Part shown: positions 1 through 23,950 of the stretch, in pieces
Numbering within the stretch: position 1 is the first letter of the stretch
How the letters are laid out: every line of letters begins with the position of its first letter
Virus record (IMG/VR): IMGVR_UViG_2563366917_000002
Reading direction: 5' to 3' (one strand)
DNA from: a virus
Lineage: Duplodnaviria; Heunggongvirae; Uroviricota; Caudoviricetes
Length of the DNA stretch: 23,950 nt
The notes under the pieces: model-generated
Told to the model about the DNA's origin: nothing
The model's database searches: none
Seen by the model: the letters and a program-made list of their open reading frames with translations, nothing else
Translations under genes and position numbers: made by a program

Positions 1-1143
1 CTATGCTGTTTTGATATCTACGATAATCCAGTCTTTACCACGATCATCATTGTATCGGTCGGTCATTTTTCTGGATTTATGGCCTAACAACTTTTGCGTA
101 TCCAGACCCTGTTCCCGATATAACCGTTCTGACAGAGATCGCTGCTCATGAAATGTGGGCGCAGTTCCTTGCTCCCATTTTATGCCACATTTTTCCCGGG
201 CCTTTTTAAAAGCCGTTGTCAGAGTATTCGCAGAAACCTGGTCTCCTCTGTTTGCTTGAGAGGTAGTGTGACGGTAATGGACCAGATATTTACTAACAAC
301 AGCATCCCTGCACTGAGATATAACTTCACGAAGGGTAATATTCAGAGCATCGCATTTCAGGTTAAGCGGAATAGCAAGTTTTGAACCGGTTTTTTCCTGA
401 GTAATGTGCAACATGTCGTCCCATATATCAGAGAATTTCAAATTGCAGATATCGCCTAAACGTTGTCCAGTAACAAGAGCAAGTAGCATGCCGCATTTTA
501 AATAGGGCTGCCGTCTGCTTACGCTGTCAAATATTGCCTGCCATTCGGGCAGTGACAATCTTTGGCGGTTTACTCGATTTCGTGGTTGTTTTGTTGCCTG
601 CGCTGGGTTAAATCCTGGCGGAACATGTCCTGCGTGTTGTGCTTCTTTGAAGACGTCGATCAACACCATTCTCACGACTTGCGCCATCCTGTTATGACCT
701 TCAGCCTTTACAGCATCAATTATTTCGGCAATATCAAGTGCGGTAATATCCTTGAGGTGTTGCATTCCACAATGCTCACGGAAAAGACGAATGGGTTTGC
801 CTTTTTGCCGATAGGAGTTGGGTCTTAGTTCATTATGTTGCAGCCTGTCCTCTTGGATAGAAATATATTTATCAAGCCATTCTGTCACCGTAATGTCTGA
901 GCGCCTGCCTTTCATTCTTTCCAGACGCTCATTGACGCTTAATATTTGTCTGGTACGTTGTTCAGCAATAATGGTATTTGCTTCAGTAGCAACTTGTTTT
1001 GCTTCATTCTCATCAGTTCCTAAGCTATGAAAACGACCGGATAGTGGATGTTTGTATTGCCAATATACCTTTCCGGTTCGCTTATCTAATTTGCAATATA
1101 AATTGGGTATAGAGATTTTGTGAGATCGGGGTCTAGCAGCCAT
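1..1143 (-). CDS. int: phage integrase, lambda-family tyrosine recombinase; the stop codon sits at the window edge
   Basis: 380-aa ORF with a tyrosine-recombinase C-terminus (...HKSRKMTDRYNDDRGKDWIIVDIKTA). Its start overlaps the upstream xis ORF by 11 nt, as in lambdoid int-xis cassettes. Confidence 0.9.
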   Translation of the reverse strand: MAARPRSHKISIPNLYCKLDKRTGKVYWQYKHPLSGRFHSLGTDENEAKQVATEANTIIAEQRTRQILSVNERLERMKGRRSDITVTEWLDKYISIQEDRLQHNELRPNSYRQKGKPIRLFREHCGMQHLKDITALDIAEIIDAVKAEGHNRMAQVVRMVLIDVFKEAQHAGHVPPGFNPAQATKQPRNRVNRQRLSLPEWQAIFDSVSRRQPYLKCGMLLALVTGQRLGDICNLKFSDIWDDMLHITQEKTGSKLAIPLNLKCDALNITLREVISQCRDAVVSKYLVHYRHTTSQANRGDQVSANTLTTAFKKAREKCGIKWEQGTAPTFHEQRSLSERLYREQGLDTQKLLGHKSRKMTDRYNDDRGKDWIIVDIKTA

Positions 1144-1369
1144 CAGCGATTATCCTTTGGAGTTTTGGGTTTGCGTTTATTGGGAGTTGCGGTTCTGCAA
1201 GCGTTCCTACAAAACGGGAATTTCGGTCAATCATCCAGTAGCGACCAACTTTTATAGCGGGTGGGGCCATCATTTTCCCTTGCGCGTATTTTTTCAGAAC
1301 TCGCTCACTTGGTGCTAAGTCCCCAAATTCTTCTTTAGCCCAGTCCTGTAAAGTGATTAGTCGAGACAT
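1133..1369 (-). CDS. xis: excisionase-like protein
   Basis: 78-aa ORF directly upstream of and overlapping int. AGGAGGA Shine-Dalgarno lies 6-7 nt upstream of the ATG. Assignment rests on position and size. Confidence 0.7.
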   Translation of the reverse strand: MSRLITLQDWAKEEFGDLAPSERVLKKYAQGKMMAPPAIKVGRYWMIDRNSRFVGTLAEPQLPINANPKLQRIIADGC

Positions 1370-1508
1370 TTGTCCTCCTCTTAGCTGCTGAGGGAGTTTG
1401 TGACCGATATATCTGACATGATATTAAGCTCATGGCAGGTACATCTCTTGACTGGTCATAGAGATAAATTTAATGCTGAGAAATGCAGTATTGAATTTAT
1501 CAATTTTT

Positions 1509-1748
1509 CTATTTCCTGCGCATGTCACGTAACTTCTTAATGTGTTCTGCCGTTTCGATCTCTTCTGCTATCCGATCTGCATCAGCTTTATTCACAGGTT
1601 CAAAGTCATGATTAAAGCGGAACATGCTGGCGATACATGTTCTGCCTTTTCGGATGTAGTGAACTTTGTTGTGGGTAGAACGCAGGATTTTGCAGGGAGT
1701 GCCGTGGTGGTCGACGTACCAGGTGTTAGGGTCAATCACTCTGAACAT
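1509..1748 (-). CDS. hypothetical phage protein (b-region)
   Basis: 79-aa ORF in the leftward early operon between xis and exo. No recognisable motif. Confidence 0.45.
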   Translation of the reverse strand: MFRVIDPNTWYVDHHGTPCKILRSTHNKVHYIRKGRTCIASMFRFNHDFEPVNKADADRIAEEIETAEHIKKLRDMRRK

Positions 1749-2061
1749 TCTTGACCTTGTGTTGTGCGGATTGATATTCAGTGCTGATATTCACCTTTAT
1801 AGCGAACACCTTTACCGGTTTATCGCCAAAGTGCGGATGTGTGATTGTCTTCACTTCATATCCGTCATACGGAACATCAATTCTGCGACTGGAATCGTCG
1901 CGCTTCGGATATCCCTTTGTGATAATCAGGCGGTCATATTCCCGGAACATAATTCGCTTATTCCAGTAGTCATTACACAAGCGATACTCTTCCGTTTTCT
2001 CTCCGCGAATCATGGCATCGAAGTATTCACTTTTAACAGCAAGTTGCAGGTTAGCCATCAC
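1732..2061 (-). CDS. hypothetical phage protein (b-region)
   Basis: 109-aa ORF, same strand, overlapping the neighbouring ORFs by a few codons, which suggests operon packing. Confidence 0.5.
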   Translation of the reverse strand: MMANLQLAVKSEYFDAMIRGEKTEEYRLCNDYWNKRIMFREYDRLIITKGYPKRDDSSRRIDVPYDGYEVKTITHPHFGDKPVKVFAIKVNISTEYQSAQHKVKNVQSD

Positions 2062-2279
2062 TTAATCCCCCTTTGTTTGCGGATAAGCTCCAGATCTTGC
2101 TGGCAACTGGCGCAAGTCCGACAACCCTGAACGGCCAGGCGTCTTCGTTCATCTATCGGATCGCCACACTCACAACAATGAGTGGCAGATACAGCCAGGT
2201 AGTTCAGGCGGCGCATTTTTATTGCTGTGTTGCGCTGTAATTCTTCTATTTCTGATGCTGAATCAATGATGTCTGCCAT
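2058..2279 (-). CDS. TraR/DksA-family C4 zinc-finger protein
   Basis: 73-aa ORF with a CxxC...17 residues...CxxC pattern (CCECGDPIDERRRLAVQGCRTCASC), typical of phage TraR/DksA-like proteins. Confidence 0.7.
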   Translation of the reverse strand: MADIIDSASEIEELQRNTAIKMRRLNYLAVSATHCCECGDPIDERRRLAVQGCRTCASCQQDLELIRKQRGIK

Positions 2280-2331
2280 CTTTCATTAATCCCTGAACTG
2301 TTGGTTAATACGCTTGAGGGTGAATGCGAAC

Positions 2332-2356
2332 AATAAAAAAGGAGCCTGTAGCTCCC
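2332..2356 (-). terminator. intrinsic terminator inside the leftward (pL) operon, presumably read through under N antitermination
   Basis: Plus strand has A7 (2334-2340) followed by ggagc-ctgta-gctcc (2341-2355). On the minus strand this is a GC hairpin followed by a U-tract. Confidence 0.5.
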
Positions 2357-2472
2357 TGATAATTTTGCTTTTCATGTTCATCGTTCCTTAAAGACGCCGT
2401 TTAACATGCCGATTGCCAGGCTTAAATGAGTCGGTGTGAATCCCTTCAGCGTTACCGTTTCGCGGTGCTTCT

Positions 2473-2655
2473 TCAGTACGCTACGGCAAATGTCATTGAC
2501 GTTTTTGGAAACTGCTGTCTGACTTTTTTGATTTCAGAATTAGCCTGACGGGCAATGCTGCGAAGGGCGTTTTCTTGCTGAGGTGTCACTGAACAAGCCC
2601 CATGTCGGCAAGCATAAGCACACAGAATATGAAGCCCGCTGCCAGAAAAATGCAT
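2473..2655 (-). CDS. small hypothetical protein (lambda orf61-position ORF); frame and start uncertain
   Basis: 60-aa ORF in the ea8.5/orf61 position. The C-terminal half is hydrophilic and protein-like. A competing 27-codon hydrophobic ORF in another frame (2586-2669) is translationally coupled to the upstream gene. Confidence 0.3.
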   Translation of the reverse strand: MHFSGSGLHILCAYACRHGACSVTPQQENALRSIARQANSEIKKVRQQFPKTSMTFAVAY

Positions 2656-2665
2656 TCAGTGGTTG

Positions 2666-2857
2666 TCATACCTGGTCTCTCTCATCTGCTTCTGCTTTCG
2701 CCACCATCATTTCCAGCTTTTGTGAAAGGGATGTGGCTAACGTATGAAATTCTTCGTCTGTTTCTGCTGGTATTGGCACAAACCTGACTCCAATTTGAGC
2801 AAGGCTATGTGCCAAATCAATACTCGTTCTTAACTCAACAGGAGATGCTTTGTGCAT
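2666..2857 (-). CDS. small phage protein, lambda orf63-like (DUF1382-type)
   Basis: 63-aa ORF that resembles my recollection of lambda orf63, in the expected position downstream of exo. Confidence 0.5.
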   Translation of the reverse strand: MHKASPVELRTSIDLAHSLAQIGVRFVPIPAETDEEFHTLATSLSQKLEMMVAKAEADERDQV

Positions 2858-3018
2858 ACCGCCCCCCGTTTATTATTTATCTCCTCAGCCAGCCGCTGGG
2901 CTTTCAGCGGATTTCGGATAACAGAAAGACCGTGAAATACCCAGCCTCGCTTTGTAACGGAGTAGACGAAAGTGATCGCGCCTACCCGGATATTATCGTG
3001 AGGATGGGTCATCGCCAT
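2830..3018 (-). CDS. small phage protein, lambda orf60a-like (DUF1317-type)
   Basis: 62-aa ORF immediately downstream of exo, overlapping the exo stop region. Resembles recalled lambda orf60a. Confidence 0.5.
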
Positions 3019-3689
3019 TGCTCTCCAAATACAAAACCAATTTCAGCCAGTGCTTCGTCCATTTTTTCGATGAACTCCGGCACCATCTCGTCAAAACTCG
3101 CCATGTACTTTTCATCCCGCTCAACCACGACATAATGCAGGCCTTCACGCTTCATTCGTGGGTCATAGTTGGCAAAGTACCAGGCATCTTTTCGTGTCAC
3201 CCACATGCTGTACTGCACCTGGGCCATGTAAGCCGACTTTATGGCCTCGAAACCACCGAGCCGGAACTTCATGAAATCCCGGGAGGTAAACGGGCATTTC
3301 AGCTCAAGGCCATTGCCGTCACTGCATAAACCATCGGGAGAGCAGGCGGTGCGCATACTTTCGTCGCGATAGATGATCGGGGATTCAGTAACATTCACGC
3401 CGGAAGTGAATTCAAACAGGGTTCTGGCGTCGTTCTCGTACTGTTTTCCCCACGCCAGCGCCTTAGCATTAACTTCCGGAGCCACACCGGTGCAAACCTC
3501 AGCCAGCAGGGTGTGGAAGTAGGACATTTTCATGTCAGGCCACTTCTTTCCTGAGCGGGGCTTTGCTATCACGTTGTGAACTTCTGAAGCGGTGATGACG
3601 CCGAGCCGTAATTTGTGCCATGCATCATCCCCCTGTTCGACAGCTCTCACGTCGATCCCGGTACGCTGCAGGATAATGTCCGGTGTCAT
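3009..3689 (-). CDS. exo: lambda exonuclease (Red-alpha), 5'-3' dsDNA exonuclease
   Basis: 226-aa ORF ([40 protein letters not shown]...) near-identical to lambda Exo as recalled. Start overlaps the bet stop. Confidence 0.95.
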
Positions 3690-4471
3690 GCTGCCACCTT
3701 CTGCTCAGTGGCTTTCTGTTTCAGGAATCCAAGAGCTTTCACTGCTTCGGCCTGTGTCAGTTCTGACGATGCGCGAATGTCGCGGCGAAATATCTGGGAA
3801 CAGAGCGGCAATAAGTCGTCATCCCATGTTTTGTCCAGGGCAATCAGCAGAGTGTTAATCTCCTGCATGGTTTCATCGTTAACCGGAGTGATGTCGCGTT
3901 CCGGCTGACGTTCTGCAGTGTATGCGGTATTTTCGACAATGCGCTCGGCTTCATCCTTGTCATAGATACCAGCAAATCCGAAGGCCAGACGGGCACACTG
4001 AATCATGGCTTTATGCCGTAACATCCGTTTGGGATGCGACTGCCACGGCCCCGTGATTTCTCTGCCTTCGCGGGTTTTGAATGGTTCGCGGCGGCATTCA
4101 TCCATCCACTCGGTAACGCAGATCGGATGATTGCGGTCTTTGCGGTAAATCCGGCATGTACATGATTCATTGTCCTGCTCAAAGTCCATACCATCAAACT
4201 GCTGGTTTTCATTGATGATGCGGGACCAGCCATCAACGCCCACCACCGGAACAATGCCGTTCTGCTTATCAGGGAAGGCGTAAATTTCTTTCGTCCACGG
4301 ATTAAGGCCGTACTGGTTGGCGACGATCAACAATGCGATGAACTGCGCATCGCTGGCATCACCTTTAAATGCCGTCTGGCGAAGAGTGGTGATCAGTTCC
4401 TGTGGGTCGACAGAATCCATGCCGACACGTTCAGCCAGCTTCCCTGCCAGCGTTGCGAGTGCTGTACTCAT
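3686..4471 (-). CDS. bet: Red-beta single-strand annealing protein
   Basis: 261-aa ORF ([66 protein letters not shown]...) matching lambda Bet as recalled. Confidence 0.95.
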
Positions 4472-4476
4472 CCGTT

Positions 4477-4773
4477 TTATACCTCTGAATCAATATCAGC
4501 CTGATGGTGAGCAATGGTTTCAACTATGTACCGGATGTGTTCTGCTATGCGCTCCTGAAACTCAACATCGTCATCAAACGCACGGGTAATGGCTTTTTTG
4601 CTGGCCCCGTGGCGTTGTAAATGATCGATGCATAGCGATTCAAACAGGTGCTGGGGCAGGCCTTTTTCCATGTCGTCTGCCAGTTCTGCCTCTTTCTCTT
4701 CACGGGCGATCTGCTGGTAGTGACGCGCCCAGCTCTGAGCCTCAAGACGATCCTGAATGTAATAAGCGTTCAT
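4477..4773 (-). CDS. gam: Gam, RecBCD inhibitor (short GamS form only)
   Basis: 98-aa ORF ([60 protein letters not shown]...) matching the C-terminal 98 residues of lambda Gam. AGGAG lies upstream of the ATG. Confidence 0.9.
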
Positions 4774-4848
4774 GGCTGAACTCCTGAAAATGGCTGTGAA
4801 AATATCGCCCGCGAAATGCCAGGCTGATTAGGAAAACAGGAAAGGGGG

Positions 4849-4992
4849 TTAGTGAATGCTTTTGCTTGATCTCAGTTTCAGTATTAATATCCATTTTTTA
4901 TAAGCGTCGACGGCCTCACGAAACATCTTTTCATCGCCAATAAAAGTGGCGATAGTGAATTTAGTCTGGATAGCCATAATTGTTTGATCCAT
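4849..4992 (-). CDS. kil: Kil, host cell-division (FtsZ) inhibitor
   Basis: 47 codons ([47 protein letters not shown]) matching lambda Kil as recalled. Taken as the internal start of the 89-aa track ORF. Confidence 0.75.
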
Positions 4993-5125
4993 TTTTTGGG
5001 ACTCCTGGCTGATTAAGTATGTCGATAAGGCGTTTCCATCCGTCACGTAATTTACGGGTGATTCGTTCAAGTAAAGATTCGGAAGGGCAGCCAGCAACAG
5101 GCCACCCTGCAATGGCATATTGCAT
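4961..5125 (-). CDS. cIII: cIII, FtsH protease inhibitor
   Basis: Hand translation from the ATG at 5125 gives [54 protein letters not shown] (54 aa), overlapping kil as in lambda. Below the 60-aa cutoff, so absent from the ORF track. Confidence 0.8.
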   Translation of the reverse strand: MQYAIAGWPVAGCPSESLLERITRKLRDGWKRLIDILNQPGVPKNGSNNYGYPD

Positions 5126-5197
5126 GGTGTGCTCCTTATTTATACATAACGAAAAACGCCTCGAGTGAAGCGTAATTGGTATGCGGTAACGCCGCGC

Positions 5198-5566
5198 TCA
5201 GGCGGCCTTGATAGTCATATCATCTGAATCAAATATTCCTGATGTATCGATATCGGTAATTCTTATTCCTTCACTACCATCCATTGGAGGCCATCCTTCC
5301 TGACCATTTCCATCATTCCAGTCGAACTCACACACAACACCATATGCATTTAAGTCGCTTGAAATTGCTATAAGCAGAGCATGTTGCGCCAGCATGATTA
5401 ATACAGCATTTAATACAGAGCCGTGTTTATTGAGTCGGTATTCAGAGTCTGACCAGAAATTATTAATCTGGTGAAGTTTTTCCTCTGTCATTACGTCATG
5501 GTCAATTTCAATTTCTATTGATGCTTTCCAGTCGTAATCAATGATGTATTTTTTGATGTTTGACAT
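5198..5566 (-). CDS. ea10: Ea10-like early protein
   Basis: 122-aa ORF in the lambda ea10 position between cIII and ral. Length matches lambda Ea10; sequence identity not independently verified. Confidence 0.55.
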   Translation of the reverse strand: MSNIKKYIIDYDWKASIEIEIDHDVMTEEKLHQINNFWSDSEYRLNKHGSVLNAVLIMLAQHALLIAISSDLNAYGVVCEFDWNDGNGQEGWPPMDGSEGIRITDIDTSGIFDSDDMTIKAA

Positions 5567-5582
5567 CTATTCATATCCTCAT

Positions 5583-5612
5583 AGATAAAAAATCGCCCTC
5601 ACACTGGAGGGC
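5583..5612 (-). terminator. intrinsic terminator between ral and ea10 (tL-type)
   Basis: Plus gccctc(5595-5600)-acactg-gagggc(5607-5612), preceded on plus by A-rich atagataaaaaatc. On the minus strand this is a hairpin followed by GAUUUUUUAUCU. Confidence 0.5.
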
Positions 5613-5748
5613 AAAGAAGATTTCCAATAATCAGAACAAGTCGGCTCCTGTTTAGTTACGAGCGACATTGCTCCGTGTATTCACTCGTTGGAATGAATAC
5701 ACAGTGCAGTGTTTATTCTGTTATTTATGCCAAAAATAAAGGCCACTA

Positions 5749-5949
5749 TCAGGCAGCTTTGTTGTTCTGTTTACCAAGTTCTCTGGCAATCATTGCCGTC
5801 GTTCGTATTGCCCATTTATCGACATATTTCCCATCTTCCATTACAGGAAACATTTCTTCAGGCTTAACCATGCATTCCGATTGCAGCTTGCATCCATTGC
5901 ATCGTTTGAATTGTCCACACCATTGATTTGTATCAATAGTCGTAGTCAT
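5749..5949 (-). CDS. ral: Ral, restriction alleviation protein
   Basis: 66-aa ORF (MTTTIDTNQWCGQFKRCNGCKLQSECMVKPEEMFPVMEDGKYVDKWAIRTTAMIARELGKQNNKAA) matching lambda Ral as recalled. Confidence 0.8.
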   Translation of the reverse strand: MTTTIDTNQWCGQFKRCNGCKLQSECMVKPEEMFPVMEDGKYVDKWAIRTTAMIARELGKQNNKAA

Positions 5950-6019
5950 ACGGATAGTCCTGGTATTGTTCCATCACATCTTGAGGATGCTCTTCGAACT
6001 CTTCAAATTCTTCTTCCAT
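5933..6019 (-). CDS. acidic 28-aa peptide, lambda orf28-like
   Basis: Hand translation MEEEFEEFEEHPQDVMEQYQDYPYDYDY*. Its stop overlaps the ral start. Too small for the ORF track. Confidence 0.45.
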   Translation of the reverse strand: MEEEFEEFEEHPQDVMEQYQDYPYDYDY

Positions 6020-6162
6020 ATATCACCTTAAATAGTGGATTGCGGTAGTAAAGATTGTGCCTGTCTTTTAACCACATCAGGCTCGGTGGTTCTCGTGTAC
6101 CCCTACAACGAGAAATCGGATAAACTCTATTCACCCCTACAGAGAGCAAAAGAGAAACGCCG

Positions 6163-6744
6163 ATGAACAACTCATGGTGGCAGGAACTAATGCATTTTTT
6201 CCTGCAAGGAATGACACTTAAACAGTTGATTCATATGCTAATCATCCTGATCATATTGATTATTGTTATGCCGGTAAGCGTAAAAGAATGGATAAACCTG
6301 CATAATCCAGAAATCCTTCCTCATTACTGGATGTATTACATCCTGTTGTTTTGCGTTAGCTATGTGCTTAACGGCGTTGTTAATTCCGCTTATCACGCTG
6401 TGACTGAAAGAATTGAGGTATTCGCTGCTCAGAAGCGCAAATCTAAAGAAGAAAAATATGTGCAAGATTTGTTTGATTCGTTAACTCTTGGAGAAAGAGC
6501 GTATTTGGCATTCGCTGTAGCCGCTAATAACCAGCTACAAACGGAAAAGGGCGCTCATGAATCAATTTCATTGCTCAAAAAAGGACTCCTCGTTCGAAGG
6601 CCTCCTGCTGTTGGATATCCTGATACCGACCGTTTCGTTATCCCTGAAAGCTATAGACATGAGTGCTACATTAGGTTTGCCGGGAAGGCAGACAGCCTTA
6701 TGGATGAACTTATCGCTCAGGATAAGCATGGCAAAAACAAGTAA
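6163..6744 (+). CDS. sieB: SieB superinfection exclusion protein (membrane)
   Basis: 193-aa ORF on the opposite strand between ral and N, as in lambda. Hydrophobic N-terminal half (LIHMLIILIILIIVMPV...). Matches lambda SieB as recalled. Confidence 0.85.
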   Translation: MNNSWWQELMHFFLQGMTLKQLIHMLIILIILIIVMPVSVKEWINLHNPEILPHYWMYYILLFCVSYVLNGVVNSAYHAVTERIEVFAAQKRKSKEEKYVQDLFDSLTLGERAYLAFAVAANNQLQTEKGAHESISLLKKGLLVRRPPAVGYPDTDRFVIPESYRHECYIRFAGKADSLMDELIAQDKHGKNK

Positions 6745-6760
6745 TTAGCAAATGAATTTA

Positions 6761-7033
6761 TCATCTCGCCGTCAGTTGTTTTGATTTCCGGTAGCCTGCC
6801 GCGTAAAGAGCTACGTTCGGAAGACAAGTTGAACCTTCATATTTTCTGGTCAACGTTGTCAGAGTTATCACTTCTGCTCTCATTGCTGGTTTGAGCTTGC
6901 ATTGCAAGACCACTCGTGAAGGGGTTGGCCTGTGTAGCTTGTCGGAGCTGATCGCCTCCTGACTTTGCAGATTTGCGCGACGAGCTCTACGGCGAGAAGC
7001 TGCGGTGCCTTTAAATTCTGTTTTTCTGGACAT
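6761..7033 (-). CDS. N: N-type transcription antiterminator, P22 gene-24-like
   Basis: Arginine-rich motif near the N-terminus (GTAASRRRARRA) and C-terminus ...VALYAAGYRKSKQLTAR resembling the P22 N homologue. Start chosen at the internal ATG 7033, which has a GGGAGG Shine-Dalgarno; the track ORF extends to 7105. Confidence 0.7.
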   Translation of the reverse strand: MSRKTEFKGTAASRRRARRANLQSQEAISSDKLHRPTPSRVVLQCKLKPAMRAEVITLTTLTRKYEGSTCLPNVALYAAGYRKSKQLTAR

Positions 7034-7131
7034 GGATTCCTCCCGAATAAACTTTGGCGATGCAATCTCGAAGCTCCTCCTGAGACGGTTGCTTCGGCAT
7101 TGCATCCCACAGCTTATGTGGTTGGGTGATC

Positions 7132-7177
7132 TGGCTTTTCAGCCACGTAGTCGAGAGTCGACGTTGTTTAAAGAGCC
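7132..7177 (-). promoter_or_regulatory. nutL: boxA plus boxB hairpin
   Basis: On the minus-strand RNA: boxA-like GCUCUUUAAACAA (plus 7163-7177), then boxB UGGCU-GAAA-AGCCA (plus 7132-7145), a 5-bp stem with a GAAA loop. Located between pL and N. Confidence 0.5.
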
Positions 7178-7199
7178 TGCCAGTCTGTTCCATTTGGCT

Positions 7200-7300
7200 T
7201 CCAGCGTCCTGCTGACGGTTAAATAGTACGATATGTACTTTACAAGATCAATACAATTTGTTGTAAGTTGGCGTGGTTTTTTATAACGCTTTGTATTTAA
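7200..7300 (-). promoter_or_regulatory. pL / OL region (leftward early promoter and operators)
   Basis: Intergenic AT-rich region upstream of N containing palindromes AGTACGATATGTACT (7225-7239) and TACAATTTGTTGTA (7252-7265). Exact promoter hexamers not resolved. Confidence 0.4.
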
Positions 7301-7469
7301 TAGTGTTGTTTTTTAGCGTGGATGTATTGCCTCGGCGATGTAAGGAGAGATCAGAATTGCGTGGTTTAGTGGGTTGCATCTATTTATTTTTCAATAAATA
7401 TAATTGGTTATGTGTTTTTAGGTGGGCGAACGTGAGGCAAAGAAAACCCGGCGCTGAGGCCGGGTTGTA

Positions 7470-8222
7470 TTATGCTGCAAGTCTCTTAACCCAAGTCTCT
7501 CTTTTGGAGAATGGTAGAACTTGGCTTGATTCATGGAAGAGTAAGGAGAGTTGTTGCATTTGATCACCAATTGCTTCGCTGTCTATAACAACAAATCTGT
7601 TGTTATACTCCTCACTTGAAGCTTTAAGATCAATTAGTTTCCCAAGCAATGAGTAAGCACTATTCCAGCTTCCTCCGTGTTTCACGCTTGATGTAAAAAC
7701 GTATTTAGGTATGTCGGTTTTTATTGTTACAGGGACGGTAATTTGATGTCCACTCAAGCCATATACGTTTTCACGAAGAGAAAGTGCGTCTCTAAGCTCT
7801 GTGTGATATAGATAATCAATAACCATACTTTCAAACTTTTCAGCTTGAACTGGCTGATACCAGTCTAACGACAAAGTTGATGCGAGTATACCAGCTCTAA
7901 TTATGTTCGATGTAATCGCACCGACATCCTTTTCTGTTGCCCAAGCAATGATTTCTCCTCGAGCATTGAGTTCTGCGCCTTCTTTAAGCAGTAATTGTCG
8001 TATCTCATCAAGTCGTTTTTTGGTAAGCGAGATCCCTCTTGCCTCCATATTCATTAAGGCATCGCATCTGTCACTAACTAAATACCTACCATTGACTTCA
8101 CGGATAAAGGCACCGACATGCTCTCCATCATCACAGTAAGTGAATGGACTGATAATTCTCAAGGTCTTGCCTATTGGATGGCATTCGAAACCTAGTTGTG
8201 AGATCACTGTTGAGCACATCAT
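7470..8222 (-). CDS. unknown protein, gene 2 of a two-gene module at the rexAB-equivalent locus
   Basis: 250-aa ORF. Its ATG overlaps the upstream gene's stop (ATGA). By eye the DNA is AT-richer than flanking phage genes. No Walker A, HEPN or obvious nuclease motif recognised. Confidence 0.6.
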   Translation of the reverse strand: MMCSTVISQLGFECHPIGKTLRIISPFTYCDDGEHVGAFIREVNGRYLVSDRCDALMNMEARGISLTKKRLDEIRQLLLKEGAELNARGEIIAWATEKDVGAITSNIIRAGILASTLSLDWYQPVQAEKFESMVIDYLYHTELRDALSLRENVYGLSGHQITVPVTIKTDIPKYVFTSSVKHGGSWNSAYSLLGKLIDLKASSEEYNNRFVVIDSEAIGDQMQQLSLLFHESSQVLPFSKRETWVKRLAA

Positions 8223-8776
8223 ATTCCAAACCCCATTTGCCCCGACTCATCTTCAAGCGGTAAAGGTATTCTCCCAGAGTAAGTTATGTTCAGATGTTTA
8301 CAGAAGTAATTCCAATACCCTACCAGGTCATCTGGGTTTATGTCATCTTCGATTGGAAACGCTATTCTATCACTATAGTATCCAGCTTCTTCATAGTATA
8401 CATGGTAGTGAGCACCGTAAATGATATCTTGGTACTTCGGATGATCGACCTTGTAACTATTCGTGTGTTTGTCAAAGTGATAGGTATCTACCGCGAAAAC
8501 CCTCTTGTTATGATAGAAAGCAATAATATTTATTTTAGGGTAAGAAATCGGGTCATCAGGTTCTGAATCCTGATCTGGTTTCCATTTCAGTTCAAACTTT
8601 AGCCCTTGTATAGGTATACAATCCTCATCCAAGGGGATGATATGGGCTTGTAGCCACATATCAGAGCGACTTGGTTTCTGTTTCCATTTAACGCCAGAAA
8701 AGTTAACTATTTTTTTACAATAAAGTACTTTATCAACTTCTACTTGGCTTGGCTGATAATCATCTATTTTTGCCAA
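8219..8776 (-). CDS. unknown protein, gene 1 of a two-gene module at the rexAB-equivalent locus
   Basis: 185-aa ORF beginning 39 nt after the cI stop. The first in-frame start is TTG at 8776, with a GGCGG-like Shine-Dalgarno upstream; the frame is closed upstream by TAA. Rich in Tyr/His/Asp; no recognised family. Confidence 0.55.
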   Translation of the reverse strand: MAKIDDYQPSQVEVDKVLYCKKIVNFSGVKWKQKPSRSDMWLQAHIIPLDEDCIPIQGLKFELKWKPDQDSEPDDPISYPKINIIAFYHNKRVFAVDTYHFDKHTNSYKVDHPKYQDIIYGAHYHVYYEEAGYYSDRIAFPIEDDINPDDLVGYWNYFCKHLNITYSGRIPLPLEDESGQMGFGI

Positions 8777-8815
8777 TGTTTACCGCCCTGTAAATTGTAG
8801 ATAAAAGTGGTTTCA

Positions 8816-9475
8816 TCACCCAAACGTCTCTTCAGGCCATTGGCTGGCGATAACTTTCCCCACAACGGAACAACTCTCATTGCATGGGATCATTGGGTAT
8901 TGTGGGTTTAGTGGCTGTAGAAACACCTGACCGCTATCCCTGATCAGTTTCTTGAAGGTAAATTCATCACCACCAAGTCTGGCTATGCAGAAATCGCCGG
9001 GCTCAACAGCTTGCTCAGGGTCAACCAGAATTAACATCCCGTCAGGAAAGCTGGGTTTGGAACCTGTTGGTGCGGTCATTGAGTTACCTTCAACCTCAAG
9101 CCAGAATGCAGAGTCACTGGCTTTTTTGGTTGTGCTTACCAATCTCTCCGCATCGCCTTTGGTAAAGGTTCTGAGTTCTGGAGAGAACATCCCAGCCTGA
9201 ACATGAGAAAAAACAGGGTACTCATATTGTTTTTTAACTGGGGCCGATGAGTATTCGCCAACAGGTGAAAATGTCCCGTCGTGGTTGAATGATATGTTAT
9301 CAATACCAAGGTATTTAAACACCACACCAATATCACTAAGAGATGGATGACGAGATCCGCGCAACCAGTGTCCAATCCCACCCTGCGTCATACCTAGCTC
9401 TTCGGCTAACTTCTCTTGAGTTATGCCGAGCTCTTTCATTCTGGATCTAGCCAGTTCATACCATTTCATTTTCAT
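8816..9475 (-). CDS. cI: cI repressor: lambda-identical C-terminal dimerisation/autocleavage domain with a non-lambda N-terminal HTH domain
   Basis: From ...[50 protein letters not shown]... to the end it matches lambda cI (S24 peptidase-like domain). The N-terminal ~90 aa ([44 protein letters not shown]...) is a different HTH. Start taken at 9475/9469; the track ORF extends to 9517. Confidence 0.9.
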
Positions 9476-9586
9476 GTCCTTATTATTACGCTCTGTACTG
9501 GAACCATCCATGCACAATGTGTATTTTTACTTGTATTCGCAAAGTACATATTGTATTTTTTTATTCGTGTTTACTATGGAGGGCAT
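9476..9586. promoter_or_regulatory. OR / pRM / pR region between divergent cI and cro
   Basis: 111-bp AT-rich intergenic region with GTAC/TGTA-containing partial palindromes (e.g. AGTACATATTGTAT at 9543-9556) resembling the OL palindrome at 7225-7239. Confidence 0.55.
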
Positions 9587-9802
9587 ATGAGCAACCTACG
9601 AAAATATCGAGAGTCACTGAATATCTCTCAAACAACACTTGCTAAGGCAGTTGGATGCACACAGGGAGCTATCGGACATTGGGAATCTGGTCGTCGCTTC
9701 CCAGACCTTAAAACATGCCGTGCTCTTGTTGCGTGCCTAAACAAGTTAGGCGCAAAAGTCAGTCTTGATGACGTGTTCCCGCCGGAACACAAAGCCGCTT
9801 AA
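9587..9802 (+). CDS. cro: Cro-like HTH repressor
   Basis: 71-aa ORF from the internal ATG 9587, preceded by GGAGGG. HTH signature ISQTTLAKAVGCTQGAIGHWESG. Divergent from cI. Confidence 0.8.
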   Translation: MSNLRKYRESLNISQTTLAKAVGCTQGAIGHWESGRRFPDLKTCRALVACLNKLGAKVSLDDVFPPEHKAA

Positions 9803-9812
9803 TAAGCGGATC

Positions 9813-9858
9813 CGCTCTTTGTAACAACGGACATTCGTCCTACGTCGCTGAAAAGCGA
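9813..9858 (+). promoter_or_regulatory. nutR: boxA plus boxB hairpin
   Basis: boxA-like CGCTCTTTGTAACAA (9813-9827), then boxB UCGCU-GAAA-AGCGA (9845-9858), the same 5-bp stem and GAAA loop as the nutL candidate. Confidence 0.5.
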
Positions 9859-9943
9859 GTTCCAAGATATCTGACCAACTAAGGCCATATGCGTTTCCAC
9901 GCATACCTTTCAACTAACTATTCACTATTGGAAATCTTAAGAA

Positions 9944-10240
9944 ATGGAAAGAACAAGTTACAGCAAACTATCACAGCGTGACGTTGATCGCGCAGAAACA
10001 GATTTACTTATCAATCTGTCAGCTATTACCCAGCGCGGTCTGGCAAAGATGATTGGCTGTCATGAATCGAAGATAAGCAGAACGGACTGGAGATTTATTG
10101 CTTCGGTCTTGTGTGCTTTCGGAATGGCATCAGACATCAGTCCGATTAGCAGGGCTTTTAAGTATGCGCTTGATGGACTCACCAATAAAAAACGCCCGGC
10201 GGCAACCGAGCGTTCTGAACAAATCCAGATGGAATTCTGA
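9944..10240 (+). CDS. cII: cII transcriptional activator (mosaic: divergent N-terminus, lambda-like C-terminus)
   Basis: 98-aa ORF. The C-terminus ...LTNKKRPAATERSEQIQMEF matches lambda cII as recalled; the N-terminal part differs. Confidence 0.8.
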   Translation: MERTSYSKLSQRDVDRAETDLLINLSAITQRGLAKMIGCHESKISRTDWRFIASVLCAFGMASDISPISRAFKYALDGLTNKKRPAATERSEQIQMEF

Positions 10241-10272
10241 GGTCATTACTGGATCAATCCACAGGAGTCATT

Positions 10273-11172
10273 ATGACAAATACAGCAAAAATACTCAACT
10301 TCTGCAGAGGTAACTTTGCCAAACAGGAGCGTAATGTGGCAGATCTCGATGATGGTTACGCCAGACTATCAAATATGCTGCTTGAGGCTTATTCAGGCGC
10401 AGATCTGACCAAGCGACAGTTTAAAGTGCTGCTTGCCATTCTGCGTAAAACCTATGGATGGAATAAACCAATGGACAGAATCACCGATTCTCAACTTAGC
10501 GAGATTACAAAGTTACCCGTCAAACGGTGCAATGAAGCCAAGTTAGAACTCGTCAGAATGAATATTATCAAGCAGCAAGGCGGCATGTTTGGACCAAATA
10601 AAAACATCTCAGAATGGTGTATCCCTCAAAACGAGGGAAAATCCCCTAAAACGAGGGATAAAACATCCCTCAAATTGGGGGATTGCTATCCCTCAAAACA
10701 GGGGGACACAAAAGACACTATTACAAAAGAAAAAAGAAAAGATTATTCGTCAGAGAATTCTGGCGAATCCTCTGACCAGCCAGAAAACGACCTTTCTGTG
10801 GTGAAACCGGATGCTGCAATTCAGAGCGGCAGCAAGTGGGGGACAGCAGAAGACCTGACCGCCGCAGAATGGATGTTTGACATGGTGAAGACCATCGCGC
10901 CATCAGCCAGAAAACCGAATTTTGCAGGGTGGGCTAACGATATCCGCCTGATGCGTGAACGTGACGGACGTAACCATCGCGACATGTGTGTACTGTTCCG
11001 CTGGGCATGCCAGGACAACTTCTGGTCCGGTAACGTGCTGAGCCCGGCCAAACTCCGCGACAAGTGGACCCAGCTCGAAATCAACCGTAACAAGCAACAG
11101 GCAGGTGTGACAGCCTGCAAACCAAAACTCGACCTGACAAACACTGACTGGATTTACGGGGTGGATTTATGA
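10273..11172 (+). CDS. O: replication initiator O
   Basis: 299-aa ORF matching lambda O as recalled, with the origin iterons embedded in the coding sequence. Confidence 0.95.
   Translation: MTNTAKILNFCRGNFAKQERNVADLDDGYARLSNMLLEAYSGADLTKRQFKVLLAILRKTYGWNKPMDRITDSQLSEITKLPVKRCNEAKLELVRMNIIKQQGGMFGPNKNISEWCIPQNEGKSPKTRDKTSLKLGDCYPSKQGDTKDTITKEKRKDYSSENSGESSDQPENDLSVVKPDAAIQSGSKWGTAEDLTAAEWMFDMVKTIAPSARKPNFAGWANDIRLMRERDGRNHRDMCVLFRWACQDNFWSGNVLSPAKLRDKWTQLEINRNKQQAGVTACKPKLDLTNTDWIYGVDL
10621..10750 (+). repeat. ori-lambda: four ~19-20 bp iterons plus adjacent AT-rich unwinding region
   Basis: Direct repeats atccctcaaaacgagggaaa / atcccctaaaacgagggata / catccctcaaattgggggat / ctatccctcaaaacaggggga at 10621-10705, followed by an A-rich tract at 10706-10750. 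Confidence 0.85.
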
Positions 11173-11870
11173 AAAACATCGCCGCACAGATGGTTAATTT
11201 TGACCGTGAGCAGATGCGTCGGATCGCCAACAACATGCCGGAACAGTACGACGAAAAGCCGCAGGTACAGCAGGTAGCGCAGATCATCAACGGTGTGTTC
11301 AGCCAGTTACTGGCAACTTTCCCGGCGAGTCTGGCTAACCGTGACCAGAACGAACTGAACGAAATCCGCCGCCAGTGGGTTCTGGCTTTCCGGGAAAACG
11401 GGATCACCACAATGGAACAGGTTAACGCAGGAATGCGCGTAGCCCGTCGGCAGAATCGACCATTTCTGCCATCACCCGGGCAGTTTGTTGCATGGTGCCG
11501 GGAAGAAGCATCCGTTATCGCCGGACTGCCAAACGTCAGCGAGCTGGTTGATATGGTTTACGAGTATTGCCGGAAGCGAGGCCTGTATCCGGATGCAGAG
11601 TCTTATCCGTGGAAATCGAACGCGCACTACTGGCTGGTTACCAACCTGTACCAGAACATGCGGGCCAATGCGCTGACTGACGCGGAATTACGACGCAAGG
11701 CTGCCGATGAACTGACCTGTATGACAGCGCGAATTAACCGTGGTGAGACGATACCTGAACCAGTAAAACAACTTCCTGTCATGGGCGGCAGACCTCTAAA
11801 TCGTGTTCAGGCGCTGGCGAAGATCGCAGAAATTAAAGCTAAGTTAGGACTGAAAGGAGCAAGTGTATGA
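11169..11870 (+). CDS. P: replication protein P (DnaB helicase loader)
   Basis: 233-aa ORF matching lambda P as recalled. Start overlaps the O stop. Confidence 0.95.
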   Translation: MKNIAAQMVNFDREQMRRIANNMPEQYDEKPQVQQVAQIINGVFSQLLATFPASLANRDQNELNEIRRQWVLAFRENGITTMEQVNAGMRVARRQNRPFLPSPGQFVAWCREEASVIAGLPNVSELVDMVYEYCRKRGLYPDAESYPWKSNAHYWLVTNLYQNMRANALTDAELRRKAADELTCMTARINRGETIPEPVKQLPVMGGRPLNRVQALAKIAEIKAKLGLKGASV

Positions 11871-12157
11871 CGGGCAAAGAGGCAATTATTCATTACCTGG
11901 GGACGCATAATAGCTTCTGTGCGCCGGACGTTGCCGCGCTAACAGGCGCAACAGTAACCAGCATAAATCAGGCCGCGGCTAAAATGGCACGGGCAGGTCT
12001 TCTGGTTATCGAAGGTAAGGTCTGGCGAACGGTGTATTACCGGTTTGCTACCAAGGAAGAACGGGAAGGAAAGATGAGCACGAACCTGATTTTTAAGGAG
12101 TGTCGCCAGAGTGCCACGATGAAACGGATATTGGCGGTATATGGAGTTAAAAGATGA
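11867..12157 (+). CDS. ren: Ren (Rex exclusion protection protein)
   Basis: 96-aa ORF matching lambda Ren as recalled. Start overlaps the P stop. Confidence 0.85.
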   Translation: MTGKEAIIHYLGTHNSFCAPDVAALTGATVTSINQAAAKMARAGLLVIEGKVWRTVYYRFATKEEREGKMSTNLIFKECRQSATMKRILAVYGVKR

Positions 12158-12230
12158 CCATCTACATCACTGAGCTAATAACAGGCCTGCAGGTAATCGC
12201 AGGCCTTTTTATTTGGGGGAGAGGGAAGTC

Positions 12231-12671
12231 ATGAAAAAACTAACCTTTGAAATTCGATCTCCGGCACATCAGCAAAACGCTATTCACGCAGTACAGCAAA
12301 TCCTTCCAGACCCAACCAAACCAATCGTAGTAACCATTCAGGAACGCAACCGCAGCTTAGACCAAAACAGGAAGCTATGGGCCTGCTTAGGTGACGTCTC
12401 TCGTCAGGTTGAATGGCATGGTCGCTGGCTGGATGCAGAAAGCTGGAAGTGTGTGTTTACCGCAGCATTAAAGCAGCAGGATGTTGTTCCTAACCTTGCC
12501 GGGAATGGCTTTGTGGTAATAGGCCAGTCAACCAGCAGGATGCGTGTAAGCGAATTTGCGGAGCTATTAGAGCTTATACAGGCATTCGGTACAGAGCGTG
12601 GCGTTAAGTGGTCAGACGAAGCGCGACTGGCTCTCGAATGGAAAGCGCGATGGGGAGATCGGGCTGCATGA
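12231..12671 (+). CDS. ninB: NinB (Orf-family recombination mediator)
   Basis: 146 aa from MKKLTFEIRSPAHQQNAIHAVQQ..., matching lambda NinB as recalled. The track ORF starts 6 codons upstream. Confidence 0.85.
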   Translation: MKKLTFEIRSPAHQQNAIHAVQQILPDPTKPIVVTIQERNRSLDQNRKLWACLGDVSRQVEWHGRWLDAESWKCVFTAALKQQDVVPNLAGNGFVVIGQSTSRMRVSEFAELLELIQAFGTERGVKWSDEARLALEWKARWGDRAA

Positions 12672-13195
12672 CTATCAAATCAAATACGCCAGCACACGAC
12701 AAGGACTGCTGGCAAACGCCGCTTTGGCTTTTTGATGCACTGGATATTGAGTTTGGATTCTGGCTGGATTCGGCAGCGAGCGACAAAAATGCTCTGTGCG
12801 CTCACTGGCTAACTGAGGACGACGACGCGCTCAATTCTGAGTGGGTAAGCCACGGTGCAATCTGGAATAACCCACCGTACAGCAATATCAGGCCGTGGGT
12901 GGAAAAAGCCGCTGAGCAGTGTATACAACAGCGACAGACGGTAGTGATGCTTGTGCCAGAGGATATGTCTGTCGGATGGTTCAGCAAGGCTCTGGAGAGT
13001 GTTGACGAAGTTCGTATTATCACTGATGGACGGATTAATTTTATCGAACCATCGACAGGGCTGGAGAAGAAGGGAAACAGCAAAGGCTCCATGCTGCTGA
13101 TTTGGCGACCGTTCATCAGTCCTCGACGGATGTTTACTACCGTATCCAAAGCGGCATTGATGGCGATCGGGCAGGGCGTCAGGAGGGCTGCATGA
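12668..13195 (+). CDS. phage orphan DNA N6-adenine methyltransferase (Dam-like)
   Basis: About 175 aa from the ATG overlapping the ninB stop (ATGA). Contains the catalytic NPPY motif ([10 protein letters not shown]) characteristic of N6-adenine methyltransferases. Occupies the ninC/ninD position. Confidence 0.7.
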
Positions 13196-13368
13196 GACGA
13201 CAGCGACGAAGCATCACCGACATAATCTGCGAAAACTGCAAATACCTTCCAACGAAACGCTCCAGAAATAAACGCAAGCTAATCCCAAAAGAATCTGACG
13301 TAAAAACCTTCAATTACACAGCCCACCTGTGGGATATCCGGTGGCTAAGATATCGTGCGAGGAAATGA
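13192..13368 (+). CDS. ninE: NinE
   Basis: [58 protein letters not shown] matches lambda NinE as recalled. Start overlaps the methyltransferase stop. Confidence 0.75.
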
Positions 13369-13712
13369 CAATGGATTATTCACAGTTAAGTGATTTTGAA
13401 ATTAACAGAATGGTAGGAGACATAATTTTTAAAGGCCTTTGGGCAAGTAAACCGGAAACATCAGGGAATAACACCAACAAATGGTATTACGGAAATGCTG
13501 ATACAACTTTTGAGCCATTAAATCATTTGCCTGACTACTGCAATGATCCGAGCGCTTCATGGCCGATTATTGAGAAATACAGGATTTCTATCTTAGACCA
13601 GTTAACTGAATGGTGTGTGGATGCAAAAGGCGTAAGCCCAATATTTGATACCAGACCTCTCCGCGCCGCCATGATTGTCTTTCTCCTGATGCAGGAGGCC
13701 AATAATGCTTAG
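13365..13712 (+). CDS. hypothetical nin-region protein (NinX/DUF2591-like)
   Basis: About 115-aa ORF with its ATG overlapping the ninE stop. No motif recognised. Confidence 0.45.
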
Positions 13713-13899
13713 CCCATCTCAATCCCTTCAATACCTGAAAGAAAGCATAGAGCGGGCTTCAATGTGCACAGAGTGGATTCTATCTAGGTTTAGCGCATAC
13801 AGAAGATTGCCGGTAAAGGGCATGCCAAGCAAGTCGATGCTGCATATGCAAAAGAATGCGCGCTGGAAGGTATGGCGAGAACACAGGTTATGTGGCTGA
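13705..13899 (+). CDS. ninF: NinF-like small protein
   Basis: 64-aa ORF. The N-terminus [18 protein letters not shown] resembles lambda NinF; the remainder diverges. Confidence 0.5.
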
Positions 13900-13918
13900 A
13901 AGAGGGGGTTATTAAGGC

Positions 13919-14281
13919 GTGAATACCTACAGCATCACATTACCCTGGCCTCCGAGCAATAATCGCTATTACCGCCATAATCGCGGGCGCACGCACGTCA
14001 GCGCAGAGGGGCAGGCATACCGCGATAACGTCGCCCGAATCATTAAAAACGCAATGCTGGATATCGGCCTGGCTATGCCTGTGAAAATCCGCATTGAGTG
14101 CCACATGCCGGATCGCCGTCGCCGTGACCTGGATAATCTGCAAAAAGCCGCTTTTGACGCACTCACTAAAGCAGGTTTCTGGCTGGATGATGCTCAGGTC
14201 GTTGATTACCGCGTTGTGAAGATGCCTGTTACCAAAGGTGGGAGGCTGGAACTGACCATCACCGAAATGGGGAATGAATGA
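13919..14281 (+). CDS. rusA: RusA Holliday-junction resolvase
   Basis: 120-aa ORF ([50 protein letters not shown]...) matching E. coli DLP12 RusA as recalled. Confidence 0.9.
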
Positions 14282-14418
14282 TGTTTGAGTTTAATATGGC
14301 AGAACTTCTTCGCCACCGCTGGGGGCGTCTGCGCTTATATCGTTTCCTCGGTTCTGTTTTGACCGATTACCGAATACTGAAGAATTACGCCAAAACCCTG
14401 ACAGGAACAGGAGTATGA
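14278..14418 (+). CDS. ylcG: small protein, YlcG-like
   Basis: Hand-translated 45-46 codon ORF (M)[45 protein letters not shown] overlapping the rusA stop. Resembles DLP12 YlcG as recalled. Confidence 0.45.
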
Positions 14419-14503
14419 AGTCAGAGATAACAATCAACTAATACTGTTTTGTTGATTTTTGCTTGTAATTGGCGTTCTGGTCTGATTTTTGTGGAGTAAG
14501 TTG

Positions 14504-14887
14504 ATGCGTGATATTCAGATGGTTCTTGAGCGTTGGGGTGCGTGGGCGGCTAATAATCATGAAGATGTGACCTGGTCGTCCATTGCCGCCGGTTTTAAGG
14601 GATTAATTCCTTCAAAAGTAAAATCTCGCCCGCAATGTTGTGACGATGACGCGATGATCATTTGCGGGTGCATGGCCCGTCTGAAAAAGAACAACAGCGA
14701 TTTACACGATTTATTAGTAGATTATTATGTATGTGGTATGACATTCATGTCACTGGCAAGTAAGCATTGCTGCTCGGATGGTTATATCGGGAAAAGGTTA
14801 CAGAAGGCTGAGGGCATAATTGAAGGGATGTTAATGGCATTAGATATCCGGTTAGATATGGATATCGTTGCTAATAATTCTAATTGA
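14504..14887 (+). CDS. Q: late-gene antiterminator Q (phage 82 / DLP12 QuuD type)
   Basis: 127 aa from [26 protein letters not shown]..., with GGAG upstream. Cysteine cluster [12 protein letters not shown]. Matches QuuD as recalled. Confidence 0.85.
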
Positions 14888-14913
14888 TATGCAATTGTTT
14901 ACTAAAAGTTATT

Positions 14914-14932
14914 AAAAATGGGGCGTGGAAAC
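14914..14932 (-). terminator. intrinsic terminator for leftward transcription (downstream of the porin gene)
   Basis: Plus ggggcg-tggaaa-cgcccc, preceded on plus by an A-rich run (ttattaaaaat). On the minus strand this is a hairpin followed by AUUUUUAAUAA. Confidence 0.5.
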
Positions 14933-15030
14933 GCCCCCAAAATAAAGGGTAATATATAACAGAAGGTTTATATAGTAAGAAGCAAGGTAGTGCTTCTAAA
15001 GGAAGTGGCTTGAGGGCTCCACTTATATGT

Positions 15031-15069
15031 TGCGGAGGCAAAGCCTCCCGCAACATATCTTTTTCGTAA
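15031..15069 (+). terminator. intrinsic terminator for rightward transcription leaving Q (possibly bidirectional)
   Basis: Long GC stem atatgttgcggagg-caaag-cctcccgcaacatat followed by CTTTTT, located 7 nt from the porin stop codon. Confidence 0.6.
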
Positions 15070-15075
15070 GTCAGA

Positions 15076-16158
15076 TTAGAACTGATAAACCAGACCTACA
15101 GCGACGATGTCGTCGGTATCAATACCAGCTGTTTTGGTAAACTTACTATCGTCAATTAAGTTGATTTTGTAATCAACAAAAGTGGACATGTTTTTATTAA
15201 AGTAGTAAGTAGCACCGACATCGACATACTTGACTAAGTCTCGGTCACCATGAACACCAAGGTCTTTACCTTTTGACTGAAGGTAAGCAACAGATGGACG
15301 CAGACCGAAGTCAAACTGATATTGTGCTACTGCTTCAAAGTTTTGTGCTTTGTTTGCAATATGGTTATTACCAAAAACGGTCATATTCTGAGTTTCAGAA
15401 TATGTGGTAGCCAGATAGATATTGTTCGCATCATATTTCAGGCCTGCAGCCCATACTTCCGCATTTTTGCCGGAGGCATTGAATTTGCTCTTACCATAGG
15501 CGACCTGACCGTCAGTGCGATCTGATTTAGCATAGGTTGCACCCACGCCGAATCCTTCATACTCATAAGTAGTGGAGAAACCGAAACCATCACCATTGGC
15601 TTCAGTTACGTCAGTGCGGTCATTTTTACCCTGATACTGAGCAGCAAAGTTCAGGCCATCGACCAGACCAAAGAAGTCGTTGTTACGATAAGTTGCAACA
15701 CCAGTAGTGCGACCAGTCATGAACACATCTGTTTGGGTCCAGGTATCACCACCGAATTCTGGCAGAACGTCAGTCCACGCACCGATGTCGTATGCTACAC
15801 CGTAGTTACGGCCGTAATCGATTGAGCCGTAATCACCAAATTTCAGGCCTGCAAATGCAAGACGGGTTTTGTCTTTGGAAGAACCTTGAGATTCAGCACG
15901 GTTGCCTTTGAATTCATATTCCCACTGACCGAAACCAGTCAGTTGATCGTTGATTTGGGTTTCACCTTTGAAGCCAAGACGGGCATAAGTAGTATCACCA
16001 TCATCTGCATCATTAGAGGAGAAGTAGTGCTTGGCATTAACTTTCCCGTATAGATCCAGCTTGTTACTGTCTTTATTATAAATTTCAGCTGCCTGAGCAG
16101 ACATCGCCATCAGTACTGATGCAGCTACAGCAGAAATTGCCACTGTTAATTTTTTCAT
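15076..16158 (-). CDS. nmpC: outer-membrane general porin, NmpC/OmpD (Lc) family, phage-borne moron
   Basis: 360 aa from [23 protein letters not shown] (signal peptide) with the porin C-terminus ...VAVGLVYQF. Same position and orientation as nmpC in DLP12. Appears intact. Confidence 0.9.
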
Positions 16159-16587
16159 TGTACGCCCTTTTTTTGAACTATTATTAAAAAATGATGTCAC
16201 TGCGCGATAAATATTCATCTAATCAATGTGATTATTTCAAGATGTAAGTTTTAGTTTCTCATTTAATTTGTGAAGTAGATCTCTATTTTTATCTGAACCT
16301 TTTCTATCTAATCCTATTCATGGCTCTTGTCTGAACAAAAATAAATCTATTAGCTAATTTATATTAATGGCACTTATTTATAAGTGCTCTATAATTCTTT
16401 AGCTTAATTTAAACAAACTAAAAATAACATTGGAAATTATTAACTGGTTATTTGTTGAAGTTTTCTTATGCATTTGTGGTGGTGTTTTGAACACTCGGTG
16501 GCATTCTCACAAATATCATTTAGTAGTTTACGTACGTAAAAAATTGGTTATGCTGTTAAGAGTGGTTACTTCGTCACACAGCTTAAA

Positions 16588-16615
16588 CCCGCCGTCGAGC
16601 GGGTTTTTCCATTTT
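16588..16615 (+). terminator. intrinsic terminator just upstream of the lysis cassette (candidate tR')
   Basis: aaacccgc-cgtcga-gcgggttt hairpin followed by TTCCATTTTTT, about 130 nt upstream of the holin start. Confidence 0.45.
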
Positions 16616-16746
16616 TTGAGTCTCGATATTAGCTGATAACCCAATACCTGAGTTATTCACTGACTCCGAATCTGTTACGTTTCTGCCTTTATTGCGATAC
16701 GTAGTATCCCCTTAATTTACACCCGCTTTGTCTGCGAGGTGGGGTT

Positions 16747-16962
16747 ATGAAATCCATGGATAAGTTAACAACGGGTGTCGCCTATGGTACCTCAGCAGGT
16801 AGTGCCGGGTACTGGTTTTTACAGTTGCTCGATAAAGTCACGCCCTCACAGTGGGCGGCAATAGGTGTGCTGGGTAGCCTGGTATTTGGCCTGCTGACGT
16901 ACCTGACAAACCTTTATTTCAAGATTAAAGAAGATAAGCGCAAGGCTGCGAGAGGTGAATAA
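16747..16962 (+). CDS. S: class II holin, phage 21 S21-type pinholin
   Basis: 71-aa ORF with a dual-start motif (MKSMDK...) and two transmembrane segments ([17 protein letters not shown]... / [23 protein letters not shown]). Resembles S21 as recalled. Confidence 0.85.
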
Positions 16963-17459
16963 TGCCTCCATCATTACGAAAAGCCGTTGCTGCTGCTATT
17001 GGTGGCGGAGCAATTGCTATAGCATCAGTGTTAATCACTGGCCCAAGTGGTAACGATGGTCTGGAAGGTGTCAGCTACATACCATACAAAGATATTGTTG
17101 GTGTATGGACTGTATGTCACGGGCATACAGGAAAAGACATCATGCTCGGTAAAACGTATACCAAAGCAGAATGCAAAGCCCTCCTGAATAAAGACCTTGC
17201 CACGGTCGCCAGACAAATTAACCCGTACATCAAAGTCGATATACCGGAAACAATGCGCGGCGCTCTTTACTCATTCGTTTACAACGTGGGTGCTGGCAAT
17301 TTCAGAACATCGACGCTTCTTCGCAAAATAAACCAGGGCGATATCAAAGGCGCATGTGATCAGCTACGTCGCTGGACATATGCTGGCGGTAAGCAATGGA
17401 AAGGTCTCATGACTCGTCGTGAGATTGAGCGTGAAATCTGTTTGTGGGGTCAGCAATGA
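16962..17459 (+). CDS. R: SAR endolysin (lysozyme with N-terminal signal-anchor-release domain)
   Basis: 165-aa ORF with a Gly/Ala-rich hydrophobic N-terminus ([18 protein letters not shown]), followed by a T4-lysozyme-like catalytic region. Confidence 0.85.
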
Positions 17460-17917
17460 ACAGAGTAACCGCGATTATCTCCGCTCTGGTTATCTGCATC
17501 ATCGTCTGCCTGTCATGGGCTGTTAATCATTACCGTGATAACGCCATTACCTACAAAGCCCAGCGCGACAAAAATGCCAGAGAACTGACGCTGGCGAACG
17601 CGGTAATTACTGACATACAGATGCGTCAGCGTGATGTTGCTGCGCTCGATGCAAAATACACGAAGGAGTTAGCTGATGCGAAAGCTGAAAATGATGCTCT
17701 GCGTGATGATGTTGCCGCTGGTCGTCGTCGGTTGCACATCAAAGCAGTCTGTCAGTCAGTGCGTGAAGCCACCACCGCCTCCGGCGTGGATAATGCAGCC
17801 TCCCCCCGACTGGCAGACACCGCTGAACGGGATTATTTCACCCTCAGAGAGAGGCTGATCACTATGCAAAAACAACTGGAAGGAACCCAGAAGTATATTA
17901 ATGAGCAGTGCAGATAG
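17456..17917 (+). CDS. Rz: Rz i-spanin
   Basis: ATG overlaps the R stop. N-terminal transmembrane segment, then coiled-coil-like periplasmic domain. Confidence 0.8.
17676..17858 (+). CDS. Rz1: Rz1 o-spanin lipoprotein, embedded in the +1 frame of Rz
   Basis: 60-aa ORF with a lipobox (LVVVGCTS) and a proline-rich stretch ([18 protein letters not shown]), lying wholly inside Rz. Confidence 0.75.
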
Positions 17918-17948
17918 AGCTGCCCATATCGATGGGCAACTCATGCAA

Positions 17949-18242
17949 TTATTGTGAGCAATACACACGCGCTTCCAGCGGAGTATAAATGCCTAAAGTA
18001 ATAAAACCGAGCAATCCATTTACGAATGTTTGCTGGGTTTCTGTTTTAACAACATTTTCTGCACCACCACAAATTTTTGCTGCATCGACAGTTTTCTTCT
18101 GCCCAATTCCCGAAACGAAGAAATGATGGGTGATGGTTTCCTTTGGTGTTACTGCTGTAGGTTTGTTTCCAACAGTAAACGTCTGTTGAGCACATCCTGT
18201 AATAAGCATTGCCAGAGCGGCAGAAAACAACATTTTTTTCAT
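17949..18242 (-). CDS. bor: Bor serum-resistance lipoprotein
   Basis: 97 aa from MKKMLFSAALAMLITGCAQQ..., matching lambda Bor as recalled. Lipobox LITGC. Confidence 0.9.
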   Translation of the reverse strand: MKKMLFSAALAMLITGCAQQTFTVGNKPTAVTPKETITHHFFVSGIGQKKTVDAAKICGGAENVVKTETQQTFVNGLLGFITLGIYTPLEARVYCSQ

Positions 18243-18722
18243 CTTATTATCCTGCATTGTTAAAAACGGCAGAATCCTATGTGACAACAATTAAACGATA
18301 GTTAAATGGATTGATGAAAATTAAAACTACACAGGTGGGCTCAGACTATTGGAGGAAGTTGGGGACACTCAGAATCCTGTGGAATGAAATAAACCGGTCT
18401 ATCCGTCCATTACCCTTTTAGCTGCGCTGTATCGTCGCCGTATTCCCGCATTAACCATGACCGTAGCCCGACGGGGAATTCCTTCTGCGTGAGTGTGCGG
18501 GAATAATTAAAAACGATGCACACCGGGTTTTTACCGCGTTAATGATTCGCGGGTTTATCCCGGTGCGATGGTGGAAGAAACAGGAAGCTGTATTACAGAA
18601 AGTGCTACTACTGTATCCCGATGCGATGTATGTAATGTGAGTCAGATAATGGCACAGGATGTGGTGATGTGGCAGTCTGGAACACAGGATATATTGTCAG
18701 AATAAGACCCGTAGGAATAAAA

Positions 18723-19049
18723 ATGAAAAGACGCCTTTTACTACTTTTTCTGTTATCTGTCCTGGCAGTGGGATGCTCGCAGCAAAAAGCTGATGAGCCC
18801 CGGCAATTAGTGACGGTGTATCCACGATATCCGGAATATGCTGCAGCAAATTATATCAAGGGGCTGGTTGAGGTTAAGTTCGATATTGGTGCTGATGGGA
18901 CTGTGACACGGATCGTTTTTCTCCGCTCAGAGCCTCATAATTTGTTTCGTGATGAAGTGGTGAAGGCCATGGCGAAATGGCGATTTGAAAAGAATCGCCC
19001 CTGTCAGGGAGTGAAGAGACAATTTATCTTTACGCCGTCACGTCCTTGA
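18723..19049 (+). CDS. lipoprotein consisting of a TonB C-terminal-like domain
   Basis: 108 aa from MKRRLLLLFLLSVLAVGCSQ (lipobox LAVGC). Residues ~30-95 align to the E. coli TonB C-terminal domain (ours YPRYPEYAAANYIKGLVEVKFDIGADGTVTRIVFLRSEPHNLFRDEVVKAMAKWRFE versus TonB [57 protein letters not shown], from memory). Confidence 0.6.
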   Translation: MKRRLLLLFLLSVLAVGCSQQKADEPRQLVTVYPRYPEYAAANYIKGLVEVKFDIGADGTVTRIVFLRSEPHNLFRDEVVKAMAKWRFEKNRPCQGVKRQFIFTPSRP

Positions 19050-19171
19050 TGCTTCCAGGTAGAGAGGGGCTGGAAGCAGGAGAAAAATGAAAGAGCCAGC
19101 GGTTATATTTTTGTCATGGCTGACGAGGAATGATGGAAGAAGGCGTTGTATGCCACACAACGCCTCACTGT

Positions 19172-19351
19172 TCATTTCTTCTTTTTCTCTGGTGGAACCC
19201 GATGAATAAGAGTTGCACTGGTTTCCGATGAGATGGCGATATACTCGGGCAAAGTATGCTGGCAGTTTTCCAACTGGTCAAAAATACCTGCTCTCGTCTG
19301 TTGCAATGCCTGCAGCATGCGGCGGCAATGCGCCTTGCTTTTACTAACCAT
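19172..19351 (-). CDS. small hypothetical protein
   Basis: 59 aa from internal ATG 19351 (MVSKSKAHCRRMLQALQQ...), with a strong GAGGAAGGA Shine-Dalgarno upstream. The track ORF extends further upstream in the same frame. Confidence 0.4.
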   Translation of the reverse strand: MVSKSKAHCRRMLQALQQTRAGIFDQLENCQHTLPEYIAISSETSATLIHRVPPEKKKK

Positions 19352-19412
19352 CTTTCCTTCCTCTATCAGTCGCTGCGTGAACTCATCATGGAATACCAGG
19401 TAAATGCGGATG

Positions 19413-19664
19413 TTATCGGTTTTGGCTACGCAGCATAGTACAAAACGGACAGGTGCATCCCGGGACGGGGGAGGCGTCACATGTCCCTGTGATGGTTGTT
19501 CCGGGTAATGTACTGTGTGGGGCATAAAAATGTCCGATAATTTTACTTTCTACCGCAGTTAGTTGATTCGTTGGTCCTGGTAGCACATTGGGCGAGGATT
19601 TAAATGCCAGGCAACTGAAGGATGATGTCGCAAGGGAGATAGCGAGAATATTTCTGATTTTCAT
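19413..19664 (-). CDS. small secreted cysteine-containing protein
   Basis: 83 aa from ATG 19664 with a signal-peptide-like N-terminus (MKIRNILAISLATSSFSCLA) and a Cys-containing mature part (...GTCDASPVPGCTCPFC...). AGAGG lies upstream. Confidence 0.4.
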   Translation of the reverse strand: MKIRNILAISLATSSFSCLAFKSSPNVLPGPTNQLTAVESKIIGHFYAPHSTLPGTTITGTCDASPVPGCTCPFCTMLRSQNR

Positions 19665-19789
19665 TTGATGATGCCTCTGTGTGAAATGACGGTAAACGAC
19701 GCACTTGTGCCGGCACATAATAGCAAGCACCATAATAGATCAGATTCGATTCTTGCTGTAAGTGATAATTATTCTCGTTTTCGGGTCCT

Positions 19790-19990
19790 TTCCGTCGATC
19801 CAACAGGTTACGGGGCGGCGACCTCGCGGTTTTTCACTATTTATGAAAATTTTTCAGGGAAAATCGTGTCGGTACTTCTCGAATATAACTTTTTGTTTTT
19901 TTTAATATTGCATCCGTAAAGGTCCGACATGAAAGTGTCCGAAAATGCCTTTTTCTGGCGTTTTCATGTCGGGCCTTGTATTTGATAATG
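19790..19990 (+). other. cos: cos site (cosQ-cosN-cosB); cosN 12-nt cohesive-end sequence at 19813-19824
   Basis: ggttacgGGGCGGCGACCTcgcggtttttcactatttatgaaaattttt matches the lambda cosN cohesive end GGGCGGCGACCT and the flanking cosB-like sequence, immediately upstream of nu1. Confidence 0.75.
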
Positions 19991-20000
19991 GGTTGTTTTC

Positions 20001-20549
20001 ATGAAGGTTAATAAAAAGAGGCTTGCCGAAATTTTCAACGTGGACCCGCGGACGATTGAACGCTGGCAGTCTCAGGGACTCCCTTGCGCCTCCAAAGGTA
20101 GTAAGGGCATTGAATCTGTATTTGATACTGCCATGGCAATTCAGTGGTATGCGCAGAGGGAAACTGATATCGAAAACGAAAAGCTCCGCAAAGAACTGGA
20201 CGATTTGCGTGCGGCAGCGGAGTCAGATTTACAACCCGGCACCATTGACTATGAACGCTACCGGCTCACAAAAGCGCAGGCAGATGCGCAGGAACTGAAA
20301 AATGCCCGTGAAGACGGAGTAGTGCTGGAAACTGAACTGTTTACCTTCATTCTGCAACGTGTGGCACAGGAGATTTCGGGGATACTTGTGCGTGTGCCGT
20401 TGACATTACAGCGTAAATATCCGGACATTTCACCATCACACCTTGATGTGGTGAAAACTGAAATCGCGAAAGCCTCCAATGTTGCAGCTAAGGCCGGTGA
20501 AAACGTGGGCGGGTGGATCGATGATTTCAGACGCGCAGAAGGCAGCTAA
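20001..20549 (+). CDS. nu1: terminase small subunit (Nu1-like)
   Basis: 182-aa ORF ([28 protein letters not shown]... winged HTH) homologous to lambda Nu1 as recalled, directly downstream of cos. Confidence 0.9.
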
Positions 20550-21306
20550 TGCAGCCGGTGCGATAGCTACAGGGCTTTTATCTCTCATTATTCCTGTTCC
20601 ACTGACGACAGTTCAGTGGGCCAATAAACATTATTACCTTCCTAAAGAGTCGTCTTATACCCCGGGGCGATGGGAAACACTGCCGTTTCAGGTTGGCATC
20701 ATGAACTGTATGGGCAACGATCTGATTCGCACGGTTAACCTGATTAAATCTGCCCGTGTTGGTTATACAAAGATGTTGCTGGGAGTGGAGGCTTATTTTA
20801 TTGAGCATAAATCACGCAACAGCCTTCTTTTTCAGCCCACGGACTCAGCTGCTGAAGATTTTATGAAATCTCATGTTGAGCCAACGATAAGGGATGTTCC
20901 TGCATTGCTGGAGCTGGCTCCATGGTTCGGAAGAAAACACCGCGATAATACGCTCACCCTGAAGCGTTTTTCCTCCGGTGTGGGGTTCTGGTGTCTGGGT
21001 GGTGCGGCAGCAAAAAACTACCGTGAAAAATCCGTGGATGTGGTCTGTTATGACGAGCTTTCCTCGTTCGAACCGGATGTTGAAAAAGAGGGTTCGCCAA
21101 CCCTGCTGGGGGATAAACGTATTGAGGGCTCTGTATGGCCAAAATCCATTCGCGGCTCGACGCCTAAAATCAAAGGCTCCTGCCAGATCGAAAAAGCCGC
21201 TAACGAGTCGGCACACTTCATGCGTTTTTATGTGCCCTGTCCGCACTGTGGGGAGGAGCAGTATCTGAAATTTGGCGATGATGCCTCGCCTATGAGACGA
21301 CAATAA
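20521..21306 (+). pseudogene. A: terminase large subunit (gpA) 5' fragment, interrupted by an IS insertion
   Basis: Homologous to the lambda gpA N-terminus (...VQWANKHYYLPKESSYTPGRWETLPFQ...). Reading frame is lambda-like up to ...KFGDDASP at 21291, then runs into the IS and stops at 21306. Confidence 0.85.
21285..21291. repeat. target-site duplication (left copy), CTCGCCT
   Basis: The 7-bp sequence ctcgcct occurs at 21285-21291 and again at 23701-23707, flanking the IS. Removing the IS and one copy restores the gpA frame. Confidence 0.6.
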
Positions 21307-21383
21307 CTCAGTCCGCCTGGCGCCGATTATTCTGGCCGGTTTTGTAACCTGAGTGTCATTTACATGATCCAACAGGAAATGGC

Positions 21384-22883
21384 GTGACGCTCAATACTTC
21401 TCAGGTCAGTTACTATATGACTCAGCGTAAGAAAGGTATAACTCAGCATATCTCGGCCATGAAGGCTGGTATCTCAGTCCGTTCTGGTCGTCGGATCGAA
21501 AAAGGAGAGTGGGCAAAAAACAGTGTTCGGCACTGGCGCACACGCAAAGATCCTCTGGAAGCTGTGTGGGACAGCATGCTTGTTCCTCTGTTGAAAGAGA
21601 GGCCGGCTCTGACACCAACAACTCTGCTGGAGATGCTACAGGATAAATATCCCGGCCAGTACCCCAACAGCCTTCGAAGAACAATGCAACGGCGGGTCCG
21701 CGAATGGAAGCTACAGTATGGTGCAGAGCAGGAGGTCATGTTCCGCCAGCGACATCAGCCCGGTCTGCGAGGTCTGTCGGACTTTACTGAACTGAAAGGT
21801 GTAGTTGTCACCATCGCCGGTAAGTTGTTGGCGCATAAGTTGTATCACTTCCGTCTGGAATGGAGCCACTGGAGCTGGATGCGGGTTGTGCTGGGTGGTG
21901 AGAGCTTCTCTGCTCTGGCTGAAGGTCTGCAGGAAGCCCTCGGACAACTGGGCGGAGTGCCGGTAGAACATAAAACGGACAGCCTGAGGGCAGCATGGAA
22001 ACAACAGGGCGAAGATGGACGCCGCGAGCTGACTGAGCGTTATGCTGCTCTCTGTCAGCACTACGGAATGCAGGGCGTACACAATAATGCCGGTCGGGGC
22101 CACGAAAATGGCTCGGTTGAAAGTGCCCACGGACATCTGAAAAGGCGTATCTGTCAGGCGCTGATACTGCGGGGCAGTAACGACTTCAGCACCATAGAAG
22201 AATATCAGGCCTTCATCACTCAGCAGGTTATGCGGCACAACCGTAACAATCAGGATCTGGTCAAGGAAGAACGTCTTCATCTGAAACCGCTGCCGCTTCG
22301 TCGCAGTGCTGACTATGATGAGCTGACTGTGAGGGTTAGCCGCAGCAGTACCATCAATGTGAAGCACGTCGTCTACAGCGTACCTTCCCGGCTTGTAGGT
22401 CAACTGTTACGGGTCCGGTTATGGGACGATCGTCTGAGCTGTTACGTTGGCAGCAGCGAGGTCATGAGCTGCCCACGTGTCAGACCAGAAAAAGGGAAGA
22501 CGCGGGCCCGTCGTATCGACTTCCGACATGTGATCGACAGTCTGGCAAAAAAGCCCGGTGCGTTCTGCCATGCAACGCTGAGAAATGACATCCTGCCAGA
22601 CGATGAATGGCGGAGGCTGTGGCGTCGCTTATGTAATCATCTGGAACCCGACATGGCAGGCAGGCTGATGGTACATGCTCTGAAACTGGCTGCAGGATAC
22701 GACGATATCTCAGTCGTGGCAAAAGGTATGGAGCAGATGCTGAATACCCCGGGAAACGTGGATCTGCACCGGCTGATGCGCTTCCTGGGTATAAAGGAAA
22801 AGGCGTTGCCGGTAGTCAATGTGAAACAGCATAACCTGAGCAGTTATGAGCAACTACTGCGTGGCAAGGGAGGTTCGCAGTGA
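21384..22883 (+). CDS. istA: IS21-family transposase IstA
   Basis: 499-aa ORF; the track start is GTG at 21384, and an internal ATG at 21417 is an alternative. N-terminal HTH (ITQHISAMKAGISVRSGRRIEKGEW) followed by a DDE-type integrase core. Confidence 0.85.
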   Translation: MTLNTSQVSYYMTQRKKGITQHISAMKAGISVRSGRRIEKGEWAKNSVRHWRTRKDPLEAVWDSMLVPLLKERPALTPTTLLEMLQDKYPGQYPNSLRRTMQRRVREWKLQYGAEQEVMFRQRHQPGLRGLSDFTELKGVVVTIAGKLLAHKLYHFRLEWSHWSWMRVVLGGESFSALAEGLQEALGQLGGVPVEHKTDSLRAAWKQQGEDGRRELTERYAALCQHYGMQGVHNNAGRGHENGSVESAHGHLKRRICQALILRGSNDFSTIEEYQAFITQQVMRHNRNNQDLVKEERLHLKPLPLRRSADYDELTVRVSRSSTINVKHVVYSVPSRLVGQLLRVRLWDDRLSCYVGSSEVMSCPRVRPEKGKTRARRIDFRHVIDSLAKKPGAFCHATLRNDILPDDEWRRLWRRLCNHLEPDMAGRLMVHALKLAAGYDDISVVAKGMEQMLNTPGNVDLHRLMRFLGIKEKALPVVNVKQHNLSSYEQLLRGKGGSQ

Positions 22884-23635
22884 GCAATATCCATCACCTT
22901 GAACGCAGCCTGCGTAAACTACGCCTGACACGAGTTGGAGCTGAATGGCACGCTCTGGAAAAACGAGCACTGGCAGAAGGCTGGACACCATCGCGCTATC
23001 TTCTGACGCTATGCAATGAAGAACTCCTGTGGCGCGAGAGTGAAAAACTGCGTCGTTATAAAAAGGAGGCCCGGTTGCCAGTTGCCAAAACGCTAAGCGA
23101 ATACGACTTCAGTCAGGTGCCGGAACTGAATGGAGCTCAGTTCCGGCAACTCTGTGAAACGACAGACTGGGTTGATGCAGGAGAAAACGTTCTGCTGTTC
23201 GGAGCCAGCGGGTTGGGGAAAAGCCATCTGGCGGCAGCGATCGTGGATGGCGTAGTAGGCCAGGGCTACCGGGCCCGGTTCTACAGCGCAGGAGAGTTGT
23301 TGCAGGAACTACGTAAAGCCAGAGCGCAGTTGAAACTGAATGAGCTGCTACTGAAACTGGATCGCTACCGGGTGATAGTGGTGGATGATCTTGGCTATGT
23401 CAAACGCGACAGCGCCGAAACGGGAGTACTGTTCGAGTTAATAGCGCATCGCTATGAACGTGGGAGCCTGGTGATAACCAGTAACCATCCGTTCAGCATG
23501 TGGGGCAGCATCTTCGTGGATGAGACTATGGCGGTGGCGGCGGCAGACCGGCTGATCCATCACGGATATATGTTCGAACTGAAAGGTGAAAGCTACAGGA
23601 AAAAGACAGCGAAGGCAGTAACAAGCGCGACTTGA
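22880..23635 (+). CDS. istB: IS21-family helper ATPase IstB (DnaC-like AAA+)
   Basis: 251-aa ORF overlapping the istA stop. Walker A GASGLGKSHLAAA and Walker B VIVVDDLGY. Confidence 0.9.
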   Translation: MSNIHHLERSLRKLRLTRVGAEWHALEKRALAEGWTPSRYLLTLCNEELLWRESEKLRRYKKEARLPVAKTLSEYDFSQVPELNGAQFRQLCETTDWVDAGENVLLFGASGLGKSHLAAAIVDGVVGQGYRARFYSAGELLQELRKARAQLKLNELLLKLDRYRVIVVDDLGYVKRDSAETGVLFELIAHRYERGSLVITSNHPFSMWGSIFVDETMAVAAADRLIHHGYMFELKGESYRKKTAKAVTSAT

Positions 23636-23700
23636 TGTCGCACTGAAGGGTGCGGCCAGTATAGTTGGCGCGAGTCGGCAAAACTAGTTGACGTCTAATA

Positions 23701-23707
23701 CTCGCCT
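23701..23707. repeat. target-site duplication (right copy), CTCGCCT
   Basis: See the left copy at 21285-21291. Confidence 0.6.
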
Positions 23708-23950
23708 TTCGGTCTTAAGTGGGAGAAGAATAAGCCAGAAAGTGTTTTCTACCTTTGTGAGCATCATGGCTGTGTGATCCATCAGTCTGAGCTTGACCAG
23801 AGTAACGGGCGGTGGATCTGTGAAAACACGGGCATGTGGACCCGTGACGGCCTGATGTTTTTCAGCGCCCGGGGTGATGAAATTCCGCCGCCGCGCTCCA
23901 TCACTTTCCATATCTGGACGGCGTACAGTCCGTTCACCACCTGGGTACAG
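23701..23950 (+). pseudogene. A: terminase large subunit (gpA) continuation after the IS; runs off the window end
   Basis: Frame from 23702 translates SPFGLKWEKNKPESVFYLCEHHGCVIHQSELDQSNGRWICENTGMWTRDGLMFFSARGDEIPPPRSITFHIWTAYSPFTTWVQ, homologous to lambda gpA ...FGLKWTPDDPSSVFYLCEH...FHIWTAYSPFTTWVQ as recalled. Confidence 0.8.

What the first reader, a model, noticed from the sequence alone, without database searches (positions are those of the whole stretch)
6761..7177. P22-type N in an otherwise lambda-like early region, with predicted nut sites using a GAAA-loop boxB
The antiterminator has an arginine-rich motif and a P22 gene-24-like C-terminus, not lambda N. Matching candidate nutL (boxB UGGCU-GAAA-AGCCA at 7132-7145) and nutR (boxB UCGCU-GAAA-AGCGA at 9845-9858) each follow a boxA-like element. 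Both boxB hairpins have the same 5-bp stem and GAAA loop, as expected for co-evolved sites.
Basis: partly seen in the sequence, partly recalled or inferred. Interest (0 to 1): 0.4.

Follow-up and report, generated by a model that had tools for sequence, protein, structure and literature searches.

The report
Known phage N antiterminator, tetraloop nut sites
This is the ordinary early antitermination switch of a lambda-like E. coli phage (N protein plus its two RNA landing sites), already annotated in the Shiga-toxin phage VT2-Sakai. The one unusual detail is that its RNA hairpins carry a true four-base GNRA loop, matched by changes in the protein's RNA-binding helix.

Summary
Window 6761-7033 (-) encodes a 90-aa N antiterminator (Pfam N_peptide, E=1.5e-32). 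nutL (7177-7132, -) and nutR (9813-9858, +) each consist of boxA, a spacer hairpin, UACG and a 5-bp boxB with a GAAA loop.

It is not new. The DNA is 100% identical to E. coli phages PhiR63_2, ev017 and ev207. N is 98.9% identical to VT2-Sakai N, and that GenBank record already marks the same sequences as putative nutL and nutR.

"P22-type" is only partly right:
- The C-terminus is P22/H-19B-like.
- The closest relative is the H-19B/HK97 N, with a 37-aa internal gap in the window protein.
- The arginine-rich helix resembles lambda's (9/19) more than P22's (6/19).
- P22 and H-19B boxB loops are GACAA, not GAAA.

Across about 500 loci, tetraloop boxBs (GAAA, once GCAA) occur only with ARMs of the form RRRxRRAxLQ[S/N]. 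Pentaloops occur only with ARMs that keep the basic and hydrophobic residues which contact the looped-out C in the P22 NMR structure. nutL and nutR agree in loop type in 182 of 183 loci, and the boxB and spacer stems covary.

Verdict: a real, ordinary, already annotated system, with a modest and possibly undescribed recognition variant.

In passing: satellite islands carry arrays of nut sites of several specificities upstream of alpA.

The parts
6761..7033 (-). N antiterminator gene, 90 aa plus stop (the longer ORF to 7105 is an in-frame upstream extension)
   Evidence: Pfam PF25694 N_peptide, E=1.5e-32, 112.5 bits against a cut-off of 27.9. GGGAGGA lies 6 nt upstream of the ATG. 100% identical to N of phages ev207 and ev017, 98.9% to VT2-Sakai N. 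Annotated as a 90-aa N in PhiR63_2 and VT2-Sakai.
6953..7009 (-). Coding region of the arginine-rich motif, residues 9-27 (GTAASRRRARRANLQSQEA); the inferred boxB-binding helix
   Evidence: Alignment with the P22, H-19B-type and lambda ARMs. The ARM type co-occurs strictly with tetraloop boxB.
6764..6823 (-). C-terminal 20 residues LPNVALYAAGYRKSKQLTAR, shared with P22 gp24 and H-19B-type N; the inferred RNA-polymerase-binding end
   Evidence: Invariant block in alignments A1 and A2. In H-19B N, deleting residues 101-127 abolishes action at distal terminators (PMC3526286).
7040..7125 (-). N leader: long imperfect hairpin between nutL and the N start codon
   Evidence: The fold of 7025-7215 (-) gives -68.3 kcal/mol, z=-3.1. 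The analogy with the lambda N-leader/RNase III structure comes from my own knowledge and was not tested.
7132..7145 (-). nutL boxB: UGGCU-GAAA-AGCCA
   Evidence: Identical sequence lies inside the VT2-Sakai feature 'putative N-utilization leftward'. Present upstream of every 90-aa N examined.
7146..7149 (-). nutL invariant linker UACG between the spacer hairpin and boxB
   Evidence: Conserved (U/C)ACG (C in one core), always exactly 4 nt, in all 24 distinct nut cores.
7150..7162 (-). nutL spacer hairpin GUCGA-CUC-UCGAC
   Evidence: Folds at -4.9 kcal/mol; 0 of 300 shuffles do as well. The structure is kept with at least 7 unrelated stem sequences across loci.
7169..7177 (-). nutL boxA GGCUCUUUA (rrn-type CUUUA)
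   Evidence: Consensus boxA sequences (rrn UGCUCUUUA, lambda CGCUCUUA) from PMC2724277.
7223..7251 (-). Putative pL promoter (TTGATC-17-TACTAT) overlapping operators
   Evidence: Transferred by gapless alignment from the VT2-Sakai annotation 'putative major leftward promoter'. The sequence was read.
9813..9821 (+). nutR boxA CGCUCUUUG, 11 nt after the cro stop codon
   Evidence: Lies inside the VT2-Sakai feature 'putative N-utilization rightward'.
9829..9840 (+). nutR spacer hairpin GGAC-AUUC-GUCC
   Evidence: Folds at -5.2 kcal/mol; 0 of 300 shuffles do as well. The same hairpin is in H-19B-type nutR, where two hairpins were footprinted (PMC3526286).
9841..9844 (+). nutR linker UACG
9845..9858 (+). 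nutR boxB: UCGCU-GAAA-AGCGA
   Evidence: It differs from H-19B-type nutR boxB (UCGCU-GACAA-AGCGA) only by lacking the loop C.

Best explanation
This is the N/nut processive antitermination module of a lambdoid E. coli phage. The window is about 100% identical to phage PhiR63_2, and the N/nut type is that of Stx phage VT2-Sakai.

Proposed mechanism:
1. Transcripts from pL and pR carry nutL and nutR.
2. Each nut RNA has a boxA (NusB/NusE site), a sequence-variable spacer hairpin, a fixed UACG linker, and a boxB hairpin closed by U-A with a genuine GNRA tetraloop (GAAA).
3. The N-terminal arginine-rich helix of the 90-aa N (residues about 9-27) binds boxB. The middle of N recruits NusA. The P22-like C-terminus engages RNA polymerase.
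4. Polymerase then reads through the early terminators into the recombination/cIII genes on the left and the cII-O-P-nin-Q genes on the right.

Relative to P22 and H-19B boxB (GACAA, third base looped out) and lambda boxB (GAAAA/GAAGA, fourth base looped out), this class has no looped-out base. Its ARM correspondingly lacks the residues that hold that base in P22.

Shown here: the gene, its family membership, the sites, their folds, stem covariation, and the ARM-loop association.

Inferred, not tested: binding, Nus-factor use and antitermination.
For: Gene and family:
- Pfam N_peptide, E=1.5e-32.
- 98.9-100% identity to annotated N proteins.
- Expected position as the first pL gene between sieB and the immunity region, with cI, cro, cII, O and P to the right.

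Sites:
- Identical sequences are annotated as putative nutL and nutR in AP000422.
- The hairpins fold.

base-pair covariation (boxB):
- The two outer pairs covary (UA/CG/AU and GC/CG/AU/UG). The three inner pairs and the loop are invariant. All 40 cells pair; 0 of 500 shuffles reach the observed score.
- A scan that left the two outer positions free found 100 of 100 hits in an N context complementary, against 20 of 52 elsewhere.

Loop agreement and ARM-loop association:
- nutL and nutR carry the same loop type in 182 of 183 loci that hold two sites.
- In loci found by boxB pattern, 22 distinct ARM variants with A/S at position 11 and S/N at position 15 go with the tetraloop (GAAA, once GCAA). 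20 variants with K/R at 11 and I/L/M at 15 go with GACAA.
- The partition also holds in 80 loci found by N protein similarity alone.

Structural rationale:
- In the P22 N-boxB NMR structure 1A4T, the looped-out C contacts His7, Arg11 and an isoleucine of the peptide (PMC11480772, Fig. 1 legend and text; PMC12550061). I take this to be Ile15, the peptide's only Ile.
- The window N has Arg, Ala and Ser at those positions.

Spacer hairpin:
- All 24 distinct nut cores form a 4-6 bp hairpin exactly 4 nt before boxB, with at least 7 unrelated stem sequences.
- Two hairpins were footprinted in H-19B nutR (PMC3526286).
Against: - There are no binding or antitermination data for this N/nut type. None turned up in the held literature, and none can be produced here.
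- The ARM-loop association rests on few independent evolutionary events. The tetraloop ARMs look like one lineage, and the pentaloop ARMs like two or three.
- The U-A closing pair and the loop never vary, so sequence alone cannot exclude a 4-bp stem with a UGAAAA hexaloop.
- The minimum-energy fold of both 56-nt nut RNAs pairs boxA with the 3' half of boxB instead of forming boxB. The boxB fold must therefore win co-transcriptionally or on N binding.
- The ARM lacks the Trp that stacks on the loop in lambda N.
- One locus with a tetraloop-type N (L430) has no recognisable nutL, apparently after a rearrangement.
Confidence: 0.85

Rival explanations
1. The sites are true nut sites, but the missing loop base is functionally neutral. 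On this reading N proteins of this family recognise any GNRA-like fold, so the tetraloop class cross-reacts with H-19B and P22 systems. The ARM differences would then reflect shared ancestry, not co-adaptation.
For: - The tetraloop ARMs form one related group, so the association could reflect a single event.
- The loop-proximal stem GCU...AGC, the UACG linker and even the nutR spacer hairpin are identical between this class and H-19B-type sites.
- Lambda N tolerates many GNRNA variants (PMC12027372).
Against: - No exceptions were found. Among about 500 loci no tetraloop sits next to a pentaloop-type ARM or the reverse, whether loci were found by RNA pattern or by protein.
- nutL and nutR switch together in 182 of 183 loci.
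- ARMs with the same first half (SSAARRR...) go with GACAA when followed by ERLKAQAIA and with GAAA when followed by ARRAELQSQ.
- The changed residues are those that contact the looped-out C in 1A4T.
- Satellite islands carry tetraloop and pentaloop units side by side, which would be redundant if the two were equivalent.
Confidence: 0.25
2. N recognises a different element of the nut RNA, such as the spacer hairpin or the boxA:boxB alternative helix, and the GAAA hairpin is only a structural bystander.
For: - The spacer hairpin is as well conserved in structure as boxB.
- The minimum-energy fold of both nut RNAs is an alternative helix that pairs boxA with the 3' half of boxB.
- The title of Neely & Friedman 2000 (PMID 11123680; seen in a reference list) speaks of alternative NUT RNA structures in H-19B.
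Against: - The spacer hairpin differs completely in sequence between nutL and nutR of the same phage (GUCGA-CUC-UCGAC versus GGAC-AUUC-GUCC). It cannot be a shared sequence-specific target.
- The boxB loop and its three closing pairs are the only hairpin elements common to both sites.
- In H-19B, N plus NusA/NusG protects the boxB loop G, and ARM mutants are defective (PMC3526286).
Confidence: 0.05
3. The hairpins are chance inverted repeats or terminator stems, unrelated to N.
For: The simple terminator scan flags similar short GC hairpins in related loci. Two other GAAA hairpins in the window do look like chance.
Against: - Each lies at the canonical distance after pL and after cro.
- Each is preceded by a boxA.
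- Neither is followed by a T-run.
- Stems covary.
- The hairpin is present upstream of every N of this class.
- The sites are annotated as nut in VT2-Sakai.
Confidence: 0.02

Closest known systems
N and putative nutL/nutR of Stx2 phage VT2-Sakai (Sp5; GenBank AP000422/NC_000902), and of phages ev017, ev207 and PhiR63_2
   Same: N is 98.9-100% identical. The nutL core and nutR through boxB are identical in sequence and sit at the same positions. The VT2-Sakai record marks them as 'putative N-utilization leftward/rightward'.
   Different: Nothing of substance. The immunity region (cI, operators and the genes between N and cI) differs, as is usual for lambdoid mosaics.
H-19B / 933W / HK97 / HK106-type N and nut sites
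   Same: - Same N-terminal leader (M[ST]R[KR]TxFKG), the same EAISSxxLHRPTxSR middle motif and the same C-terminus.
- Same two-hairpin nut architecture: spacer hairpin, UACG, boxB.
- The nutR spacer hairpin GGAC-AUUC-GUCC is identical.
- Two hairpins were footprinted, and ARM and C-terminal domain functions were shown experimentally for H-19B (PMC3526286).
   Different: - H-19B-type N is 127 aa; the window N lacks about 37 internal residues.
- The H-19B ARM continues RRRERLKAKALANG, against RRRARRANLQSQ here.
- H-19B boxB is the GACAA pentaloop, against GAAA here.
- H-19B-type nutL has a degenerate boxA (CGCACUACU), whereas the window nutL has a near-consensus boxA.
Phage P22 gene 24 protein and boxB (NMR structure 1A4T)
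   Same: - Same Pfam family.
- Same C-terminal 20 residues.
- Same loop-proximal stem GCU...AGC and U-A closing pair.
- The loop is GA(C)AA, i.e. identical apart from the looped-out C.
   Different: - The P22 loop is a pentaloop with its third base extruded and held by His7, Arg11 and Ile15; here those positions are Arg, Ala and Ser and the base is absent.
- P22 nut sites have a short spacer without the hairpin and UACG.
Phage lambda N and boxB
   Same: - The ARM core is strikingly similar: lambda AQTRRRERRAEKQAQ against window AASRRRARRANLQSQ, 9/19 identical.
- GNRA-type fold with a U-A closing pair (PMC12027372).
- Same genome position and boxA-spacer-boxB logic.
   Different: - Lambda N belongs to Pfam N36 and falls below threshold for N_peptide.
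- It has Trp18, which is Glu here.
- It has a different C-terminus.
- Its boxB is a pentaloop with the fourth base extruded.
- Its spacer has no hairpin.

Membership tests
Lambdoid N/nut processive antitermination system | [quoted passage not shown] | tested here: met
   PF25694 N_peptide, 112.5 bits against a cut-off of 27.9. ARM GTAASRRRARRANLQ at residues 9-23.
Lambdoid N/nut processive antitermination system | N is the first gene of the leftward early operon, next to the immunity region | tested here: met
   Gene order is sieB, N, (two ORFs), cI, cro, cII, O, P. pL and its operators are placed by homology to VT2-Sakai.
Lambdoid N/nut processive antitermination system | Two nut sites, one on each early transcript, each boxA followed by a boxB hairpin, with matching boxB loops | tested here: met
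   nutL 7177-7132 (-) and nutR 9813-9858 (+). Folds. Loop type agrees between nutL and nutR in 182 of 183 loci.
Lambdoid N/nut processive antitermination system | boxB stem maintained by compensatory change; loop conserved | tested here: met
Lambdoid N/nut processive antitermination system | N binds boxB RNA and, with the Nus factors, suppresses downstream terminators | not testable with these tools
   Needs binding and reporter assays. Shown only for relatives (H-19B, PMC3526286; P22 and lambda structures).
VT2-Sakai-type N/nut (exact type) | N at least 95% identical, with identical nutL and nutR sequences | tested here: met
   N 98.9% identical; nutL core and nutR through boxB identical.
P22 gene-24-type N-boxB pair (third loop base extruded) | boxB pentaloop GACAA with a looped-out C | tested here: not met
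   The loop is GAAA at both sites. P22 nutL is GCGCU-GACAA-AGCGC.
P22 gene-24-type N-boxB pair (third loop base extruded) | ARM residues that hold the looped-out C (His7, Arg11, Ile15 in peptide numbering) | tested here: not met
   The window has Arg, Ala and Ser at these positions. Contacts from PMC11480772 and PMC12550061.
P22 gene-24-type N-boxB pair (third loop base extruded) | C-terminal LPxVALYAAGxRKSKQxTAR block | tested here: met
H-19B/HK97-type N/nut | nut site with a second hairpin in the boxA-boxB spacer | tested here: met
   H-19B nutR has two hairpins (PMC3526286).
H-19B/HK97-type N/nut | 127-aa N with ARM RSRRRERLKAKALANG and a GACAA boxB | tested here: not met
   The window N is 90 aa, its ARM is RRRARRANLQSQ, and its loop is GAAA.
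Lambda N (Pfam N36) | Match to the N36 profile; Trp18 stacking residue; GNRNA pentaloop | tested here: not met
   No N36 hit at E up to 1. Glu sits at the Trp18 position. The loop is a tetraloop.

The most novel reading that the evidence does not exclude
The VT2-Sakai-type N/nut pairs would be a third natural mode of N-boxB recognition. In it boxB is a pre-formed canonical GNRA tetraloop (GAAA or GCAA) with no extruded base. It would be read by a lambda-like ARM that has lost both the Trp stack of lambda and the pocket for the looped-out C of P22. The extruded base in lambda has been linked to NusA recognition (my recollection of Chattopadhyay 1995 and Legault 1998; not checked here). If so, this class would have to recruit NusA differently, perhaps through the conserved spacer hairpin and UACG linker. 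The class would then be a specificity group of its own, distinct enough that satellite islands carry a dedicated tetraloop unit beside P22-, H-19B- and lambda-type units in their nut arrays.
Probability: 0.5. Interest if true: 0.45.

Novelty: already known. Interest (0 to 1): 0.3.

Why it matters
As a gene-finding result it adds nothing. The same N and nut sites are in GenBank records of Stx phages and lambda-like coliphages.

The comparative result is of modest interest to people who use N-boxB as a model of peptide-RNA recognition, or as a tethering tool. It describes a natural ARM/GNRA-tetraloop pair whose specificity-determining residues can be read from covariation. That gives a directly testable prediction for switching recognition between a loop with no extruded base and one with the third base extruded.

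This N type drives early transcription, and therefore ultimately Q and Stx2 expression, in VT2-Sakai-like phages of E. coli O157:H7.

Tried and rejected
- The search for related loci on an alignment that included lambda N failed, because no block was conserved enough.
- The genome-contig scan gave only 4 loci.
- The first viral-contig scan returned only N proteins at least 98% identical, so it gave no diversity. Diversity came from DNA-pattern scans and from a second protein query.
- My first hairpin regular expression missed the sites and was rewritten.
- MAFFT aligned the variable spacer hairpins and the 4-nt versus 5-nt loops badly (A3). I analysed spacers per sequence with ViennaRNA and boxB on a gap-free alignment.
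- A PDB sequence search with N found nothing; the N peptides there fall below the length limit.
- Rfam has no nut or boxB family. The only hit in the window is the cIII thermoregulator.
- Literature searches for VT2-Sakai, Stx2 nut sites or natural tetraloop boxB found no description.
- Neely & Friedman 2000, Thapar 2014 and Cilley & Williamson 2003 are not held.
- I considered whether HK97 N is the same type, as one GenBank note says. HK97 (L240) has the 127-aa N and GACAA sites, so it is not.
- I considered the extra GAAA hairpins at 3523-3536 and 7384-7397 as additional nut sites and rejected them. They have no boxA; one lies in coding sequence and the other is AT-only.
- The EcCIMP1 record OR778291 is not in the collections.
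Full report
**What is there**

The minus strand of 6761-7033 encodes a 90-aa protein, MSRKTEFKGTAASRRRARRANLQSQEAISS...LPNVALYAAGYRKSKQLTAR. Its ATG sits 6 nt after GGGAGGA. It matches Pfam PF25694 (N_peptide) at E=1.5e-32 over its whole length. The longer 114-aa ORF running to 7105 is an upstream in-frame extension. The annotators of VT2-Sakai and PhiR63_2 use the 90-aa start.

Upstream on the same strand lies nutL:
- boxA GGCUCUUUA (7177-7169)
- AACAAC
- a spacer hairpin GUCGA-CUC-UCGAC (7162-7150)
- UACG (7149-7146)
- boxB UGGCU-GAAA-AGCCA (7145-7132)

nutR lies on the plus strand, 11 nt after the cro stop codon:
- boxA CGCUCUUUG (9813-9821)
- a spacer hairpin GGAC-AUUC-GUCC (9829-9840)
- UACG (9841-9844)
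- boxB UCGCU-GAAA-AGCGA (9845-9858)

The isolated boxB hairpins fold as 5 bp plus a tetraloop (-7.1 and -6.5 kcal/mol; z -3.4 and -2.7). Perfect 5-bp/GAAA hairpins number 4 in the window, against 0.21 expected from shuffles. The two others look like chance.

**Already known**

The 600 bases around N are 100% identical to E. coli phages ev207, ev017, PhiR57_1 and PhiR63_2. The whole window matches PhiR63_2 at 100% over 90% of its length. N is 98.9% identical to N of Stx2 phage VT2-Sakai. The VT2-Sakai record AP000422 carries features named "putative N-utilization leftward" and "rightward". These cover the same nutL core and nutR sequences through boxB (the features stop inside the boxB loop), together with pL, the operators and a putative rho-dependent tR1.

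The surroundings are ordinary lambdoid:
- cIII with its Rfam thermoregulator
- SieB, a cI with a Peptidase_S24 domain, a cro with an HTH domain, CII, O and lambda P

**Is it P22-type?**

Only in part.
- P22 gp24, the H-19B/HK106-type N and the window N all belong to PF25694. Lambda N belongs to N36 and is sub-threshold for N_peptide.
- By BLASTP the window N is closest to the 127-aa H-19B/HK97/HK106 type (42% identity, E=2e-23, with one 37-residue gap in the window protein). P22 gp24 follows (40%, 3e-13) and lambda N is last (33% over the N-terminal 60 residues, 5e-4).
- The last 20 residues are shared with P22 and H-19B-type N.
- The ARM itself is most like lambda's. TAASRRRARRANLQSQEAI against lambda DAQTRRRERRAEKQAQWKA gives 9/19 identical. 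Against P22 NAKTRRHERRRKLAIERDT it gives 6/19.

**The boxB differs from that of its relatives by one base**

P22 nutL is GCGCU-GACAA-AGCGC. HK106, whose record is annotated with boxA and boxB, has GCGCU-GACAA-AGCGC at nutL and UCGCU-GACAA-AGCGA at nutR. The window nutR is the HK106 nutR minus the loop C, with the same spacer hairpin. That prompted a test of whether protein and RNA change together.

**Co-variation of ARM and loop**

I collected about 500 loci in two ways:
- IMG/VR loci found by DNA pattern: TACGNNGCTGAAAAGCNNG, TACGNNGCTGACAAAGC and GCGCTGACAAAGCGC
- IMG/VR loci found by protein similarity

I located N genes with an HMM and read the hairpin upstream of each. The results:
- Every ARM of the form [ST][AS][ASV][SAG]RRR[AED][RQH]R[AS]x[LVM]Q[SND] goes with a tetraloop. 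That is 22 distinct variants in the pattern-found loci plus further variants in the protein-found loci. These proteins are 90, 93, 108, 111, 115, 120, 121, 124, 126 or 127 aa long and carry several different C-termini. The loop is GAAA, and once GCAA, which is still GNRA.
- Every ARM of the P22 type (NAKTRRHERRRKLAIER), the related NAKSRRHARRRAVAMDR type, or the H-19B type (RRRERLKAKALANG, RRRERLKAQAIA) goes with a pentaloop. The loop is GACAA, or GUCAA in one subtype.
- No cross-combination was found in either kind of sample.
- ARMs that share their first half (SSAARRR) go with GACAA or GAAA according to their second half.
- nutL and nutR of a locus carry the same loop type in 182 of 183 cases.

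In the P22 N-boxB NMR structure (1A4T) the looped-out C contacts His7, Arg11 and an isoleucine of the peptide (PMC11480772, Fig. 1 legend and text; PMC12550061). I take this to be Ile15, the peptide's only Ile. Positions 11 and 15 are K/R and I/L/M in all pentaloop ARMs, and A/S and S/N in all tetraloop ARMs. One mis-anchored outlier was ignored.

This fits co-adaptation: losing the extruded base goes with losing its pocket. The caveat is that the tetraloop ARMs look like one lineage, so the number of independent events is small.

**RNA structure evidence**

On eight distinct tetraloop boxBs the two outer pairs covary (UA/CG/AU and GC/CG/AU/UG). The three inner pairs G-C, C-G, U-A and the loop are invariant. 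All 40 cells pair, and 0 of 500 shuffles reach the observed covariation score.

In the scan that left the outer two positions free, 100 of 100 hits in an N context were complementary, against 20 of 52 elsewhere. Most of those 20 are nutR sites on contigs that lack N.

The spacer hairpin is also real. All 24 distinct nut cores fold into a 4-6 bp hairpin ending exactly 4 nt (U/C-ACG) before boxB. At least 7 unrelated stem sequences occur: GGAC, GGCC, GUCGA, GGUGA, GAUUCA, GAAGAU and GAUUGC. Each folds better than 98-100% of shuffles. This is the two-hairpin nut architecture footprinted for H-19B nutR, where N plus NusA/NusG protect the spacer and the boxB loop G (PMC3526286).

The minimum-energy fold of both 56-nt nut RNAs instead pairs boxA (GCUCUUU) with the 3' half of boxB (AAAAGC). 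Whether this alternative matters is unknown. The title of Neely & Friedman 2000 refers to alternative NUT RNA structures in H-19B, but the paper is not held.

**Mechanism**

The best-supported reading is the classical one.
1. NusB/NusE bind boxA. The nutL boxA has the rrn-type CUUUA (consensus from PMC2724277).
2. N binds boxB through its ARM as a bent helix on a GNRA fold with a U-A closing pair. Those requirements are documented for lambda in PMC12027372.
3. NusA binds the spacer region and the middle of N.
4. The C-terminus of N binds RNA polymerase.

All four steps are inferred from homology. What is specific to this class is that the GNRA fold needs no extruded base.

**Verdict**

The feature is real, correctly located and largely correctly interpreted. 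It is an ordinary, already annotated component of a known phage type. The tetraloop/ARM pairing is a tidy and testable refinement. I could not find it described, but I cannot show that it is unpublished.

**Seen in passing**

One locus retrieved by the boxB scans (L143) is not a phage immunity region. It lies just downstream of an integrase and carries, on one strand within about 400 nt, a series of nut-like units of different specificities:
- a tetraloop unit with spacer hairpin and UACG
- a P22-type GCGCUGACAAAGCGC
- an H-19B-type nutL copy
- the lambda nutR boxB GCCCUGAAAAAGGGC
- hairpins with CUAAUA and CGAAAU loops

Most of these units have their own boxA-like element.

In complete E. coli genomes, 32 of 5426 hold at least 80% of this array. 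In strain A20 it lies in an island at tRNA-Thr. It sits between int and a 67-aa HTH (AlpA-like) gene, and is followed by a 13-bp terminator-like hairpin. Downstream come AntA/AntB, Ash, Icd-like and DUF927 primase genes, which is the layout of a phage-inducible chromosomal island. A shorter array with a different set of units occurs in another strain.

Published work shows that alpA of E. coli PICIs is switched on by helper phages and not by SOS. In 2018 the inducer was described as "under study" (PMC6092414). In 2025 a reporter spanning -449 to +50 of alpA was reported to respond to a helper phage, with no mechanism given (PMC11773190).

An obvious hypothesis follows: these satellites sense the N protein of any lambdoid helper through a multi-specificity nut array and read through into alpA. 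I did not test this beyond reading the sequence.

Noticed in passing
L143 1510-1900 (+); L414 (E. coli A20, NZ_CP028755) 9020-9500 (+); L415 (NZ_CP022912) 2405-2650 (+): Satellite (PICI-like) islands carry a same-strand array of nut-like units of different specificities between int and a 67-aa AlpA-like HTH gene. The units are:
- a tetraloop unit with spacer hairpin and UACG
- the P22-type GCGCUGACAAAGCGC
- an H-19B-type nutL copy
- the lambda boxB GCCCUGAAAAAGGGC
- hairpins with CUAAUA and CGAAAU loops

Most units have a boxA-like element. The array is followed by a 13-bp terminator-like hairpin. Its composition varies between islands. 32 of 5426 complete E. coli genomes hold at least 80% of the long version.

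Hypothesis: the satellite uses the N protein of any lambdoid helper to antiterminate into alpA. The helper-dependent inducer of alpA was reported as unknown in PMC6092414. I found no paper linking PICIs with nut or boxB.
   Followed up: partly
window 7470-8222 (-) and 8219-8776 (-): Two overlapping ORFs (250 and 185 aa) sit between N and cI, the position rexAB holds in lambda, upstream of a strong terminator hairpin at 7466-7445. They match the PADLOC candidate defence system PDC-M24: the B component at E=4.7e-10 and the A component weakly at 4.8e-4. They also match Pfam DUF1828 (above its cut-off) and DUF6978 (22.0 bits, below its 29.6-bit cut-off). This is probably a prophage-encoded defence cassette.
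   Followed up: partly
window 7025-7215 (-): The pL leader folds into a long imperfect hairpin (about 7125-7040) between nutL and the N start. The 5' end of the transcript pairs across the N start codon (-68.3 kcal/mol, z=-3.1). This recalls the lambda N-leader/RNase III structure that couples N translation to nutL, a comparison drawn from my own knowledge.
   Followed up: no
window 7125-7180 (-) and 9810-9865 (+): In both nut RNAs the minimum-energy fold pairs boxA (GCUCUUU) with the loop and 3' arm of boxB (AAAAGC), enclosing the spacer hairpin. This competes with the boxB fold at nearly equal energy.
   Followed up: no
L193, L162, L102 (N genes found): The tetraloop-type ARM is found joined to quite different C-termini. 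These include a lambda-like one (…EYHKQIL…GKSIPLI) and a variant …YALGLQKRKKVTAR. The RNA-binding and polymerase-binding modules of N therefore reassort independently.
   Followed up: no
L452, L457, L461 and L470 (upstream of N); L090 1793: Further boxB variants:
- GCUC-C-GUCAA-C-GAGC, a pentaloop GUCAA flanked by a C·C mismatch as in P22 nutR, with ARM TSRARRRERLKAKALANG
- GCGCU-GACAA-GGCGC, with a U·G closing pair
- an N with ARM DDNARNRRRARRQAQREQ next to CCCGC-CGAAAU-GCGGG
   Followed up: no
window 5080-5138 (-): Rfam Lambda_thermo (cIII thermoregulator), 88.5 bits against a gathering score of 50.
   Followed up: no

Follow-up and report, generated by a model that had tools for sequence, protein, structure and literature searches.

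A two-gene cassette at the end of prophage repressor operons is a candidate anti-phage defence module

Main

Two coupled genes, here called A and B, lie directly behind the cI-type repressor gene of a lambda-like E. coli prophage in the window (the whole 23,950-nucleotide stretch of viral DNA that was analysed, IMG/VR record IMGVR_UViG_2563366917_000002), and their status as a real candidate defence module, with predicted expression in the lysogen, is well supported. On balance we regard the pair as probably a two-protein anti-phage module of the exclusion or abortive-infection type that is expressed by the lysogen. It would be analogous in function to RexAB and BstA and unrelated to them by descent. 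The genes form a swappable cassette that would end the prophage repressor operon, in the order pRM, cI, A, B and terminator. The cI–N interval is a documented mosaic hotspot with RexAB and BstA (PMC8585504).

The first-pass annotation had described the system as undescribed, which is wrong: the pair is remotely related to the PADLOC candidate PDC-M24, and DefensePredictor (Tables S5 and S10) names both exact proteins as "predicted novel defense genes", with the pair itself outside the transcription units screened there. As far as the literature found goes, the pair has been flagged by these two computational catalogues and never studied.

Results

Both genes were found as the first-pass annotation had read them, as minus-strand frames of 185 and 250 aa (Table 1) with an ATGA stop/start overlap at 8219–8222, and its spacing of 39 nt between the cI stop (codon at 8816–8818) and the TTG of gene A at 8776 is exact. 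The pair also does occupy the rexAB position, flanked by the cI stop and a terminator and lying upstream of OL/pL and N. The repressor is recognized by Pfam (Peptidase_S24, E 1.3e-28; HTH_3, E 2.1e-10) and is annotated as cI in PV340572; the cI start annotated in phage PhiR57_1 gives 231 aa, corresponding to window positions 8816–9511. The PhiR phages are said to come from Brenes & Laub 2025. There is no terminator-like site in the cI–A spacer, in which the Shine-Dalgarno-like element lies 6 nt 5' of the TTG. The terminator begins 3 nt past the B stop, is the counterpart of tIMM in lambda and is part of the backbone common to phages with other cargo. Further on, the OL-type operator puts pL/OL between the cassette and N, the gene that is the distal limit of the cI–N slot. 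Lysogen expression, which had been proposed from position and operon structure, is indeed what this arrangement predicts, given a terminator after B and, in related loci, usually none before A. A separate local promoter for the pair was considered and rejected: there is one match at 8794–8766 (9/12 positions), and matches to the consensus are no commoner than chance.

Table 1 Features of the repressor operon and its surroundings in the window
Feature	Coordinates	Strand	Description
N antitermination gene	6761..7105	minus	Pfam N_peptide, E 9.7e-33
OL-type operator AAAGTACATATCGTA	about 7225..7243	minus	matches OR operator at 9539-9555
Intrinsic terminator	7435..7466 (also given as 7466-7445)	minus	8-bp stem with 6 GC pairs, then T-tract
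Exchangeable cassette	7468..8814	.	1,347 bp, GC 0.395; bounds set by loss of homology to 2B8 and HK542
Gene B	7470..8222	minus	250 aa, ATG start; phrog_1960
Gene A	8219..8776	minus	185 aa, TTG start; phrog_2017
cI–gene A spacer	8777..8815	minus	39 nt; Shine-Dalgarno-like GGGCGG at 8788-8783
cI-type prophage repressor	8816..9517	minus	HTH_3 and Peptidase_S24; opens the inferred operon

The AT-richness that had been noted by eye is real. At a GC content of 0.395 against a window median of 0.463, the cassette falls in the lowest 0.2% of 1,347-nt windows (percentile 0.002), and GC3 is 0.36 in A, 0.34 in B and 0.45 in cI. Horizontal exchange, suggested at first from composition, is corroborated by comparison with phages 2B8 and HK542, which combine a near-identical cI with other cargo. 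The cI stop and the terminator are precisely where homology to both is lost (blastn breakpoints at window positions 7467 and 8815 for 2B8, and 7466 and 8813 for HK542); between flanks that are 94–97% identical, the same interval holds an NYN-domain gene in 2B8 and two other genes in HK542. The NC-SV prophage of NC101, which is also located at icd, was rejected as the same element: its slot holds a DUF6932 protein and a 310-aa protein. Given this different pair, the phenotypes of the svsR sRNA paper (PMC12803456) are irrelevant to the A–B cassette.

The first-pass annotation had treated the two genes as a unit, and they co-occur in 95/95 related loci drawn from viral contigs and genome look-ups, with A directly upstream of B and stop and start overlapping in every case. 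GC-rich prophage contigs and the P. aeruginosa phage phPA-G keep this layout at approximately 25–35% identity, and A and B have diverged in concert. Where dS could be computed, dN/dS was approximately 0.05–0.2, and by this comparison of codons both genes are shown to be under purifying selection. Copies at least 99% identical were found in 241 complete E. coli genomes, carriers constituting approximately 4% of complete E. coli genomes and including Nissle 1917, ABU 83972, the type strain ATCC 11775, FDA Seattle 1946 and one Stx1a phage. The copy in Nissle is 100% identical and is annotated as WP_001062368.1 (A) and WP_000968518.1 (B). The low GC, the non-ATG start of the first gene and the fact that A and B are unannotated in several GenBank records would fit chance or decaying frames in an AT-rich spacer, but this reading is refuted by homologues that are full length from 100% to approximately 25% identity, by dN far under saturated dS, by pLDDT values of 84–86 for the AlphaFold models of both proteins and by the near-identical E. 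coli copies. The TTG start proposed for A is likewise backed by the homologues, which conserve an N-terminal MAK; among 52 distinct sequences the start codon is GTG in 42, TTG in 8 and ATG in 1.

From Enterobacterales to Pseudomonas phages, the pair always lies behind a prophage repressor. Clustering the upstream same-strand neighbours at 70% identity gave 31 clusters, with Peptidase_S24 in 26/31 and HTH_3 in 26/31, and in the two clearly non-repressor clusters a repressor lies one gene further up. A terminator is present no more than 150 nt past the B stop in 51/51 distinct loci and before A in only 6/51. The pair was found on none of 72,556 plasmids and only behind repressors. Most defence systems occur in several kinds of mobile element.

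Linkage exclusively to repressor genes, across 31 upstream clusters and several genera, and absence from plasmids could equally point to a role related to lysogeny, with the pair tuning the repressor, induction or the lysis–lysogeny decision, or changing host physiology for the lysogen. Such an accessory might sense host signals, or have the repressor as its target, like ImmA proteases with ImmR. Lambda RexA itself modulates the switch (summarised in PMC12894663), and the model of A has a His-rich, possibly metal-binding site, a feature also of metalloproteases. However, in 2B8 and HK542 a nearly identical cI functions alongside unrelated cargo, hence the repressor does not need A–B, and most of the partner repressors are self-cleaving S24 proteins. 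Moreover, neither protein resembles ImmA/M78 or any family of regulators, DefensePredictor calls both defensive and B matches PDC-M24B. We consider the accessory role rather unlikely.

The proteins are not without recognizable motifs, as had been claimed: B consists of DUF1828 and DUF1829, and A is weakly DUF6978-like. The N-terminal DUF1828 of B (approximately residues 1–120) scores 33.5 bits in Pfam against a cut-off of 22, over residues 26–110, and in the structural model it has a YbjN/T3SS-chaperone-like fold. The C-terminal domain (approximately 128–250) is modelled with a restriction-endonuclease-like alpha-beta-beta-beta-alpha-beta fold. Published HHpred for this exact protein assigns residues 155–241 to DUF1829, of the PDDEXK clan, at 98.8% probability (DefensePredictor). 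HMMER gave no match to DUF1829 in the C-terminal half of the window's B, Pseudomonas-type relatives matched it below threshold (E 0.003–0.012), and a sequence search of the B profile against the PDB returned only noise. The conserved residues of the domain are non-canonical (S157, H159, D198, D/E214 and Q224, with S157, H159, D198 and Q224 invariant). Hence the earlier statement that there is no PD-(D/E)xK signature is right at the motif level, the canonical D...(D/E)xK residues being absent from B, with invariant H159 at the start of beta-2 and K173 lost in distant members; it fails for the fold, which in the C-terminal half of B is restriction-endonuclease-like according to the model and is DUF1829 by published HHpred. 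The nucleases compared with B (Can2/Card1, which is ancillary to CRISPR, and the type II restriction endonucleases NgoMIV, PspGI and Cfr10I) are only 10–13% identical to it, and B differs from them in having H159 at the usual Asp position, no invariant Lys and no CARF domain.

Protein A is modelled confidently as a soluble protein with an orphan fold that has no solved structural relative, and a sequence search of its profile against the PDB found nothing. Its conserved cluster comprises R92, D97, H104, N106, G121, H123, H125 and E129, followed by a C-terminal GQ tail. The match to Pfam DUF6978 is 22 bits, under the gathering threshold of 29.6, and covers residues 104–164 only; 7/23 A relatives match the family weakly. 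A narrower A alignment found only two loci. The claim that neither protein has a transmembrane segment agrees with the highest 19-residue Kyte-Doolittle means, 0.45 for A and 1.19 for B.

PDC-M24 is one of the closest catalogued systems, sharing gene order, domain families (A of DUF6978 type, weakly so in this pair, and B of DUF1828 type) and a full-length alignment of B, and is itself a PADLOC candidate by prediction only. The window's B matches PDC-M24B model PDLC04540 with E 4.7e-10 and 37.5 bits (residues 2–249 against profile positions 4–254 of 256), and remote B-like proteins match PDC-M24B with E 9e-9 and 3e-12. For A, the match to PDC-M24A model PDLC04536 is marginal (E 4.8e-4, 18 bits) and limited to the C-terminal 60 residues; three PDC-M24A models were matched by 6, 3 and 2 of 23 A superfamily members, and Pseudomonas-type A proteins gave no match. 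As these matches are weak, we place the A–B pair as a sister clade barely within reach of the models.

Lambda RexAB, an exclusion or abortive-infection system from the interval between cI and pL/N, shares the slot, the cI strand, the two-gene layout, a tIMM-type terminator and the expected co-transcription with the repressor in lysogens. This is what might suggest diverged RexA/RexB, a possibility that is refuted by Pfam and PADLOC scans without a match to either family at E <= 1, by the lack of a transmembrane segment in A or B and by the modelled chaperone-like and endonuclease-like fold of B. RexB is a polytopic membrane protein. It acts as a membrane channel, whereas the A–B pair has no membrane protein, its products being DUF6978-like and DUF1828/DUF1829, with neither sequence nor fold kinship to RexAB. 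BstA, from prophage BTP1 and relatives (PMC8585504), is similar in being a defence gene with striking conservation behind prophage repressors of many kinds, whose promoter it presumably uses. It differs in consisting of one protein, accompanied by the self-immunity DNA element aba, and approximately a fifth of its homologues lie outside prophages, in contrast to a pair found only behind repressors. No homology to BstA was seen in the PADLOC scan, which returned only PDC-M24 models.

HipAD (DS-6) is a validated defence system that contains DUF1829 (DefensePredictor). Like the A–B pair it has two genes, the effector first and a DUF1829 partner second, the partner being thought to bind both effector and DNA. 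However, its effector is a HipA-like kinase and the N-terminal domain of its partner is DUF3037, whereas here the first gene encodes an orphan-fold protein with a His cluster and B begins with DUF1828; Pfam found no kinase or DUF3037 in A or B, leaving the DUF1829-type domain as the only common one. HipAD has been interpreted as toxin–antitoxin-like, and by analogy the A–B pair might serve, as an addiction module, to stabilise the prophage or its immunity region and play no part against other phages. A two-gene coupled operon, a near-universal weak start codon on its first gene and divergence as a unit would suit such a module. We nevertheless find it improbable, given that A and B match no toxin or antitoxin family in Pfam, NCBIfam or PADLOC, that there is no small DNA-binding antitoxin and that 185 and 250 aa are large for type II pairs. 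Many prophage modules of this kind act in defence, so the addiction reading overlaps with the anti-phage one.

Discussion

DefensePredictor gives log-odds of 5.64 for WP_000968518.1 (B) and of 4.90 and 5.42 for WP_001062368.1 (A), against a stringent cut-off of 4. Its validation rate is 45% overall and drops at lower log-odds, and because it also reads neighbouring genes these scores are not independent of the positional argument. No experiment on the pair was found in the literature, in a search without Brenes & Laub 2025, the likeliest place for one. The main texts of the literature searched make no mention of DUF1828, DUF6978, PDC-M24 or the protein accessions; the only link from the literature to the pair came through DUF1829. 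A Nissle 'phage repressor' study (PMC5987069) was rejected as work on A–B, as it deals with cII.

For an anti-phage module, we tentatively suggest that A is the effector enzyme and B a restraining sensor from which a phage product releases A, an assignment that is possible though doubtful. A would act as a metal-dependent enzyme in which H104, H123 and H125 form a three-His site on adjacent beta-strands, and would be kept scarce by its GTG or TTG start codon. B would hold A in check and sense infection: its chaperone-like DUF1828 may bind A or a phage protein, and its catalytically non-canonical DUF1829 may be a nucleic-acid binder, as has been suggested for the HipAD partner with this domain. 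A product of the superinfecting phage would then free the effector. The reverse, in which B is an unconventional nuclease regulated by A, is of about equal probability; as B lacks the canonical PD-(D/E)xK residues, the effector chemistry is only putative. Transcription from the repressor promoter would turn off new synthesis of A and B when the prophage itself is induced. A wider proposal, which we offer with similar reserve, is that the module is new in mechanism, that A, with its orphan fold and three-His site, founds a new family of metal-dependent effectors restrained by a DUF1828/DUF1829 sensor and that the wiring into the repressor operon is part of the mechanism. The target may in that case be superinfecting temperate phages, rather than the lytic phages of standard screens.

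If the A–B pair defends its host, an uncharacterised system would be present in approximately 4% of complete E. coli genomes, including that of the probiotic Nissle 1917. DUF1828 and the DUF6978-like family would thereby gain their first function, and DUF1829 a second context in defence. One module on dozens of unrelated repressors would be a clean system in which to ask why prophages tie their defences to the immunity operon and how these spare their own phage. It may also be relevant to phage-resistance engineering and to the phage susceptibility of Nissle-based therapeutics.

Results

Between cI and N, in the interval that holds rexAB in lambda, lie two overlapping minus-strand genes, A and B (the pair), and their coordinates, strand, lengths, start codons and ATGA overlap are all as the first-pass annotation placed them. 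The ATGA at 8219-8222 is both the stop of gene A and the start of gene B; the repressor TGA lies 39 nt from the gene A TTG, and a GGGCGG element stands 6 nt 5' of that codon. The AT-richness suspected by eye was borne out by windowed GC: the cassette (7468-8814) has a GC content of 0.395, in the lowest 0.2% among all 1,347-nt windows of the sequence, and GC3 is 0.36 in gene A and 0.34 in gene B versus 0.45 in cI. Neither protein has a hydrophobic segment.

Coordinates of the pair, its surroundings and related loci. L numbers denote loci in other phages or prophages, with their own coordinates; all other positions are those of the window.
Feature	Position	Strand	Description
Gene A	8219..8776	-	185 aa, TTG start
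Gene B	7470..8222	-	250 aa, ATG start
Repressor ORF upstream of gene A	8816..9517		HTH_3 and Peptidase_S24
Terminator-type hairpin	7466-7445		8-bp GC-rich stem and T-tract; begins 3 nt past gene B stop
Operator-like sequence	~7225-7243		matches OR operator
N gene	6761..7105		beyond operator-like sequence
SieB homologue	6163-6744	+	Pfam SieB E 2.5e-22; phrog_1301
Lambda_thermo	5080-5138	-	cIII thermoregulator element; 88.5 bits vs gathering score 50
OmpC/NmpC-type porin gene	15076-16218	-	380 aa
2B8 slot occupant	L003 2676-3533		285-aa NYN-domain protein; Pfam NYN E 6.8e-9; weak PADLOC NYN and HEC-09 matches
HK542 slot occupant	L002 2631-3682		overlapping 144-aa and 206-aa pair, no family
NC101 NC-SV prophage slot occupant	L106 (NZ_CP072787) 13371-15547		overlapping pair behind repressor: DUF6932 protein (157 aa) and hypothetical protein (310 aa)
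Extra gene before gene A	L052 5052-5393		113-aa DUF3024 protein
Extra gene before gene A	L012/L013 5010-5354		114-aa hydrophobic ORF
A-like gene of phPA-G	L102 2920-3504		unannotated in GenBank

Just past N, on the opposite strand, the SieB superinfection-exclusion homologue adds another lysogen-protective gene to the cassette's neighbourhood. The porin gene is a classic example of a lambdoid moron, lying on the opposite strand with a Q-like antiterminator ORF on one side and the lysis genes on the other; its AT-rich upstream region (16000-16600, GC 0.30-0.32) is the window's most AT-rich part, and the NC-SV prophage of NC101 has an ompC gene in the equivalent place. Rfam gave no family in the window other than Lambda_thermo.

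The strongest evidence in the analysis is the conserved architecture of the 95 collected loci with a protein B homologue (52 distinct sequences). A gene A homologue lies directly 5' of gene B with a stop/start overlap in 95/95, the overlap being ATGA in 38 distinct sequences and 13 nt long in the remaining 14. The nearest same-strand upstream genes form 31 clusters at 70% identity, with Peptidase_S24 in 26 and HTH_3 in 26; others have different HTH domains, and the two that are clearly non-repressor (one a DUF3024 gene, the other a small hydrophobic ORF) have a cI-like repressor one gene further up. Two prophage contigs of high GC retain the order repressor, A, B at ~25-35% identity, and so does the D3-like P. 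aeruginosa phage phPA-G (VB_PaD_phPA-G, PP083311), whose A-like gene shares 4 nt with the annotated B-like gene and has the conserved MAKQK N-terminus and HPHLH motif. Terminator-like hairpins follow gene B within 150 nt in 51/51 distinct loci and separate the upstream gene from gene A in only 6/51.

Synonymous sites are saturated in both genes (dN 0.1-0.5), and dN/dS is 0.05-0.2 for each where dS is computable. Gene A diverges ~1.5-2x faster than gene B, and their identities track each other, which indicates inheritance as a unit. Among the 52 distinct sequences gene A starts with GTG in 42, TTG in 8 and ATG in 1 (one start is unplaceable), with a short GGA ~10 nt 5' of the start. The TTG proposed earlier thus reflects a feature of the whole family, one that points to deliberately weak translation of gene A.

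The cI-N interval is a mosaic hotspot, with RexAB there in lambda and BstA in BTP1 (PMC8585504). Phage 2B8 is 97% identical to the window in cI and 94% on the pL/N side, with homology lost at window 7467 and regained at 8815; HK542 shares both breakpoints and has two other genes in the interval. Hence, the exchanged unit is 7468-8814, from the cI stop codon to the common terminator. The occupants in 2B8 and HK542 are further candidate defence genes. In some prophages an extra small gene stands between repressor and gene A, so the slot can stack cargo. The NC-SV prophage is the subject of the svsR sRNA paper, where its slot pair goes unmentioned; that pair could contribute to the prophage's protective phenotype. 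The A-B pair shares the interval with RexAB and BstA but not their sequence; neither protein matches RexA, RexB or BstA, and these identities were rejected. The main rival to a defence function is a lysogeny-regulating role, which the pair's exclusive link to repressors suggests and which is weakened by near-identical cI alleles working with other cargo.

The region is 100% identical in Escherichia phages ev207, ev017, PhiR57_1 and PhiR63_2, the PhiR phages reportedly stemming from Brenes & Laub 2025, and 98.5% identical in an Stx1a-converting phage, whose record (LC645425) has no features annotated under the pair. At ≥99% identity the cassette occurs in 241/5,426 complete E. coli genomes, always as a single chromosomal copy, including Nissle 1917 (in a prophage remnant adjoining icd), ABU 83972, ATCC 11775 and the FDA Seattle 1946 strain; on 72,556 plasmids there were 0 copies. 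E. coli annotations call B a 'DUF1828 domain-containing protein' (WP_000968518.1) and A a 'hypothetical protein' (WP_001062368.1). Bury et al. 2018 (PMC5987069) cloned and quantified EcN_1294 of Nissle 1917 as the 'phage repressor (pr)' gene, and their primers map to 9898-10265 (+). The fragment they cloned holds cII (9944-10240) plus flanks, not cI, so the reported lambda/stx phage protection concerns a CII homologue.

Protein B exceeds the Pfam DUF1828 threshold (33.5 bits vs 22), aligns end to end with PDC-M24B (E 4.7e-10), a component model of the PADLOC two-gene candidate system PDC-M24, and belongs to phrog_1960, of unknown function. HHpred assigned this exact protein to DUF1829 (PDDEXK clan) with 98.8% probability (PMC13092281); the weak HMMER DUF1829 match is seen only in its Pseudomonas-type relatives. 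Protein B lacks the catalytic D...(D/E)xK residues: an invariant His within a GxSGH loop occupies the start of beta-2, and K173 is not kept in distant members. S157, H159, D198 and Q224 are invariant, and position 214 is D/E.

Protein A (phrog_2017) reaches only sub-threshold similarity to Pfam DUF6978 (22 bits vs 29.6, C-terminal 60 residues) and a marginal match to PDC-M24A (E 4.8e-4). NCBIfam gave no match. Homologues of A (37-71% identity) and B (47-84%) occur only in Enterobacterales, Aeromonas and Thorsellia. When 1.84 billion cluster representatives were searched exhaustively with a profile, only 32 relatives of protein A came up at E <= 0.001, nearly all small stand-alone proteins (~100-185 aa), with no informative fusions. 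Across the superfamily K22, W31, R92, D97, H104, N106, G121, H123, H125, F158, P173 and Q180 are invariant or nearly so, with an acidic residue 3-4 positions past H125. In the predicted model, as confident as that of protein B (pLDDT 85.5, pTM 0.84), H104/N106 and H123/H125 form i, i+2 pairs on beta-strands, so that the members of each pair face the same side. The single viral match of protein A is an uncharacterised Siphoviridae protein. We infer a putative metal site of three His residues, which D97, N106 and E129 may assist.

Discussion

The first-pass annotation had called the pair undescribed, which does not hold: by sequence it is a distant sister of PDC-M24, and both proteins are in the lists of DefensePredictor, a computational defence-gene predictor (Science 2026; PMC13092281). 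Its Table S5 gives WP_000968518.1 a log-odds of 5.64 and WP_001062368.1 one of 4.90 (stringent cut-off, 4), as one operon with the status 'Predicted novel defense gene' and without homologues among known defence proteins; Table S10 gives protein A 5.42 and WP_000968517.1, a 250-aa DUF1828 protein in a B-type cluster, 6.26. Both accessions and 'DUF1828' are absent from the complete Table S6 (transcription units chosen for screening) and from Tables S7 and S8, so the pair was predicted there without screening. Our literature search, which did not cover Brenes & Laub 2025, found no demonstrated function for the pair and no functional mention of DUF1828, DUF6978 or PDC-M24.

The favoured mechanism is a toxin-antitoxin-like arrangement, in which protein A would be a metal-dependent effector, held scarce by its start codon, and protein B a partner restraining it and sensing infection via a chaperone-like domain. 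DUF1829 was newly implicated in defence through DS-6B of HipAD, a non-kinase partner predicted to bind kinase and DNA (PMC13092281). By analogy, the non-canonical DUF1829 domain of protein B may bind nucleic acid. Reversed roles, with protein B as an unconventional nuclease, are about as likely as this arrangement of effector A and partner B.

Selection acts on the pair, a mobile unit of two genes that always forms the distal end of a repressor operon in prophages. Its slot is one where abortive-infection genes are known to occur; other cargo can take its place there, and it is unrelated to RexAB. It is a real finding and a well-supported candidate, predicted to be expressed in lysogens from pRM and to act against incoming phages.

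Follow-up and report, generated by a model that had tools for sequence, protein, structure and literature searches.

The immunity region described here most probably represents a VT2-Sakai-type switch in a lambda-like temperate coliphage, a reading to which we give a probability of about 90%. The window, by which we mean the whole 23,950-bp stretch of DNA analyzed, contains the early region of this phage. Its cI gene is predicted to encode a two-domain LexA-like repressor, in which a Sakai-type HTH head would read six 17-bp dyads, split evenly between OR, in the cI-cro gap, and OL, upstream of N, and a lambda-type tail would provide dimerization, cooperative pairing, and RecA-stimulated self-cleavage. 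Direct support for this reading comes from the domain structure of the repressor, its catalytic and cleavage residues, six statistically supported and conserved sites, and identity to a known module.

Phages PhiR63_2, PhiR57_1, ev017, and ev207 match the whole window at 99 to 100% identity over 77 to 90% of its length, and positions 6700 to 10300 are 100% identical in all four. The features of the region are collected in Table 1. The N gene probably starts at the ATG at 7033, and a short form of N is annotated in PV340572. The gap between cI and cro measures 111 bp. The cargo genes gave Pfam matches to DUF1828 and, weakly, to DUF6978, and PADLOC matches to PDC-M24B (4.7e-10) and PDC-M24A (4.8e-4); they are probably cotranscribed with cI from PRM. 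Lambda-homologous DNA flanks the cargo slot on both sides. Positions 7345 to 7466 are 90% identical to lambda 35708-35826, which in lambda is the region just downstream of rexB, and the predicted terminator falls within this homologous stretch. Further to the right, identity to lambda is 97% over the end of cII and over O, P, and ren.

Table 1. Features of the immunity region and neighboring genes (positions in the window)
Feature	Position	Strand	Sequence or elements	Remarks and basis
sieB	6163-6744	+		ORF
N antiterminator	6761..7105	-		First gene of pL operon; Pfam N_peptide 9.7e-33
Leftward control region	about 7220-7300			Between N and cargo ORFs
pL (predicted)	7223..7251	-	-35 TTGATC (7251..7246), 17-nt spacer, -10 TACTAT (7228..7223)	
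OL1 (putative)	7224..7240		TAGTACGATATGTACTT	Contains palindrome AGTACGATATGTACT; overlaps predicted pL -10
OL2 (putative)	7249..7265		CAATACAATTTGTTGTA	Overlaps predicted pL -35
OL3 (putative)	7282..7298		TATAACGCTTTGTATTT	One base off third leftward operator of AP005153 (TACAACG...)
Intrinsic terminator (predicted)	7445..7466	-		Would close cI-cargo operon; terminator prediction
Two-gene cargo	7470..8776	-		Occupies lambda's rexA/rexB slot, downstream of cI; ORF calls
Cargo ORFs	7470-8222 and 8219-8776	-		
cI repressor gene	8816..9475	-		219 aa from ATG at 9475 (MKMKWYEL...)
Lambda-type hinge end and C-terminal S24 oligomerization/autocleavage domain	8816..9226	-		Lambda DNA and protein alignment
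VT2-Sakai-type N-terminal HTH DNA-binding domain	9227..9475	-		98.8-100% identity to VT2-Sakai, Nil2, Stx1/Stx2 phages
PRM (predicted)	9482..9510	-	-35 TGGATG (9510..9505), 17-nt spacer, -10 AATAAT (9487..9482)	
OR3 (putative)	9484..9500		TATTACGCTCTGTACTG	Identical to VT2-Sakai/AP005153 OR3; overlaps predicted PRM -10
OR2 (putative)	9510..9526		ATGCACAATGTGTATTT	Adjoins predicted PRM -35
pR (predicted)	9526..9554	+	-35 TTTACT (9526-9531), 17-nt spacer, -10 TATTGT (9549-9554)	
OR1 (putative)	9542..9558		AAGTACATATTGTATTT	Contains palindrome AGTACATATTGTAT; overlaps predicted pR spacer and -10
cro	9587..9802	+		71 aa, all-helical HTH_3/Xre-type; Pfam HTH_3 4.2e-12
cII	9944-10240			Followed by O and P
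CII-box-like site	9953..9966	-	TTGC-N6-TTGT	At start of cII; only match to TTGCNNNNNNTTGY in window

The open frame of cI spans 8816 to 9517 on the minus strand. Pfam placed an HTH_3 domain at residues 11 to 58 (E = 1.9e-10) and a Peptidase_S24 domain behind it (1.1e-28), confirming the assignment as a cI-type repressor. The protein has the N-terminal HTH, the S24 Ser/Lys dyad, and the hinge Ala-Gly site of the LexA/lambda-cI type. In a residue alignment to 3bdn and 8gmu, its cleavage site Ala94-Gly95 and its residues Ser132 and Lys175 correspond to lambda A111-G112, S149, and K192. The original prediction, made from the sequence, described the repressor as a chimera with a lambda-identical C-terminal domain (CTD) and a DNA-binding domain that is not lambda's, and this description was borne out, nearly in full for the CTD protein. 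Of the last 136 residues, 135 are those of lambda cI, the sole change being lambda W129 to L. At the DNA level, the corresponding stretch (8815/8816-9226 against lambda 37226-37637) is 93.4% identical, with 27 differences in 411 nt, of which 26 lead to synonymous and one to a nonsynonymous codon difference. The lambda homology ends at 9226, near codon 84 and inside the hinge, and the DNA comparison with lambda found none upstream of this point in the cI head. The first 83 residues share the common HTH fold with lambda and are otherwise unrelated, the aligned N-terminal domains being about 23% identical as proteins.

The 83-aa head had also been called novel, and this part of the prediction did not hold. 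The head is 100% identical in the Stx1-converting phage (AP005153), Nil2, Stx2a_WGPS, and the PA-series Stx2a phages, and it falls within a range of 98.8 to 100% when Stx2 phage II and VT2-Sakai (98.8%) are included. It belongs to the VT2-Sakai type, and the palindromes first proposed as its targets turned out to lie in putative operators that earlier records and papers give for that type. The whole 219-aa cI is 100% identical to the cI of AP005153, and the 71-aa Cro is identical to the putative Cro of the same phage (ORF B58). The window phage thus has the same head, the same Cro, and the same operator set as the VT2-Sakai immunity type. Of the six 17-mers annotated in AP005153 as a "putative operator," four (OR1, OR2, OR3, and OL1) are identical to those of the window and two differ by one base; OL2 equals that of VT2-Sakai (...GTTCTA) apart from this one base. 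The same 17-mers are given as VT2-Sakai operators in a 2023 paper (PMC10742460, Table S1), and OL1 to OL3 and OR1 to OR3 of Sakai-type Stx2a phages were predicted by Yin et al. in 2015 (PMC4587872). According to the account of Fattah et al. (2000) contained in PMC10742460, the VT2-Sa CI is lambda-like in its C-terminal part and dissimilar in its N-terminal part.

The expectation that the immunity specificity differs from that of lambda agrees with the sequences of the sites. The six sites scored −1.9 to −12.5 bits with a lambda-operator matrix, which gave no match above 11 bits anywhere in the window, compared with 13.5 to 22.7 bits for lambda's own sites, and none of the six sites conforms to the lambda operator consensus TATCACCGC..GGTGATA. 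Because all six score below zero, the module is, by sequence, not of lambda immunity. Even so, the two phages might show functional cross-immunity despite their different heads, through residual operator recognition or through the common tail. Cross-immunity with lambda was seen by Fattah et al. (2000), as far as their work is related in PMC10742460, and the near-identity of the CTD makes mixed oligomers chemically plausible. In gel shifts, moreover, lambda CI at micromolar concentrations shifted all VT2-Sakai operator oligonucleotides, if weakly, with apparent KD values of 3.7 to 6.4 uM (PMC10742460). These values, obtained on single sites and without a reported nonspecific control, are however 10 to 25 times weaker than those for lambda OL1 and OR1 (0.2 to 0.35 uM) and similar to the value for the weakest lambda site (PMC10742460). 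Together with the negative matrix scores, this leads us to regard functional cross-immunity as unlikely.

A related, somewhat speculative idea, which we hold to be doubtful but a little less so, is that lambda-type and Sakai-type repressors form mixed dimers or mixed looping complexes in double lysogens. In the phage collection, the lambda-type tail is joined both to lambda-type heads (lambda, HK106, mEp234, and HK542) and to Sakai-type heads, and since a tail with 135 of 136 identical residues is borne by at least two head types, mixed dimers or mixed looping would be possible in strains with both prophages. A total of 1,211 genomes contain DNA of the lambda-type tail, at 1,435 places altogether and in up to three copies per genome, and hence coresidence does occur. 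If such complexes form, two nominally heteroimmune switches would be coupled or mutually destabilized, and the complexes might underlie the cross-immunity that PMC10742460, in its account, ascribes to Fattah et al. (2000).

The predicted promoters are arranged around the putative operators, and their positions bear on where cI begins. None of pL, pR, and PRM was called by a sigma-70 consensus scan that required 9 of 12 matches; their positions rest on weaker matches, on the annotation of AP005153, and on conservation across four phages. AP005153 has a rightward promoter annotated at the place equivalent to pR, and the pL hexamer positions are annotated there as well, mislabeled as the cI maintenance promoter. 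An alternative pR would combine TTGTAT (9531-9536) and TATTTT (9554-9559), again with 17 nt between them. The A of the cI ATG at 9475 sits 7 nt past the predicted PRM -10 and by this placement is the likely transcription start. In ST64T and SPN9CC, a hexamer matching at least five of the six bases of the -10 consensus precedes the cI ATG by exactly 6 nt, and in a Klebsiella phage the distance is 7 nt. This recurring relation points to a cI mRNA that, when made from PRM, is probably leaderless, by analogy with lambda. We placed the start at 9475 on the basis of the N terminus conserved in ST64T, SPN9CC, and the Klebsiella phage; a second in-frame ATG follows at 9469.

Alternatively, cI could be a longer protein of 231 to 233 aa that starts at 9511 or 9517, in which case OR3 would lie within coding sequence and PRM further to the right. 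The open frame does reach 9517, and the ATG at 9511, which gives 231 aa, is used in two GenBank records, AP005153 and PV340572. However, the homologues all begin with MK(M/T/Q)xW and contain nothing that corresponds to the extra residues, and shorter starts are annotated in SPN9CC and VT2-Sakai. The -10-like hexamer keeps its distance from the short-form ATG in all four phages (6 nt in three, 7 nt in the fourth), and the two ATGs at 9475 and 9469 have a Shine-Dalgarno-like AAGGA in front of them. We consider the longer protein quite improbable, and because it would put OR3 inside the gene and add residues without counterpart, the long start in the two records is probably wrong.

The two palindromes of the original prediction, AGTACGATATGTACT at 7225-7239 and AGTACATATTGTAT at 9543-9556, are present at those places, and their proposed role as OL and OR candidates was sustained, as they form the cores of OL1 and OR1 in a set of six putative 17-bp operators with a TAC-N5-GTA core (OL1 to OL3 within 7224-7298 and OR3 to OR1 within 9484-9558). 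All 12 of their half-sites have A5, C6, and a purine at position 7, and 11 have A2; the dyad consensus reads nA(R)TAC(R)-N3-(Y)GTA(Y)Tn; the one-base differences of OL2 and OL3 from the annotated operators lie outside the invariant A5 and C6 and outside R7. A systematic search for a motif shared by both intergenic regions was positive. When a symmetric matrix was trained on the three OR sites, the three OL sites ranked 2, 5, and 6 among 23,934 positions, with ranks 1, 3, and 4 taken by the training sites themselves, and all three OL sites were hence the best nontraining matches in the window. In the reverse test, with a matrix trained on OL, the OR sites ranked 3, 5, and 9. Further, a search of the palindromic dyads that each control region contains two or more times brought out TACA-N3-TGTA, which, with one mismatch allowed, has five copies in the 475 bp of the control regions and nine in the remaining 23.5 kb. 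The Poisson probability is 1.4e-6, uncorrected for the roughly 18,000 patterns that were enumerated. The top dyad of this enumeration of about 18,000 palindromic patterns, TGTAC-N7-GTACA, was dropped, its matches straddling the gaps between neighboring sites.

Could the palindromes nevertheless be chance products of AT-rich intergenic DNA, with the true operators elsewhere? The exact TAC-N5-GTA dyad is not overrepresented in the window as a whole (5 found, 2.9 expected), and only its localization is significant, three of the five lying in the 2% of the window that the two control regions occupy. An inverted-repeat search with seed 6 also returned nothing in OR and, in the OL region, only a terminator and an AT palindrome, an outcome explained by operator arms of only 3 to 5 bp. 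Against chance stands, in addition to the selection of exactly the three OL sites by the OR-trained matrix, the overlap of the sites with the only plausible -10 and -35 elements. Three phages that differ from the window phage in the rest of their intergenic DNA, and whose repressor heads are only about 46 to 55% identical to its own, also have the same dyad and spacing at equivalent places. ST64T, a phage with L-type immunity, contains six exact dyads in 7.2 kb (0.69 expected), five of them in the cro-c2 gap and upstream of the N gene; SPN9CC contains five (0.66 expected), four in OR and OL; and the Klebsiella phage contains three (0.56 expected), two in OR. OR dyad spacings are 32/26 bp in the window phage, 34/26 bp in ST64T, 33/26 bp in SPN9CC, and 33/25 bp in the Klebsiella phage, and OL1 and OL2 are 25 bp apart in the window phage and in both Salmonella phages. 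In the genome paper on epsilon34, WTACRAWWTGTAT was put forward independently as the operator of a repressor whose head has L, VT2-Sa, and Nil2 as its nearest relatives (PMC2629481). We therefore regard a chance origin of the palindromes as very improbable. With this cross-validated and comparative evidence, operators that are still "putative" in public records have gained support.

The VT2-Sakai-type module is also widespread. Head-OR-cro DNA is present at 90% identity or more in 776 of 5,426 complete E. coli genomes (about 14%, or roughly one in seven), and the type strain ATCC 11775 carries it at 100%. The cI chimera, however clean relative to lambda and however sharp its DNA homology break at 9226, is scarcely credible as a new immunity type or as a recent hybrid formed by recombination of lambda itself with another phage, given that the same 219-aa protein exists in AP005153, the same head in many phages, VT2-Sakai and Nil2 among them, and the module in those 776 genomes, and that 26 of the 27 differing CTD codons are synonymous. 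This excess of synonymous differences indicates long separate descent under purifying selection rather than recent exchange with lambda, and the chimeric cI, judged by its sequence, is old.

The module, a lambdoid switch in textbook style, was sequenced between 1999 and 2003. It is already known, in a known phage lineage, and carries little weight as a discovery. VT2-Sakai (Sp5), AP005153, Stx2 phage II (AP005154), Nil2, and the PA-series phages have the gene order N, OL, cargo, cI, OR, cro, and cII, as here. Unlike the VT2-Sakai/AP005153 group, the window phage is lambda-like and not an Stx phage. Its slot between cI and OL holds two cargo genes, whereas the Stx phages have a single 522-nt ORF, and its O and P are those of lambda (97%), in contrast to the HK022-like O and the much longer P (1,452 nt) of the Stx phages.

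Under the VT2-Sakai-type reading, the switch would work along lambda lines. Repressor bound to OR1 and to OL1/OL2 would block pR and pL, respectively. Repressor on OR2, the center of which lies 43 bp upstream of the predicted PRM start (a geometry read from the sequence), probably would activate the weak PRM, the transcript of which would begin at the cI AUG, and at high levels repressor on OR3 would shut PRM. The lambda-type tail would mediate dimerization and cooperative pairing, probably with OL-OR looping over 2.3 kb, and self-cleavage at Ala94-Gly95 through the Ser132/Lys175 dyad, stimulated by RecA. The tail is lambda's own oligomerization domain, and the 2.3-kb distance from OL to OR matches that of lambda; by this analogy, the repressor is likely to pair cooperatively and to loop the DNA between OL and OR. 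The order of site occupancy, cooperativity, looping, activation of PRM, and the leaderless start are all points that we infer by analogy.

Cro would bind the same sites and favor lytic growth. Its HTH_3 fold is not that of lambda Cro, and its closest solved structure is 28tn_A (4.5e-17). Cro and the cI head are 35% identical and have the helix cores TQGAIGHW and TQGGIGHW, respectively; a common recognition-helix core is what would be expected if both proteins read the same sites. After infection, expression of cI would begin when CII acts at pRE, the promoter that first turns on cI and that is probably marked by the CII-box-like site. This site occupies the same position as the CII box of lambda pRE.

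The likeness to lambda thus extends from the CTD, with its cleavage site and Ser/Lys dyad, to the layout of the whole region, with two sets of three 17-bp operators separated by about 2.3 kb, divergent PRM and pR, OR2 about 42 to 43 bp upstream of the PRM start, a predicted leaderless cI, and a CII box at the start of cII. The differences lie in the head (about 23% identical), the unrelated operator sequence, the all-helical HTH_3 Cro, and the replacement of rexAB. The operator spacing also differs. It is OR2-OR3 (26 bp; 23 bp in lambda) that has a lambda-like spacing, whereas OR1-OR2 measures 32 bp, compared with 24 bp in lambda.

Beyond the Sakai-type phages, the c2 repressors of Salmonella phages L and ST64T and the cI repressors of epsilon34, SPN9CC, and g341c belong to the same head family, at 46 to 55% identity. 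ST64T and SPN9CC resemble the window phage in the TAC-N5-GTA dyad, the OR spacing, and the distance between the -10 element and the cI ATG, and the recognition-helix core T(Q/K/R)G(G/A)(I/V)xH(W/Y) is common to the cI heads and Cro proteins of all three phages. The tail of epsilon34 is about 80% identical to that of lambda (PMC2629481). The ST64T/SPN9CC group differs in the bases flanking and inside the dyad and in several recognition-helix residues (e.g., TKGAVSHW in SPN9CC), and because of these differences the window phage is likely heteroimmune, by sequence, with the L/ST64T and epsilon34/SPN9CC types.

A by-product of the analysis that may be useful concerns this larger family. One dyad, TAC-N5-GTA, and one OR spacing pattern, of 32 to 34 bp followed by 25 to 26 bp, span a large family of repressor heads that includes the Sakai-type phages, phage L/ST64T, epsilon34/SPN9CC, and a Klebsiella phage. 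The OR spacing of this family is unlike that of lambda, although some of its members carry lambda's cooperativity domain.

The operator spacing of the repressor is, judged from the sequences of the window phage and three related phages (ST64T, SPN9CC and a Klebsiella phage), a family trait. The distance from OR1 to OR2 is 32 to 34 bp and that from OR2 to OR3 is 25 to 26 bp in these four phages, in contrast to 24 bp and 23 bp, respectively, in lambda; the window repressor carries lambda's cooperativity domain and yet is paired with operators spaced unlike lambda's. In all four phages, the deviation from the exact dyad (TAC-N5-GTA) falls on OR2, the middle site.

Public records disagree on the start codon of cI (region 9469-9517). 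GenBank records AP005153 (a Stx1-converting phage) and PV340572 place it at 9511, giving 231 amino acids (aa), and the record of the Shiga toxin phage VT2-Sakai annotates the gene from an internal start as 510 nt. Because the cI N terminus and the spacing of a -10-like hexamer relative to the ATG are both conserved among the four phages, comparison of their sequences suggests that cI starts at 9475 (or 9469) and that its transcript from the predicted maintenance promoter PRM is leaderless. Across the whole window, the motif TTGC-N6-TTGY has a single match, whose position at the start of cII corresponds to that of the CII box of pRE, the CII-dependent cI promoter, in lambda. Cro (9587-9802) is an HTH_3 protein and does not have the lambda Cro fold. 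Among solved structures, the closest is PDB 28tn chain A, deposited as "lambda repressor-like protein," which matches over the full length (E value, 4.5e-17).

Features of the immunity region and operator regions compared
Feature	Position	Strand	Location
TTGC-N6-TTGY match	9953-9966	minus	start of cII
Intrinsic terminator	7466..7445	minus	within lambda-homologous stretch 7345-7466
Two-gene cassette	7470-8222 and 8219-8776	minus	lambda rexA and rexB slot
Operator regions, window	9484-9558 and 7224-7298
Operator region, L007 (ST64T)	3419-3489
Operator region, L006 (SPN9CC)	3421-3490
Operator region, L008 (Klebsiella phage)	2920-2988

The region from 10178 to 12587, which takes in the last part of cII, then O, P, and ren, and extends past them, is 97.4% identical to lambda 38591-41000; in contrast to the Stx phages with the same immunity region, this phage therefore has the replication module of lambda itself. 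Positions 7345-7466 are 90% identical to the DNA directly downstream of rexB in lambda (35708-35826); hence, the cargo slot shares its left boundary with lambda, whereas the adjoining operators are not conserved. Both flanks of the slot are lambda-homologous DNA, and the slot holds two genes here rather than the one different open reading frame found in Sakai-type Stx phages. The first encoded protein (250 aa) matches DUF1828 and, at 4.7e-10, the PADLOC candidate PDC-M24B. For the second (185 aa), the match to PDC-M24A is weak (PADLOC, 4.8e-4) and that to DUF6978 falls below that family's cutoff. This cassette is likely prophage-encoded defense or exclusion cargo that is coexpressed with cI.

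Follow-up and report, generated by a model that had tools for sequence, protein, structure and literature searches.

An orphan PF05869-family adenine methyltransferase, probably GATC-directed, takes the place of ninC and ninD in a lambdoid prophage of E. coli

The phage-borne Dam methyltransferase of Haemophilus phage HP1, reportedly described by Piekarowicz and Bujnicki in 1999, is presumably the founding member of the phage methyltransferase family PF05869/TIGR01712. A protein 99% identical to the one considered here was reportedly cloned in 2001 by Radlinska and Bujnicki and is said to methylate GATC. The enzyme M.EcoVT2Dam 'is known to target 5'-GATC-3'', as worded in a passage of PMC6602927 that cites Radlinska & Bujnicki 2001. 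A previous study showed that the Dam protein of phage Phi24B is 100% identical to NP_050531.1 of VT2-Sakai and 99% identical to AAF31137 of HK97 (PMC3342100). In a prophage of S. aureus, a Dam-homologous adenine methyltransferase with NPPY, PamA, makes DNA DpnI-sensitive, and point mutations in the NPPY active site abolish this sensitivity (PMC12435837). Another 'Dam homologue' of Stx phages, M.EcoGV / M.EcoPA8orf6770P, methylates 16S rRNA together with a partner, PNB-2 (PMC10810198). The GATC evidence for the PF05869 family appears to come from expression in cells and not from purified enzyme. GATC assays of such enzymes typically use over-expressed protein, and it has been cautioned that this can give off-target methylation (PMC10810198).

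The window, i.e. the whole stretch of 23,950 nucleotides analysed here, is a lambdoid prophage adjoining icd in E. coli, according to the RefSeq annotation of an identical prophage. The gene under study lies between two nin genes:

12231-12671, + strand: ninB, recombination mediator of the Orf family (PF05772, E 1.1e-54); its stop overlaps the methyltransferase start
12668-13195, + strand: orphan phage N6-adenine DNA methyltransferase gene (translation, PF05869, TIGR01712, PHROG 111, PADLOC oMTase, RefSeq CDS)
13192-13368, + strand: ninE (PF05322, E 1.8e-41); its start overlaps the methyltransferase stop

The reading frame translates into 175 aa with no internal stops; its ATG (12668-12670) overlaps the TGA of ninB (12669-12671) as ATGA, and its TGA (13193-13195) overlaps the ATG of ninE (13192-13194) in the same manner. 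The sequence-only reading had proposed an ORF at 12668-13195 overlapping the ninB stop and carrying an NPPY catalytic motif. The ORF coincides exactly with the RefSeq CDS of the 100% identical prophage (L001, 13168-13695, which is the window numbering plus 500), where it is named 'phage N-6-adenine-methyltransferase', and NPPY is found at residues 68-71. On the 3' side of ninE, the Pfam scan identified NinX, RusA, and then the Q antiterminator. A longer GTG-initiated ORF (12608-13195, 195 aa) was rejected, as homologues begin at the ATG, RefSeq uses the ATG, and the extension from 12608 onward also overlaps ninB in another frame; an antisense ORF at 12802-13149 (115 aa) was set aside as a shadow of the coding region.

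An HMM search against PF05869, 'DNA N-6-adenine-methyltransferase (Dam)', which had been suggested as a check on the assignment, was strongly positive: the match is full-length (profile positions 1-167 of 169), with 219.1 bits against a cut-off of 28.1 bits (E 3.7e-65). The NCBIfam equivalog TIGR01712, 'phage N-6-adenine-methyltransferase', is matched over positions 1-165 of 165 with 265.6 bits, where the cut-off is 97.05 bits (E 1.2e-79). The protein also matches PHROG 111, 'DNA methyltransferase', and its best PADLOC match is 'oMTase' (orphan methyltransferase). Two short segments carry the motifs of the enzyme:

12764-12781, + strand: codons of L33-D34-S35-A36-A37-S38, putatively a degenerate motif I that forms the SAM-binding loop behind the first beta strand; placed by invariance and by the strand of the model
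12869-12880, + strand: codons of catalytic motif IV, N68-P69-P70-Y71

Motif IV, of the general form (D/N)PP(Y/F/W), is thus present as NPPY, and N68, P69, P70, and Y71 are all invariant in an alignment of 33 homologues with 59-98% identity (alignment A1). Invariant in the same alignment are T17-P18 as well as L33, D34, and A36, with D34 sitting in LDxAA after the first strand. The AlphaFold model (pLDDT 86) shows the class I (Rossmann-type) SAM-dependent methyltransferase fold and matches the cores of the N6-adenine methyltransferases M.TaqI and E. coli Dam. The putative motif I segment lies in strand 31-35 of this model, and from the class I fold the L33-S38 segment is putatively assigned to SAM binding. 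Sequence searches for a solved structure, run both with the protein alone and with a profile, returned only chance matches (E > 0.2). Judged by these family matches, the window protein belongs to the known PF05869/TIGR01712 phage family and amounts in practice to an allele within it.

The gene (528 bp) is found at no less than 95% identity in 1566 of 5426 complete E. coli genomes, about 29%, and 100% identical copies are present in E. coli Nissle 1917, ATCC 11775, NU14, and others. Among the E. coli matches listed, all are annotated 'phage N-6-adenine-methyltransferase' and all are flanked by NinB and NinE. The tblastn search identified a homologue in 1906 phage records (244 at 95% identity or more); Stx1- and Stx2-converting phages are among the records with the gene, as are phages named Lambda_*. 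The ninB-methyltransferase-ninE-ninX block is 98.6-100% identical in phages ev207, ev017, PhiR57_1, and others. The gene is therefore already known, routinely annotated, and very widespread, and the window holds an intact copy. It is extremely unlikely that the frame is open by chance or is a pseudogene that has been inactivated; the one point in its favor is that this prophage is defective, with an IS in the terminase gene, whereas the gene itself shows full-length HMM matches, intact and invariant catalytic residues, a confident model, and the conservation at 95% identity or more in the 1566 genomes above. The discovery value of this copy is small, since automatic annotation names the gene and dedicated Pfam and NCBIfam families exist.

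Canonical Dam enzymes (E. coli Dam, T4 Dam, and DpnM), which we take to be Pfam family PF02086, have an alpha-class layout, in which the recognition domain is inserted between the SAM-binding and catalytic halves. They carry DPPY where the window protein carries NPPY, and the solved Dam, T4 Dam, and DpnM chains have 241-258 aa, compared with 175 aa here. Only about 30 residues separate putative motif I (33-38) from motif IV (68-71) in the window protein, with no inserted recognition domain, and a separate DNA-recognition domain is absent from the AlphaFold model as well. Compared with Dam-type structures, the model shows 8-11% identity over about 105 aligned residues. A Pfam scan of the methyltransferase down to E 0.01 returned PF05869 alone, with the canonical Dam family absent; the protein has neither the canonical Dam profile match nor the combination of DPPY and an inserted recognition domain. 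The term 'Dam-like' used in the sequence-only reading is consequently apt for function, given the reported GATC target, but not for family, as only PF05869 is matched and identity to E. coli Dam is 11%. The window protein would work like Dam, with a reported GATC target and N6-adenine chemistry, while standing outside the canonical Dam family. HP1 Dam, a member of the same Pfam and NCBIfam families, is likened to the window protein by family only; it comes from a P2-like Haemophilus phage, whereas the window gene comes from a lambdoid nin region.

The window protein is identical at 174 of 175 residues to VT2-Sakai orf32 (NP_050531.1), and equally (174/175) to the Phi24B Dam protein (ADN68423.1). 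The single substitution is D51 in the window protein versus A51 in the VT2-Sakai and Phi24B proteins, and position 51 is variable in the family (alignment A1). A second methyltransferase that could be the real M.EcoVT2Dam was sought in VT2-Sakai, and none is annotated in the rest of the genome; orf4 (298 aa) was rejected as a candidate, because it is a DUF551 protein and not a methyltransferase. Since orf32 is the sole methyltransferase annotated in VT2-Sakai, we take it to be M.EcoVT2Dam, which links the window gene to a CHARACTERISED enzyme. The genes of this type are of equal length to the window gene and have the same ninB-methyltransferase-ninE position and the same ATGA-overlap junctions. 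In VT2-Sakai, the methyltransferase and ninE DNA is 97.7% identical to the window, whereas VT2-Sakai ninB has no DNA similarity to the window ninB, which is lambda-like. Near-identical copies of M.EcoVT2Dam are found in Phi24B, HK97 (AAF31137), 933W-type Stx phages, and wild lambda-like phages. Following what is reported for M.EcoVT2Dam, and with 99% identity to orf32, the window methyltransferase, in its D51 form, is predicted to target the adenine of GATC.

A DNA adenine methyltransferase with non-GATC, relaxed, or no specificity, like M.EcoGII, was considered as an alternative. The model lacks a discrete target-recognition domain, as such an enzyme might, and E. coli prophage orphans that are M.EcoGI/GII homologues have been predicted to be 'nonspecific' (Table 3 of PMC6602927). 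However, these M.EcoGI/GII homologues are distinct from M.EcoVT2Dam (PMC6602927), and the enzyme to which the window protein is 99% identical is reportedly GATC-specific, the sole difference being at a variable position. PamA, a prophage NPPY methyltransferase likened to the window protein by description and NPPY site only and not by sequence comparison, also gives GATC methylation (PMC12435837). A departure from GATC is thus highly improbable, and GATC is kept as the predicted target.

In a further reading (ALTERNATIVES), the protein would methylate RNA (e.g. rRNA), perhaps with a partner subunit, instead of acting primarily on DNA. The precedent is that another 'Dam-like' Stx-phage enzyme proved to be a 16S rRNA methyltransferase with a partner (PMC10810198); M.EcoGV / M.EcoPA8orf6770P is, like the window gene, prophage-borne, orphan, and annotated as a GATC adenine methyltransferase in Stx/lambdoid phages. 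Unlike the window protein, which belongs to PF05869 and has NPPY, it belongs to the MT-A70 family, has DPPW, is encoded at the gp5 position, and needs a partner (PMC10810198). One prophage is moreover listed with M.EcoVT2Dam and the M.EcoGV homologue as two distinct genes (PMC6602927). Neither DPPW nor an MT-A70 profile match was found in the window protein, which has NPPY and no Pfam family besides PF05869. The 2023 rRNA methyltransferase finding was therefore not applied to the window gene, as it concerns a different gene (DPPW, MT-A70, gp5 position), and the chance that RNA is the main substrate is slim. It is also conceivable, though very unlikely, that the enzyme would not act alone as a plain GATC DNA methylase and would need a partner (e.g. 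a neighbouring nin product) or another substrate, which might be RNA or replication intermediates; we consider this because the enzyme has 175 residues and no target-recognition domain. The preferred reading is a DNA methyltransferase directed to GATC.

Aligned to lambda, window positions 10178-12671 (cII through O, P, ren, and ninB) are 97.3% identical. The similarity ends exactly at the ninB stop codon (12671) and resumes at 13199, seven bases into ninE (13199-13365, 94.6%); the interval between these lambda-similar blocks is 527 bp in the window versus 1012 bp (ninC+ninD) in lambda. The earlier proposal that the methyltransferase replaces ninC/ninD is thus exact to the base by this alignment. 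The accompanying claim of a remodelled nin region stands insofar as ninC/ninD are swapped out, but the arrangement is not special to the window, being a standard and very common lambdoid mosaic variant that HK97, Stx, and wild lambda-like phages have too. The lambda ninC and ninD sequences, of which ninC is annotated as a phosphoadenosine phosphosulfate reductase-like protein, are unrelated to the window methyltransferase, whereas the ninB-ninE slot and the GGGCTGCATGA / GCTGCATGA junctions are held in common. To judge from the aligned sequences, the methyltransferase in place of ninC+ninD is a classic lambdoid mosaic module swap. The junction motif was located as follows:

12661-12671, + strand: left junction motif GGGCTGCATGA, comprising the end of the Shine-Dalgarno spacer and the ATGA overlap (11-mer recurrence)
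13185-13195, + strand: right junction motif GGGCTGCATGA, the same 11-mer as at the left border
3075 and 3946 in lambda (L002): copies of the junction motif
3428 in VT2-Sakai (L003): copy of the junction motif

The 11-mer is also present at the lambda ninB/ninC and VT2-Sakai ninB/methyltransferase junctions, and a 9-base version (GCTGCATGA) is found at lambda ninC/ninD; across the three phages, one or the other form marks several borders between nin genes, on both sides of the swapped module. A previous study describes ATGA overlaps as typical of the nin regions of every lambdoid phage (PMC8022706). From general lambdoid mosaicism, it is plausible that the shared junctions act as a crossover site for nin module exchange at gene borders. 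At 12657, 11 bases before the methyltransferase start codon, the Shine-Dalgarno/spacer region contains a GATC site (GGAGATCGGGCTGCATG); the equivalent lambda ninB/ninC junction has GGAGACAGGGCTGCATG, and the placement of the site near this gene is probably a coincidence. Further downstream, between ninX and rusA (13705-13922, + strand), a 64-aa ORF without a Pfam match is followed by a DUF1364 remnant, which RefSeq marks as an N-terminally truncated pseudogene, and this suggests a deletion in that part of the nin region.

The sequence-only reading was also right that no restriction endonuclease adjoins the gene: its flanks are NinB and NinE, and none is annotated in the window. Among the 44 RefSeq features of the identical prophage no restriction endonuclease is named, and no nuclease family was found when the unnamed neighbours were scanned with Pfam and PADLOC. 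The adjacent cognate endonuclease gene of a type II restriction-modification system is thus absent. The methyltransferase could still be the modification half of a restriction-modification or defence system with its nuclease elsewhere in the prophage, and two genes at the rexAB position (7470-8222 and 8219-8776, - strand) match PDC-M24B and PDC-M24A. However, these two genes belong to a different operon about 4 kb off on the other strand, and show no nuclease family; VT2-Sakai and Phi24B, whose immunity regions differ, have ninB-methyltransferase-ninE without the PDC-M24 pair. With no restriction enzyme annotated in the window and the orphan class as the best PADLOC match, a hidden nuclease partner is scarcely credible, and the gene is best described as an orphan. 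GATC is mildly under-represented in the window (74 observed versus 92-106 expected), similar to other 4-bp palindromes, and as a sign of restriction pressure GATC avoidance gave no signal there.

The transcription unit of the methyltransferase has, upstream of the gene in the ren-ninB gap, the following element:

12183-12216, + strand: intrinsic terminator at the tR2 position

The terminator has an 8-bp stem with 6 GC pairs, followed by TTTTATTT, and the gap that contains it is collinear with lambda. A promoter of the methyltransferase's own was sought, and the region has 3 promoter-like sites compared with 3.8 expected from shuffles. The terminator at 12183-12206 in the tR2 position, together with no excess of promoter-like sites, argues for a delayed-early function. 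In Phi24B, dam expression was found to change significantly on prophage induction (PMC3342100). As to timing, we infer that the gene belongs to the delayed-early rightward operon, downstream of a tR2-type terminator: transcription from pR would read through to it once N antitermination acts, translation would be coupled to ninB and ninE through the ATGA overlaps, and the enzyme would be made mainly after induction or infection.

The product is a minimal SAM-dependent enzyme of 175 aa from the phage 'HP1 Dam / M.EcoVT2Dam' family of DNA N6-adenine methyltransferases; it would methylate the GATC adenine, the same site as host Dam, while belonging to a different sequence family. In lambda and P22, host Dam leaves virion DNA under-methylated, and replication that runs ahead of modification is a possible reason (PMC8022706). 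The phage enzyme may keep phage DNA fully GATC-methylated when rapid replication outpaces host Dam. Once packaged, genomes methylated in this way could be guarded, in the next host, against enzymes that cut GATC in a methylation-sensitive manner, and such methylation could avoid MutH nicking and SeqA binding on hemi- or unmethylated GATC as well as altered use of methylation-sensitive promoters. Taken as a whole, an orphan PF05869-family GATC methyltransferase that is expressed as a delayed-early function and keeps replicating phage DNA methylated is very probable. What the analysis shows is the family, the catalytic motif, the fold, the orphan character of the gene and its position, and the near-identity of the product to an enzyme that is reportedly characterised; the timing of expression and the biological benefit are what we infer. 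It is counted against the proposed role that E. coli already has Dam, and the gain from a second GATC methylase is only proposed. Why so many lambdoid phages encode another GATC methylase when their host is Dam-positive, and whether it affects induction, packaging, host range, or host gene expression, is a general question for the family, and a copy in an IS-interrupted prophage does not advance it.

The insertion and its parts are located as follows:

21292-23700, + strand: ISEc10 (IS21 family), 2409 bp, inserted in the large terminase subunit gene
21384-22883: istA of ISEc10
22880-23635: istB of ISEc10
21285-21291 and 23701-23707: 7-bp target duplication CTCGCCT flanking ISEc10

Copies of ISEc10 in CFT073 and on plasmids match this one at 100% identity, and the insertion is absent from otherwise 100% identical prophages (ATCC 11775 and others). 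Because it interrupts the terminase gene and is absent from otherwise identical prophages, the prophage copy that carries it is probably unable to package DNA, and the methyltransferase gene in it may never serve a productive phage.

The two overlapping genes on the - strand at 7470-8222 and 8219-8776 lie between N and cI, in the position of lambda rexA/rexB. Their products are a DUF1828 protein of 249 aa and a protein of 184 aa that matches DUF6978 weakly, and the matches of the two genes to the PADLOC candidate defence families have E 7e-10 (PDC-M24B) and E 5e-4 (PDC-M24A); they may be an anti-phage pair expressed in the lysogen. Finally, cargo genes were identified in and after the Q-to-lysis interval (15076-16218, - strand; 17949-18290, - strand; 18669-19049, + strand), and this late-region cargo comprises an OmpC-type porin (nmpC-like), the serum-survival lipoprotein iss (bor-like), and a TonB C-terminal-domain protein.

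Follow-up and report, generated by a model that had tools for sequence, protein, structure and literature searches.

A probable Lc/NmpC porin moron with an ipeX-homologous 3' UTR in a lambda-like prophage

The window analysed here, the whole 23,950-nucleotide stretch of the Caudoviricetes record IMGVR_UViG_2563366917_000002, very probably carries the Lc/NmpC porin moron as an intact allele, within a phage-lambda-like prophage adjoining icd. The feature as such is already known: Lc/NmpC porins, their 'qsr' place and the ipeX RNA were described from the 1970s to 2006, and hundreds of genomes have this exact sequence annotated, under the PGAP label 'porin OmpC'. Being both common and already described, the porin-ipeX unit is thus ordinary, but it remains of use in annotation and in predicting phenotypes. 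The unit, from about 14912 to about 16500, would be self-contained, combining an activator-type promoter region, a general-diffusion porin gene, a structured 3' UTR and a terminator of its own, and it would sit between Q and the late promoter pR' in the orientation opposite to that of the phage genes (Table 1). Because of this position and strand, its expression would require neither early transcription under repressor control nor late transcription under Q.

Table 1. Features of the Q-porin-lysis region, in window coordinates
Feature	Position	Strand	Remarks
Q antiterminator, QuuD type, 127 aa	14504-14887	+	PF06530, E = 7.7e-54
Porin 3' UTR, ipeX-homologous	14912-15075	-	four local stem-loops and terminator
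Intrinsic terminator of the porin/ipeX transcript	14913-14937	-	stem GGGGCGU-UUCC-ACGCCCC at 14920-14937, then AUUUUUA
Bulged 15-bp stem-loop, first stem of the 3' UTR RNA	15025-15058, T-run to 15066	both	folding
Porin gene, Lc/NmpC/OmpD clade	15076-16158	-	360 aa; stop codon 15076-15078
Porin signal peptide, 23 aa	16090-16158	-	ends AQA/AE (slash, cleavage point)
Porin 5' leader and AT-rich control region	16159-16523	-	26.5% GC
SigmaE-like promoter (GAACT, 17 nt, TCACT)	16175-16207, +1 at 16207	+	published DLP12 lysis operon numbering
CRP-like site TGTGAAGTAGATCTCT	16269-16284	-	agrees with the site annotated in the PA-2 record J02580 (1986)
pR' -35, TTTACG	16527-16532	+	VT2-Sakai homology
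Repeated GGTTA(T/C), pause/qut element region	16546 and 16564	+	
pR' -10, TATGCT	16549-16554	+	
tR' hairpin with T-run	16585-16606; late block through 16618	+	terminator scan
Phage-21-type holin	16747-16962	+	
Lysis genes: phage-21-type holin, SAR-type lysozyme, Rz with embedded Rz1	16747-17917	+	Pfam PF04971, PF00959, PF03245

Identity and integrity of the porin gene

The porin is contained in a single minus-strand open reading frame (15076..16218) and starts at the ATG at 16158, in agreement with the starts of Lc and NmpC and with a Shine-Dalgarno sequence, AAGGG, at 16165-16169. Careful translation from this ATG is clean, with zero frameshifts and zero internal stops over the 360 aa, and the intactness assumed in the preliminary description is thereby upheld. 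The protein covers positions 1-337 of 337 of Pfam Porin_1 (PF00267, E = 1.9e-151) and reaches 521 bits against a cutoff of 484 for the NCBIfam OmpC subfamily. Its signal peptide and the AEIYNK that follows agree in every residue with what GenBank J02580 annotates for Lc; with the full-length family match and this 23-aa signal peptide, the claim of a complete opposite-strand porin between Q and the holin is borne out. The motif of the constriction loop L3, PEFGGD, is present as LPEFGGDTW, and the C-terminus reads YQF.

Protein identity is 90.7% both to PA-2 Lc and to the rejoined NmpC of K-12, compared with 78.9% to Salmonella OmpD, 62.5% to PhoE, 62.4% to OmpC and 58.6% to OmpF, in accordance with the initial designation of the porin as NmpC-like. 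Among solved structures, OmpC, OmpK36 and PhoE are the best relatives (E = 1e-133 to 1e-137), and the 62% identity to solved OmpC points to a predicted trimeric, 16-stranded beta-barrel diffusion pore.

Genomic context and moron character

As assigned with Pfam and NCBIfam, the gene order runs RusA, YlcG, Q (PF06530), porin, phage-21 holin, lysozyme, Rz/Rz1 and Bor. The porin therefore occupies the place of nmpC in the K-12 prophage DLP12, as had been proposed, with the same gene order and with IS5 inserted within the K-12 gene. Q is 96% identical to K-12 QuuD and 81% identical over 120 aa to the Q of VT2-Sakai; its likeness to the Q proteins of 933W and VT2-Sakai stops near residue 120 (about 14866), and the Q21 structure 6P18 is a distant match (E = 4e-8). 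The prophage that carries the porin here is itself defective, an IS21-family insertion lying in its terminase gene.

The association of the porin with its neighbours could be followed in other genomes. Among 80 viral contigs with this Q, all that extend far enough carry the porin on the opposite strand between Q and the lysis genes. In E. albertii, the porin (89%) and an ipeX-like UTR (87%) stand next to a different Q, of 30% identity, and the cassettes cease to be similar just past the T-tract of the terminator. In VT2-Sakai, by contrast, the 81%-identical Q is abutted by a homologous pR' block and the porin is absent at that junction. The moron reading of the preliminary description is sustained by the terminator belonging to the unit, by the lack of the porin in VT2-Sakai despite the same Q type, and by the expression of a near-identical copy in a lysogen (PMC9928086).

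The 3' UTR and its hairpins

The gap between Q and the porin, which holds the porin 3' UTR, is 93.7% identical to the quuD-nmpC gap of K-12 (188-189 nt) and also aligns with PA-2. The UTR reaches a folding energy of -53.6 kcal/mol (z = -6.2). It spans about 165 nt between the stop codon and the terminator, in line with the 167 nt reported for ipeX, an RNA whose exact ends and mechanism are taken from reviews. According to those reviews, ipeX is made from within the porin transcript and lowers OmpC and OmpF (PMC12197685, PMC5069750, PMC8065619, PMC3333887); on its Hfq dependence, they are at odds. Judged by its sequence, the stretch between the two hairpins is the ipeX regulatory RNA region, which was overlooked in the first reading, and the porin 3' UTR deserves to be annotated as such.

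Scanning of the whole window against Rfam at the gathering score left the porin UTR unmatched, the sole match being the lambda cIII thermoregulator at 5080-5138; this null says little about ipeX, because ipeX apparently has no Rfam model. Covariation in the UTR was limited to one compensatory pair, a count equalled by 114 of 500 shuffles, the sequences being too alike. The svsR sRNA of prophage NC-SV was considered as a related element and rejected, as it sits at the 3' end of cI and is unrelated to the porin.

Two hairpins lie in this region, and both had been described as terminators. They were missed by the inverted-repeat finder, owing to a bulge and to short arms, and folding results were used in its place. 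The leftward one, announced at 14914-14932, does exist: it was detected by the consensus terminator scan, folds with a dG of -13.8 kcal/mol and has the minus-strand tail AUUUUUAAUA, while its coordinates had been a few bases off. All 7 pairs are unchanged in K-12, in a 94% allele and in E. albertii. This leftward hairpin is the only clear terminator for the porin transcript, which it would end ahead of an antisense run into Q.

The rightward hairpin, previously given as a terminator at 15031-15069, is likewise real and has a U-rich plus-strand tail, the stem being followed by CUUUUUCG (15059-15066) about 10 nt short of the porin stop codon. Its dG is -21.9 kcal/mol on the plus strand (z = -6.3), where none of 200 shuffles folds as well, and -22.5 kcal/mol on the minus strand (z = -5.2). 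The consensus terminator scan did not call it, however, because of the one bulge in its stem, and it is primarily the 5' stem-loop of ipeX. One C-G to U-A compensatory change is found in E. albertii, and the T-run after the stem counts 5 in the window, K-12 and PA-2 and 4 in other alleles. By its fold and tail, the hairpin is plausibly also a plus-strand terminator for unmodified transcripts leaving Q. The stop-proximal stem-loop may work on both strands, in that it would be part of the ipeX RNA on one and, when read on the other, would stop unmodified transcripts arriving from Q.

It had been suggested instead that the hairpins act as a convergent pair of terminators, bracketing the cassette and shielding it from phage transcription on either side. 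The hairpins themselves do exist, with a U-rich tail on the strand claimed for each, and the plus-strand hairpin is placed where transcripts exiting Q would enter the porin in antisense. Both, however, are located 3' of the porin stop (14913-14937 and 15025-15066), whereas on the 5' side the AT-rich control region is followed by pR', qut and tR', with no terminator facing the porin. Moreover, the stretch between them is the conserved ipeX UTR, the plus-strand T-run is only 4-5 long and varies between alleles, and the stop-adjacent stem is common to cassettes beside different Q genes, so that it is to be counted as part of the porin RNA. Polymerase that leaves pR during induction, being N-modified, would in any case read through the hairpin, as is established for lambda. 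Bracketing in this sense is not upheld by the positions of the hairpins, and insulation from both sides is considered rather unlikely.

Late promoter

The late promoter was located via the annotation of VT2-Sakai, where a late promoter, a Q-utilisation site and a terminator are labelled 'putative'. The pR'/qut/tR' block at 16527-16612 is 78% identical over 85 bp to that of VT2-Sakai, with otherwise unrelated flanks, and places the porin between Q and pR' rather than inside the late operon. In most of the 80 Q-bearing loci, counting those that reach far enough, a late-promoter motif lies downstream of the porin in the direction of the phage genes. Annotation of the late promoter thus belongs at 16527-16554, not beside Q.

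A further interpretation takes the hairpin at 15025-15066 as tR' of a late promoter directly after Q, with late transcription running antisense through the porin to the lysis genes. It is true that pR' directly follows Q in lambda and in 933W-type phages, and that the hairpin lies about 140-180 nt past the Q stop, much like the lambda 6S RNA arrangement. A scan of 14888-15025, however, found no promoter-like site on the plus strand, the homologue of the pR'/qut/terminator of VT2-Sakai, the phage with the 81%-identical Q, sits just upstream of the holin, and in E. albertii the stretch from Q to the hairpin travels with the porin rather than with Q. The tR' identity of this hairpin was rejected on the grounds of the missing upstream promoter and the pR' homologue at 16527-16612, and such an arrangement must be regarded as extremely improbable.

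Upstream control region and expression

The control region upstream of the porin (16159-16523) is 90% identical to that of K-12, and part of it is conserved in E. albertii. Candidate positions for the transcription start of the porin lie at about 16204-16225. A scan for a consensus-grade sigma-70 promoter on the minus strand upstream of the porin found none, and the CRP motif occurs 9 times against 13 expected, so that the motif alone is not above chance. OmpR sites, the presence of which had been raised as a possibility, were looked for in the upstream region and are unsupported: the best match to ompC upstream elements is to the C1 box, TTACATCTTGAAA (16235-16247), whose score is equalled by 44% of shuffles and which is without paired half-sites 10 bp apart. 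NmpC reportedly came to light through selection in ompB (ompR/envZ) mutants, an origin that speaks against OmpR dependence.

Primer Pdlp12Fw, whose position is given as -121 in the published DLP12 lysis operon numbering, falls at 16086-16105. The sigmaE-like promoter, whose predicted placement is carried over from that numbering, is directed away from the porin and across the porin promoter. A search for the sigmaE pattern GAACT-N15-17-TCNNA gave zero matches, because the -10 element here is TCACT. Firing of this sigmaE-type promoter (+1 at 16207) across the porin promoter may shut the porin off under envelope stress, and the 26.5% GC of the upstream region makes silencing, for example by H-NS, possible.

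These features raise the question of whether the porin is intact yet silent, a quiescent remnant like nmpC of laboratory strains and without effect on the host. K-12 nmpC is inactive through IS5, a title cited in PMC3333887 describes the nmpC of E. coli BE as 'quiescent', the AT content upstream of the porin is extremely high, and the prophage copy is defective through the terminase insertion. On the other hand, the NmpC gene of phage Perceval, a 99.3% identical copy, is transcribed 10-fold over local background in the LF82 lysogen (PMC9928086), and hundreds of genomes preserve, with at least 99% identity, an unbroken open reading frame together with its signal peptide, Shine-Dalgarno sequence, UTR and terminator. 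In addition, the half that diverges from lc differs mostly synonymously (80 synonymous versus 28 non-synonymous codons in codons 151-355), an excess that indicates purifying selection on a working protein. A silent porin is consequently improbable.

Distribution and allele mosaicism

E. coli ATCC 11775, S88 and APEC O1 have, at 100% identity, the 2.4-kb stretch that leads from Q through the porin to the holin. Of 5426 complete E. coli genomes, 2393 cover at least 80% of this stretch, and the isolated phages ev017, PhiR57_1 and Perceval match it at 99-99.9% identity. Nucleotide comparison with lc reveals an uneven pattern, in which codons 1-150 differ by 0-4%, codons 151-355 by 12-35% and the flanks by 6-10%. 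This distribution suggests that the 3' 60% of the porin gene may have been replaced by recombination with a far more divergent porin. Such a replacement would alter the portions that align with surface loops and leave the ipeX tail and promoter region in place. It is conceivable, if doubtful when all parts are taken together, that the mosaic allele and the Q-porin cassette form a diversifying 'receptor exchange' module, along with a dual-strand stem-loop and sigmaE shut-off. If the alleles differ in phage or antibody binding while ipeX always removes OmpC, lysogens would show differing phage-resistance and antigen profiles.

Proposed role in the lysogen

The porin would be exported via Sec and assembled as an outer-membrane pore, and the 3' UTR of its transcript would provide the ipeX RNA, lowering the synthesis of OmpC and OmpF. 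With the phage porin made and ipeX acting on OmpC and OmpF, the cell would thus swap porins: the chromosomal porins of the host would be exchanged for the phage porin, small-molecule uptake being kept and OmpC removed. OmpC is a receptor for PA-2 and other phages, and the outcome would be lysogenic conversion with exclusion of superinfecting phage. The classical account of PA-2 lysogens is that Lc is gained as OmpC declines. The earlier conjecture that a phage-encoded porin could change permeability or mask a receptor corresponds to this account, the ipeX part of which is confirmed by the reviews, and we infer a receptor-swap benefit for this allele as well. Strains that carry the unit undamaged often belong to extraintestinal pathogenic E. 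coli (S88, APEC O1), and their porin complement is probably altered. Such a change bears on antibiotic entry, on surface antigens and on phage susceptibility, also where OmpC-dependent phages are used in therapy.

Comparison with known systems

The closest described counterpart is lc of phage PA-2 (J02580), which shares the position upstream of phage-21-type lysis genes, the orientation and the 3' UTR. The signal peptide and N-terminal 150 residues of Lc are identical to those of the porin here, and its upstream region is 91.9% identical, annotated CRP site included. Lc has 365 aa as against 360 aa, with two small indels within codons 151-355, at sites where porin paralogues vary in length and which are presumed to be surface loops L4-L8. 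Given the divergence in the C-terminal 60%, properties measured for Lc may not fully transfer to this allele.

DLP12 (qsr') of K-12 has the identical order rusA, ylcG, quuD, porin, essD, rrrD, rzpD, borD; besides the Q-porin gap (93.7%), its porin-holin gap is 90.3% identical. The prophage here adjoins icd, whereas K-12 nmpC lies in the prophage at the DLP12 site. K-12 nmpC is cut by IS5 58 bp before the stop, so that ipeX is no longer joined to the porin promoter; in the present prophage, the porin gene runs unbroken into its UTR, and ipeX should therefore come with the porin mRNA, as in PA-2.

Salmonella OmpD and the OmpD/OmpC-like porins of Citrobacter and Enterobacter belong to the same clade (74-81% protein identity), and a RybB seed match early in the coding region is common to OmpD and the porin here. 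Their ompD-type genes are chromosomal, however, with no detectable similarity to this UTR or this upstream region and with no Q or holin close by. In the Stx phages 933W and VT2-Sakai, the late block overlaps the end of Q and is followed by tRNA and stx genes, whereas here about 1.65 kb, comprising a new Q tail, ipeX, the porin and its control region, parts Q from the late block, and the holin follows directly. The bor/iss and lom-type morons of the same prophage likewise encode outer-membrane proteins, lie on the opposite strand or are transcribed independently, and are expressed from the prophage; unlike them, the porin unit has a trans-acting regulatory RNA in its 3' UTR.

Structure and allele of the porin gene

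Between Q and the holin gene, the minus strand carries a complete porin gene, the sequence, homology and position of which are directly observed. Within the single long ORF, the start is assigned to an in-frame ATG at 16158, which matches the start of Lc (the porin of lambdoid phage PA-2) and NmpC and is preceded by AAGGG (16165-16169), giving a protein of 360 residues. Its first 23 residues are the same as the annotated signal peptide of PA-2 Lc. The preliminary description had proposed an intact porin gene with a signal peptide at this location, and translation bears this out, revealing neither a frameshift nor a premature stop. The protein matches Pfam Porin_1 over its full length (E = 1.9e-151), passes the NCBIfam OmpC-subfamily cutoff (521 versus 484 bits), has OmpC, OmpK36 and PhoE as its nearest solved relatives (E about 1e-135), and contains the PEFGGD loop-3 motif and a C-terminal YQF. 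Alignment supports the NmpC-like identity first assigned, with 90.7% identity to PA-2 Lc, 90.7% to K-12 NmpC with IS5 removed, 78.9% to Salmonella OmpD, 62.5% to PhoE, 62.4% to OmpC and 58.6% to OmpF; database searches returned entries labelled NmpC, 'outer membrane porin protein LC' and OmpD.

Nucleotide difference from PA-2 lc is 0-4% over codons 1-150 and 12-35%, with two small indels, over codons 151-355, where about 80 codon changes are synonymous and 28 non-synonymous; the flanks of the gene are alike again (90-99%). Relative to lc and nmpC, the gene is a mosaic; its breakpoint lies close to codon 150, at about 15710, and the divergent part makes up 60% of it. This pattern indicates that a divergent porin contributed sequence by recombination and that purifying selection has acted on a working protein. 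The protein differences coincide with indel positions of porin paralogues, suggesting that the differing segments are surface loops, and this particular allele may be beneficial.

Coordinates and bases of features in and around the porin unit and in the terminase region
Feature	Position	Strand	Details
Left neighbours: RusA, YlcG, Q antiterminator			Q, PF06530
Leftward terminator	stem 14920-14937	minus	tail AUUUUUAAUA; consensus scan; fold -13.8 kcal/mol
Rightward hairpin	15025-15058		15-bp stem, one bulge; then CUUUUUCG on plus; fold
Porin ORF	15076..16218	minus	single long ORF on that strand
Putative pR' -35, TTTACG	16527-32		homology to VT2-Sakai block
Putative pR' -10, TATGCT	16549-54		homology to VT2-Sakai block
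GGTTAC	16564		in late block
Terminator hairpin of late block	16585-16606		followed by T-run
Right neighbours: phage-21-type holin, lysozyme, Rz/Rz1, Bor homologue		Bor on minus
GpA_ATPase ORF	20479-21306
IstA-like ORF	21384-22883		in IS21-family element
IstB	22880-23635		PF01695, E = 9.5e-62

The 3' untranslated region and ipeX

The porin had been described as bracketed by convergent terminators. Both hairpins exist, a few bases from the positions first assigned, but the bracketing is incorrect, as both lie inside the 188 bp that separate the stop of Q (14887) from that of the porin (15076). The rightward hairpin is very stable (-21.9 kcal/mol, z = -6.3; as stable in 0 of 200 shuffles). On the minus strand the next bases are AAGUGG, so the porin transcript would not terminate there, and termination on the plus strand may occur at 15059-15066.

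The porin 3' UTR spans about 165 nt from the stop codon to where the terminator tail ends (15075 down to about 14912) and is 93.7% identical to the K-12 sequence. The regulatory RNA ipeX was reportedly located by Castillo-Keller et al. in 2006 between the nmpC stop codon and the nmpC terminator, and the porin 3' UTR is, judging from its sequence, the ipeX region. What had been called the rightward terminator is the first stem-loop of the ipeX-region RNA. Reviews describe ipeX as a 167-nt DLP12 RNA, also present in PA-2, that is transcribed from the phage porin promoter within the porin transcript, is then processed, and reduces OmpC and OmpF (PMC12197685, PMC5069750, PMC8065619, PMC3333887). 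The UTR RNA folds into the terminator and four local stem-loops (-53.6 kcal/mol, z = -6.2). In a comparison of the window, K-12, a 94%-identity allele and Escherichia albertii, 97% of pair cells are conserved, with most substitutions in loops; covariation is not significant, the sole compensatory change being C-G to U-A at the top of the first stem.

One IMG/VR contig (L043; Q 3501-3881, porin 4788-5867) carries about 0.7 kb of extra DNA between these genes, a few bases into the ipeX region and directly past the porin stop codon, an insertion that would part the porin from most of ipeX and the terminator.

Late promoter placement and modularity of the cassette

The window Q shares 81% identity over 120 residues with Q of the 933W-type phage VT2-Sakai; the likeness ends near residue 120 (about 14866), the 933W-type tail of about 24 residues being replaced by the last 7 residues of the window Q. 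In VT2-Sakai, the end of Q overlaps with what is annotated as a putative late promoter, and a 'Q-utilisation' site and a terminator come next, whereas in the window the late block lies 1.64 kb from Q (16524-16618), the homologue of the 85-bp VT2-Sakai block being 16524-16608 (78% identical). Its flanks are unrelated to VT2-Sakai, making the block an island of similarity; it is conserved in K-12 and PA-2, and in most viral contigs that have this Q and reach that far, its motif lies downstream of the porin. Because of this VT2-Sakai-like block, and because the scan detected no promoter-like site from Q to the 15025 hairpin, pR' and tR' are putatively placed at 16527-16554 and 16585-16618; on the same grounds, the possibility that the 15025 hairpin represents tR' was rejected. 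The porin unit therefore lies between Q and the putative pR', with Q-modified late transcription beginning downstream, without crossing the porin. The preliminary interpretation is right in outline and wrong on terminator bracketing, and it missed both ipeX and the displaced pR'.

Of the viral contigs with this Q (97-100% identical), all 80 that reach far enough carry the porin, and the loci examined encode 17 distinct porin proteins. One genome per species was scanned, and OmpD-clade porins proved chromosomal in Salmonella, Citrobacter, Enterobacter, Lelliottia and Klebsiella spallanzanii, resembling the window neither in the ipeX UTR nor in the upstream region and lacking a nearby Q. In E. 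albertii NBRC 107761 (locus L108, 1117-2700), the porin (89% identical), the UTR (87% identical over 154 nt) and some of the upstream region adjoin a very different Q (30% identical), and similarity to the window stops exactly after the T-run of the terminator; this locus provides direct evidence that the cassette is transferred as a whole from one late-control module to another. Based on the viral-contig, species-scan and E. albertii comparisons, the unit edges are set at 14866-14912 on the left and between 16451 and 16524 on the right.

Promoter region and regulation

Upstream of 16158, the scan of the minus strand yielded no sigma-70 promoter of consensus grade, and the GC content of 16200-16500 is 26.5%. 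Candidate porin promoters include TTGAAA, 18 nt, GAATAT, or AATAAT (16231-16236), which would place the start at about 16204-16225. Two CRP sites marked in the PA-2 GenBank record map to 16266-16286 (TGTGAAGTAGATCTCT) and 16562-16582, the latter overlapping the pause region of pR'; CRP matches with two mismatches are not enriched in the window (9 versus 13 expected). OmpR sites upstream of the porin, raised in the preliminary description, gave a test result not above chance.

According to the published primers for the DLP12 lysis-operon promoter fragment ('-121 to +650'), the reported +1 of that operon falls at 16207, which is preceded by the sigmaE-like GAACT, 17 nt, TCACT (16175-16207, plus strand). 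By this published numbering, what looks like a sigmaE-like promoter in the porin leader DNA would fire across both the CRP-like site and the promoter of the porin, so that transcription of the porin could be disturbed under envelope stress. The RybB 5' seed (GCCACUG) pairs perfectly over 7 nt with CAGUGGC at coding +14 to +20 (16139-16145; -13.9 kcal/mol; equalled by about 4% of shuffles), in agreement with reported RybB control of nmpC and ompD. Also present in the gap is a good match to a sigma-70-like promoter (ATGGCA, 17 nt, TATAAT; 16367-16395, plus strand), about 170 bp upstream of pR', which overlaps an 8+8 palindrome (GCACTTAT-TT-ATAAGTGC, 16370-16387) that is less perfect in K-12.

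Expression and proposed role

Evidence for expression and for ipeX activity comes from the literature. In an LF82 lysogen, transcription of the porin gene of prophage Perceval ('Outer membrane porin NmpC') exceeds the local prophage background 10-fold, and the gene is counted among the morons with a TonB fragment (PMC9928086); the Perceval region is 99.3% identical to the window (match H41), in which the TonB fragment is also found. The best account of the porin unit is the classical porin swap: from an independent, probably CRP-assisted promoter, the prophage would make its own general porin, the transcript would stop at the terminator (14913-14937), and the 3' UTR would work as ipeX, lowering OmpC and OmpF, so that the lysogen would exchange its porins and lose an OmpC receptor.

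Other features of the prophage

An IS21-family element of 2.4 kb (21292-23700) splits the terminase large-subunit gene, and the prophage should therefore be unable to package DNA, with the porin unit intact; the S88 prophage lacks this element and is otherwise 99.98% identical. Just past the lysis genes lie two moron-like genes, a Bor homologue (17949-18290, minus strand; annotated in S88 as the serum-survival lipoprotein Iss) and an ORF with only the TonB C-terminal domain (18669-19049, plus strand), a fragment reported to be expressed from the near-identical LF82 prophage Perceval (PMC9928086). In the early-left region, which is lambda-like, the Rfam model of the lambda cIII thermoregulator element is matched over its full length (5080-5138, minus strand; 88.5 bits, E = 1e-20). 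The replication gene O (299 aa, 10273-11172) is intact, whereas S88 gene O is annotated as frameshifted, with a short indel relative to 10637-10687 that probably lies in the iteron repeats. Positions 1-1200, compared with locus L089, represent the integrase end, which in the S88 prophage directly adjoins icd, the attachment site for phage 21 and e14.

Distribution and comparison with known systems

The region 14400-16800 (2401 bp) is 100% identical in ATCC 11775 (the E. coli type strain), S88, APEC O1 and many other extraintestinal isolates, is matched at >=99% by 645 records, and is present over at least 80% of its length in 2393 of 5426 complete genomes, with RefSeq names quuD, ompC ('porin OmpC') and essD. 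Isolated or induced phages in the phage collection, among them ev017, PhiR57_1, 2G7b, 4A7 and Perceval, are 99.3-99.9% identical to it, their porin being called NmpC, OmpD or porin. Because the porin unit is already known and widespread, its importance is low, and only three points are mildly new: the exact layout of the insertion compared with 933W-type phages, the recombinant nature of the gene's 3' part, and the crowded, overlapping promoters of the porin-holin gap. The gene order of K-12 DLP12 is the same, confirming the proposed equivalence to the nmpC position, with 93.7% identity in the Q-porin gap and 90.3% in the porin-holin gap. In K-12, however, IS5 sits inside nmpC and severs ipeX from the porin promoter, whereas gene and UTR are continuous in the window, as in PA-2.

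Follow-up and report, generated by a model that had tools for sequence, protein, structure and literature searches.

The segment 16527–16617 of the window, by which we mean the whole analysed stretch of 23,950 nucleotides from IMG/VR virus record IMGVR_UViG_2563366917_000002, is quite probably the Q-dependent late regulatory unit of this phage. Comparisons with related phages support its being a late promoter-terminator unit that would respond to the cognate Q protein of the window and that is separated from the Q gene by a porin moron.

The window has the gene content of a typical lambdoid prophage, running from an integrase (1–1143) through a cI-like repressor, cII, O, P, Dam, NinX and RusA to Q (14504–14887), a leftward porin gene (15076–16158), an S21-type holin (16747–16962), an endolysin, Rz and Nu1/terminase. 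The equal lengths (380 amino acids) of the open reading frames at 1–1143 and 15076–16218 are a coincidence, the former encoding the integrase. Two leftward open reading frames at 7470–8776 (minus strand), one for a DUF1828 protein of 249 amino acids and the other for a product of 185 amino acids, adjoin the cI-like repressor gene (8816–9517). Lambda has rexAB beside its cI repressor gene, and the two reading frames of the window may be another cargo or defence pair.

In the stretch from Q via the porin gene to the holin gene the window is 99.9% identical to the Escherichia phages ev017 and PhiR57_1. The layout with the porin is common to 36 phage records, including PA-2 and a derivative of phage 434, and the DLP12 prophage of K-12 exhibits it as quuD-nmpC::IS5-essD. 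We take ev017, PhiR57_1, PA-2 and the 434 derivative, all with this layout, to be viable phages.

The promoter-hairpin unit and its Q protein

The Q antiterminator gene (14504–14887, plus strand; 127 amino acids) is of the 933W/DLP12 type and matches Pfam family PF06530 with 181 bits. Over residues 1–120 its product is 81% identical to Q of VT2-Sakai/933W, and it shares 96% identity with QuuD of K-12 and 32% with Q21. Q21 is also the nearest solved structure, PF06530 being the Q21 family, and the proper comparator for the window is 933W and, structurally, Q21. The likeness to Q933W stops at Q residue 120 (~14864) and returns at the first base of the −35 hexamer. With its Q being 81% identical to the VT2-Sakai/933W protein, the window therefore contains a cognate pair of Q and promoter site.

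The earlier note had pointed to a promoter and to a hairpin with a T-tract upstream of the holin gene, and both were found again, shifted by 1–3 nt. By direct reading, the promoter consists of TTTACG (16527–16532), a 16-nt spacer (tacgtaaaaaattggt) and TATGCT (16549–16554, plus strand), the latter aligning with the TATCAT of the annotated VT2-Sakai late promoter. The −35 hexamer lies in a perfect 14-bp palindrome, TTTACGTACGTAAA (16527–16540, plus strand), which occurs as a single copy in the window and is a candidate Q-binding element. Further downstream, positions 16557–16584 (plus strand) comprise the start region, with A16561 as the predicted start, and the conserved initial transcribed region. 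The terminator scan placed the hairpin, AAACCCGCCGTCGAGCGGGTTT, at 16585–16606. It comprises eight pairs, five of them G-C, between 16585–16592 and 16599–16606, a 6-nt loop and the tail TTCCATTTTT, and the hairpin alone has a folding energy of about −12 kcal/mol. Together with its T tract (16585–16617, plus strand) it is a candidate tR′ according to both scan and fold.

By consensus the promoter is weak, and such matches are frequent by chance. It agrees with the consensus in four of six positions of each hexamer and is under the threshold of the promoter scan (9 of 12 consensus positions), and 31 equally good 4+4 matches are present within the 4.5 kb from 13500 to 18000. Consensus promoter scanning could not separate TTTACG-16-TATGCT from this background. 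As the match by itself is not beyond chance, the weight given to the promoter derives entirely from conservation and orthology.

This orthology leads to the Stx phages. Positions 16524–16608 of the window are ~78% identical to positions 20704–20787 of VT2-Sakai (AP000422), for which a 'putative late promoter' (TTTACG-16-TATCAT), a 'putative Q-utilization' site and a 'possible rho-independent terminator' are annotated, which bears out the pR′-tR′ identity that the earlier note had suggested for the region. The annotated unit of VT2-Sakai begins inside the last Q codons, overlapping the 3′ end of the gene. A search in distant mode with 16440–16746 matched 360 phage records, most of them over 16524–16608 only and at ~78%. 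Some of the matching records, such as ev207, annotate a hypothetical protein under the match to 16440–16746. In the window, a 68-amino-acid open reading frame with a TTG start (16430–16636, plus strand) overlaps the promoter-hairpin unit; Pfam gave no match for it, and it probably does not represent a gene.

In strain Sakai, mapping by dRNA-seq and Term-seq showed a distance of 258 nt between the PR′ start and the 3′ end of tR′ (PMC7547250); the Sakai coordinates of that study disagree with the numbering of NC_002695.2, and only the distance was used here. On the VT2-Sakai sequence (L002), 258 nt fit with a start at the A located 7 nt after TATCAT and with the second annotated terminator, and it is this application of the distance from which A16561 is predicted as the start in the window. 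Plasmid reporters with the reference Stx PR′ site were induced in lysogens upon induction of the resident prophage, and of five constructs stated to lack the PR′ site, three (derived from FUA1306, FUA1309 and FUA1399) were reported without DsRed expression (PMC6266700). The response of the plasmid-borne reference site therefore indicates that this site works in trans.

The 'putative Q-utilization' site of Sakai, TACATTGC (with TACATT), aligns with TACTTC at 16568–16573 (+8 to +13) of the window, a motif common to most variants of the census described below. As this −10-like TACTTC is without the usual final T, it is uncertain from the sequence whether sigma-dependent pausing would occur there.

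Between the promoter and the holin gene the scan revealed no rightward terminator-like site other than 16585–16617. The plus strand downstream of the unit contains the genes for the holin (16747–16962; Pfam Phage_holin_2_1), the endolysin (16962–17459; Phage_lysozyme), Rz and Nu1 in this order, and from the holin start onward the lysis region is 80% identical to S-R of phage 21. PR′ promoters are generally constitutively active. If this also applies to the promoter of the window, the hairpin at 16585–16606 must be what keeps the lysis genes off, as it is the sole rightward terminator-like site before the holin gene.

For VT2-Sakai, the first hairpin with its T7 (L002 1564–1586, +26 to +48) is apparently read through in the absence of Q, as the mapped PR′ transcript is 258 nt long; the second terminator is located at L002 1767–1795. 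Either the first hairpin is leaky or RNAs of ~50 nt were missed by the mapping. The hairpin of the window may likewise be a leaky terminator, and its efficiency is something we infer, as the orthologous hairpin of Sakai is not the mapped tR′.

A short terminated RNA could also be the main product of the unit and act as a regulatory sRNA in lysogens, like StxS, instead of serving late gene control. PR′ fires constitutively in lysogens, and processing of the Stx PR′ transcript yields the Hfq-binding sRNA StxS (PMC7547250). However, the alignment with Sakai covers only −37 to +48, and the StxS part (+173 to +258) is without a counterpart: nothing in the window matches L002 1587–1800, the region of the processed 74-nt 3′ part and of the +258 terminator. 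Nor does the unit match any Rfam family, the only hit at E ≤ 1 over 13500–18000 being a chance match of the hairpin after Q to sau-19 (E = 0.79). A role of the RNA in place of late control is thus very unlikely, and the production of such an RNA would be compatible with a late promoter in any case.

A further reading stems from the GenBank record of PA-2 (J02580), in which positions 1067–1087 are annotated as a CRP-binding site. These positions map to ~16561–16581 of the window, so that the conserved stretch would be a CRP site regulating the porin gene. Its right half, TCACA, indeed fits the CRP consensus. The left half-site, however, matches in only two of five positions, the stretch is ~400 nt away from the porin start codon, and it is nearly invariant in the porin-less VT2-Sakai, 1720a-02, SfII and Stx2a_1447. 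We consider this reading extremely improbable and rejected it on account of the conservation in porin-less phages; the label in the PA-2 record is doubtful.

The late promoter-terminator reading is compatible with the following mechanism. A sigma-70 promoter of the TTTACG-16-TATCGT type would start transcription at A16561 and would be followed by the conserved first ~25 nt and by an intrinsic-terminator hairpin at +25 to +46. Without Q, polymerase would start at the unit and halt at the hairpin, yielding an RNA of ~50 nt and leaving the holin gene, which lies 186 nt beyond the start, silent. After induction, Q produced from 14504–14887 would diffuse to the unit and bind near the −35 hexamer and the spacer, with the palindrome as the candidate element. 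There it would load onto polymerase that has paused a short way into the transcript, and the Q-bearing enzyme would pass the hairpin and continue into S, R, Rz and the structural genes. The unit would be the ortholog of PR′ of 933W/VT2-Sakai, which overlaps the end of Q in those phages, and the leftward porin cassette (14865–16526), which brings terminators and an AT-rich promoter region of its own, would have replaced the last Q codons and the short junction between Q and PR′. As Q is a diffusible protein, the separation by 1.6 kb would be harmless.

The porin cassette and promoters proposed elsewhere

From the Q stop codon (14887) to the −35 hexamer at 16527 the distance is 1,639 nt, in line with the displacement of about 1.7 kb given in the earlier note. 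The intervening 1.66 kb consist of five parts, namely seven new Q codons with the stop codon, a leftward terminator, a rightward hairpin, the porin gene and a low-GC upstream region. The leftward intrinsic terminator (14920–14937, minus strand), found by the scan as GGGGCGTTTCCACGCCCC followed by ATTTTTAATA (−13.8 kcal/mol, z = −2.77), sits in a segment confined to loci with the porin cassette and is likely the end of the porin transcript. Where a strong rightward terminator had been claimed after Q, there is indeed a hairpin (15025–15058, −21.9 kcal/mol, z = −6.05), which is followed by CTTTTT (15025–15064 with the T run, plus strand) and which would presumably halt unmodified early transcription at the edge of the cargo. 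The porin gene itself (15076–16158, minus strand; lc/nmpC/OmpD-like, 360 amino acids; Pfam Porin_1, 504 bits) is annotated as porin, NmpC or OmpD in the 36 phage records and occupies the place taken by lc in PA-2 and by nmpC in DLP12. The right part of the cargo is the AT-rich upstream region of the porin gene (16159–16526), with a GC content of 0.27–0.34 in the composition profile; it was seen only together with the porin cassette.

Both edges of the cassette, 14865–15075 and 16219–16523, were found only in loci carrying the porin. With its leftward porin gene, its leftward terminator and its upstream region with a GC content of down to 0.27, the segment 14865–16526 is a self-contained porin cassette with the features of a moron, and it is absent from VT2-Sakai despite the 81% identity of the Q proteins. 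This supports the earlier idea of a moron splitting Q from its site of action. The cassette does intervene as had been proposed, but it is not a clean insertion, as the last codons of Q have been replaced and the similarity to Q933W ends at residue 120.

Convincing promoters had not been seen directly after Q, and it holds that no candidate before the porin gene passes 9 of 12 consensus positions. There is, however, a 4+4 match at 14926 (TGGAAA-18-TAATAT, 14926–14955) that equals the promoter of the unit in quality. The late promoter could then be located right after Q, with the hairpin at 15025–15064 as tR′ and the porin gene downstream of tR′, like stx in Stx phages. The strong rightward hairpin with its T run does follow ~70–110 nt further on, in a geometry that recalls PR′-tR′ of lambda. 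However, the segment 14865–15075 is present only in porin phages, close relatives of the Q protein having four other layouts with different downstream DNA, and it shows no similarity to the PR′ region belonging to the 81%-identical Q933W. In addition, the putative −35 hexamer falls within the stem of the leftward terminator, and late transcription from there would have to cross the whole porin gene in antisense direction and then the conserved hairpin at 16585. We give a late promoter at this position only a very slim chance and rejected it, as the Q-proximal segment is specific to the porin cassette.

A different position follows from work on DLP12. Rueggeberg et al. (2015) reportedly found the essD promoter of DLP12 to be RpoE-dependent. 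A DLP12 reporter fragment described as '−121 to +650' was active in K-12, and its primer Pdlp12Fw maps to position 16086 of the window, which places +1 at ~16207 and the promoter at ~16175–16207 (K-12 ~576,874; PMC7918800). The position is deduced only from these primer coordinates; the reverse primer Pdlp12Rv has no exact match in K-12 or in the window. A GAACT...GTCACT motif just upstream of ~16207 resembles a sigma-E promoter. The lysis genes could hence be driven mainly from ~16207, a start which adjoins the porin start codon and is located ~350 nt upstream of the PR′ ortholog, and the unit at 16527–16617 would be nothing but a downstream attenuator or a relic. However, the reporter fragment also includes 16527–16617, so its activity cannot tell the two promoters apart. 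As the region around ~16207 belongs to the porin cassette and is absent in relatives with other or no inserts, a promoter there cannot be the general late promoter of the Q family. The strong conservation of the −10 hexamer, start region and hairpin across clades also speaks against a relic. We therefore regard this explanation as unlikely, and the promoter at ~16207 and the unit at 16527–16617 may coexist in porin-carrying phages.

Layouts between Q and the late promoter in related phages

The textbook layout has the Q gene immediately followed by PR′ (bioRxiv 10.1101/651190), an adjacency from which the window departs with its 1,639 nt between the Q stop codon and the −35 hexamer. When IMG/VR was scanned for TAAGAGTGGTTACNTNGNCAC, which is the core of the initial transcribed region, at least 120 loci were obtained, and in 101 of those listed a PF06530 Q gene was found upstream on the same strand. 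Among the 19 other listed loci, 18 had less than 1.6 kb of upstream sequence. The exception, L068, has the core motif and 3.9 kb of upstream sequence, in which no PF06530 Q was detected; it contains either a longer insert or a Q too divergent for detection. Q was adjacent to the motif (5–40 nt) in 25 of the 101 listed loci and was split off by an insert of 0.6–2.5 kb in the other 76, so adjacency of Q and PR′ is not universal in the family of Q21/Q933W-type proteins.

Among the matches listed, at least 22 sequence classes of inserts can be told apart, with porin inserts forming the largest class (34 loci); the GC content of the inserts is 0.31–0.45, and their main genes are oriented leftward in 20 of 22 classes. 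The right junctions of all these inserts lie at the first base of the palindrome. Leftward two-gene inserts are seen in the deposited genomes of SfII and of the Stx2 phage Stx2a_1447, and phage 1720a-02 is a counterpart with the adjacent layout. PADLOC matched insert proteins to KwaB of Kiwa, the KAP NTPase PDC-S20, PDC-S42, the HNH protein PDC-M68A, PDC-S54 (weakly, E = 7e-6) and PDC-M53A (SfII gp50), and it gave no match for 13 of the 20 insert proteins scanned. The cassettes unmatched by PADLOC are those of loci L015, L017, L019, L031, L049, L062, L083, L097, L103, L108, L118 and L119. Five of these loci (L015, L083, L031, L097, L103) have sets of two genes, encoding a protein of ~300 amino acids and a small membrane protein, that look like uncharacterised defence systems. 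In two further loci with a window-type Q (L054, L071), inserts of 626–630 nt contain a single leftward gene for a predicted lipoprotein of 148–159 amino acids, which may be another surface-modification cargo.

The promoter-hairpin unit itself varies little. Roughly from −10 to +50 it hardly changes among phages whose Q proteins share no more than 46–51% identity, and this includes TAAGAGTGGTTACTTCGTCACACAGCTT within 16557–16584; conservation from −4 to +17 was built into the search pattern of the census, whereas the −10 hexamer and the hairpin are outside of it. Among the matches listed, position 2 of the −10 hexamer is A and position 6 is T in nearly all of the 43 upstream variants, and 55 of 60 distinct variants have a GC-rich hairpin with a perfect stem followed by Ts. 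Divergent variants have different stems, for example AAACCTCGC/GCGGGGTTT and GAAACCCTGCC/GGCGGGGTTTT. Where the hairpin failed, it was mostly a form of the same stem with a single mismatch, and about a quarter of the porin-type loci have such a stem mismatch (GAGCTGG).

Positions −36 to −23, by comparison, vary by Q clade, each clade having its own inverted repeat followed by a run of A or T. Among the matches listed, TTTACRNNCGTAAA occurs with the Q of the window/933W type in 51 loci (adjacent layout and four insert classes), ACGCGNACGC with the Stx2a_1447/SfII type in 17 loci (adjacent layout and eight insert classes) and CGCGGNCCGC with the 1720a-02 type in ~24 loci (adjacent layout and nine insert classes), besides three rarer palindrome types. 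In 933W the repeat reads TTTACGATCGTAAA, again a perfect palindrome, and the variants ACGCGTACGC and CGCGGTCCGC each belong with their own Q proteins. No mismatched pair of Q clade and palindrome was found across the 101 listed loci, in adjacent and split layouts alike. As its type changes with the Q clade whatever the insert, the palindrome over the −35 hexamer is a candidate Q-binding site. A Q-binding element would be expected to combine a part that is common to all clades and contacts the host polymerase with a part specific for Q, and the observed pattern matches this expectation. The association between Q clade and palindrome could also be simple linkage, as each insert class was seen with one Q clade only.

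Taken together, these observations raise the possibility, to which we give somewhat less than an even chance, that in lambdoid phages with a Q of the 933W/DLP12 type the interval from Q codon ~120 to the first base of the −35 hexamer is a dedicated cargo slot. It would have been filled many times with leftward cassettes expressed in the lysogen (at least 22 classes among the 101 listed loci, including porin, Kiwa and candidate defence genes), the split arrangement being the majority state, and Q proteins of the family would bind to an inverted repeat that differs by clade and overlaps the −35 hexamer, unlike the direct repeats of Q21. A limited literature search found no description of a recurrent cargo slot between Q and PR′ or of the clade-specific palindrome. 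Both the slot and the palindrome as the likely Q-binding element are leads, short of established findings.

The 141-nt unit (16500–16640) is present at a coverage of at least 80% in 2,413 of 5,426 complete E. coli genomes (~44%). No annotated feature over the unit was found in ten sampled E. coli genome rows, and the K-12 RefSeq, PA-2 and 434B records contain no late promoter annotation at this place; the submitters of 434B annotated PR′ in detail in their phage 21 record. The promoter-hairpin element is of an ordinary, known kind and the split layout is common in related phages, which leaves the insertion site as the one feature that may have a broader interest. The analysis supplies the missing annotation of the likeliest late transcription start and of the hairpin that would keep the lysis genes off in the lysogen, and it indicates that cargo can be accommodated between a regulator gene and its DNA target. 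A search of the junction between Q and PR′ could turn up new prophage-borne genes for defence or surface modification; if the interval is indeed a cargo slot, the unassigned cassettes would be promising places to look for new genes of defence or lysogenic conversion. The loci also provide a natural series of pairs of Q and promoter for the study of site choice by Q proteins of the 21/933W family.

Comparison with known systems

The closest characterised counterpart, 933W/VT2-Sakai (Sp5), shares with the window the TTTACG −35 hexamer, the 16-nt spacing, the palindrome over the −35, an aligned −10 hexamer, near-identical first 25 nt of the transcript, the hairpin with a T tract at +25 to +46 and a Q protein with 81% identity. 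In the Stx phages, however, the promoter overlaps the end of Q, with 17 nt from the stop codon to the core motif, whereas both are 1,639 nt apart in the window. Moreover, the mapped tR′ of the Stx phages is a second terminator at +258, with StxS in between; the window is without both and has the holin gene directly next to its unit.

DLP12 (qsr′; quuD-nmpC-essD), the lc region of PA-2 and 434B agree with the window in gene order, and the unit preceding their holin gene is identical or nearly identical to that of the window, the one of DLP12 in K-12 being identical. DLP12 differs in that IS5 interrupts the porin gene, which extends the separation of Q and unit to ~2.9 kb, and the promoter work on DLP12 used a start ~350 nt further upstream than the unit of the window. 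434B (L001/L132, OL657227.1) contains a DLP12-type Q-nmpC::IS5-S module that is flagged in its record as a region of 434 non-homology. It is presumably a viable phage, with Q ~2.9 kb away from the promoter unit.

In its Q21/PR′21 cassette, phage 21 has a Q of the same family (PF06530), a Q-binding element in the −35/−10 region, a sigma-dependent pause element and a terminator that lies no more than ~50 nt into the transcript, and its holin-endolysin module is of the S21 type. Its Q protein is, however, only 32% identical, its promoter shows no DNA similarity, Q directly neighbours PR′, and the terminator is followed by tRNA genes. The element of Q21 consists of two direct repeats, ATTGAGCA/AATGAGCA, whereas the candidate of the window is an inverted repeat.

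With morons and prophage cargo hotspots, for example the defence hotspots of P2/P4, the interval between Q and the unit has in common a fixed junction and many alternative, self-contained cassettes of low GC content, including Kiwa and PADLOC candidates. Hotspots of the P2/P4 type are located between structural or integration genes, whereas the slot next to Q lies between a regulator gene and its DNA target.

Follow-up and report, generated by a model that had tools for sequence, protein, structure and literature searches.

Which of the overlapping open reading frames (ORFs) packed into the right end of a phage-21-type prophage, next to its packaging site, is a gene, and what might the product do for the lysogen? 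The question arises at positions 19172-19664 of a 23,950-bp stretch of DNA, which was analysed as a whole and is called the window here. A sequence-only reading of the window had described a small secreted, cysteine-containing protein of 83 codons (A83), a basic 59-codon ORF (B59) as its partner, and a 117-codon ORF that overlaps the former in another frame. All of these ORFs and their neighbours are present where that reading placed them, and A83 and B59 do lie between the TonB_C lipoprotein gene and cos on the opposite strand (Table 1). Among the ORFs of this segment, comparison with relatives shows that only A83 is behaving like a gene.

Table 1. Features at and around the A83 locus, in coordinates of the window.
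Feature	Position	Strand	Basis or remark
TonB_C lipoprotein gene	18723-19049	+	Pfam PF03544, E=7e-13
G+C-rich 12-bp hairpin directly after the B59 stop	19139-19165		Folding
B59 (59-codon orphan ORF)	19172-19351	-	GAGG at 19360-19363; coding status doubtful
117-codon ORF	19172-19525	-	Overlaps A83 3' part (19413-19525) in the +1 frame; last 59 codons are B59
N-terminal 58 codons of 117-codon ORF	19352-19525	-	Apparently spurious extension; annotated in phage PhiR57_1
60-codon ORF, antisense to B59	19256-19438	+	PGAP WP_000881610.1, phage 21 record; probably not a gene
A83 (83-codon ORF, small protein predicted to be exported)	19413-19664	-	Cross-genus conservation, dN/dS, homology bounds
A83 predicted mature part, 63 aa	19416-19604	-	
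Four-Cys motif codons C62-x7-C70-x-C72-x2-C75 (GTCDASPVPGCTCPFC)	19440-19481	-	Invariant Cys
A83 predicted signal peptide, codons 1-20	19605-19664	-	
Shine-Dalgarno-like AGAGG	19674-19678	-	9 nt 5' of A83 ATG
Fur-box-like palindrome TGATAATTATTCTCG	19763-19777		13/15 positions of TGATAATnATTATCA (12/14 specified)
cosQ	19783-19789	+	cosQ annotation in OL657228.1
cosN cohesive-end region	to 19824	+	Phage 21 genome ends at 19812; GGGCGGCGACCT at 19813-19824; 100% identical to phage 21 right end

A83 reads leftward from an ATG at 19664 to a stop codon at 19413-19415, and its product begins with MKIRNILAISLATSSFSCLA, followed after the predicted cleavage site by FK. Full-length relatives with 27-77% identity were found in Salmonella, Klebsiella, Citrobacter, Enterobacter, Serratia, Pantoea and Buttiauxella. 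Database searches gave 22 homologues, the full-length ones 54-78% identical to A83; full-length homologues measure 79-86 aa and come from many Enterobacterales. An exhaustive profile search gave some 25 small relatives after clustering at 50% identity, and a scan of genome contigs gave only three loci. Of the ORFs of this segment, A83 alone exceeds chance, being conserved across genera with a dN/dS of 0.06-0.20 (dS saturated); B59 shows no sign of selective maintenance. Of the unique SNPs in A83, 9 of 16 are synonymous (P=0.014). Two loci of 84-88% identity (L018 and L019), with indels throughout and also inside A83, were left out of the frame tests because they are probably error-ridden assemblies. 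A frameshift in a C5 run destroys the Cys motif in some genomes (P0030, 54 member sequences), so A83 is either dispensable in places or the frameshifts are sequencing errors.

The limits of the conserved DNA define the gene at both ends. In other genera, DNA homology to A83 extends from about 8 nt before the ATG to the stop codon, and a purine-rich block followed by ATCATCA(A/G)ATG is kept across the homologous loci. An in-frame ATG further upstream at 19733, which would yield a 106-aa version, was rejected as the start: it is unconserved, and its natural variants include a Met-to-Leu change and a stop. These comparisons establish A83 as a real gene whose frame and start are correct as given here. 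Its product matches nothing in Pfam, PHROG or NCBIfam, and a profile search of the PDB was likewise empty. No ORF of 19172-19664 has a Pfam match at E<=1, Rfam gave nothing over 18900-20000, and literature searches with the RefSeq, FIG and PHROG identifiers of these ORFs found nothing.

The A83 precursor carries MKIR followed by NILAISLATSSFSCLA, with a mean Kyte-Doolittle hydropathy of 1.48 over residues 5-20; its positively charged N-region, hydrophobic core and small neutral residues at -3 and -1 are those expected of a Sec-dependent substrate of signal peptidase I, whose core should measure about 10-16 residues. Across 24 family sequences, Ala20 (-1) and Phe21 (+1) are invariant and mark an Ala-Phe signal-peptidase-I site, while position -3 is Ala, Cys, Ser or Val and the residues from -3 to -1 read ALA, AMA, AAA, AGA or CLA. 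The predicted mature protein (63 aa, 6.65 kDa, pI 8.5) contains four cysteines. C62, G69, C70, C72 and C75 are invariant in the same 24 sequences, down to 27% identity, and G60, P66, L78 and R79 nearly so, giving the family a constant layout of signal peptide, variable middle of about 40 aa and highly conserved four-Cys C-terminus of about 22 aa. The earlier description of a signal peptide joined to a Cys-containing mature part is thereby borne out, with both elements conserved throughout the family, and we infer that A83 is exported and processed.

The stretch SSFS-C18 of A83 loosely fits a permissive PROSITE-type lipobox pattern. Lipidation via signal peptidase II was considered and rejected, since Cys18 is replaced by Ala or another residue in most of the distant members, whose signal peptides end ALA, AMA or AAA before the Phe. 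AlphaFold2 models of the family built on two alignments are of low confidence (pLDDT 50 and 58), and the structure of A83 therefore offers no clue to function. Cysteines of periplasmic proteins are normally oxidised, and thiolate metal sites are unusual in that oxidising compartment; disulfides in A83 are for this reason at least as likely as a metal site.

The distribution of the family extends well beyond the window. A 551-bp segment containing A83 occurs in 1,231 of 5,426 complete E. coli genomes, including Nissle 1917, ATCC 25922 and ST131 strains, and in reference phage 21; in all three annotated records that we examined, other ORFs are annotated in place of the conserved gene. Family members were found in five unrelated contexts: adjoining cos in various lambdoid prophages; on 66 records of Klebsiella plasmids, accompanied by a remnant of cos; in Salmonella, between pliG, the lysozyme inhibitor gene that it immediately follows, and a bor-like gene; in Citrobacter, beside fecIR-fecA; and in Klebsiella and Enterobacter, beside the zinc-importer genes aztABCD with PyrC and HemB paralogues. 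Many family neighbourhoods are unrelated to metals. With homology bounded by the ORF, A83 behaves as a cassette and is best read as a moron, a self-contained unit from an uncharacterised Enterobacterales family. A conversion or exclusion factor is a reasonable category for it, and comparative evidence favours a link with metal starvation over one with phage exclusion.

Part of that evidence comes from the DNA upstream of the chromosomal relatives. Searching 107 kb of A83-family loci with the core TGTTATAnTATAACA of the gamma-proteobacterial Zur box (GAAATGTTATAnTATAACATTTC type; consensus from PMC2706843), and allowing up to two mismatches, we obtained 12 matches; all 12 lie upstream of a family gene or of its pliG operon, although the loci represent about six lineages rather than twelve independent events. 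Where a match precedes the family gene itself, the distance is 31-178 nt; where it precedes pliG, the distance is 50 nt, and pliG in turn lies 94 nt before the family gene. The boxes of the chromosomal relatives have one to three core mismatches, the GGAATGTTATTTTATAACATTCC core having one, and shuffle controls at up to three core mismatches reproduced them in 0 of 2000 trials, except for L168 (0.0025) and L201 (0.013). An association of chromosomal family members with Zur boxes is thus evident from the scan; members L191, L192 and L198 have none. In E. coli, pliG has been validated as a target of Zur (PMC4219657). A zur-mutant study of K. pneumoniae does not mention the A83-family gene, and according to a 2026 preprint the Klebsiella Zur regulon had not been elucidated before. 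The chromosomal relatives resemble the exported proteins of the Zur regulon (ZinT, PliG and AztD) in being small, predicted to be Sec-exported, Zur-boxed and situated beside aztABCD or in a pliG operon. By contrast, A83 is unrelated to these proteins in sequence, is much smaller (63 aa when mature) and conserves Cys rather than His, Asp or Glu. The phage copy also differs from Zur-regulon members in lacking a Zur box (best match, four mismatches; shuffle frequency 0.20).

What the phage copy does have is a Fur-type palindrome 5 bp from cosQ, with the ATG of A83 about 100 nt downstream. With up to two mismatches to TGATAATnATTATCA allowed, this is the only occurrence in the window (0.13 expected). 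Perfect boxes occupy the same cosQ-side position in TA464-type prophages, lambda and DLP12, so that the presence and conservation of a Fur-type box at cos are clear, and in lambda, DLP12, the TA464-type prophages and the A83 phage alike it precedes the first leftward gene. The box lies upstream of any plausible -35 element and does not overlap a mapped promoter. Control of A83 by Fur may be proposed from this arrangement. Our literature search on a connection between Fur and cos found nothing.

Entering the prophage from its right end, one meets A83 as the first leftward gene; it lies on the strand opposite to the late genes. Its prophage neighbours, iss/bor and the TonB_C lipoprotein gene, are serum-resistance and envelope genes. 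The same niche, between the lysis genes and cos and opposite to late transcription, is occupied by the known lambdoid right-end morons (bor/iss and the DUF3950 gene known as orf64 in lambda and ylcI in DLP12, itself the first leftward gene after cos), whose products, like A83, are small and either envelope-directed or regulatory. A comparison of the ORFs of this locus by BLASTP and Pfam with the DLP12-region proteins YbcV (DUF1398), YbcW and YlcI gave nothing meaningful, nor did BLASTP against lambda p78, p79 and orf64. A83 has no sequence similarity to Bor and, unlike it, is not a lipoprotein; unlike the right-end morons in general, it also has chromosomal, non-phage relatives.

On the 3' side, the hairpin after B59 has a predicted folding energy of -19.4 kcal/mol (z=-3.3) on the minus strand and -21.5 kcal/mol (z=-3.8) on the plus strand, while folding revealed no stable structure between A83 and B59 (z=+1.3). 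The hairpin is likely to be the 3' end of the leftward transcript and might, as a bidirectional terminator, serve the TonB_C gene too; B59 would then probably be part of the A83 transcript. A consensus scan for the promoter of A83 produced no convincing candidate and none overlapping the Fur-type box.

Taken as a whole, the locus is probably best explained by a single real gene, A83, acting in the lysogen as a moron linked to metal starvation. The phage would have captured A83 from an Enterobacterales family whose chromosomal members sit behind Zur operators, its own copy standing behind the Fur-type palindrome in place of a Zur box. In the lysogen, leftward transcription of the gene would start at a promoter lying between cosQ and the ATG and would increase under iron scarcity, and the transcript would run through B59 to the hairpin. 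Sec would export the 83-aa precursor and signal peptidase I would cleave it behind Ala20, leaving a 63-aa, 6.6-kDa envelope (periplasmic) protein in which the cysteines of the conserved C-terminal C-x7-C-x-C-x2-C module may either pair as two disulfides or form a thiolate metal site. As iss/bor and the TonB_C lipoprotein next to it would do, the protein might alter the envelope of the lysogen when the host restricts metals, and it may have a metal-related biochemical role.

The main alternatives to this explanation concern either the gene content of the locus or the role of the gene. B59 is a real open frame, basic (pI 9.7) and well provided with a ribosome-binding site (GAGG 8 nt 5' of its ATG), as the sequence-only reading had noted. 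It lies 61 nt from A83 on the same strand with no terminator between them and the hairpin behind, is called by some phage annotators (phrog_4843, an annotation cluster only), and shows no premature stop SNP among natural variants, all of which would suit a two-gene operon encoding a conversion or superinfection-exclusion pair. We nevertheless consider such a pair unlikely, since B59 accompanies A83 nowhere except in DNA that shares at least 84% identity with the window and is missing beside relatives outside the near-identical E. coli module. Its position is taken by a DUF3950 gene in TA464-type prophages and by unrelated DNA in Salmonella, Klebsiella, Citrobacter and Buttiauxella. Protein database comparison found no homologues of B59 beyond variants of the same DNA, Pfam and NCBIfam no family and the PDB nothing credible. 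Its unique SNPs look neutral (10 nonsynonymous, 4 synonymous; P=0.45), and natural frameshifts occur: a 1-nt insertion cuts it to 24 aa on two different contigs (L091 and L093), and a 1-nt deletion alters its C-terminus in L090. B59 shows no sign of being a gene and is better described as an orphan towards the 3' end of the putative A83 transcript than as a conserved partner. The prophage sRNA svsR of NC101, considered as an explanation of the 59-codon region, maps to the cI gene and was rejected. It is extremely improbable that the true gene is instead one of those in current database records, even though PhiR57_1 annotates the 117-codon ORF, PGAP and the phage 21 record annotate the plus-strand 60-codon ORF, and both have PHROG or protein clusters. 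The sequence-only reading had named homology in favour of the longer overlapping frame as what would refute the 83-aa gene, and this test, set beforehand, came out for the 83-aa frame: the N-terminal frame of the 117-codon ORF is unconserved, has no ATG in homologues and is interrupted by a stop in L004. In addition, a SNP at 19360 creates a stop in L091 and L165, and the protein matches to this ORF are all same-DNA or frameshift variants. The 60-codon ORF has three stop-creating SNPs, one of which (19391 G>T) was seen in 44 fetched loci (fewer distinct contigs, as several were fetched twice), and its SNPs are 12 nonsynonymous to 1 synonymous, whereas the A83 frame that overlaps both ORFs is under strong purifying selection. 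Both look spurious.

Granting A83 as the gene, the Fur-type box may serve the Nu1/noh side or a function of cos, with A83 constitutive or under another signal. This we regard as doubtful, although it accommodates several observations. Lambda and DLP12 carry perfect boxes at the same spot without A83, which is why the box may serve nohA/Nu1 or packaging; the box of the window, with its two mismatches, is the most degenerate of those seen; and, as noted, no promoter in the consensus scan overlaps it. The literature moreover assigns the cos-side sites to the noh genes and not to the leftward gene: Fur binding was demonstrated by gel shift at nohA (Qin), and only there, whereas nohB is a predicted strong Fur cluster (PMC2189734). 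The sites at nohA and at nohB/nohD (DLP12) share with the A83-phage box the 7-1-7 palindrome and the position relative to cosQ and the Nu1-type gene (-231 in the A83 phage, -233 at nohA from the literature and -233 in DLP12 as measured). Against a role on that side stand the distances themselves, 231-233 nt to the Nu1/noh start compared with only about 100-135 nt to the ATG of the leftward gene, and the presence of a small leftward gene (A83 or the DUF3950 gene) after the box in every case. In lambda, Nu1 is normally transcribed from a distant late promoter, which also counts against it. A role of A83 unrelated to metals, as a disulfide-knotted peptide made from an enterotoxin-like pre-pro form or as a PliG-like inhibitor, with the boxes merely signalling residence inside a host, seems to us quite unlikely. 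The layout of the precursor and the normal oxidation of periplasmic cysteines would fit it, as would the pliG-adjacent Salmonella copy and the serum-resistance and envelope genes nearby. The precursor of the E. coli heat-stable enterotoxin STa (72 aa) is likewise small; a Sec signal peptide and a variable region precede its conserved Cys-rich C-terminal peptide, and it too is carried on mobile elements. Comparison with Pfam, NCBIfam, PHROGs and the PDB, however, linked A83 to no family of toxins, inhibitors or bacteriocins, A83 shows no sign of a second cleavage, the number and spacing of its cysteines differ from those of STa and its C-x7-C-x-C-x2-C pattern from those of STa and guanylin, and no processing protease, exporter or immunity gene recurs in the family neighbourhoods compared.

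For phage biology, the metal-starvation reading of A83 concerns a gene that is real yet mostly unannotated, located in a phage-21-type prophage beside its packaging site. It adds a predicted exported product to the virulence-linked right-end cluster of iss/bor and the TonB_C lipoprotein, and its family becomes a new candidate for inclusion in the response to zinc starvation of Klebsiella, Enterobacter, Serratia and Salmonella. More tentatively, the family could be an unrecognised group of Sec-exported four-Cys proteins within the Enterobacterales Zur response, engaged in periplasmic zinc handling or in defence against nutritional immunity, of which the lambdoid copy, placed behind a Fur operator at cosQ, might be switched on in iron-poor host tissue. 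A83 further hints at a possible target for the strong Fur sites of lambdoid cos regions; if this is true, the long-known and unexplained Fur sites of nohA and nohB would gain a purpose, the control of leftward cos-proximal morons.

Comparative analysis establishes the 83-codon frame next to cos as the gene, together with its start, and upholds the sequence-only reading in preferring it to the longer 117-codon frame that overlaps it; all the ORFs named in that reading were found where it had placed them. Full-length homologues of 82–84 aa with 54–78% identity occur in Salmonella, Citrobacter and Klebsiella, and when 1.84 billion cluster representatives were searched exhaustively with a profile, ~25 small relatives (79–104 aa) emerged, from Klebsiella, Enterobacter, Serratia, Salmonella and Pantoea, to which a separate search adds Buttiauxella. 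The sole name attached to any of the profile-search relatives is "hypothetical protein". Pairwise dN/dS in the 83-codon frame is 0.06–0.20 with saturated synonymous sites, 9 of the 16 unique SNPs are synonymous (P=0.014, taking 0.24 as the neutral synonymous fraction), and DNA similarity between the window and other genera spans ~8 nt 5′ of the ATG through the stop codon, placing the homology boundaries at the ORF ends.

Features of the cos-proximal region and of other loci in the window
Feature	Position (nt)	Strand	Remark
iss/bor		-	first in local order
TonB_C lipoprotein gene	18723-19049	+	Pfam PF03544
12-bp G+C-rich hairpin	19139-19165		directly 3′ of 59-codon ORF; putative terminator
59-codon ORF	19172-19351	-	between TonB_C lipoprotein gene and cosQ
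117-codon ORF	19172-19525	-	between TonB_C lipoprotein gene and cosQ; rejected
60-codon ORF	19256-19438	+	rejected
83-codon gene	19413-19664	-	between TonB_C lipoprotein gene and cosQ
CCCCC run	19466-19470		within 83-codon gene
Fur-type box	19763-19777		5 bp from cosQ
cosQ	19783-19789
Cohesive end	from 19813
Nu1-type small terminase gene	start 20001	+
Rfam RF01804 match	5080-5138	-	lambda cIII thermoregulator element
380-codon ORF	15076-16218	-	between Q-type antiterminator gene and lysis genes
~2.4-kb insertion	21292-23700		splits large terminase gene
Insert ORF, 499 aa	21384-22883
Insert ORF, 251 aa	22880-23635

The competing frames were rejected. In its N-terminal half, the 117-codon ORF reads the 3′ end of the 83-codon gene in the +1 frame; among homologues this frame lacks an ATG, is unconserved and carries a stop in Salmonella diarizonae. 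A stop-creating SNP is also seen in it. An upstream in-frame ATG at 19733, annotated in some records as the start of a 106-aa version, is unconserved and shows M>L and stop variants. For the plus-strand 60-codon ORF, nonsynonymous SNPs outnumber synonymous ones 12 to 1, and close relatives hold three stop-creating SNPs, one of them in 44 retrieved loci, a count that includes several contigs retrieved twice. Annotated records conflict among themselves and none of the three examined agrees with the gene model of the sequence-only reading: the phage 21 record and RefSeq annotate the 60-codon ORF, the former calling an additional plus-strand 40-codon ORF, while phage PhiR57_1 is given the 117-codon minus-strand ORF and a 67-codon ORF across the promoter region. 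In protein cluster P0030 (54 member sequences; also P0004 and P0038), residues 1–66 of the exported protein are fused to the 117-codon ORF frame. A 1-nt change in the CCCCC run could account for this arrangement and would destroy the Cys motif; such variants could be real pseudogenes, phase-like variants or homopolymer sequencing errors.

The predicted signal peptide and Cys-containing mature region are both conserved across 24 aligned family sequences (down to 27% identity). Ala20, Phe21, Cys62, Gly69, Cys70, Cys72 and Cys75 are invariant, and Met1, Lys2, Gly60, Pro66, Leu78 and Arg79 nearly so. Signal peptides in the family end in ALA, AMA, AAA or CLA, each followed by F, and this Ala-Phe junction is the predicted signal-peptidase-I site. 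A lipobox reading of the E. coli copy (Cys at –3, weak lipobox) was discarded, as that Cys is unconserved in the family. The 63-aa mature protein varies in its N-terminal half and carries a short E..I...FY..H segment that is conserved, together with the C-terminal GTCxAxPVxGCxCxFCxxLR module. Searches of Pfam, PHROGs, NCBIfam and the PDB gave no match, and structure prediction was uninformative. Two long low-complexity Asn/Thr/Ile-rich proteins (P0062 and P0064, 611–627 aa), probably eukaryotic or protist, carry 4–5 repeats of P[IL]PGCNCPKCTxLRN that closely resemble the family C-terminal PVPGCxCPFCTxLR; the likeness may reflect convergence or a shared short Cys motif.

The sequence-only reading described the 59-codon ORF as a partner of the secreted protein, with a strong ribosome-binding site and a basic product. 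Both features are real (GAGG with 8-nt spacing; predicted pI 9.7), but the partnership is not upheld: the ORF occurs only where the DNA matches the window at ≥84% identity and is absent from every other family-gene context examined, and TA464-type prophages share the cos-proximal gene but have a DUF3950 gene in its place. Its unique SNPs (10 nonsynonymous, 4 synonymous) fit the neutral synonymous fraction of 0.24 (P=0.45), a 1-nt insertion cuts it to 24 aa in two different viral contigs, a third viral contig has a 1-nt deletion close to its end, and family and structure searches with its product found no match. We consider it rather doubtful that the ORF encodes a functional protein. Because no stable RNA structure was found between the 83- and 59-codon ORFs and a hairpin follows the second, the region is most simply explained as the 3′ part of the same transcript.

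Judged from its sequence contexts, the family gene behaves as a mobile cassette. It lies beside cos in several lambdoid prophages. In 66 Klebsiella plasmid records it accompanies a cos remnant, with zigA and genes for a COG0523 GTPase and a Fur-family repressor nearby. In the Klebsiella IncF plasmids (L011-L014, L167), the copy is 63% identical, ~700 bp from the plasmid-borne Fur-family repressor gene and unannotated in most records, and the cos remnant is decayed. Elsewhere the gene is divergent from fecI-fecR-fecA in a Citrobacter, adjoins aztABCD with dihydroorotase and porphobilinogen synthase paralogue genes in Klebsiella/Enterobacter, and in Serratia is divergent from a gene for a NikA/CntA-like binding protein; other neighbourhoods bear no relation to metals. 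In Salmonella diarizonae (locus L004), it lies 94 nt downstream of pliG, whose 133-aa product matches PDB 4DY3 (E=8e-58), and upstream of a bor-like gene; in S. arizonae (L005), the DNA preceding the gene can be aligned to that of L004. Positions 3456-4741 of L004 (Salmonella enterica subsp. diarizonae) present on one strand a perfect Zur core box, pliG, the family gene and the bor-like lipoprotein gene, after which comes a 322-codon ORF; the array resembles an envelope-defence operon responsive to zinc and set in a prophage remnant.

The consistent feature among family loci is the upstream DNA, which associates the chromosomal relatives with Zur-type boxes. Scanning 107 kb of family loci with the 15-bp core of the published gamma-proteobacterial Zur box GAAATGTTATAnTATAACATTTC (PMC2706843) at ≤2 mismatches gave 12 matches (for example GGAATGTTATTTTATAACATTCC and ATAATGTTATTATATAACAATAA), all sitting 31–178 nt upstream of the family gene or, in the Salmonella operon, 50 nt before pliG. 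In E. coli, Zur control of pliG has been validated by experiment (PMC4219657). For chromosomal copies with a box at ≤3 core mismatches, shuffled upstream regions reached as good a match as the real ones in 0 of 2000 trials, except at loci L168 (0.0025) and L201 (0.013); the Zur-box loci fall into about six lineages. The family gene goes unmentioned in a recent study of a K. pneumoniae zur mutant. The region upstream of the phage copy lacks a Zur box.

The phage copy instead faces a Fur-type box, TGATAATTATTCTCG, with two mismatches to the 7-1-7 Fur consensus TGATAATnATTATCA that Baichoo and Helmann are said to have described in 2002. It is the window's only site at that match level (expected 0.13) and its position is conserved: TA464-type prophages, whose cos-proximal gene copy is 71% identical, have a perfect box there, as do lambda and DLP12, in which the first leftward gene is a DUF3950 gene instead of the family gene. 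The perfect palindromes of lambda (TGATAATCATTATCA, L202 2152-2166 = lambda 48451-48465) and DLP12 (TGATAATTATTATCA, L204 3095-3109) lie 7–8 bp from cosQ; the lambda DUF3950/YlcI-type ORF (L202 1810-2004, 64 aa) is unannotated in the lambda RefSeq record. The box in the window lies 231 nt from the Nu1-type start, much as at nohA (–233), and Nu1 is normally read from a far-upstream late promoter. As the box is much nearer the leftward gene, control of that gene would be its more natural role. The nohA site was recovered by an in-vivo Fur-binding screen and confirmed by gel shift in work that also placed the nohB site among the strongest Fur clusters predicted for E. coli K-12 (PMC2189734). A consensus promoter scan for the 83-codon gene gave nothing convincing.

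Between 19050 and 19990 the window shares 100% identity with the right end of Escherichia phage 21 (OL657228.1) and with prophages of many E. coli strains, including Nissle 1917 and ATCC 25922. The 551-bp segment 19150-19700 is 100% identical in further strains too, among them an ST131 isolate, and is present in 1,231 of 5,426 complete E. coli genomes, with ≥99% identity in 1,202 records. The neighbouring TonB C-terminal-domain lipoprotein has a signal peptide ending in LAVGC, and no Fur box was found upstream of its gene; PHROGs files it under "Rz-like spanin" (phrog_1267, E=5e-43), a family label that appears to be mistaken. The 380-codon ORF has the same coordinates as a gene annotated in the Nissle record as an OmpC-family porin (nmpC-like prophage porin) and is another envelope moron in the late region. 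RF01804 (88.5 bits) is the sole above-threshold Rfam family in the window. Compared with the Nissle 1917 prophage, the large terminase gene is interrupted by an insert that resembles an insertion sequence of two genes, with an IS21-like layout; window positions 23701-23950 pick up at Nissle position 21285, so that 7 bp appear duplicated. This prophage would be packaging-defective.

We propose that leftward transcription would start between cosQ and the ATG, be derepressed once Fur loses iron, and terminate at the hairpin. The product would be exported via Sec and cleaved after Ala20, with a compact C-terminal module that may be held by two disulfides or a bound metal, and, together with iss/bor and the TonB_C lipoprotein, it would benefit the lysogen when the host restricts metals. 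For its putative activity, the two highest-ranked options are the handling of metals in the periplasm and a PliG-type host-defence role. Small envelope proteins encoded by prophage morons, and exported accessory proteins under Zur or Fur control, are already known kinds; this protein family is undescribed, missing from the domain libraries and wrongly annotated in a classical phage and in a probiotic strain. The analysis corrects a gene model found in about one in four complete E. coli genomes, offers the family as new candidate zinc-starvation genes, and suggests a role for the Fur sites at lambdoid cos regions.

Follow-up and report, generated by a model that had tools for sequence, protein, structure and literature searches.

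The window analysed here is a stretch of 23,950 nucleotides from the caudoviricete record IMGVR_UViG_2563366917_000002, and it carries part of a lambdoid prophage whose terminase genes lie close to the right end of the window. The large-subunit gene of this pair is interrupted by a complete insertion sequence. The features of the locus, in window positions, are as follows:

20001..20549, + strand: intact gene for the small terminase subunit, of Nu1 / phage 21 gp1 type (Pfam Phage_Nu1, E=1.9e-81, profile 1-163 of 164)
20521..21290, + strand: 5' portion of a phage 21 gp2-type gene for the large terminase subunit (Pfam GpA_ATPase, E=2.6e-48, profile 2-209 of 247)
21285..21290: left copy of the target-site duplication CTCGCC, 6 bp (single copy at the empty site, L001 33285-33290)
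21291..23700, + strand: complete ISEc10 element of the IS21 family, 2410 bp, reading in the direction of the phage late operon
21291..21338: left terminal inverted repeat, a 48-nt arm beginning TATGAGACGACAA
21384..22883, + strand: istA, IS21-family transposase, 499 aa, intact (NCBIfam NF033546 transpos_IS21, Pfam Mu-transpos_C_2)
22880..23635, + strand: istB, helper AAA+ ATPase, 251 aa, intact (Pfam IstB_IS21, NCBIfam NF038214)
23653..23700: right terminal inverted repeat, a 48-nt arm ending TTGACGTCTAATA
23701..23706: right copy of the target-site duplication CTCGCC, 6 bp, placed by comparison of ISEc10 flanks
23707..23950, + strand: continuation of the terminase large-subunit gene, covering the last base of codon 257 and the codons up to 338, where the window end cuts the gene

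The segment 20521..21290 holds codons 1-256 of the large subunit and two bases of codon 257. Its start at 20521 overlaps the Nu1-type gene directly upstream and is also the annotated start in ATCC 11775, where the position equivalent to the upstream gene is annotated as "terminase small subunit." The intact large subunit shares 99.8% identity with Escherichia phage 21 gp2 (OL657228, M81255) across its full 642 aa, whereas the gp2-type terminase of the window has just 64% identity to the lambda-type gpA of strain 510016. The first-pass annotation had called the gene a lambda-like gpA, a description that is loose given that the gene is phage 21 gp2. The window gene and phage 21 gp2 share their GpA_ATPase and GpA_nuclease architecture as well as an overlapping Nu1-type gene upstream; gp2 of phage 21, itself a homologue of lambda gpA, is uninterrupted, whereas the window gene is split at codon 257 by ISEc10. 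Within the intact 642-aa allele, Pfam places GpA_ATPase at residues 46-293 and GpA_nuclease at 323-601, a map that belongs to the ATCC 11775 protein, which is identical to the window across the comparable 338 aa, the window itself showing the split ATPase domain only. A search of the intact terminase against NCBIfam returned no match, and a sequence search for solved structures returned none for the terminase or for IstA. According to the ATCC 11775 annotation the prophage adjoins icd, the known phage 21 attachment site.

The element in the terminase gene is identical over 2409 nt (100%) to copies carried by CFT073 and by numerous other E. coli, and is named here from the RefSeq annotation that these matched copies carry ("IS21-like element ISEc10 family"). 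Matches at 99% identity or above number 491 records, and the element is present in 899 of 5,426 complete genomes. An IS21-family element encoding IstA and IstB had been proposed for this interval, and both open reading frames are indeed present and score above their NCBIfam equivalog cutoffs. IstA reaches 227 bits against the equivalog NF033546 (cutoff 160; profile 2-293 of 294) and corresponds to WP_000174402.1 in identical ISEc10 copies; this full-length match, together with sequence identity to a copy seen to transpose under laboratory conditions, makes it likely that the protein retains a catalytic DDE triad. IstB matches PF01695 at E=9.5e-62 and NF038214 at 266.7 bits (cutoff 200), and its translation displays a Walker A motif (GASGLGKS) and a Walker B motif (VIVVDDLG). 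Both genes lie on one strand, the GTG start of istB overlapping the istA stop (GTGA). The inverted-repeat arms, which are 71% complementary, fall exactly at the element ends, and the right end TTGACGTCTAATA recurs unchanged in 11 other copies. ISEc10 is known to be mobile, having produced new insertions beside lpp in CFT073 under laboratory selection (PMC7482066). The seven ISEc10 copies of CFT073 agree with the present one in sequence, in their istA/istB pair and in their ends, and differ in location alone; the window copy is presumably active. Its flanks give a length of 2,410 bp, in contrast to the 2,530 bp published for ISEc10 (PMC8764528). Terminators or outward promoters within the element, which would point to polarity or reactivation, appeared only as weak consensus matches, none of them convincing (2 promoter-like sites where 2.8 were expected), and its + strand holds no strong terminator.

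The exact boundaries of the insertion deserve some care. The sequence CTCGCCT occurs at 21285-21291 and again at 23701-23707, and had been interpreted as a 7-bp duplication flanking an element of 2409 bp. The repeat itself stands on both sides, whereas the lengths are corrected to 6 bp (CTCGCC) and 2410 bp. The base preceding ATGAGACG is T in 13 of 13 independent ISEc10 copies, regardless of which base follows the right-hand duplication; therefore T21291 is the first base of the element, the element measures 2410 bp and the duplication 6 bp. The seventh matching T is explained by coincidence, because the native base just past the target (23707) is also T. On the evidence of these 13 independent flanks the 7-bp duplication was dropped in favour of 6 bp plus a first IS base, and the restored terminase sequence is the same under either reading. 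Members of the IS21 family duplicate 4-8 bp of their target. For ISEc10, the duplication measured 6 bp at 8 of 11 sites, with 4, 5 and 7 bp seen once each. No clear target motif emerged from ten sites picked irrespective of flank similarity. As a side observation, a loose ATGCC(T/A)G lies upstream of ISEc10 in 5 of 13 sites, three of those five having been picked for query-like flanks, and we make no claim for it.

The uninterrupted form of this locus is common. An empty site with otherwise identical flanks occurs in phage PhiR63_2 and in 188 complete E. coli genomes, all of which match the window at approximately 100% identity minus the IS, and in ATCC 11775 the empty site carries a single CTCGCCT. 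The occupied form, in turn, was missing from the complete genomes: a search of 5,426 complete E. coli genomes turned up neither the left nor the right ISEc10 junction, and the top coverage in a whole-window search of such genomes was 90%, corresponding to everything but the IS. With the empty site common and the junctions found in 0 of 5,426 complete genomes, the sequence comparison marks the insertion as recent and specific to the strain, in keeping with the earlier claim of a recent and precise event. The 261-aa junction protein was found in two contigs only, each belonging to an NCBI draft assembly; one of the two matches the window without a difference over 13,430 nt.

The absence of both junctions from complete genomes would also fit an artefact in which a short-read draft assembly or its scaffolding misplaced a multicopy 2.4-kb repeat into the terminase gene. 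The window does derive from a draft scaffold in which an N gap lies 252 nt beyond the IS, and in the other draft with this left junction the contig stops 209 nt into the element. Such an artefact is nonetheless very improbable: both junctions and the entire IS sit in one gap-free stretch, and the same left junction was reached independently by two assemblies. Moreover, 6 bp that occur as a single copy at the empty site are duplicated around the element, a signature of transposition that no misjoin would leave behind; ISEc10 also duplicates 6 bp more often than any other length.

ISEc10 interrupts the gene at codon 257, a point inside the ATPase domain that precedes the entire nuclease domain. 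The interrupted reading frame enters the IS and stops four codons in, at 21304-21306, for a product of 261 aa ending in ...DDASPMRRQ. Correspondingly, the ATPase profile is divided between positions 2-209 before the insertion and 210-247 after it, the latter matched in the translation of 23702-23950. When the element and one copy of the repeat are deleted, a stop-free frame of 338 aa runs to the window end and equals the intact terminase of ATCC 11775, which bears out the proposal that the gene could be restored in silico. The window ends 250 nt after the IS, and a gap of 440 N begins 3 nt past that point in the source scaffold, leaving about a quarter of the terminase gene (roughly codons 339-502) unsequenced there.

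In the interpretation that we favour, with a probability of about 0.88, ISEc10 moved into codon 257 of the gp2-type gene of a phage-21-like prophage and left that prophage unable to package autonomously. The sequence shows a complete ISEc10 at this codon of the icd-adjacent prophage, with the 6-bp target CTCGCC duplicated, and the gene would now yield a 261-aa N-terminal fragment containing the first ~80% of the ATPase domain. That fragment would lack the remainder of the ATPase domain and the whole endonuclease domain and, judging from lambda genetics, the C-terminal end that binds the prohead. In lambda, mutants in gene A still assemble proheads and tails, yet cos stays uncut and no DNA is packaged. 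By the same token, the prophage would be expected to perform no cos cleavage and no DNA translocation, so that heads would stay unfilled after induction; we infer the loss of autonomous packaging from domain content and from the genetics of lambda and phage 21. Repression, excision, replication and lysis should still function, as should the moron genes (a porin, iss/bor and a TonB-like gene). Late transcription antiterminated by Q probably crosses the IS, in which case the defect would be specific to terminase and not strongly polar.

The prophage might alternatively have been dead before the IS arrived, the insertion then being a symptom of decay and not the cause of the packaging defect. Some signs of wear can be cited to this effect, as the annotation of the ATCC 11775 prophage lists a zapA-like gene with a frameshift and a DUF1364 gene that is partial, and the right half of the source prophage could be traced only up to tail gene U in a scaffold broken by two N gaps. 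The two small annotated lesions, however, fall in accessory regions. Once the IS is removed, 3 substitutions and 3 single-base indels over 21.3 kb separate the window from Escherichia phage PhiR63_2, and just 2 substitutions separate it from the prophage of ATCC 11775, so that it is essentially identical to a deposited phage genome, in agreement with the first-pass description of the immunity, lysis and moron genes as intact. PhiR63_2 was deposited as a "complete genome" with ECOR13 as its host, and we infer from this record, with its complete genome and named host, that it is a plaque-forming isolate. The 7 kb downstream in the source scaffold are likewise 99.3-99.9% identical to PhiR63_2, with open reading frames called normally outside the gaps. 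Prior decay is on these grounds improbable, and we retain ISEc10 as the likely cause of the packaging defect.

Inability to package autonomously need not amount to immobility. If a lambdoid prophage in the same host, or a phage superinfecting it, had phage 21 terminase specificity, it might supply gp2 in trans, so that a genome of ~50 kb would be packaged and could lysogenise new hosts, and the prophage would remain transmissible in spite of a real insertion. Precedent exists in E. coli O157 Sakai, where interactions between prophages allow defective ones to be excised, packaged and passed on (PMC2669165). In the present case cos is unchanged, as are the small subunit gene and every other gene in the window, and phage 21 type terminases occur in several E. 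coli phages. The 48.1 kb of PhiR63_2 include a 705-bp insertion (annotated as an IS200-family transposase) that is absent from the window; subtracting it and adding 2.4 kb gives an IS-bearing genome of about 49.8 kb, within head capacity. Rescue would, however, require that the cell also harbour a helper whose specificity matches, and the only other gpA-type gene compared is 64% identical. The terminases of lambda and phage 21 are not known to substitute for each other. We regard transmission by this route as unlikely, although another resident prophage with a terminase of phage 21 specificity could still permit packaging. As a helper of this type could complement the lesion in trans, the term "defective" applied by the earlier annotation is better replaced by "unable to package autonomously," which is the reading that we maintain.

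The IS629-bearing prophages of O157:H7 Sakai offer a close parallel: in both cases an IS resides in an otherwise complete lambdoid prophage that has kept its cargo genes, and in both the prophage is expected to be defective alone and potentially rescuable (PMC2669165). The Sakai prophages differ in IS family and in phage, whereas the window presents a single clean hit in terminase and a near-identical phage free of the IS for comparison. Inactivation of prophage morphogenesis genes by insertion sequences is well documented in E. coli. The present case is a routine instance of IS-mediated prophage inactivation, caused by a named element and involving no new mechanism or element, and its value lies mainly in annotation and strain biology. 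The iss-carrying, phage-21-like prophage probably cannot spread alone in its source strain, while it would still supply immunity, lysis genes and its cargo of porin, Iss/Bor and TonB-like protein. It also forms a clean natural pair with the IS-free PhiR63_2 or ATCC 11775 prophage, one that could be used to probe the effect of a single terminase lesion on prophage retention.

A comparable insertion is found in strain 510016 (CP025851), where ISEc10 lies in the lambda-type gpA in the same orientation, flanked by a 6-bp duplication of CCTGCG, and where the interruption falls 23 codons (69 nt) further downstream in the homologous gene than that of the window. This insertion occurs in one complete genome only, in a prophage that differs from ours in its lysis genes and in having a lambda-type instead of a phage 21-type terminase; the two insertions are independent events. 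Two independent ISEc10 insertions in gpA-type genes, in different prophages and strains, are placed 69 nt apart, both oriented along late transcription and both following ATGCCT(C/G). A regional preference of ISEc10 for the gpA-type stretch that encodes a CxxC...CxxxxC segment could be imagined from this pair, though we consider it improbable. Were it real, the grounding of lambdoid prophages at terminase by ISEc10 would be recurrent and perhaps selected, and late transcription antiterminated by Q would drive istAB upon induction, thereby coupling prophage induction to a burst of transposition.

The terminase large-subunit gene of this phage-21-like prophage is interrupted by the insertion sequence ISEc10. 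This observation, made in the first-pass annotation, is confirmed and its interpretation supported, with three refinements concerning the exact size of the element and its duplication (2410 bp and 6 bp), the identity of the gene (phage 21 gp2) and the predicted consequence for the phage (no autonomous packaging). The event itself is ordinary and already well understood, involving a known insertion sequence and a known phage gene. The relevant features of the window are as follows.

Terminase genes and inserted element in the window
20001-20549, directly upstream of the large-subunit gene: Nu1-type small terminase gene (E=1.9e-81)
21285-21290 and 23701-23706: target-site duplication CTCGCC, 6 bp
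21291-23700: ISEc10, TATGAGACG...CGTCTAATA, 2410 bp
21384-22883, same strand as istB: istA ORF, 499 aa
22880-23635, same strand as istA: istB ORF, 251 aa

The assignment to the IS21 family, with IstA and IstB as products, holds: the two ORFs, which overlap in GTGA, score above the NCBIfam equivalog cutoffs for the IS21 transposase (IstA, 227 bits; cutoff 160) and the IstB helper (266.7 bits; cutoff 200). An imperfect inverted repeat of 48 nt lies exactly at both ends of the element, and over the 2409 nt between the direct repeats identity is 100% with copies bearing the annotation "IS21-like element ISEc10 family" in numerous genomes, including that of CFT073, which carries seven. Among 5,426 complete E. 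coli genomes, 899 contain a match to ISEc10, and 491 records match at 99% or more. The element is mobile, as new insertions beside lpp have been selected in CFT073 in the laboratory (PMC7482066).

The ends of the element were set by fetching further ISEc10 copies with their flanks and comparing them. The heptamer CTCGCCT does occur twice in the window, at 21285-21291 and 23701-23707, and had been read as a 7-bp repeat around a 2409-bp element. Yet the base preceding ATGAGACG is T in all 13 independent left flanks, whereas a base other than T follows the right-hand duplication at eight of the 11 sites for which both flanks are known; the constant T is thus part of ISEc10. These 13 copies give a length of 2,410 bp, in contrast to the 2,530 bp stated in a study of ST131 (PMC8764528). 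The 7-bp duplication was rejected, since the seventh T matches only because the native base 3' of the target is also T; the restored sequence is the same under either reading. Of the duplications at the 11 sites, eight measure 6 bp; the remaining three measure 4, 5 and 7 bp.

Within the terminase gene, the upstream ORF matches positions 2-209 of the 247-position Pfam profile GpA_ATPase (E=2.6e-48) before reading into ISEc10 and stopping four codons inside, and the frame from 23702 supplies positions 210-247, so that a single protein domain is cleanly split. As previously proposed, deleting the element plus one repeat restores the frame, here a stop-free 338 aa up to the window end, identical to the 642-aa protein that the ATCC 11775 prophage encodes intact. 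Pfam places GpA_ATPase at 46-293 and GpA_nuclease at 323-601 of that protein, and the interruption falls at codon 257. The description of the gene as lambda-like gpA needs refining: the ATCC 11775 protein shows 99.8% identity to gp2, the terminase large subunit of Escherichia phage 21, and just 64% to a lambda-type gpA restored from E. coli strain 510016. The prophage also adjoins icd, the phage 21 attachment site. By these comparisons, the interrupted gene is phage 21 gp2, not lambda gpA.

Several lines of evidence bear out the suggestion of a recent, precise insertion. When the window was compared with complete E. coli genomes, 188 matched 90% of its length, all but ISEc10, at approximately 100% identity. 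In ATCC 11775, whose prophage is separated from the window by just two substitutions across 21.3 kb, the empty site reads gatgcctcgcctttcgg, with CTCGCC in single copy. One of these substitutions, at window position 20200, places GAC (Asp) for GCC (Ala) at codon 67 of the small terminase subunit and is probably neutral. Neither the left nor the right junction was found in the 5,426 complete genomes. Records of the 261-aa junction protein (...DDASPMRRQ) are limited to two contigs from NCBI draft assemblies: scaffold KB733358.1 (GCA_000353145.1), which shares 13,430 identical nt with the window and is evidently where the window comes from, and ANYO01000014.1 (GCA_000326465.1), which ends 209 nt into ISEc10. 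The insertion is thus recent and limited to one lineage. That an assembly artefact placed ISEc10 inside the gene is very unlikely, as a misjoin would not duplicate a sequence found just once at the empty site, and the duplication has the length commonest for ISEc10.

KB733358.1 itself contains two runs of N, of 440 nt at 13433-13872 and 430 nt at 16995-17424. The first begins 3 nt past window position 23950, within the 3' portion of the terminase gene, part of which consequently lacks sequence in this strain; the second falls in the head protease/scaffold gene.

The predicted truncated product retains the Walker A/B region (KSARVGYT and VVCYDE in translation). It would lack the last part of the ATPase domain and the nuclease domain in full, as well as the C-terminal end, which in lambda and phage 21 binds the prohead. 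In lambda, A mutants fail both to cut cos and to package DNA. Given the domains lost and this mutant phenotype, the prophage should be unable to package its own DNA autonomously. The IS-bearing genome would measure approximately 49.8 kb (the 48.1 kb of phage PhiR63_2, less its own 705-bp insertion, plus 2.4 kb), a size that a lambda-type head can still package. Neither a convincing terminator nor a convincing outward promoter was found in ISEc10. As lambdoid late transcription is Q-antiterminated, little transcriptional polarity is expected. The terminase 3' end overlaps the next gene, whose translational coupling may be lost. "Defective" is used here to mean unable to package autonomously. 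A phage-21-type terminase from another resident prophage could complement the defect in trans, and rescue of this kind has a precedent among the defective prophages of O157 Sakai (PMC2669165).

An independent ISEc10 insertion, present in just one complete genome, interrupts the lambda-type gpA of a different prophage in strain 510016 (CP025851).

ISEc10 copy in strain 510016
4013-6422 of L002, the 510016 region (NZ_CP025851.1 4652857-4655266), same orientation as the window copy: ISEc10 with 6-bp target-site duplication CCTGCG

This copy is shifted 23 codons (69 nt) downstream relative to the equivalent site, and ATGCCT precedes both targets. Two insertions this near each other in homologous genes are a hint of regional preference; a hotspot is only a possibility, because ten ISEc10 sites picked regardless of flank similarity gave no clear consensus.

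Without ISEc10, the window differs from Escherichia phage PhiR63_2 (PV340574.1, host ECOR13) by three substitutions and three single-base indels in 21.3 kb, a region comprising int, xis, recombination genes, cI, cro, cII, O, P, the nin region, Q, a porin moron, S, R, Rz, iss/bor, a TonB-like ORF and the small terminase gene. As had been claimed, immunity, lysis and moron genes are all intact, and ISEc10 is the sole substantive lesion seen in the window. We infer from its database record that PhiR63_2 forms plaques. Three moron-type cargo genes surround the lysis cassette, all intact and identical to those of the ATCC 11775 prophage.

Moron-type genes in the window
15076-16158, minus strand: OmpC/NmpC-like porin, downstream of Q
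17949-18242, minus strand: iss, serum-survival lipoprotein gene, Bor homologue
18723-19049, plus strand: short ORF with TonB C-terminal domain

As cargo in its right arm, beyond the window, PhiR63_2 (L011) bears the sitABCD manganese/iron transporter operon (42620-46069). Its own insertion of about 705 bp (12346-13050), in a non-essential region between ren and ninB, encodes a protein annotated as an IS200-family transposase and is absent at the equivalent window position (~12210); this phage lineage has thus gained different IS elements at different places. Single-base differences in homopolymer length from PhiR63_2 fall at 12211 and in two C runs, at 14934 and, within Rz, at 17802. They may be sequencing errors in the PhiR63_2 record, as the window agrees there with ATCC 11775, in which Rz is annotated with 153 aa as against 133 aa. 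The RefSeq annotation of ATCC 11775 (prophage region L001) also includes a frameshifted zapA-like gene (14378-14589; window ~2378-2589) and a partial DUF1364 gene (25833-25922; window ~13833-13922), both of them small lesions in accessory genes that the IS-free relatives also have.
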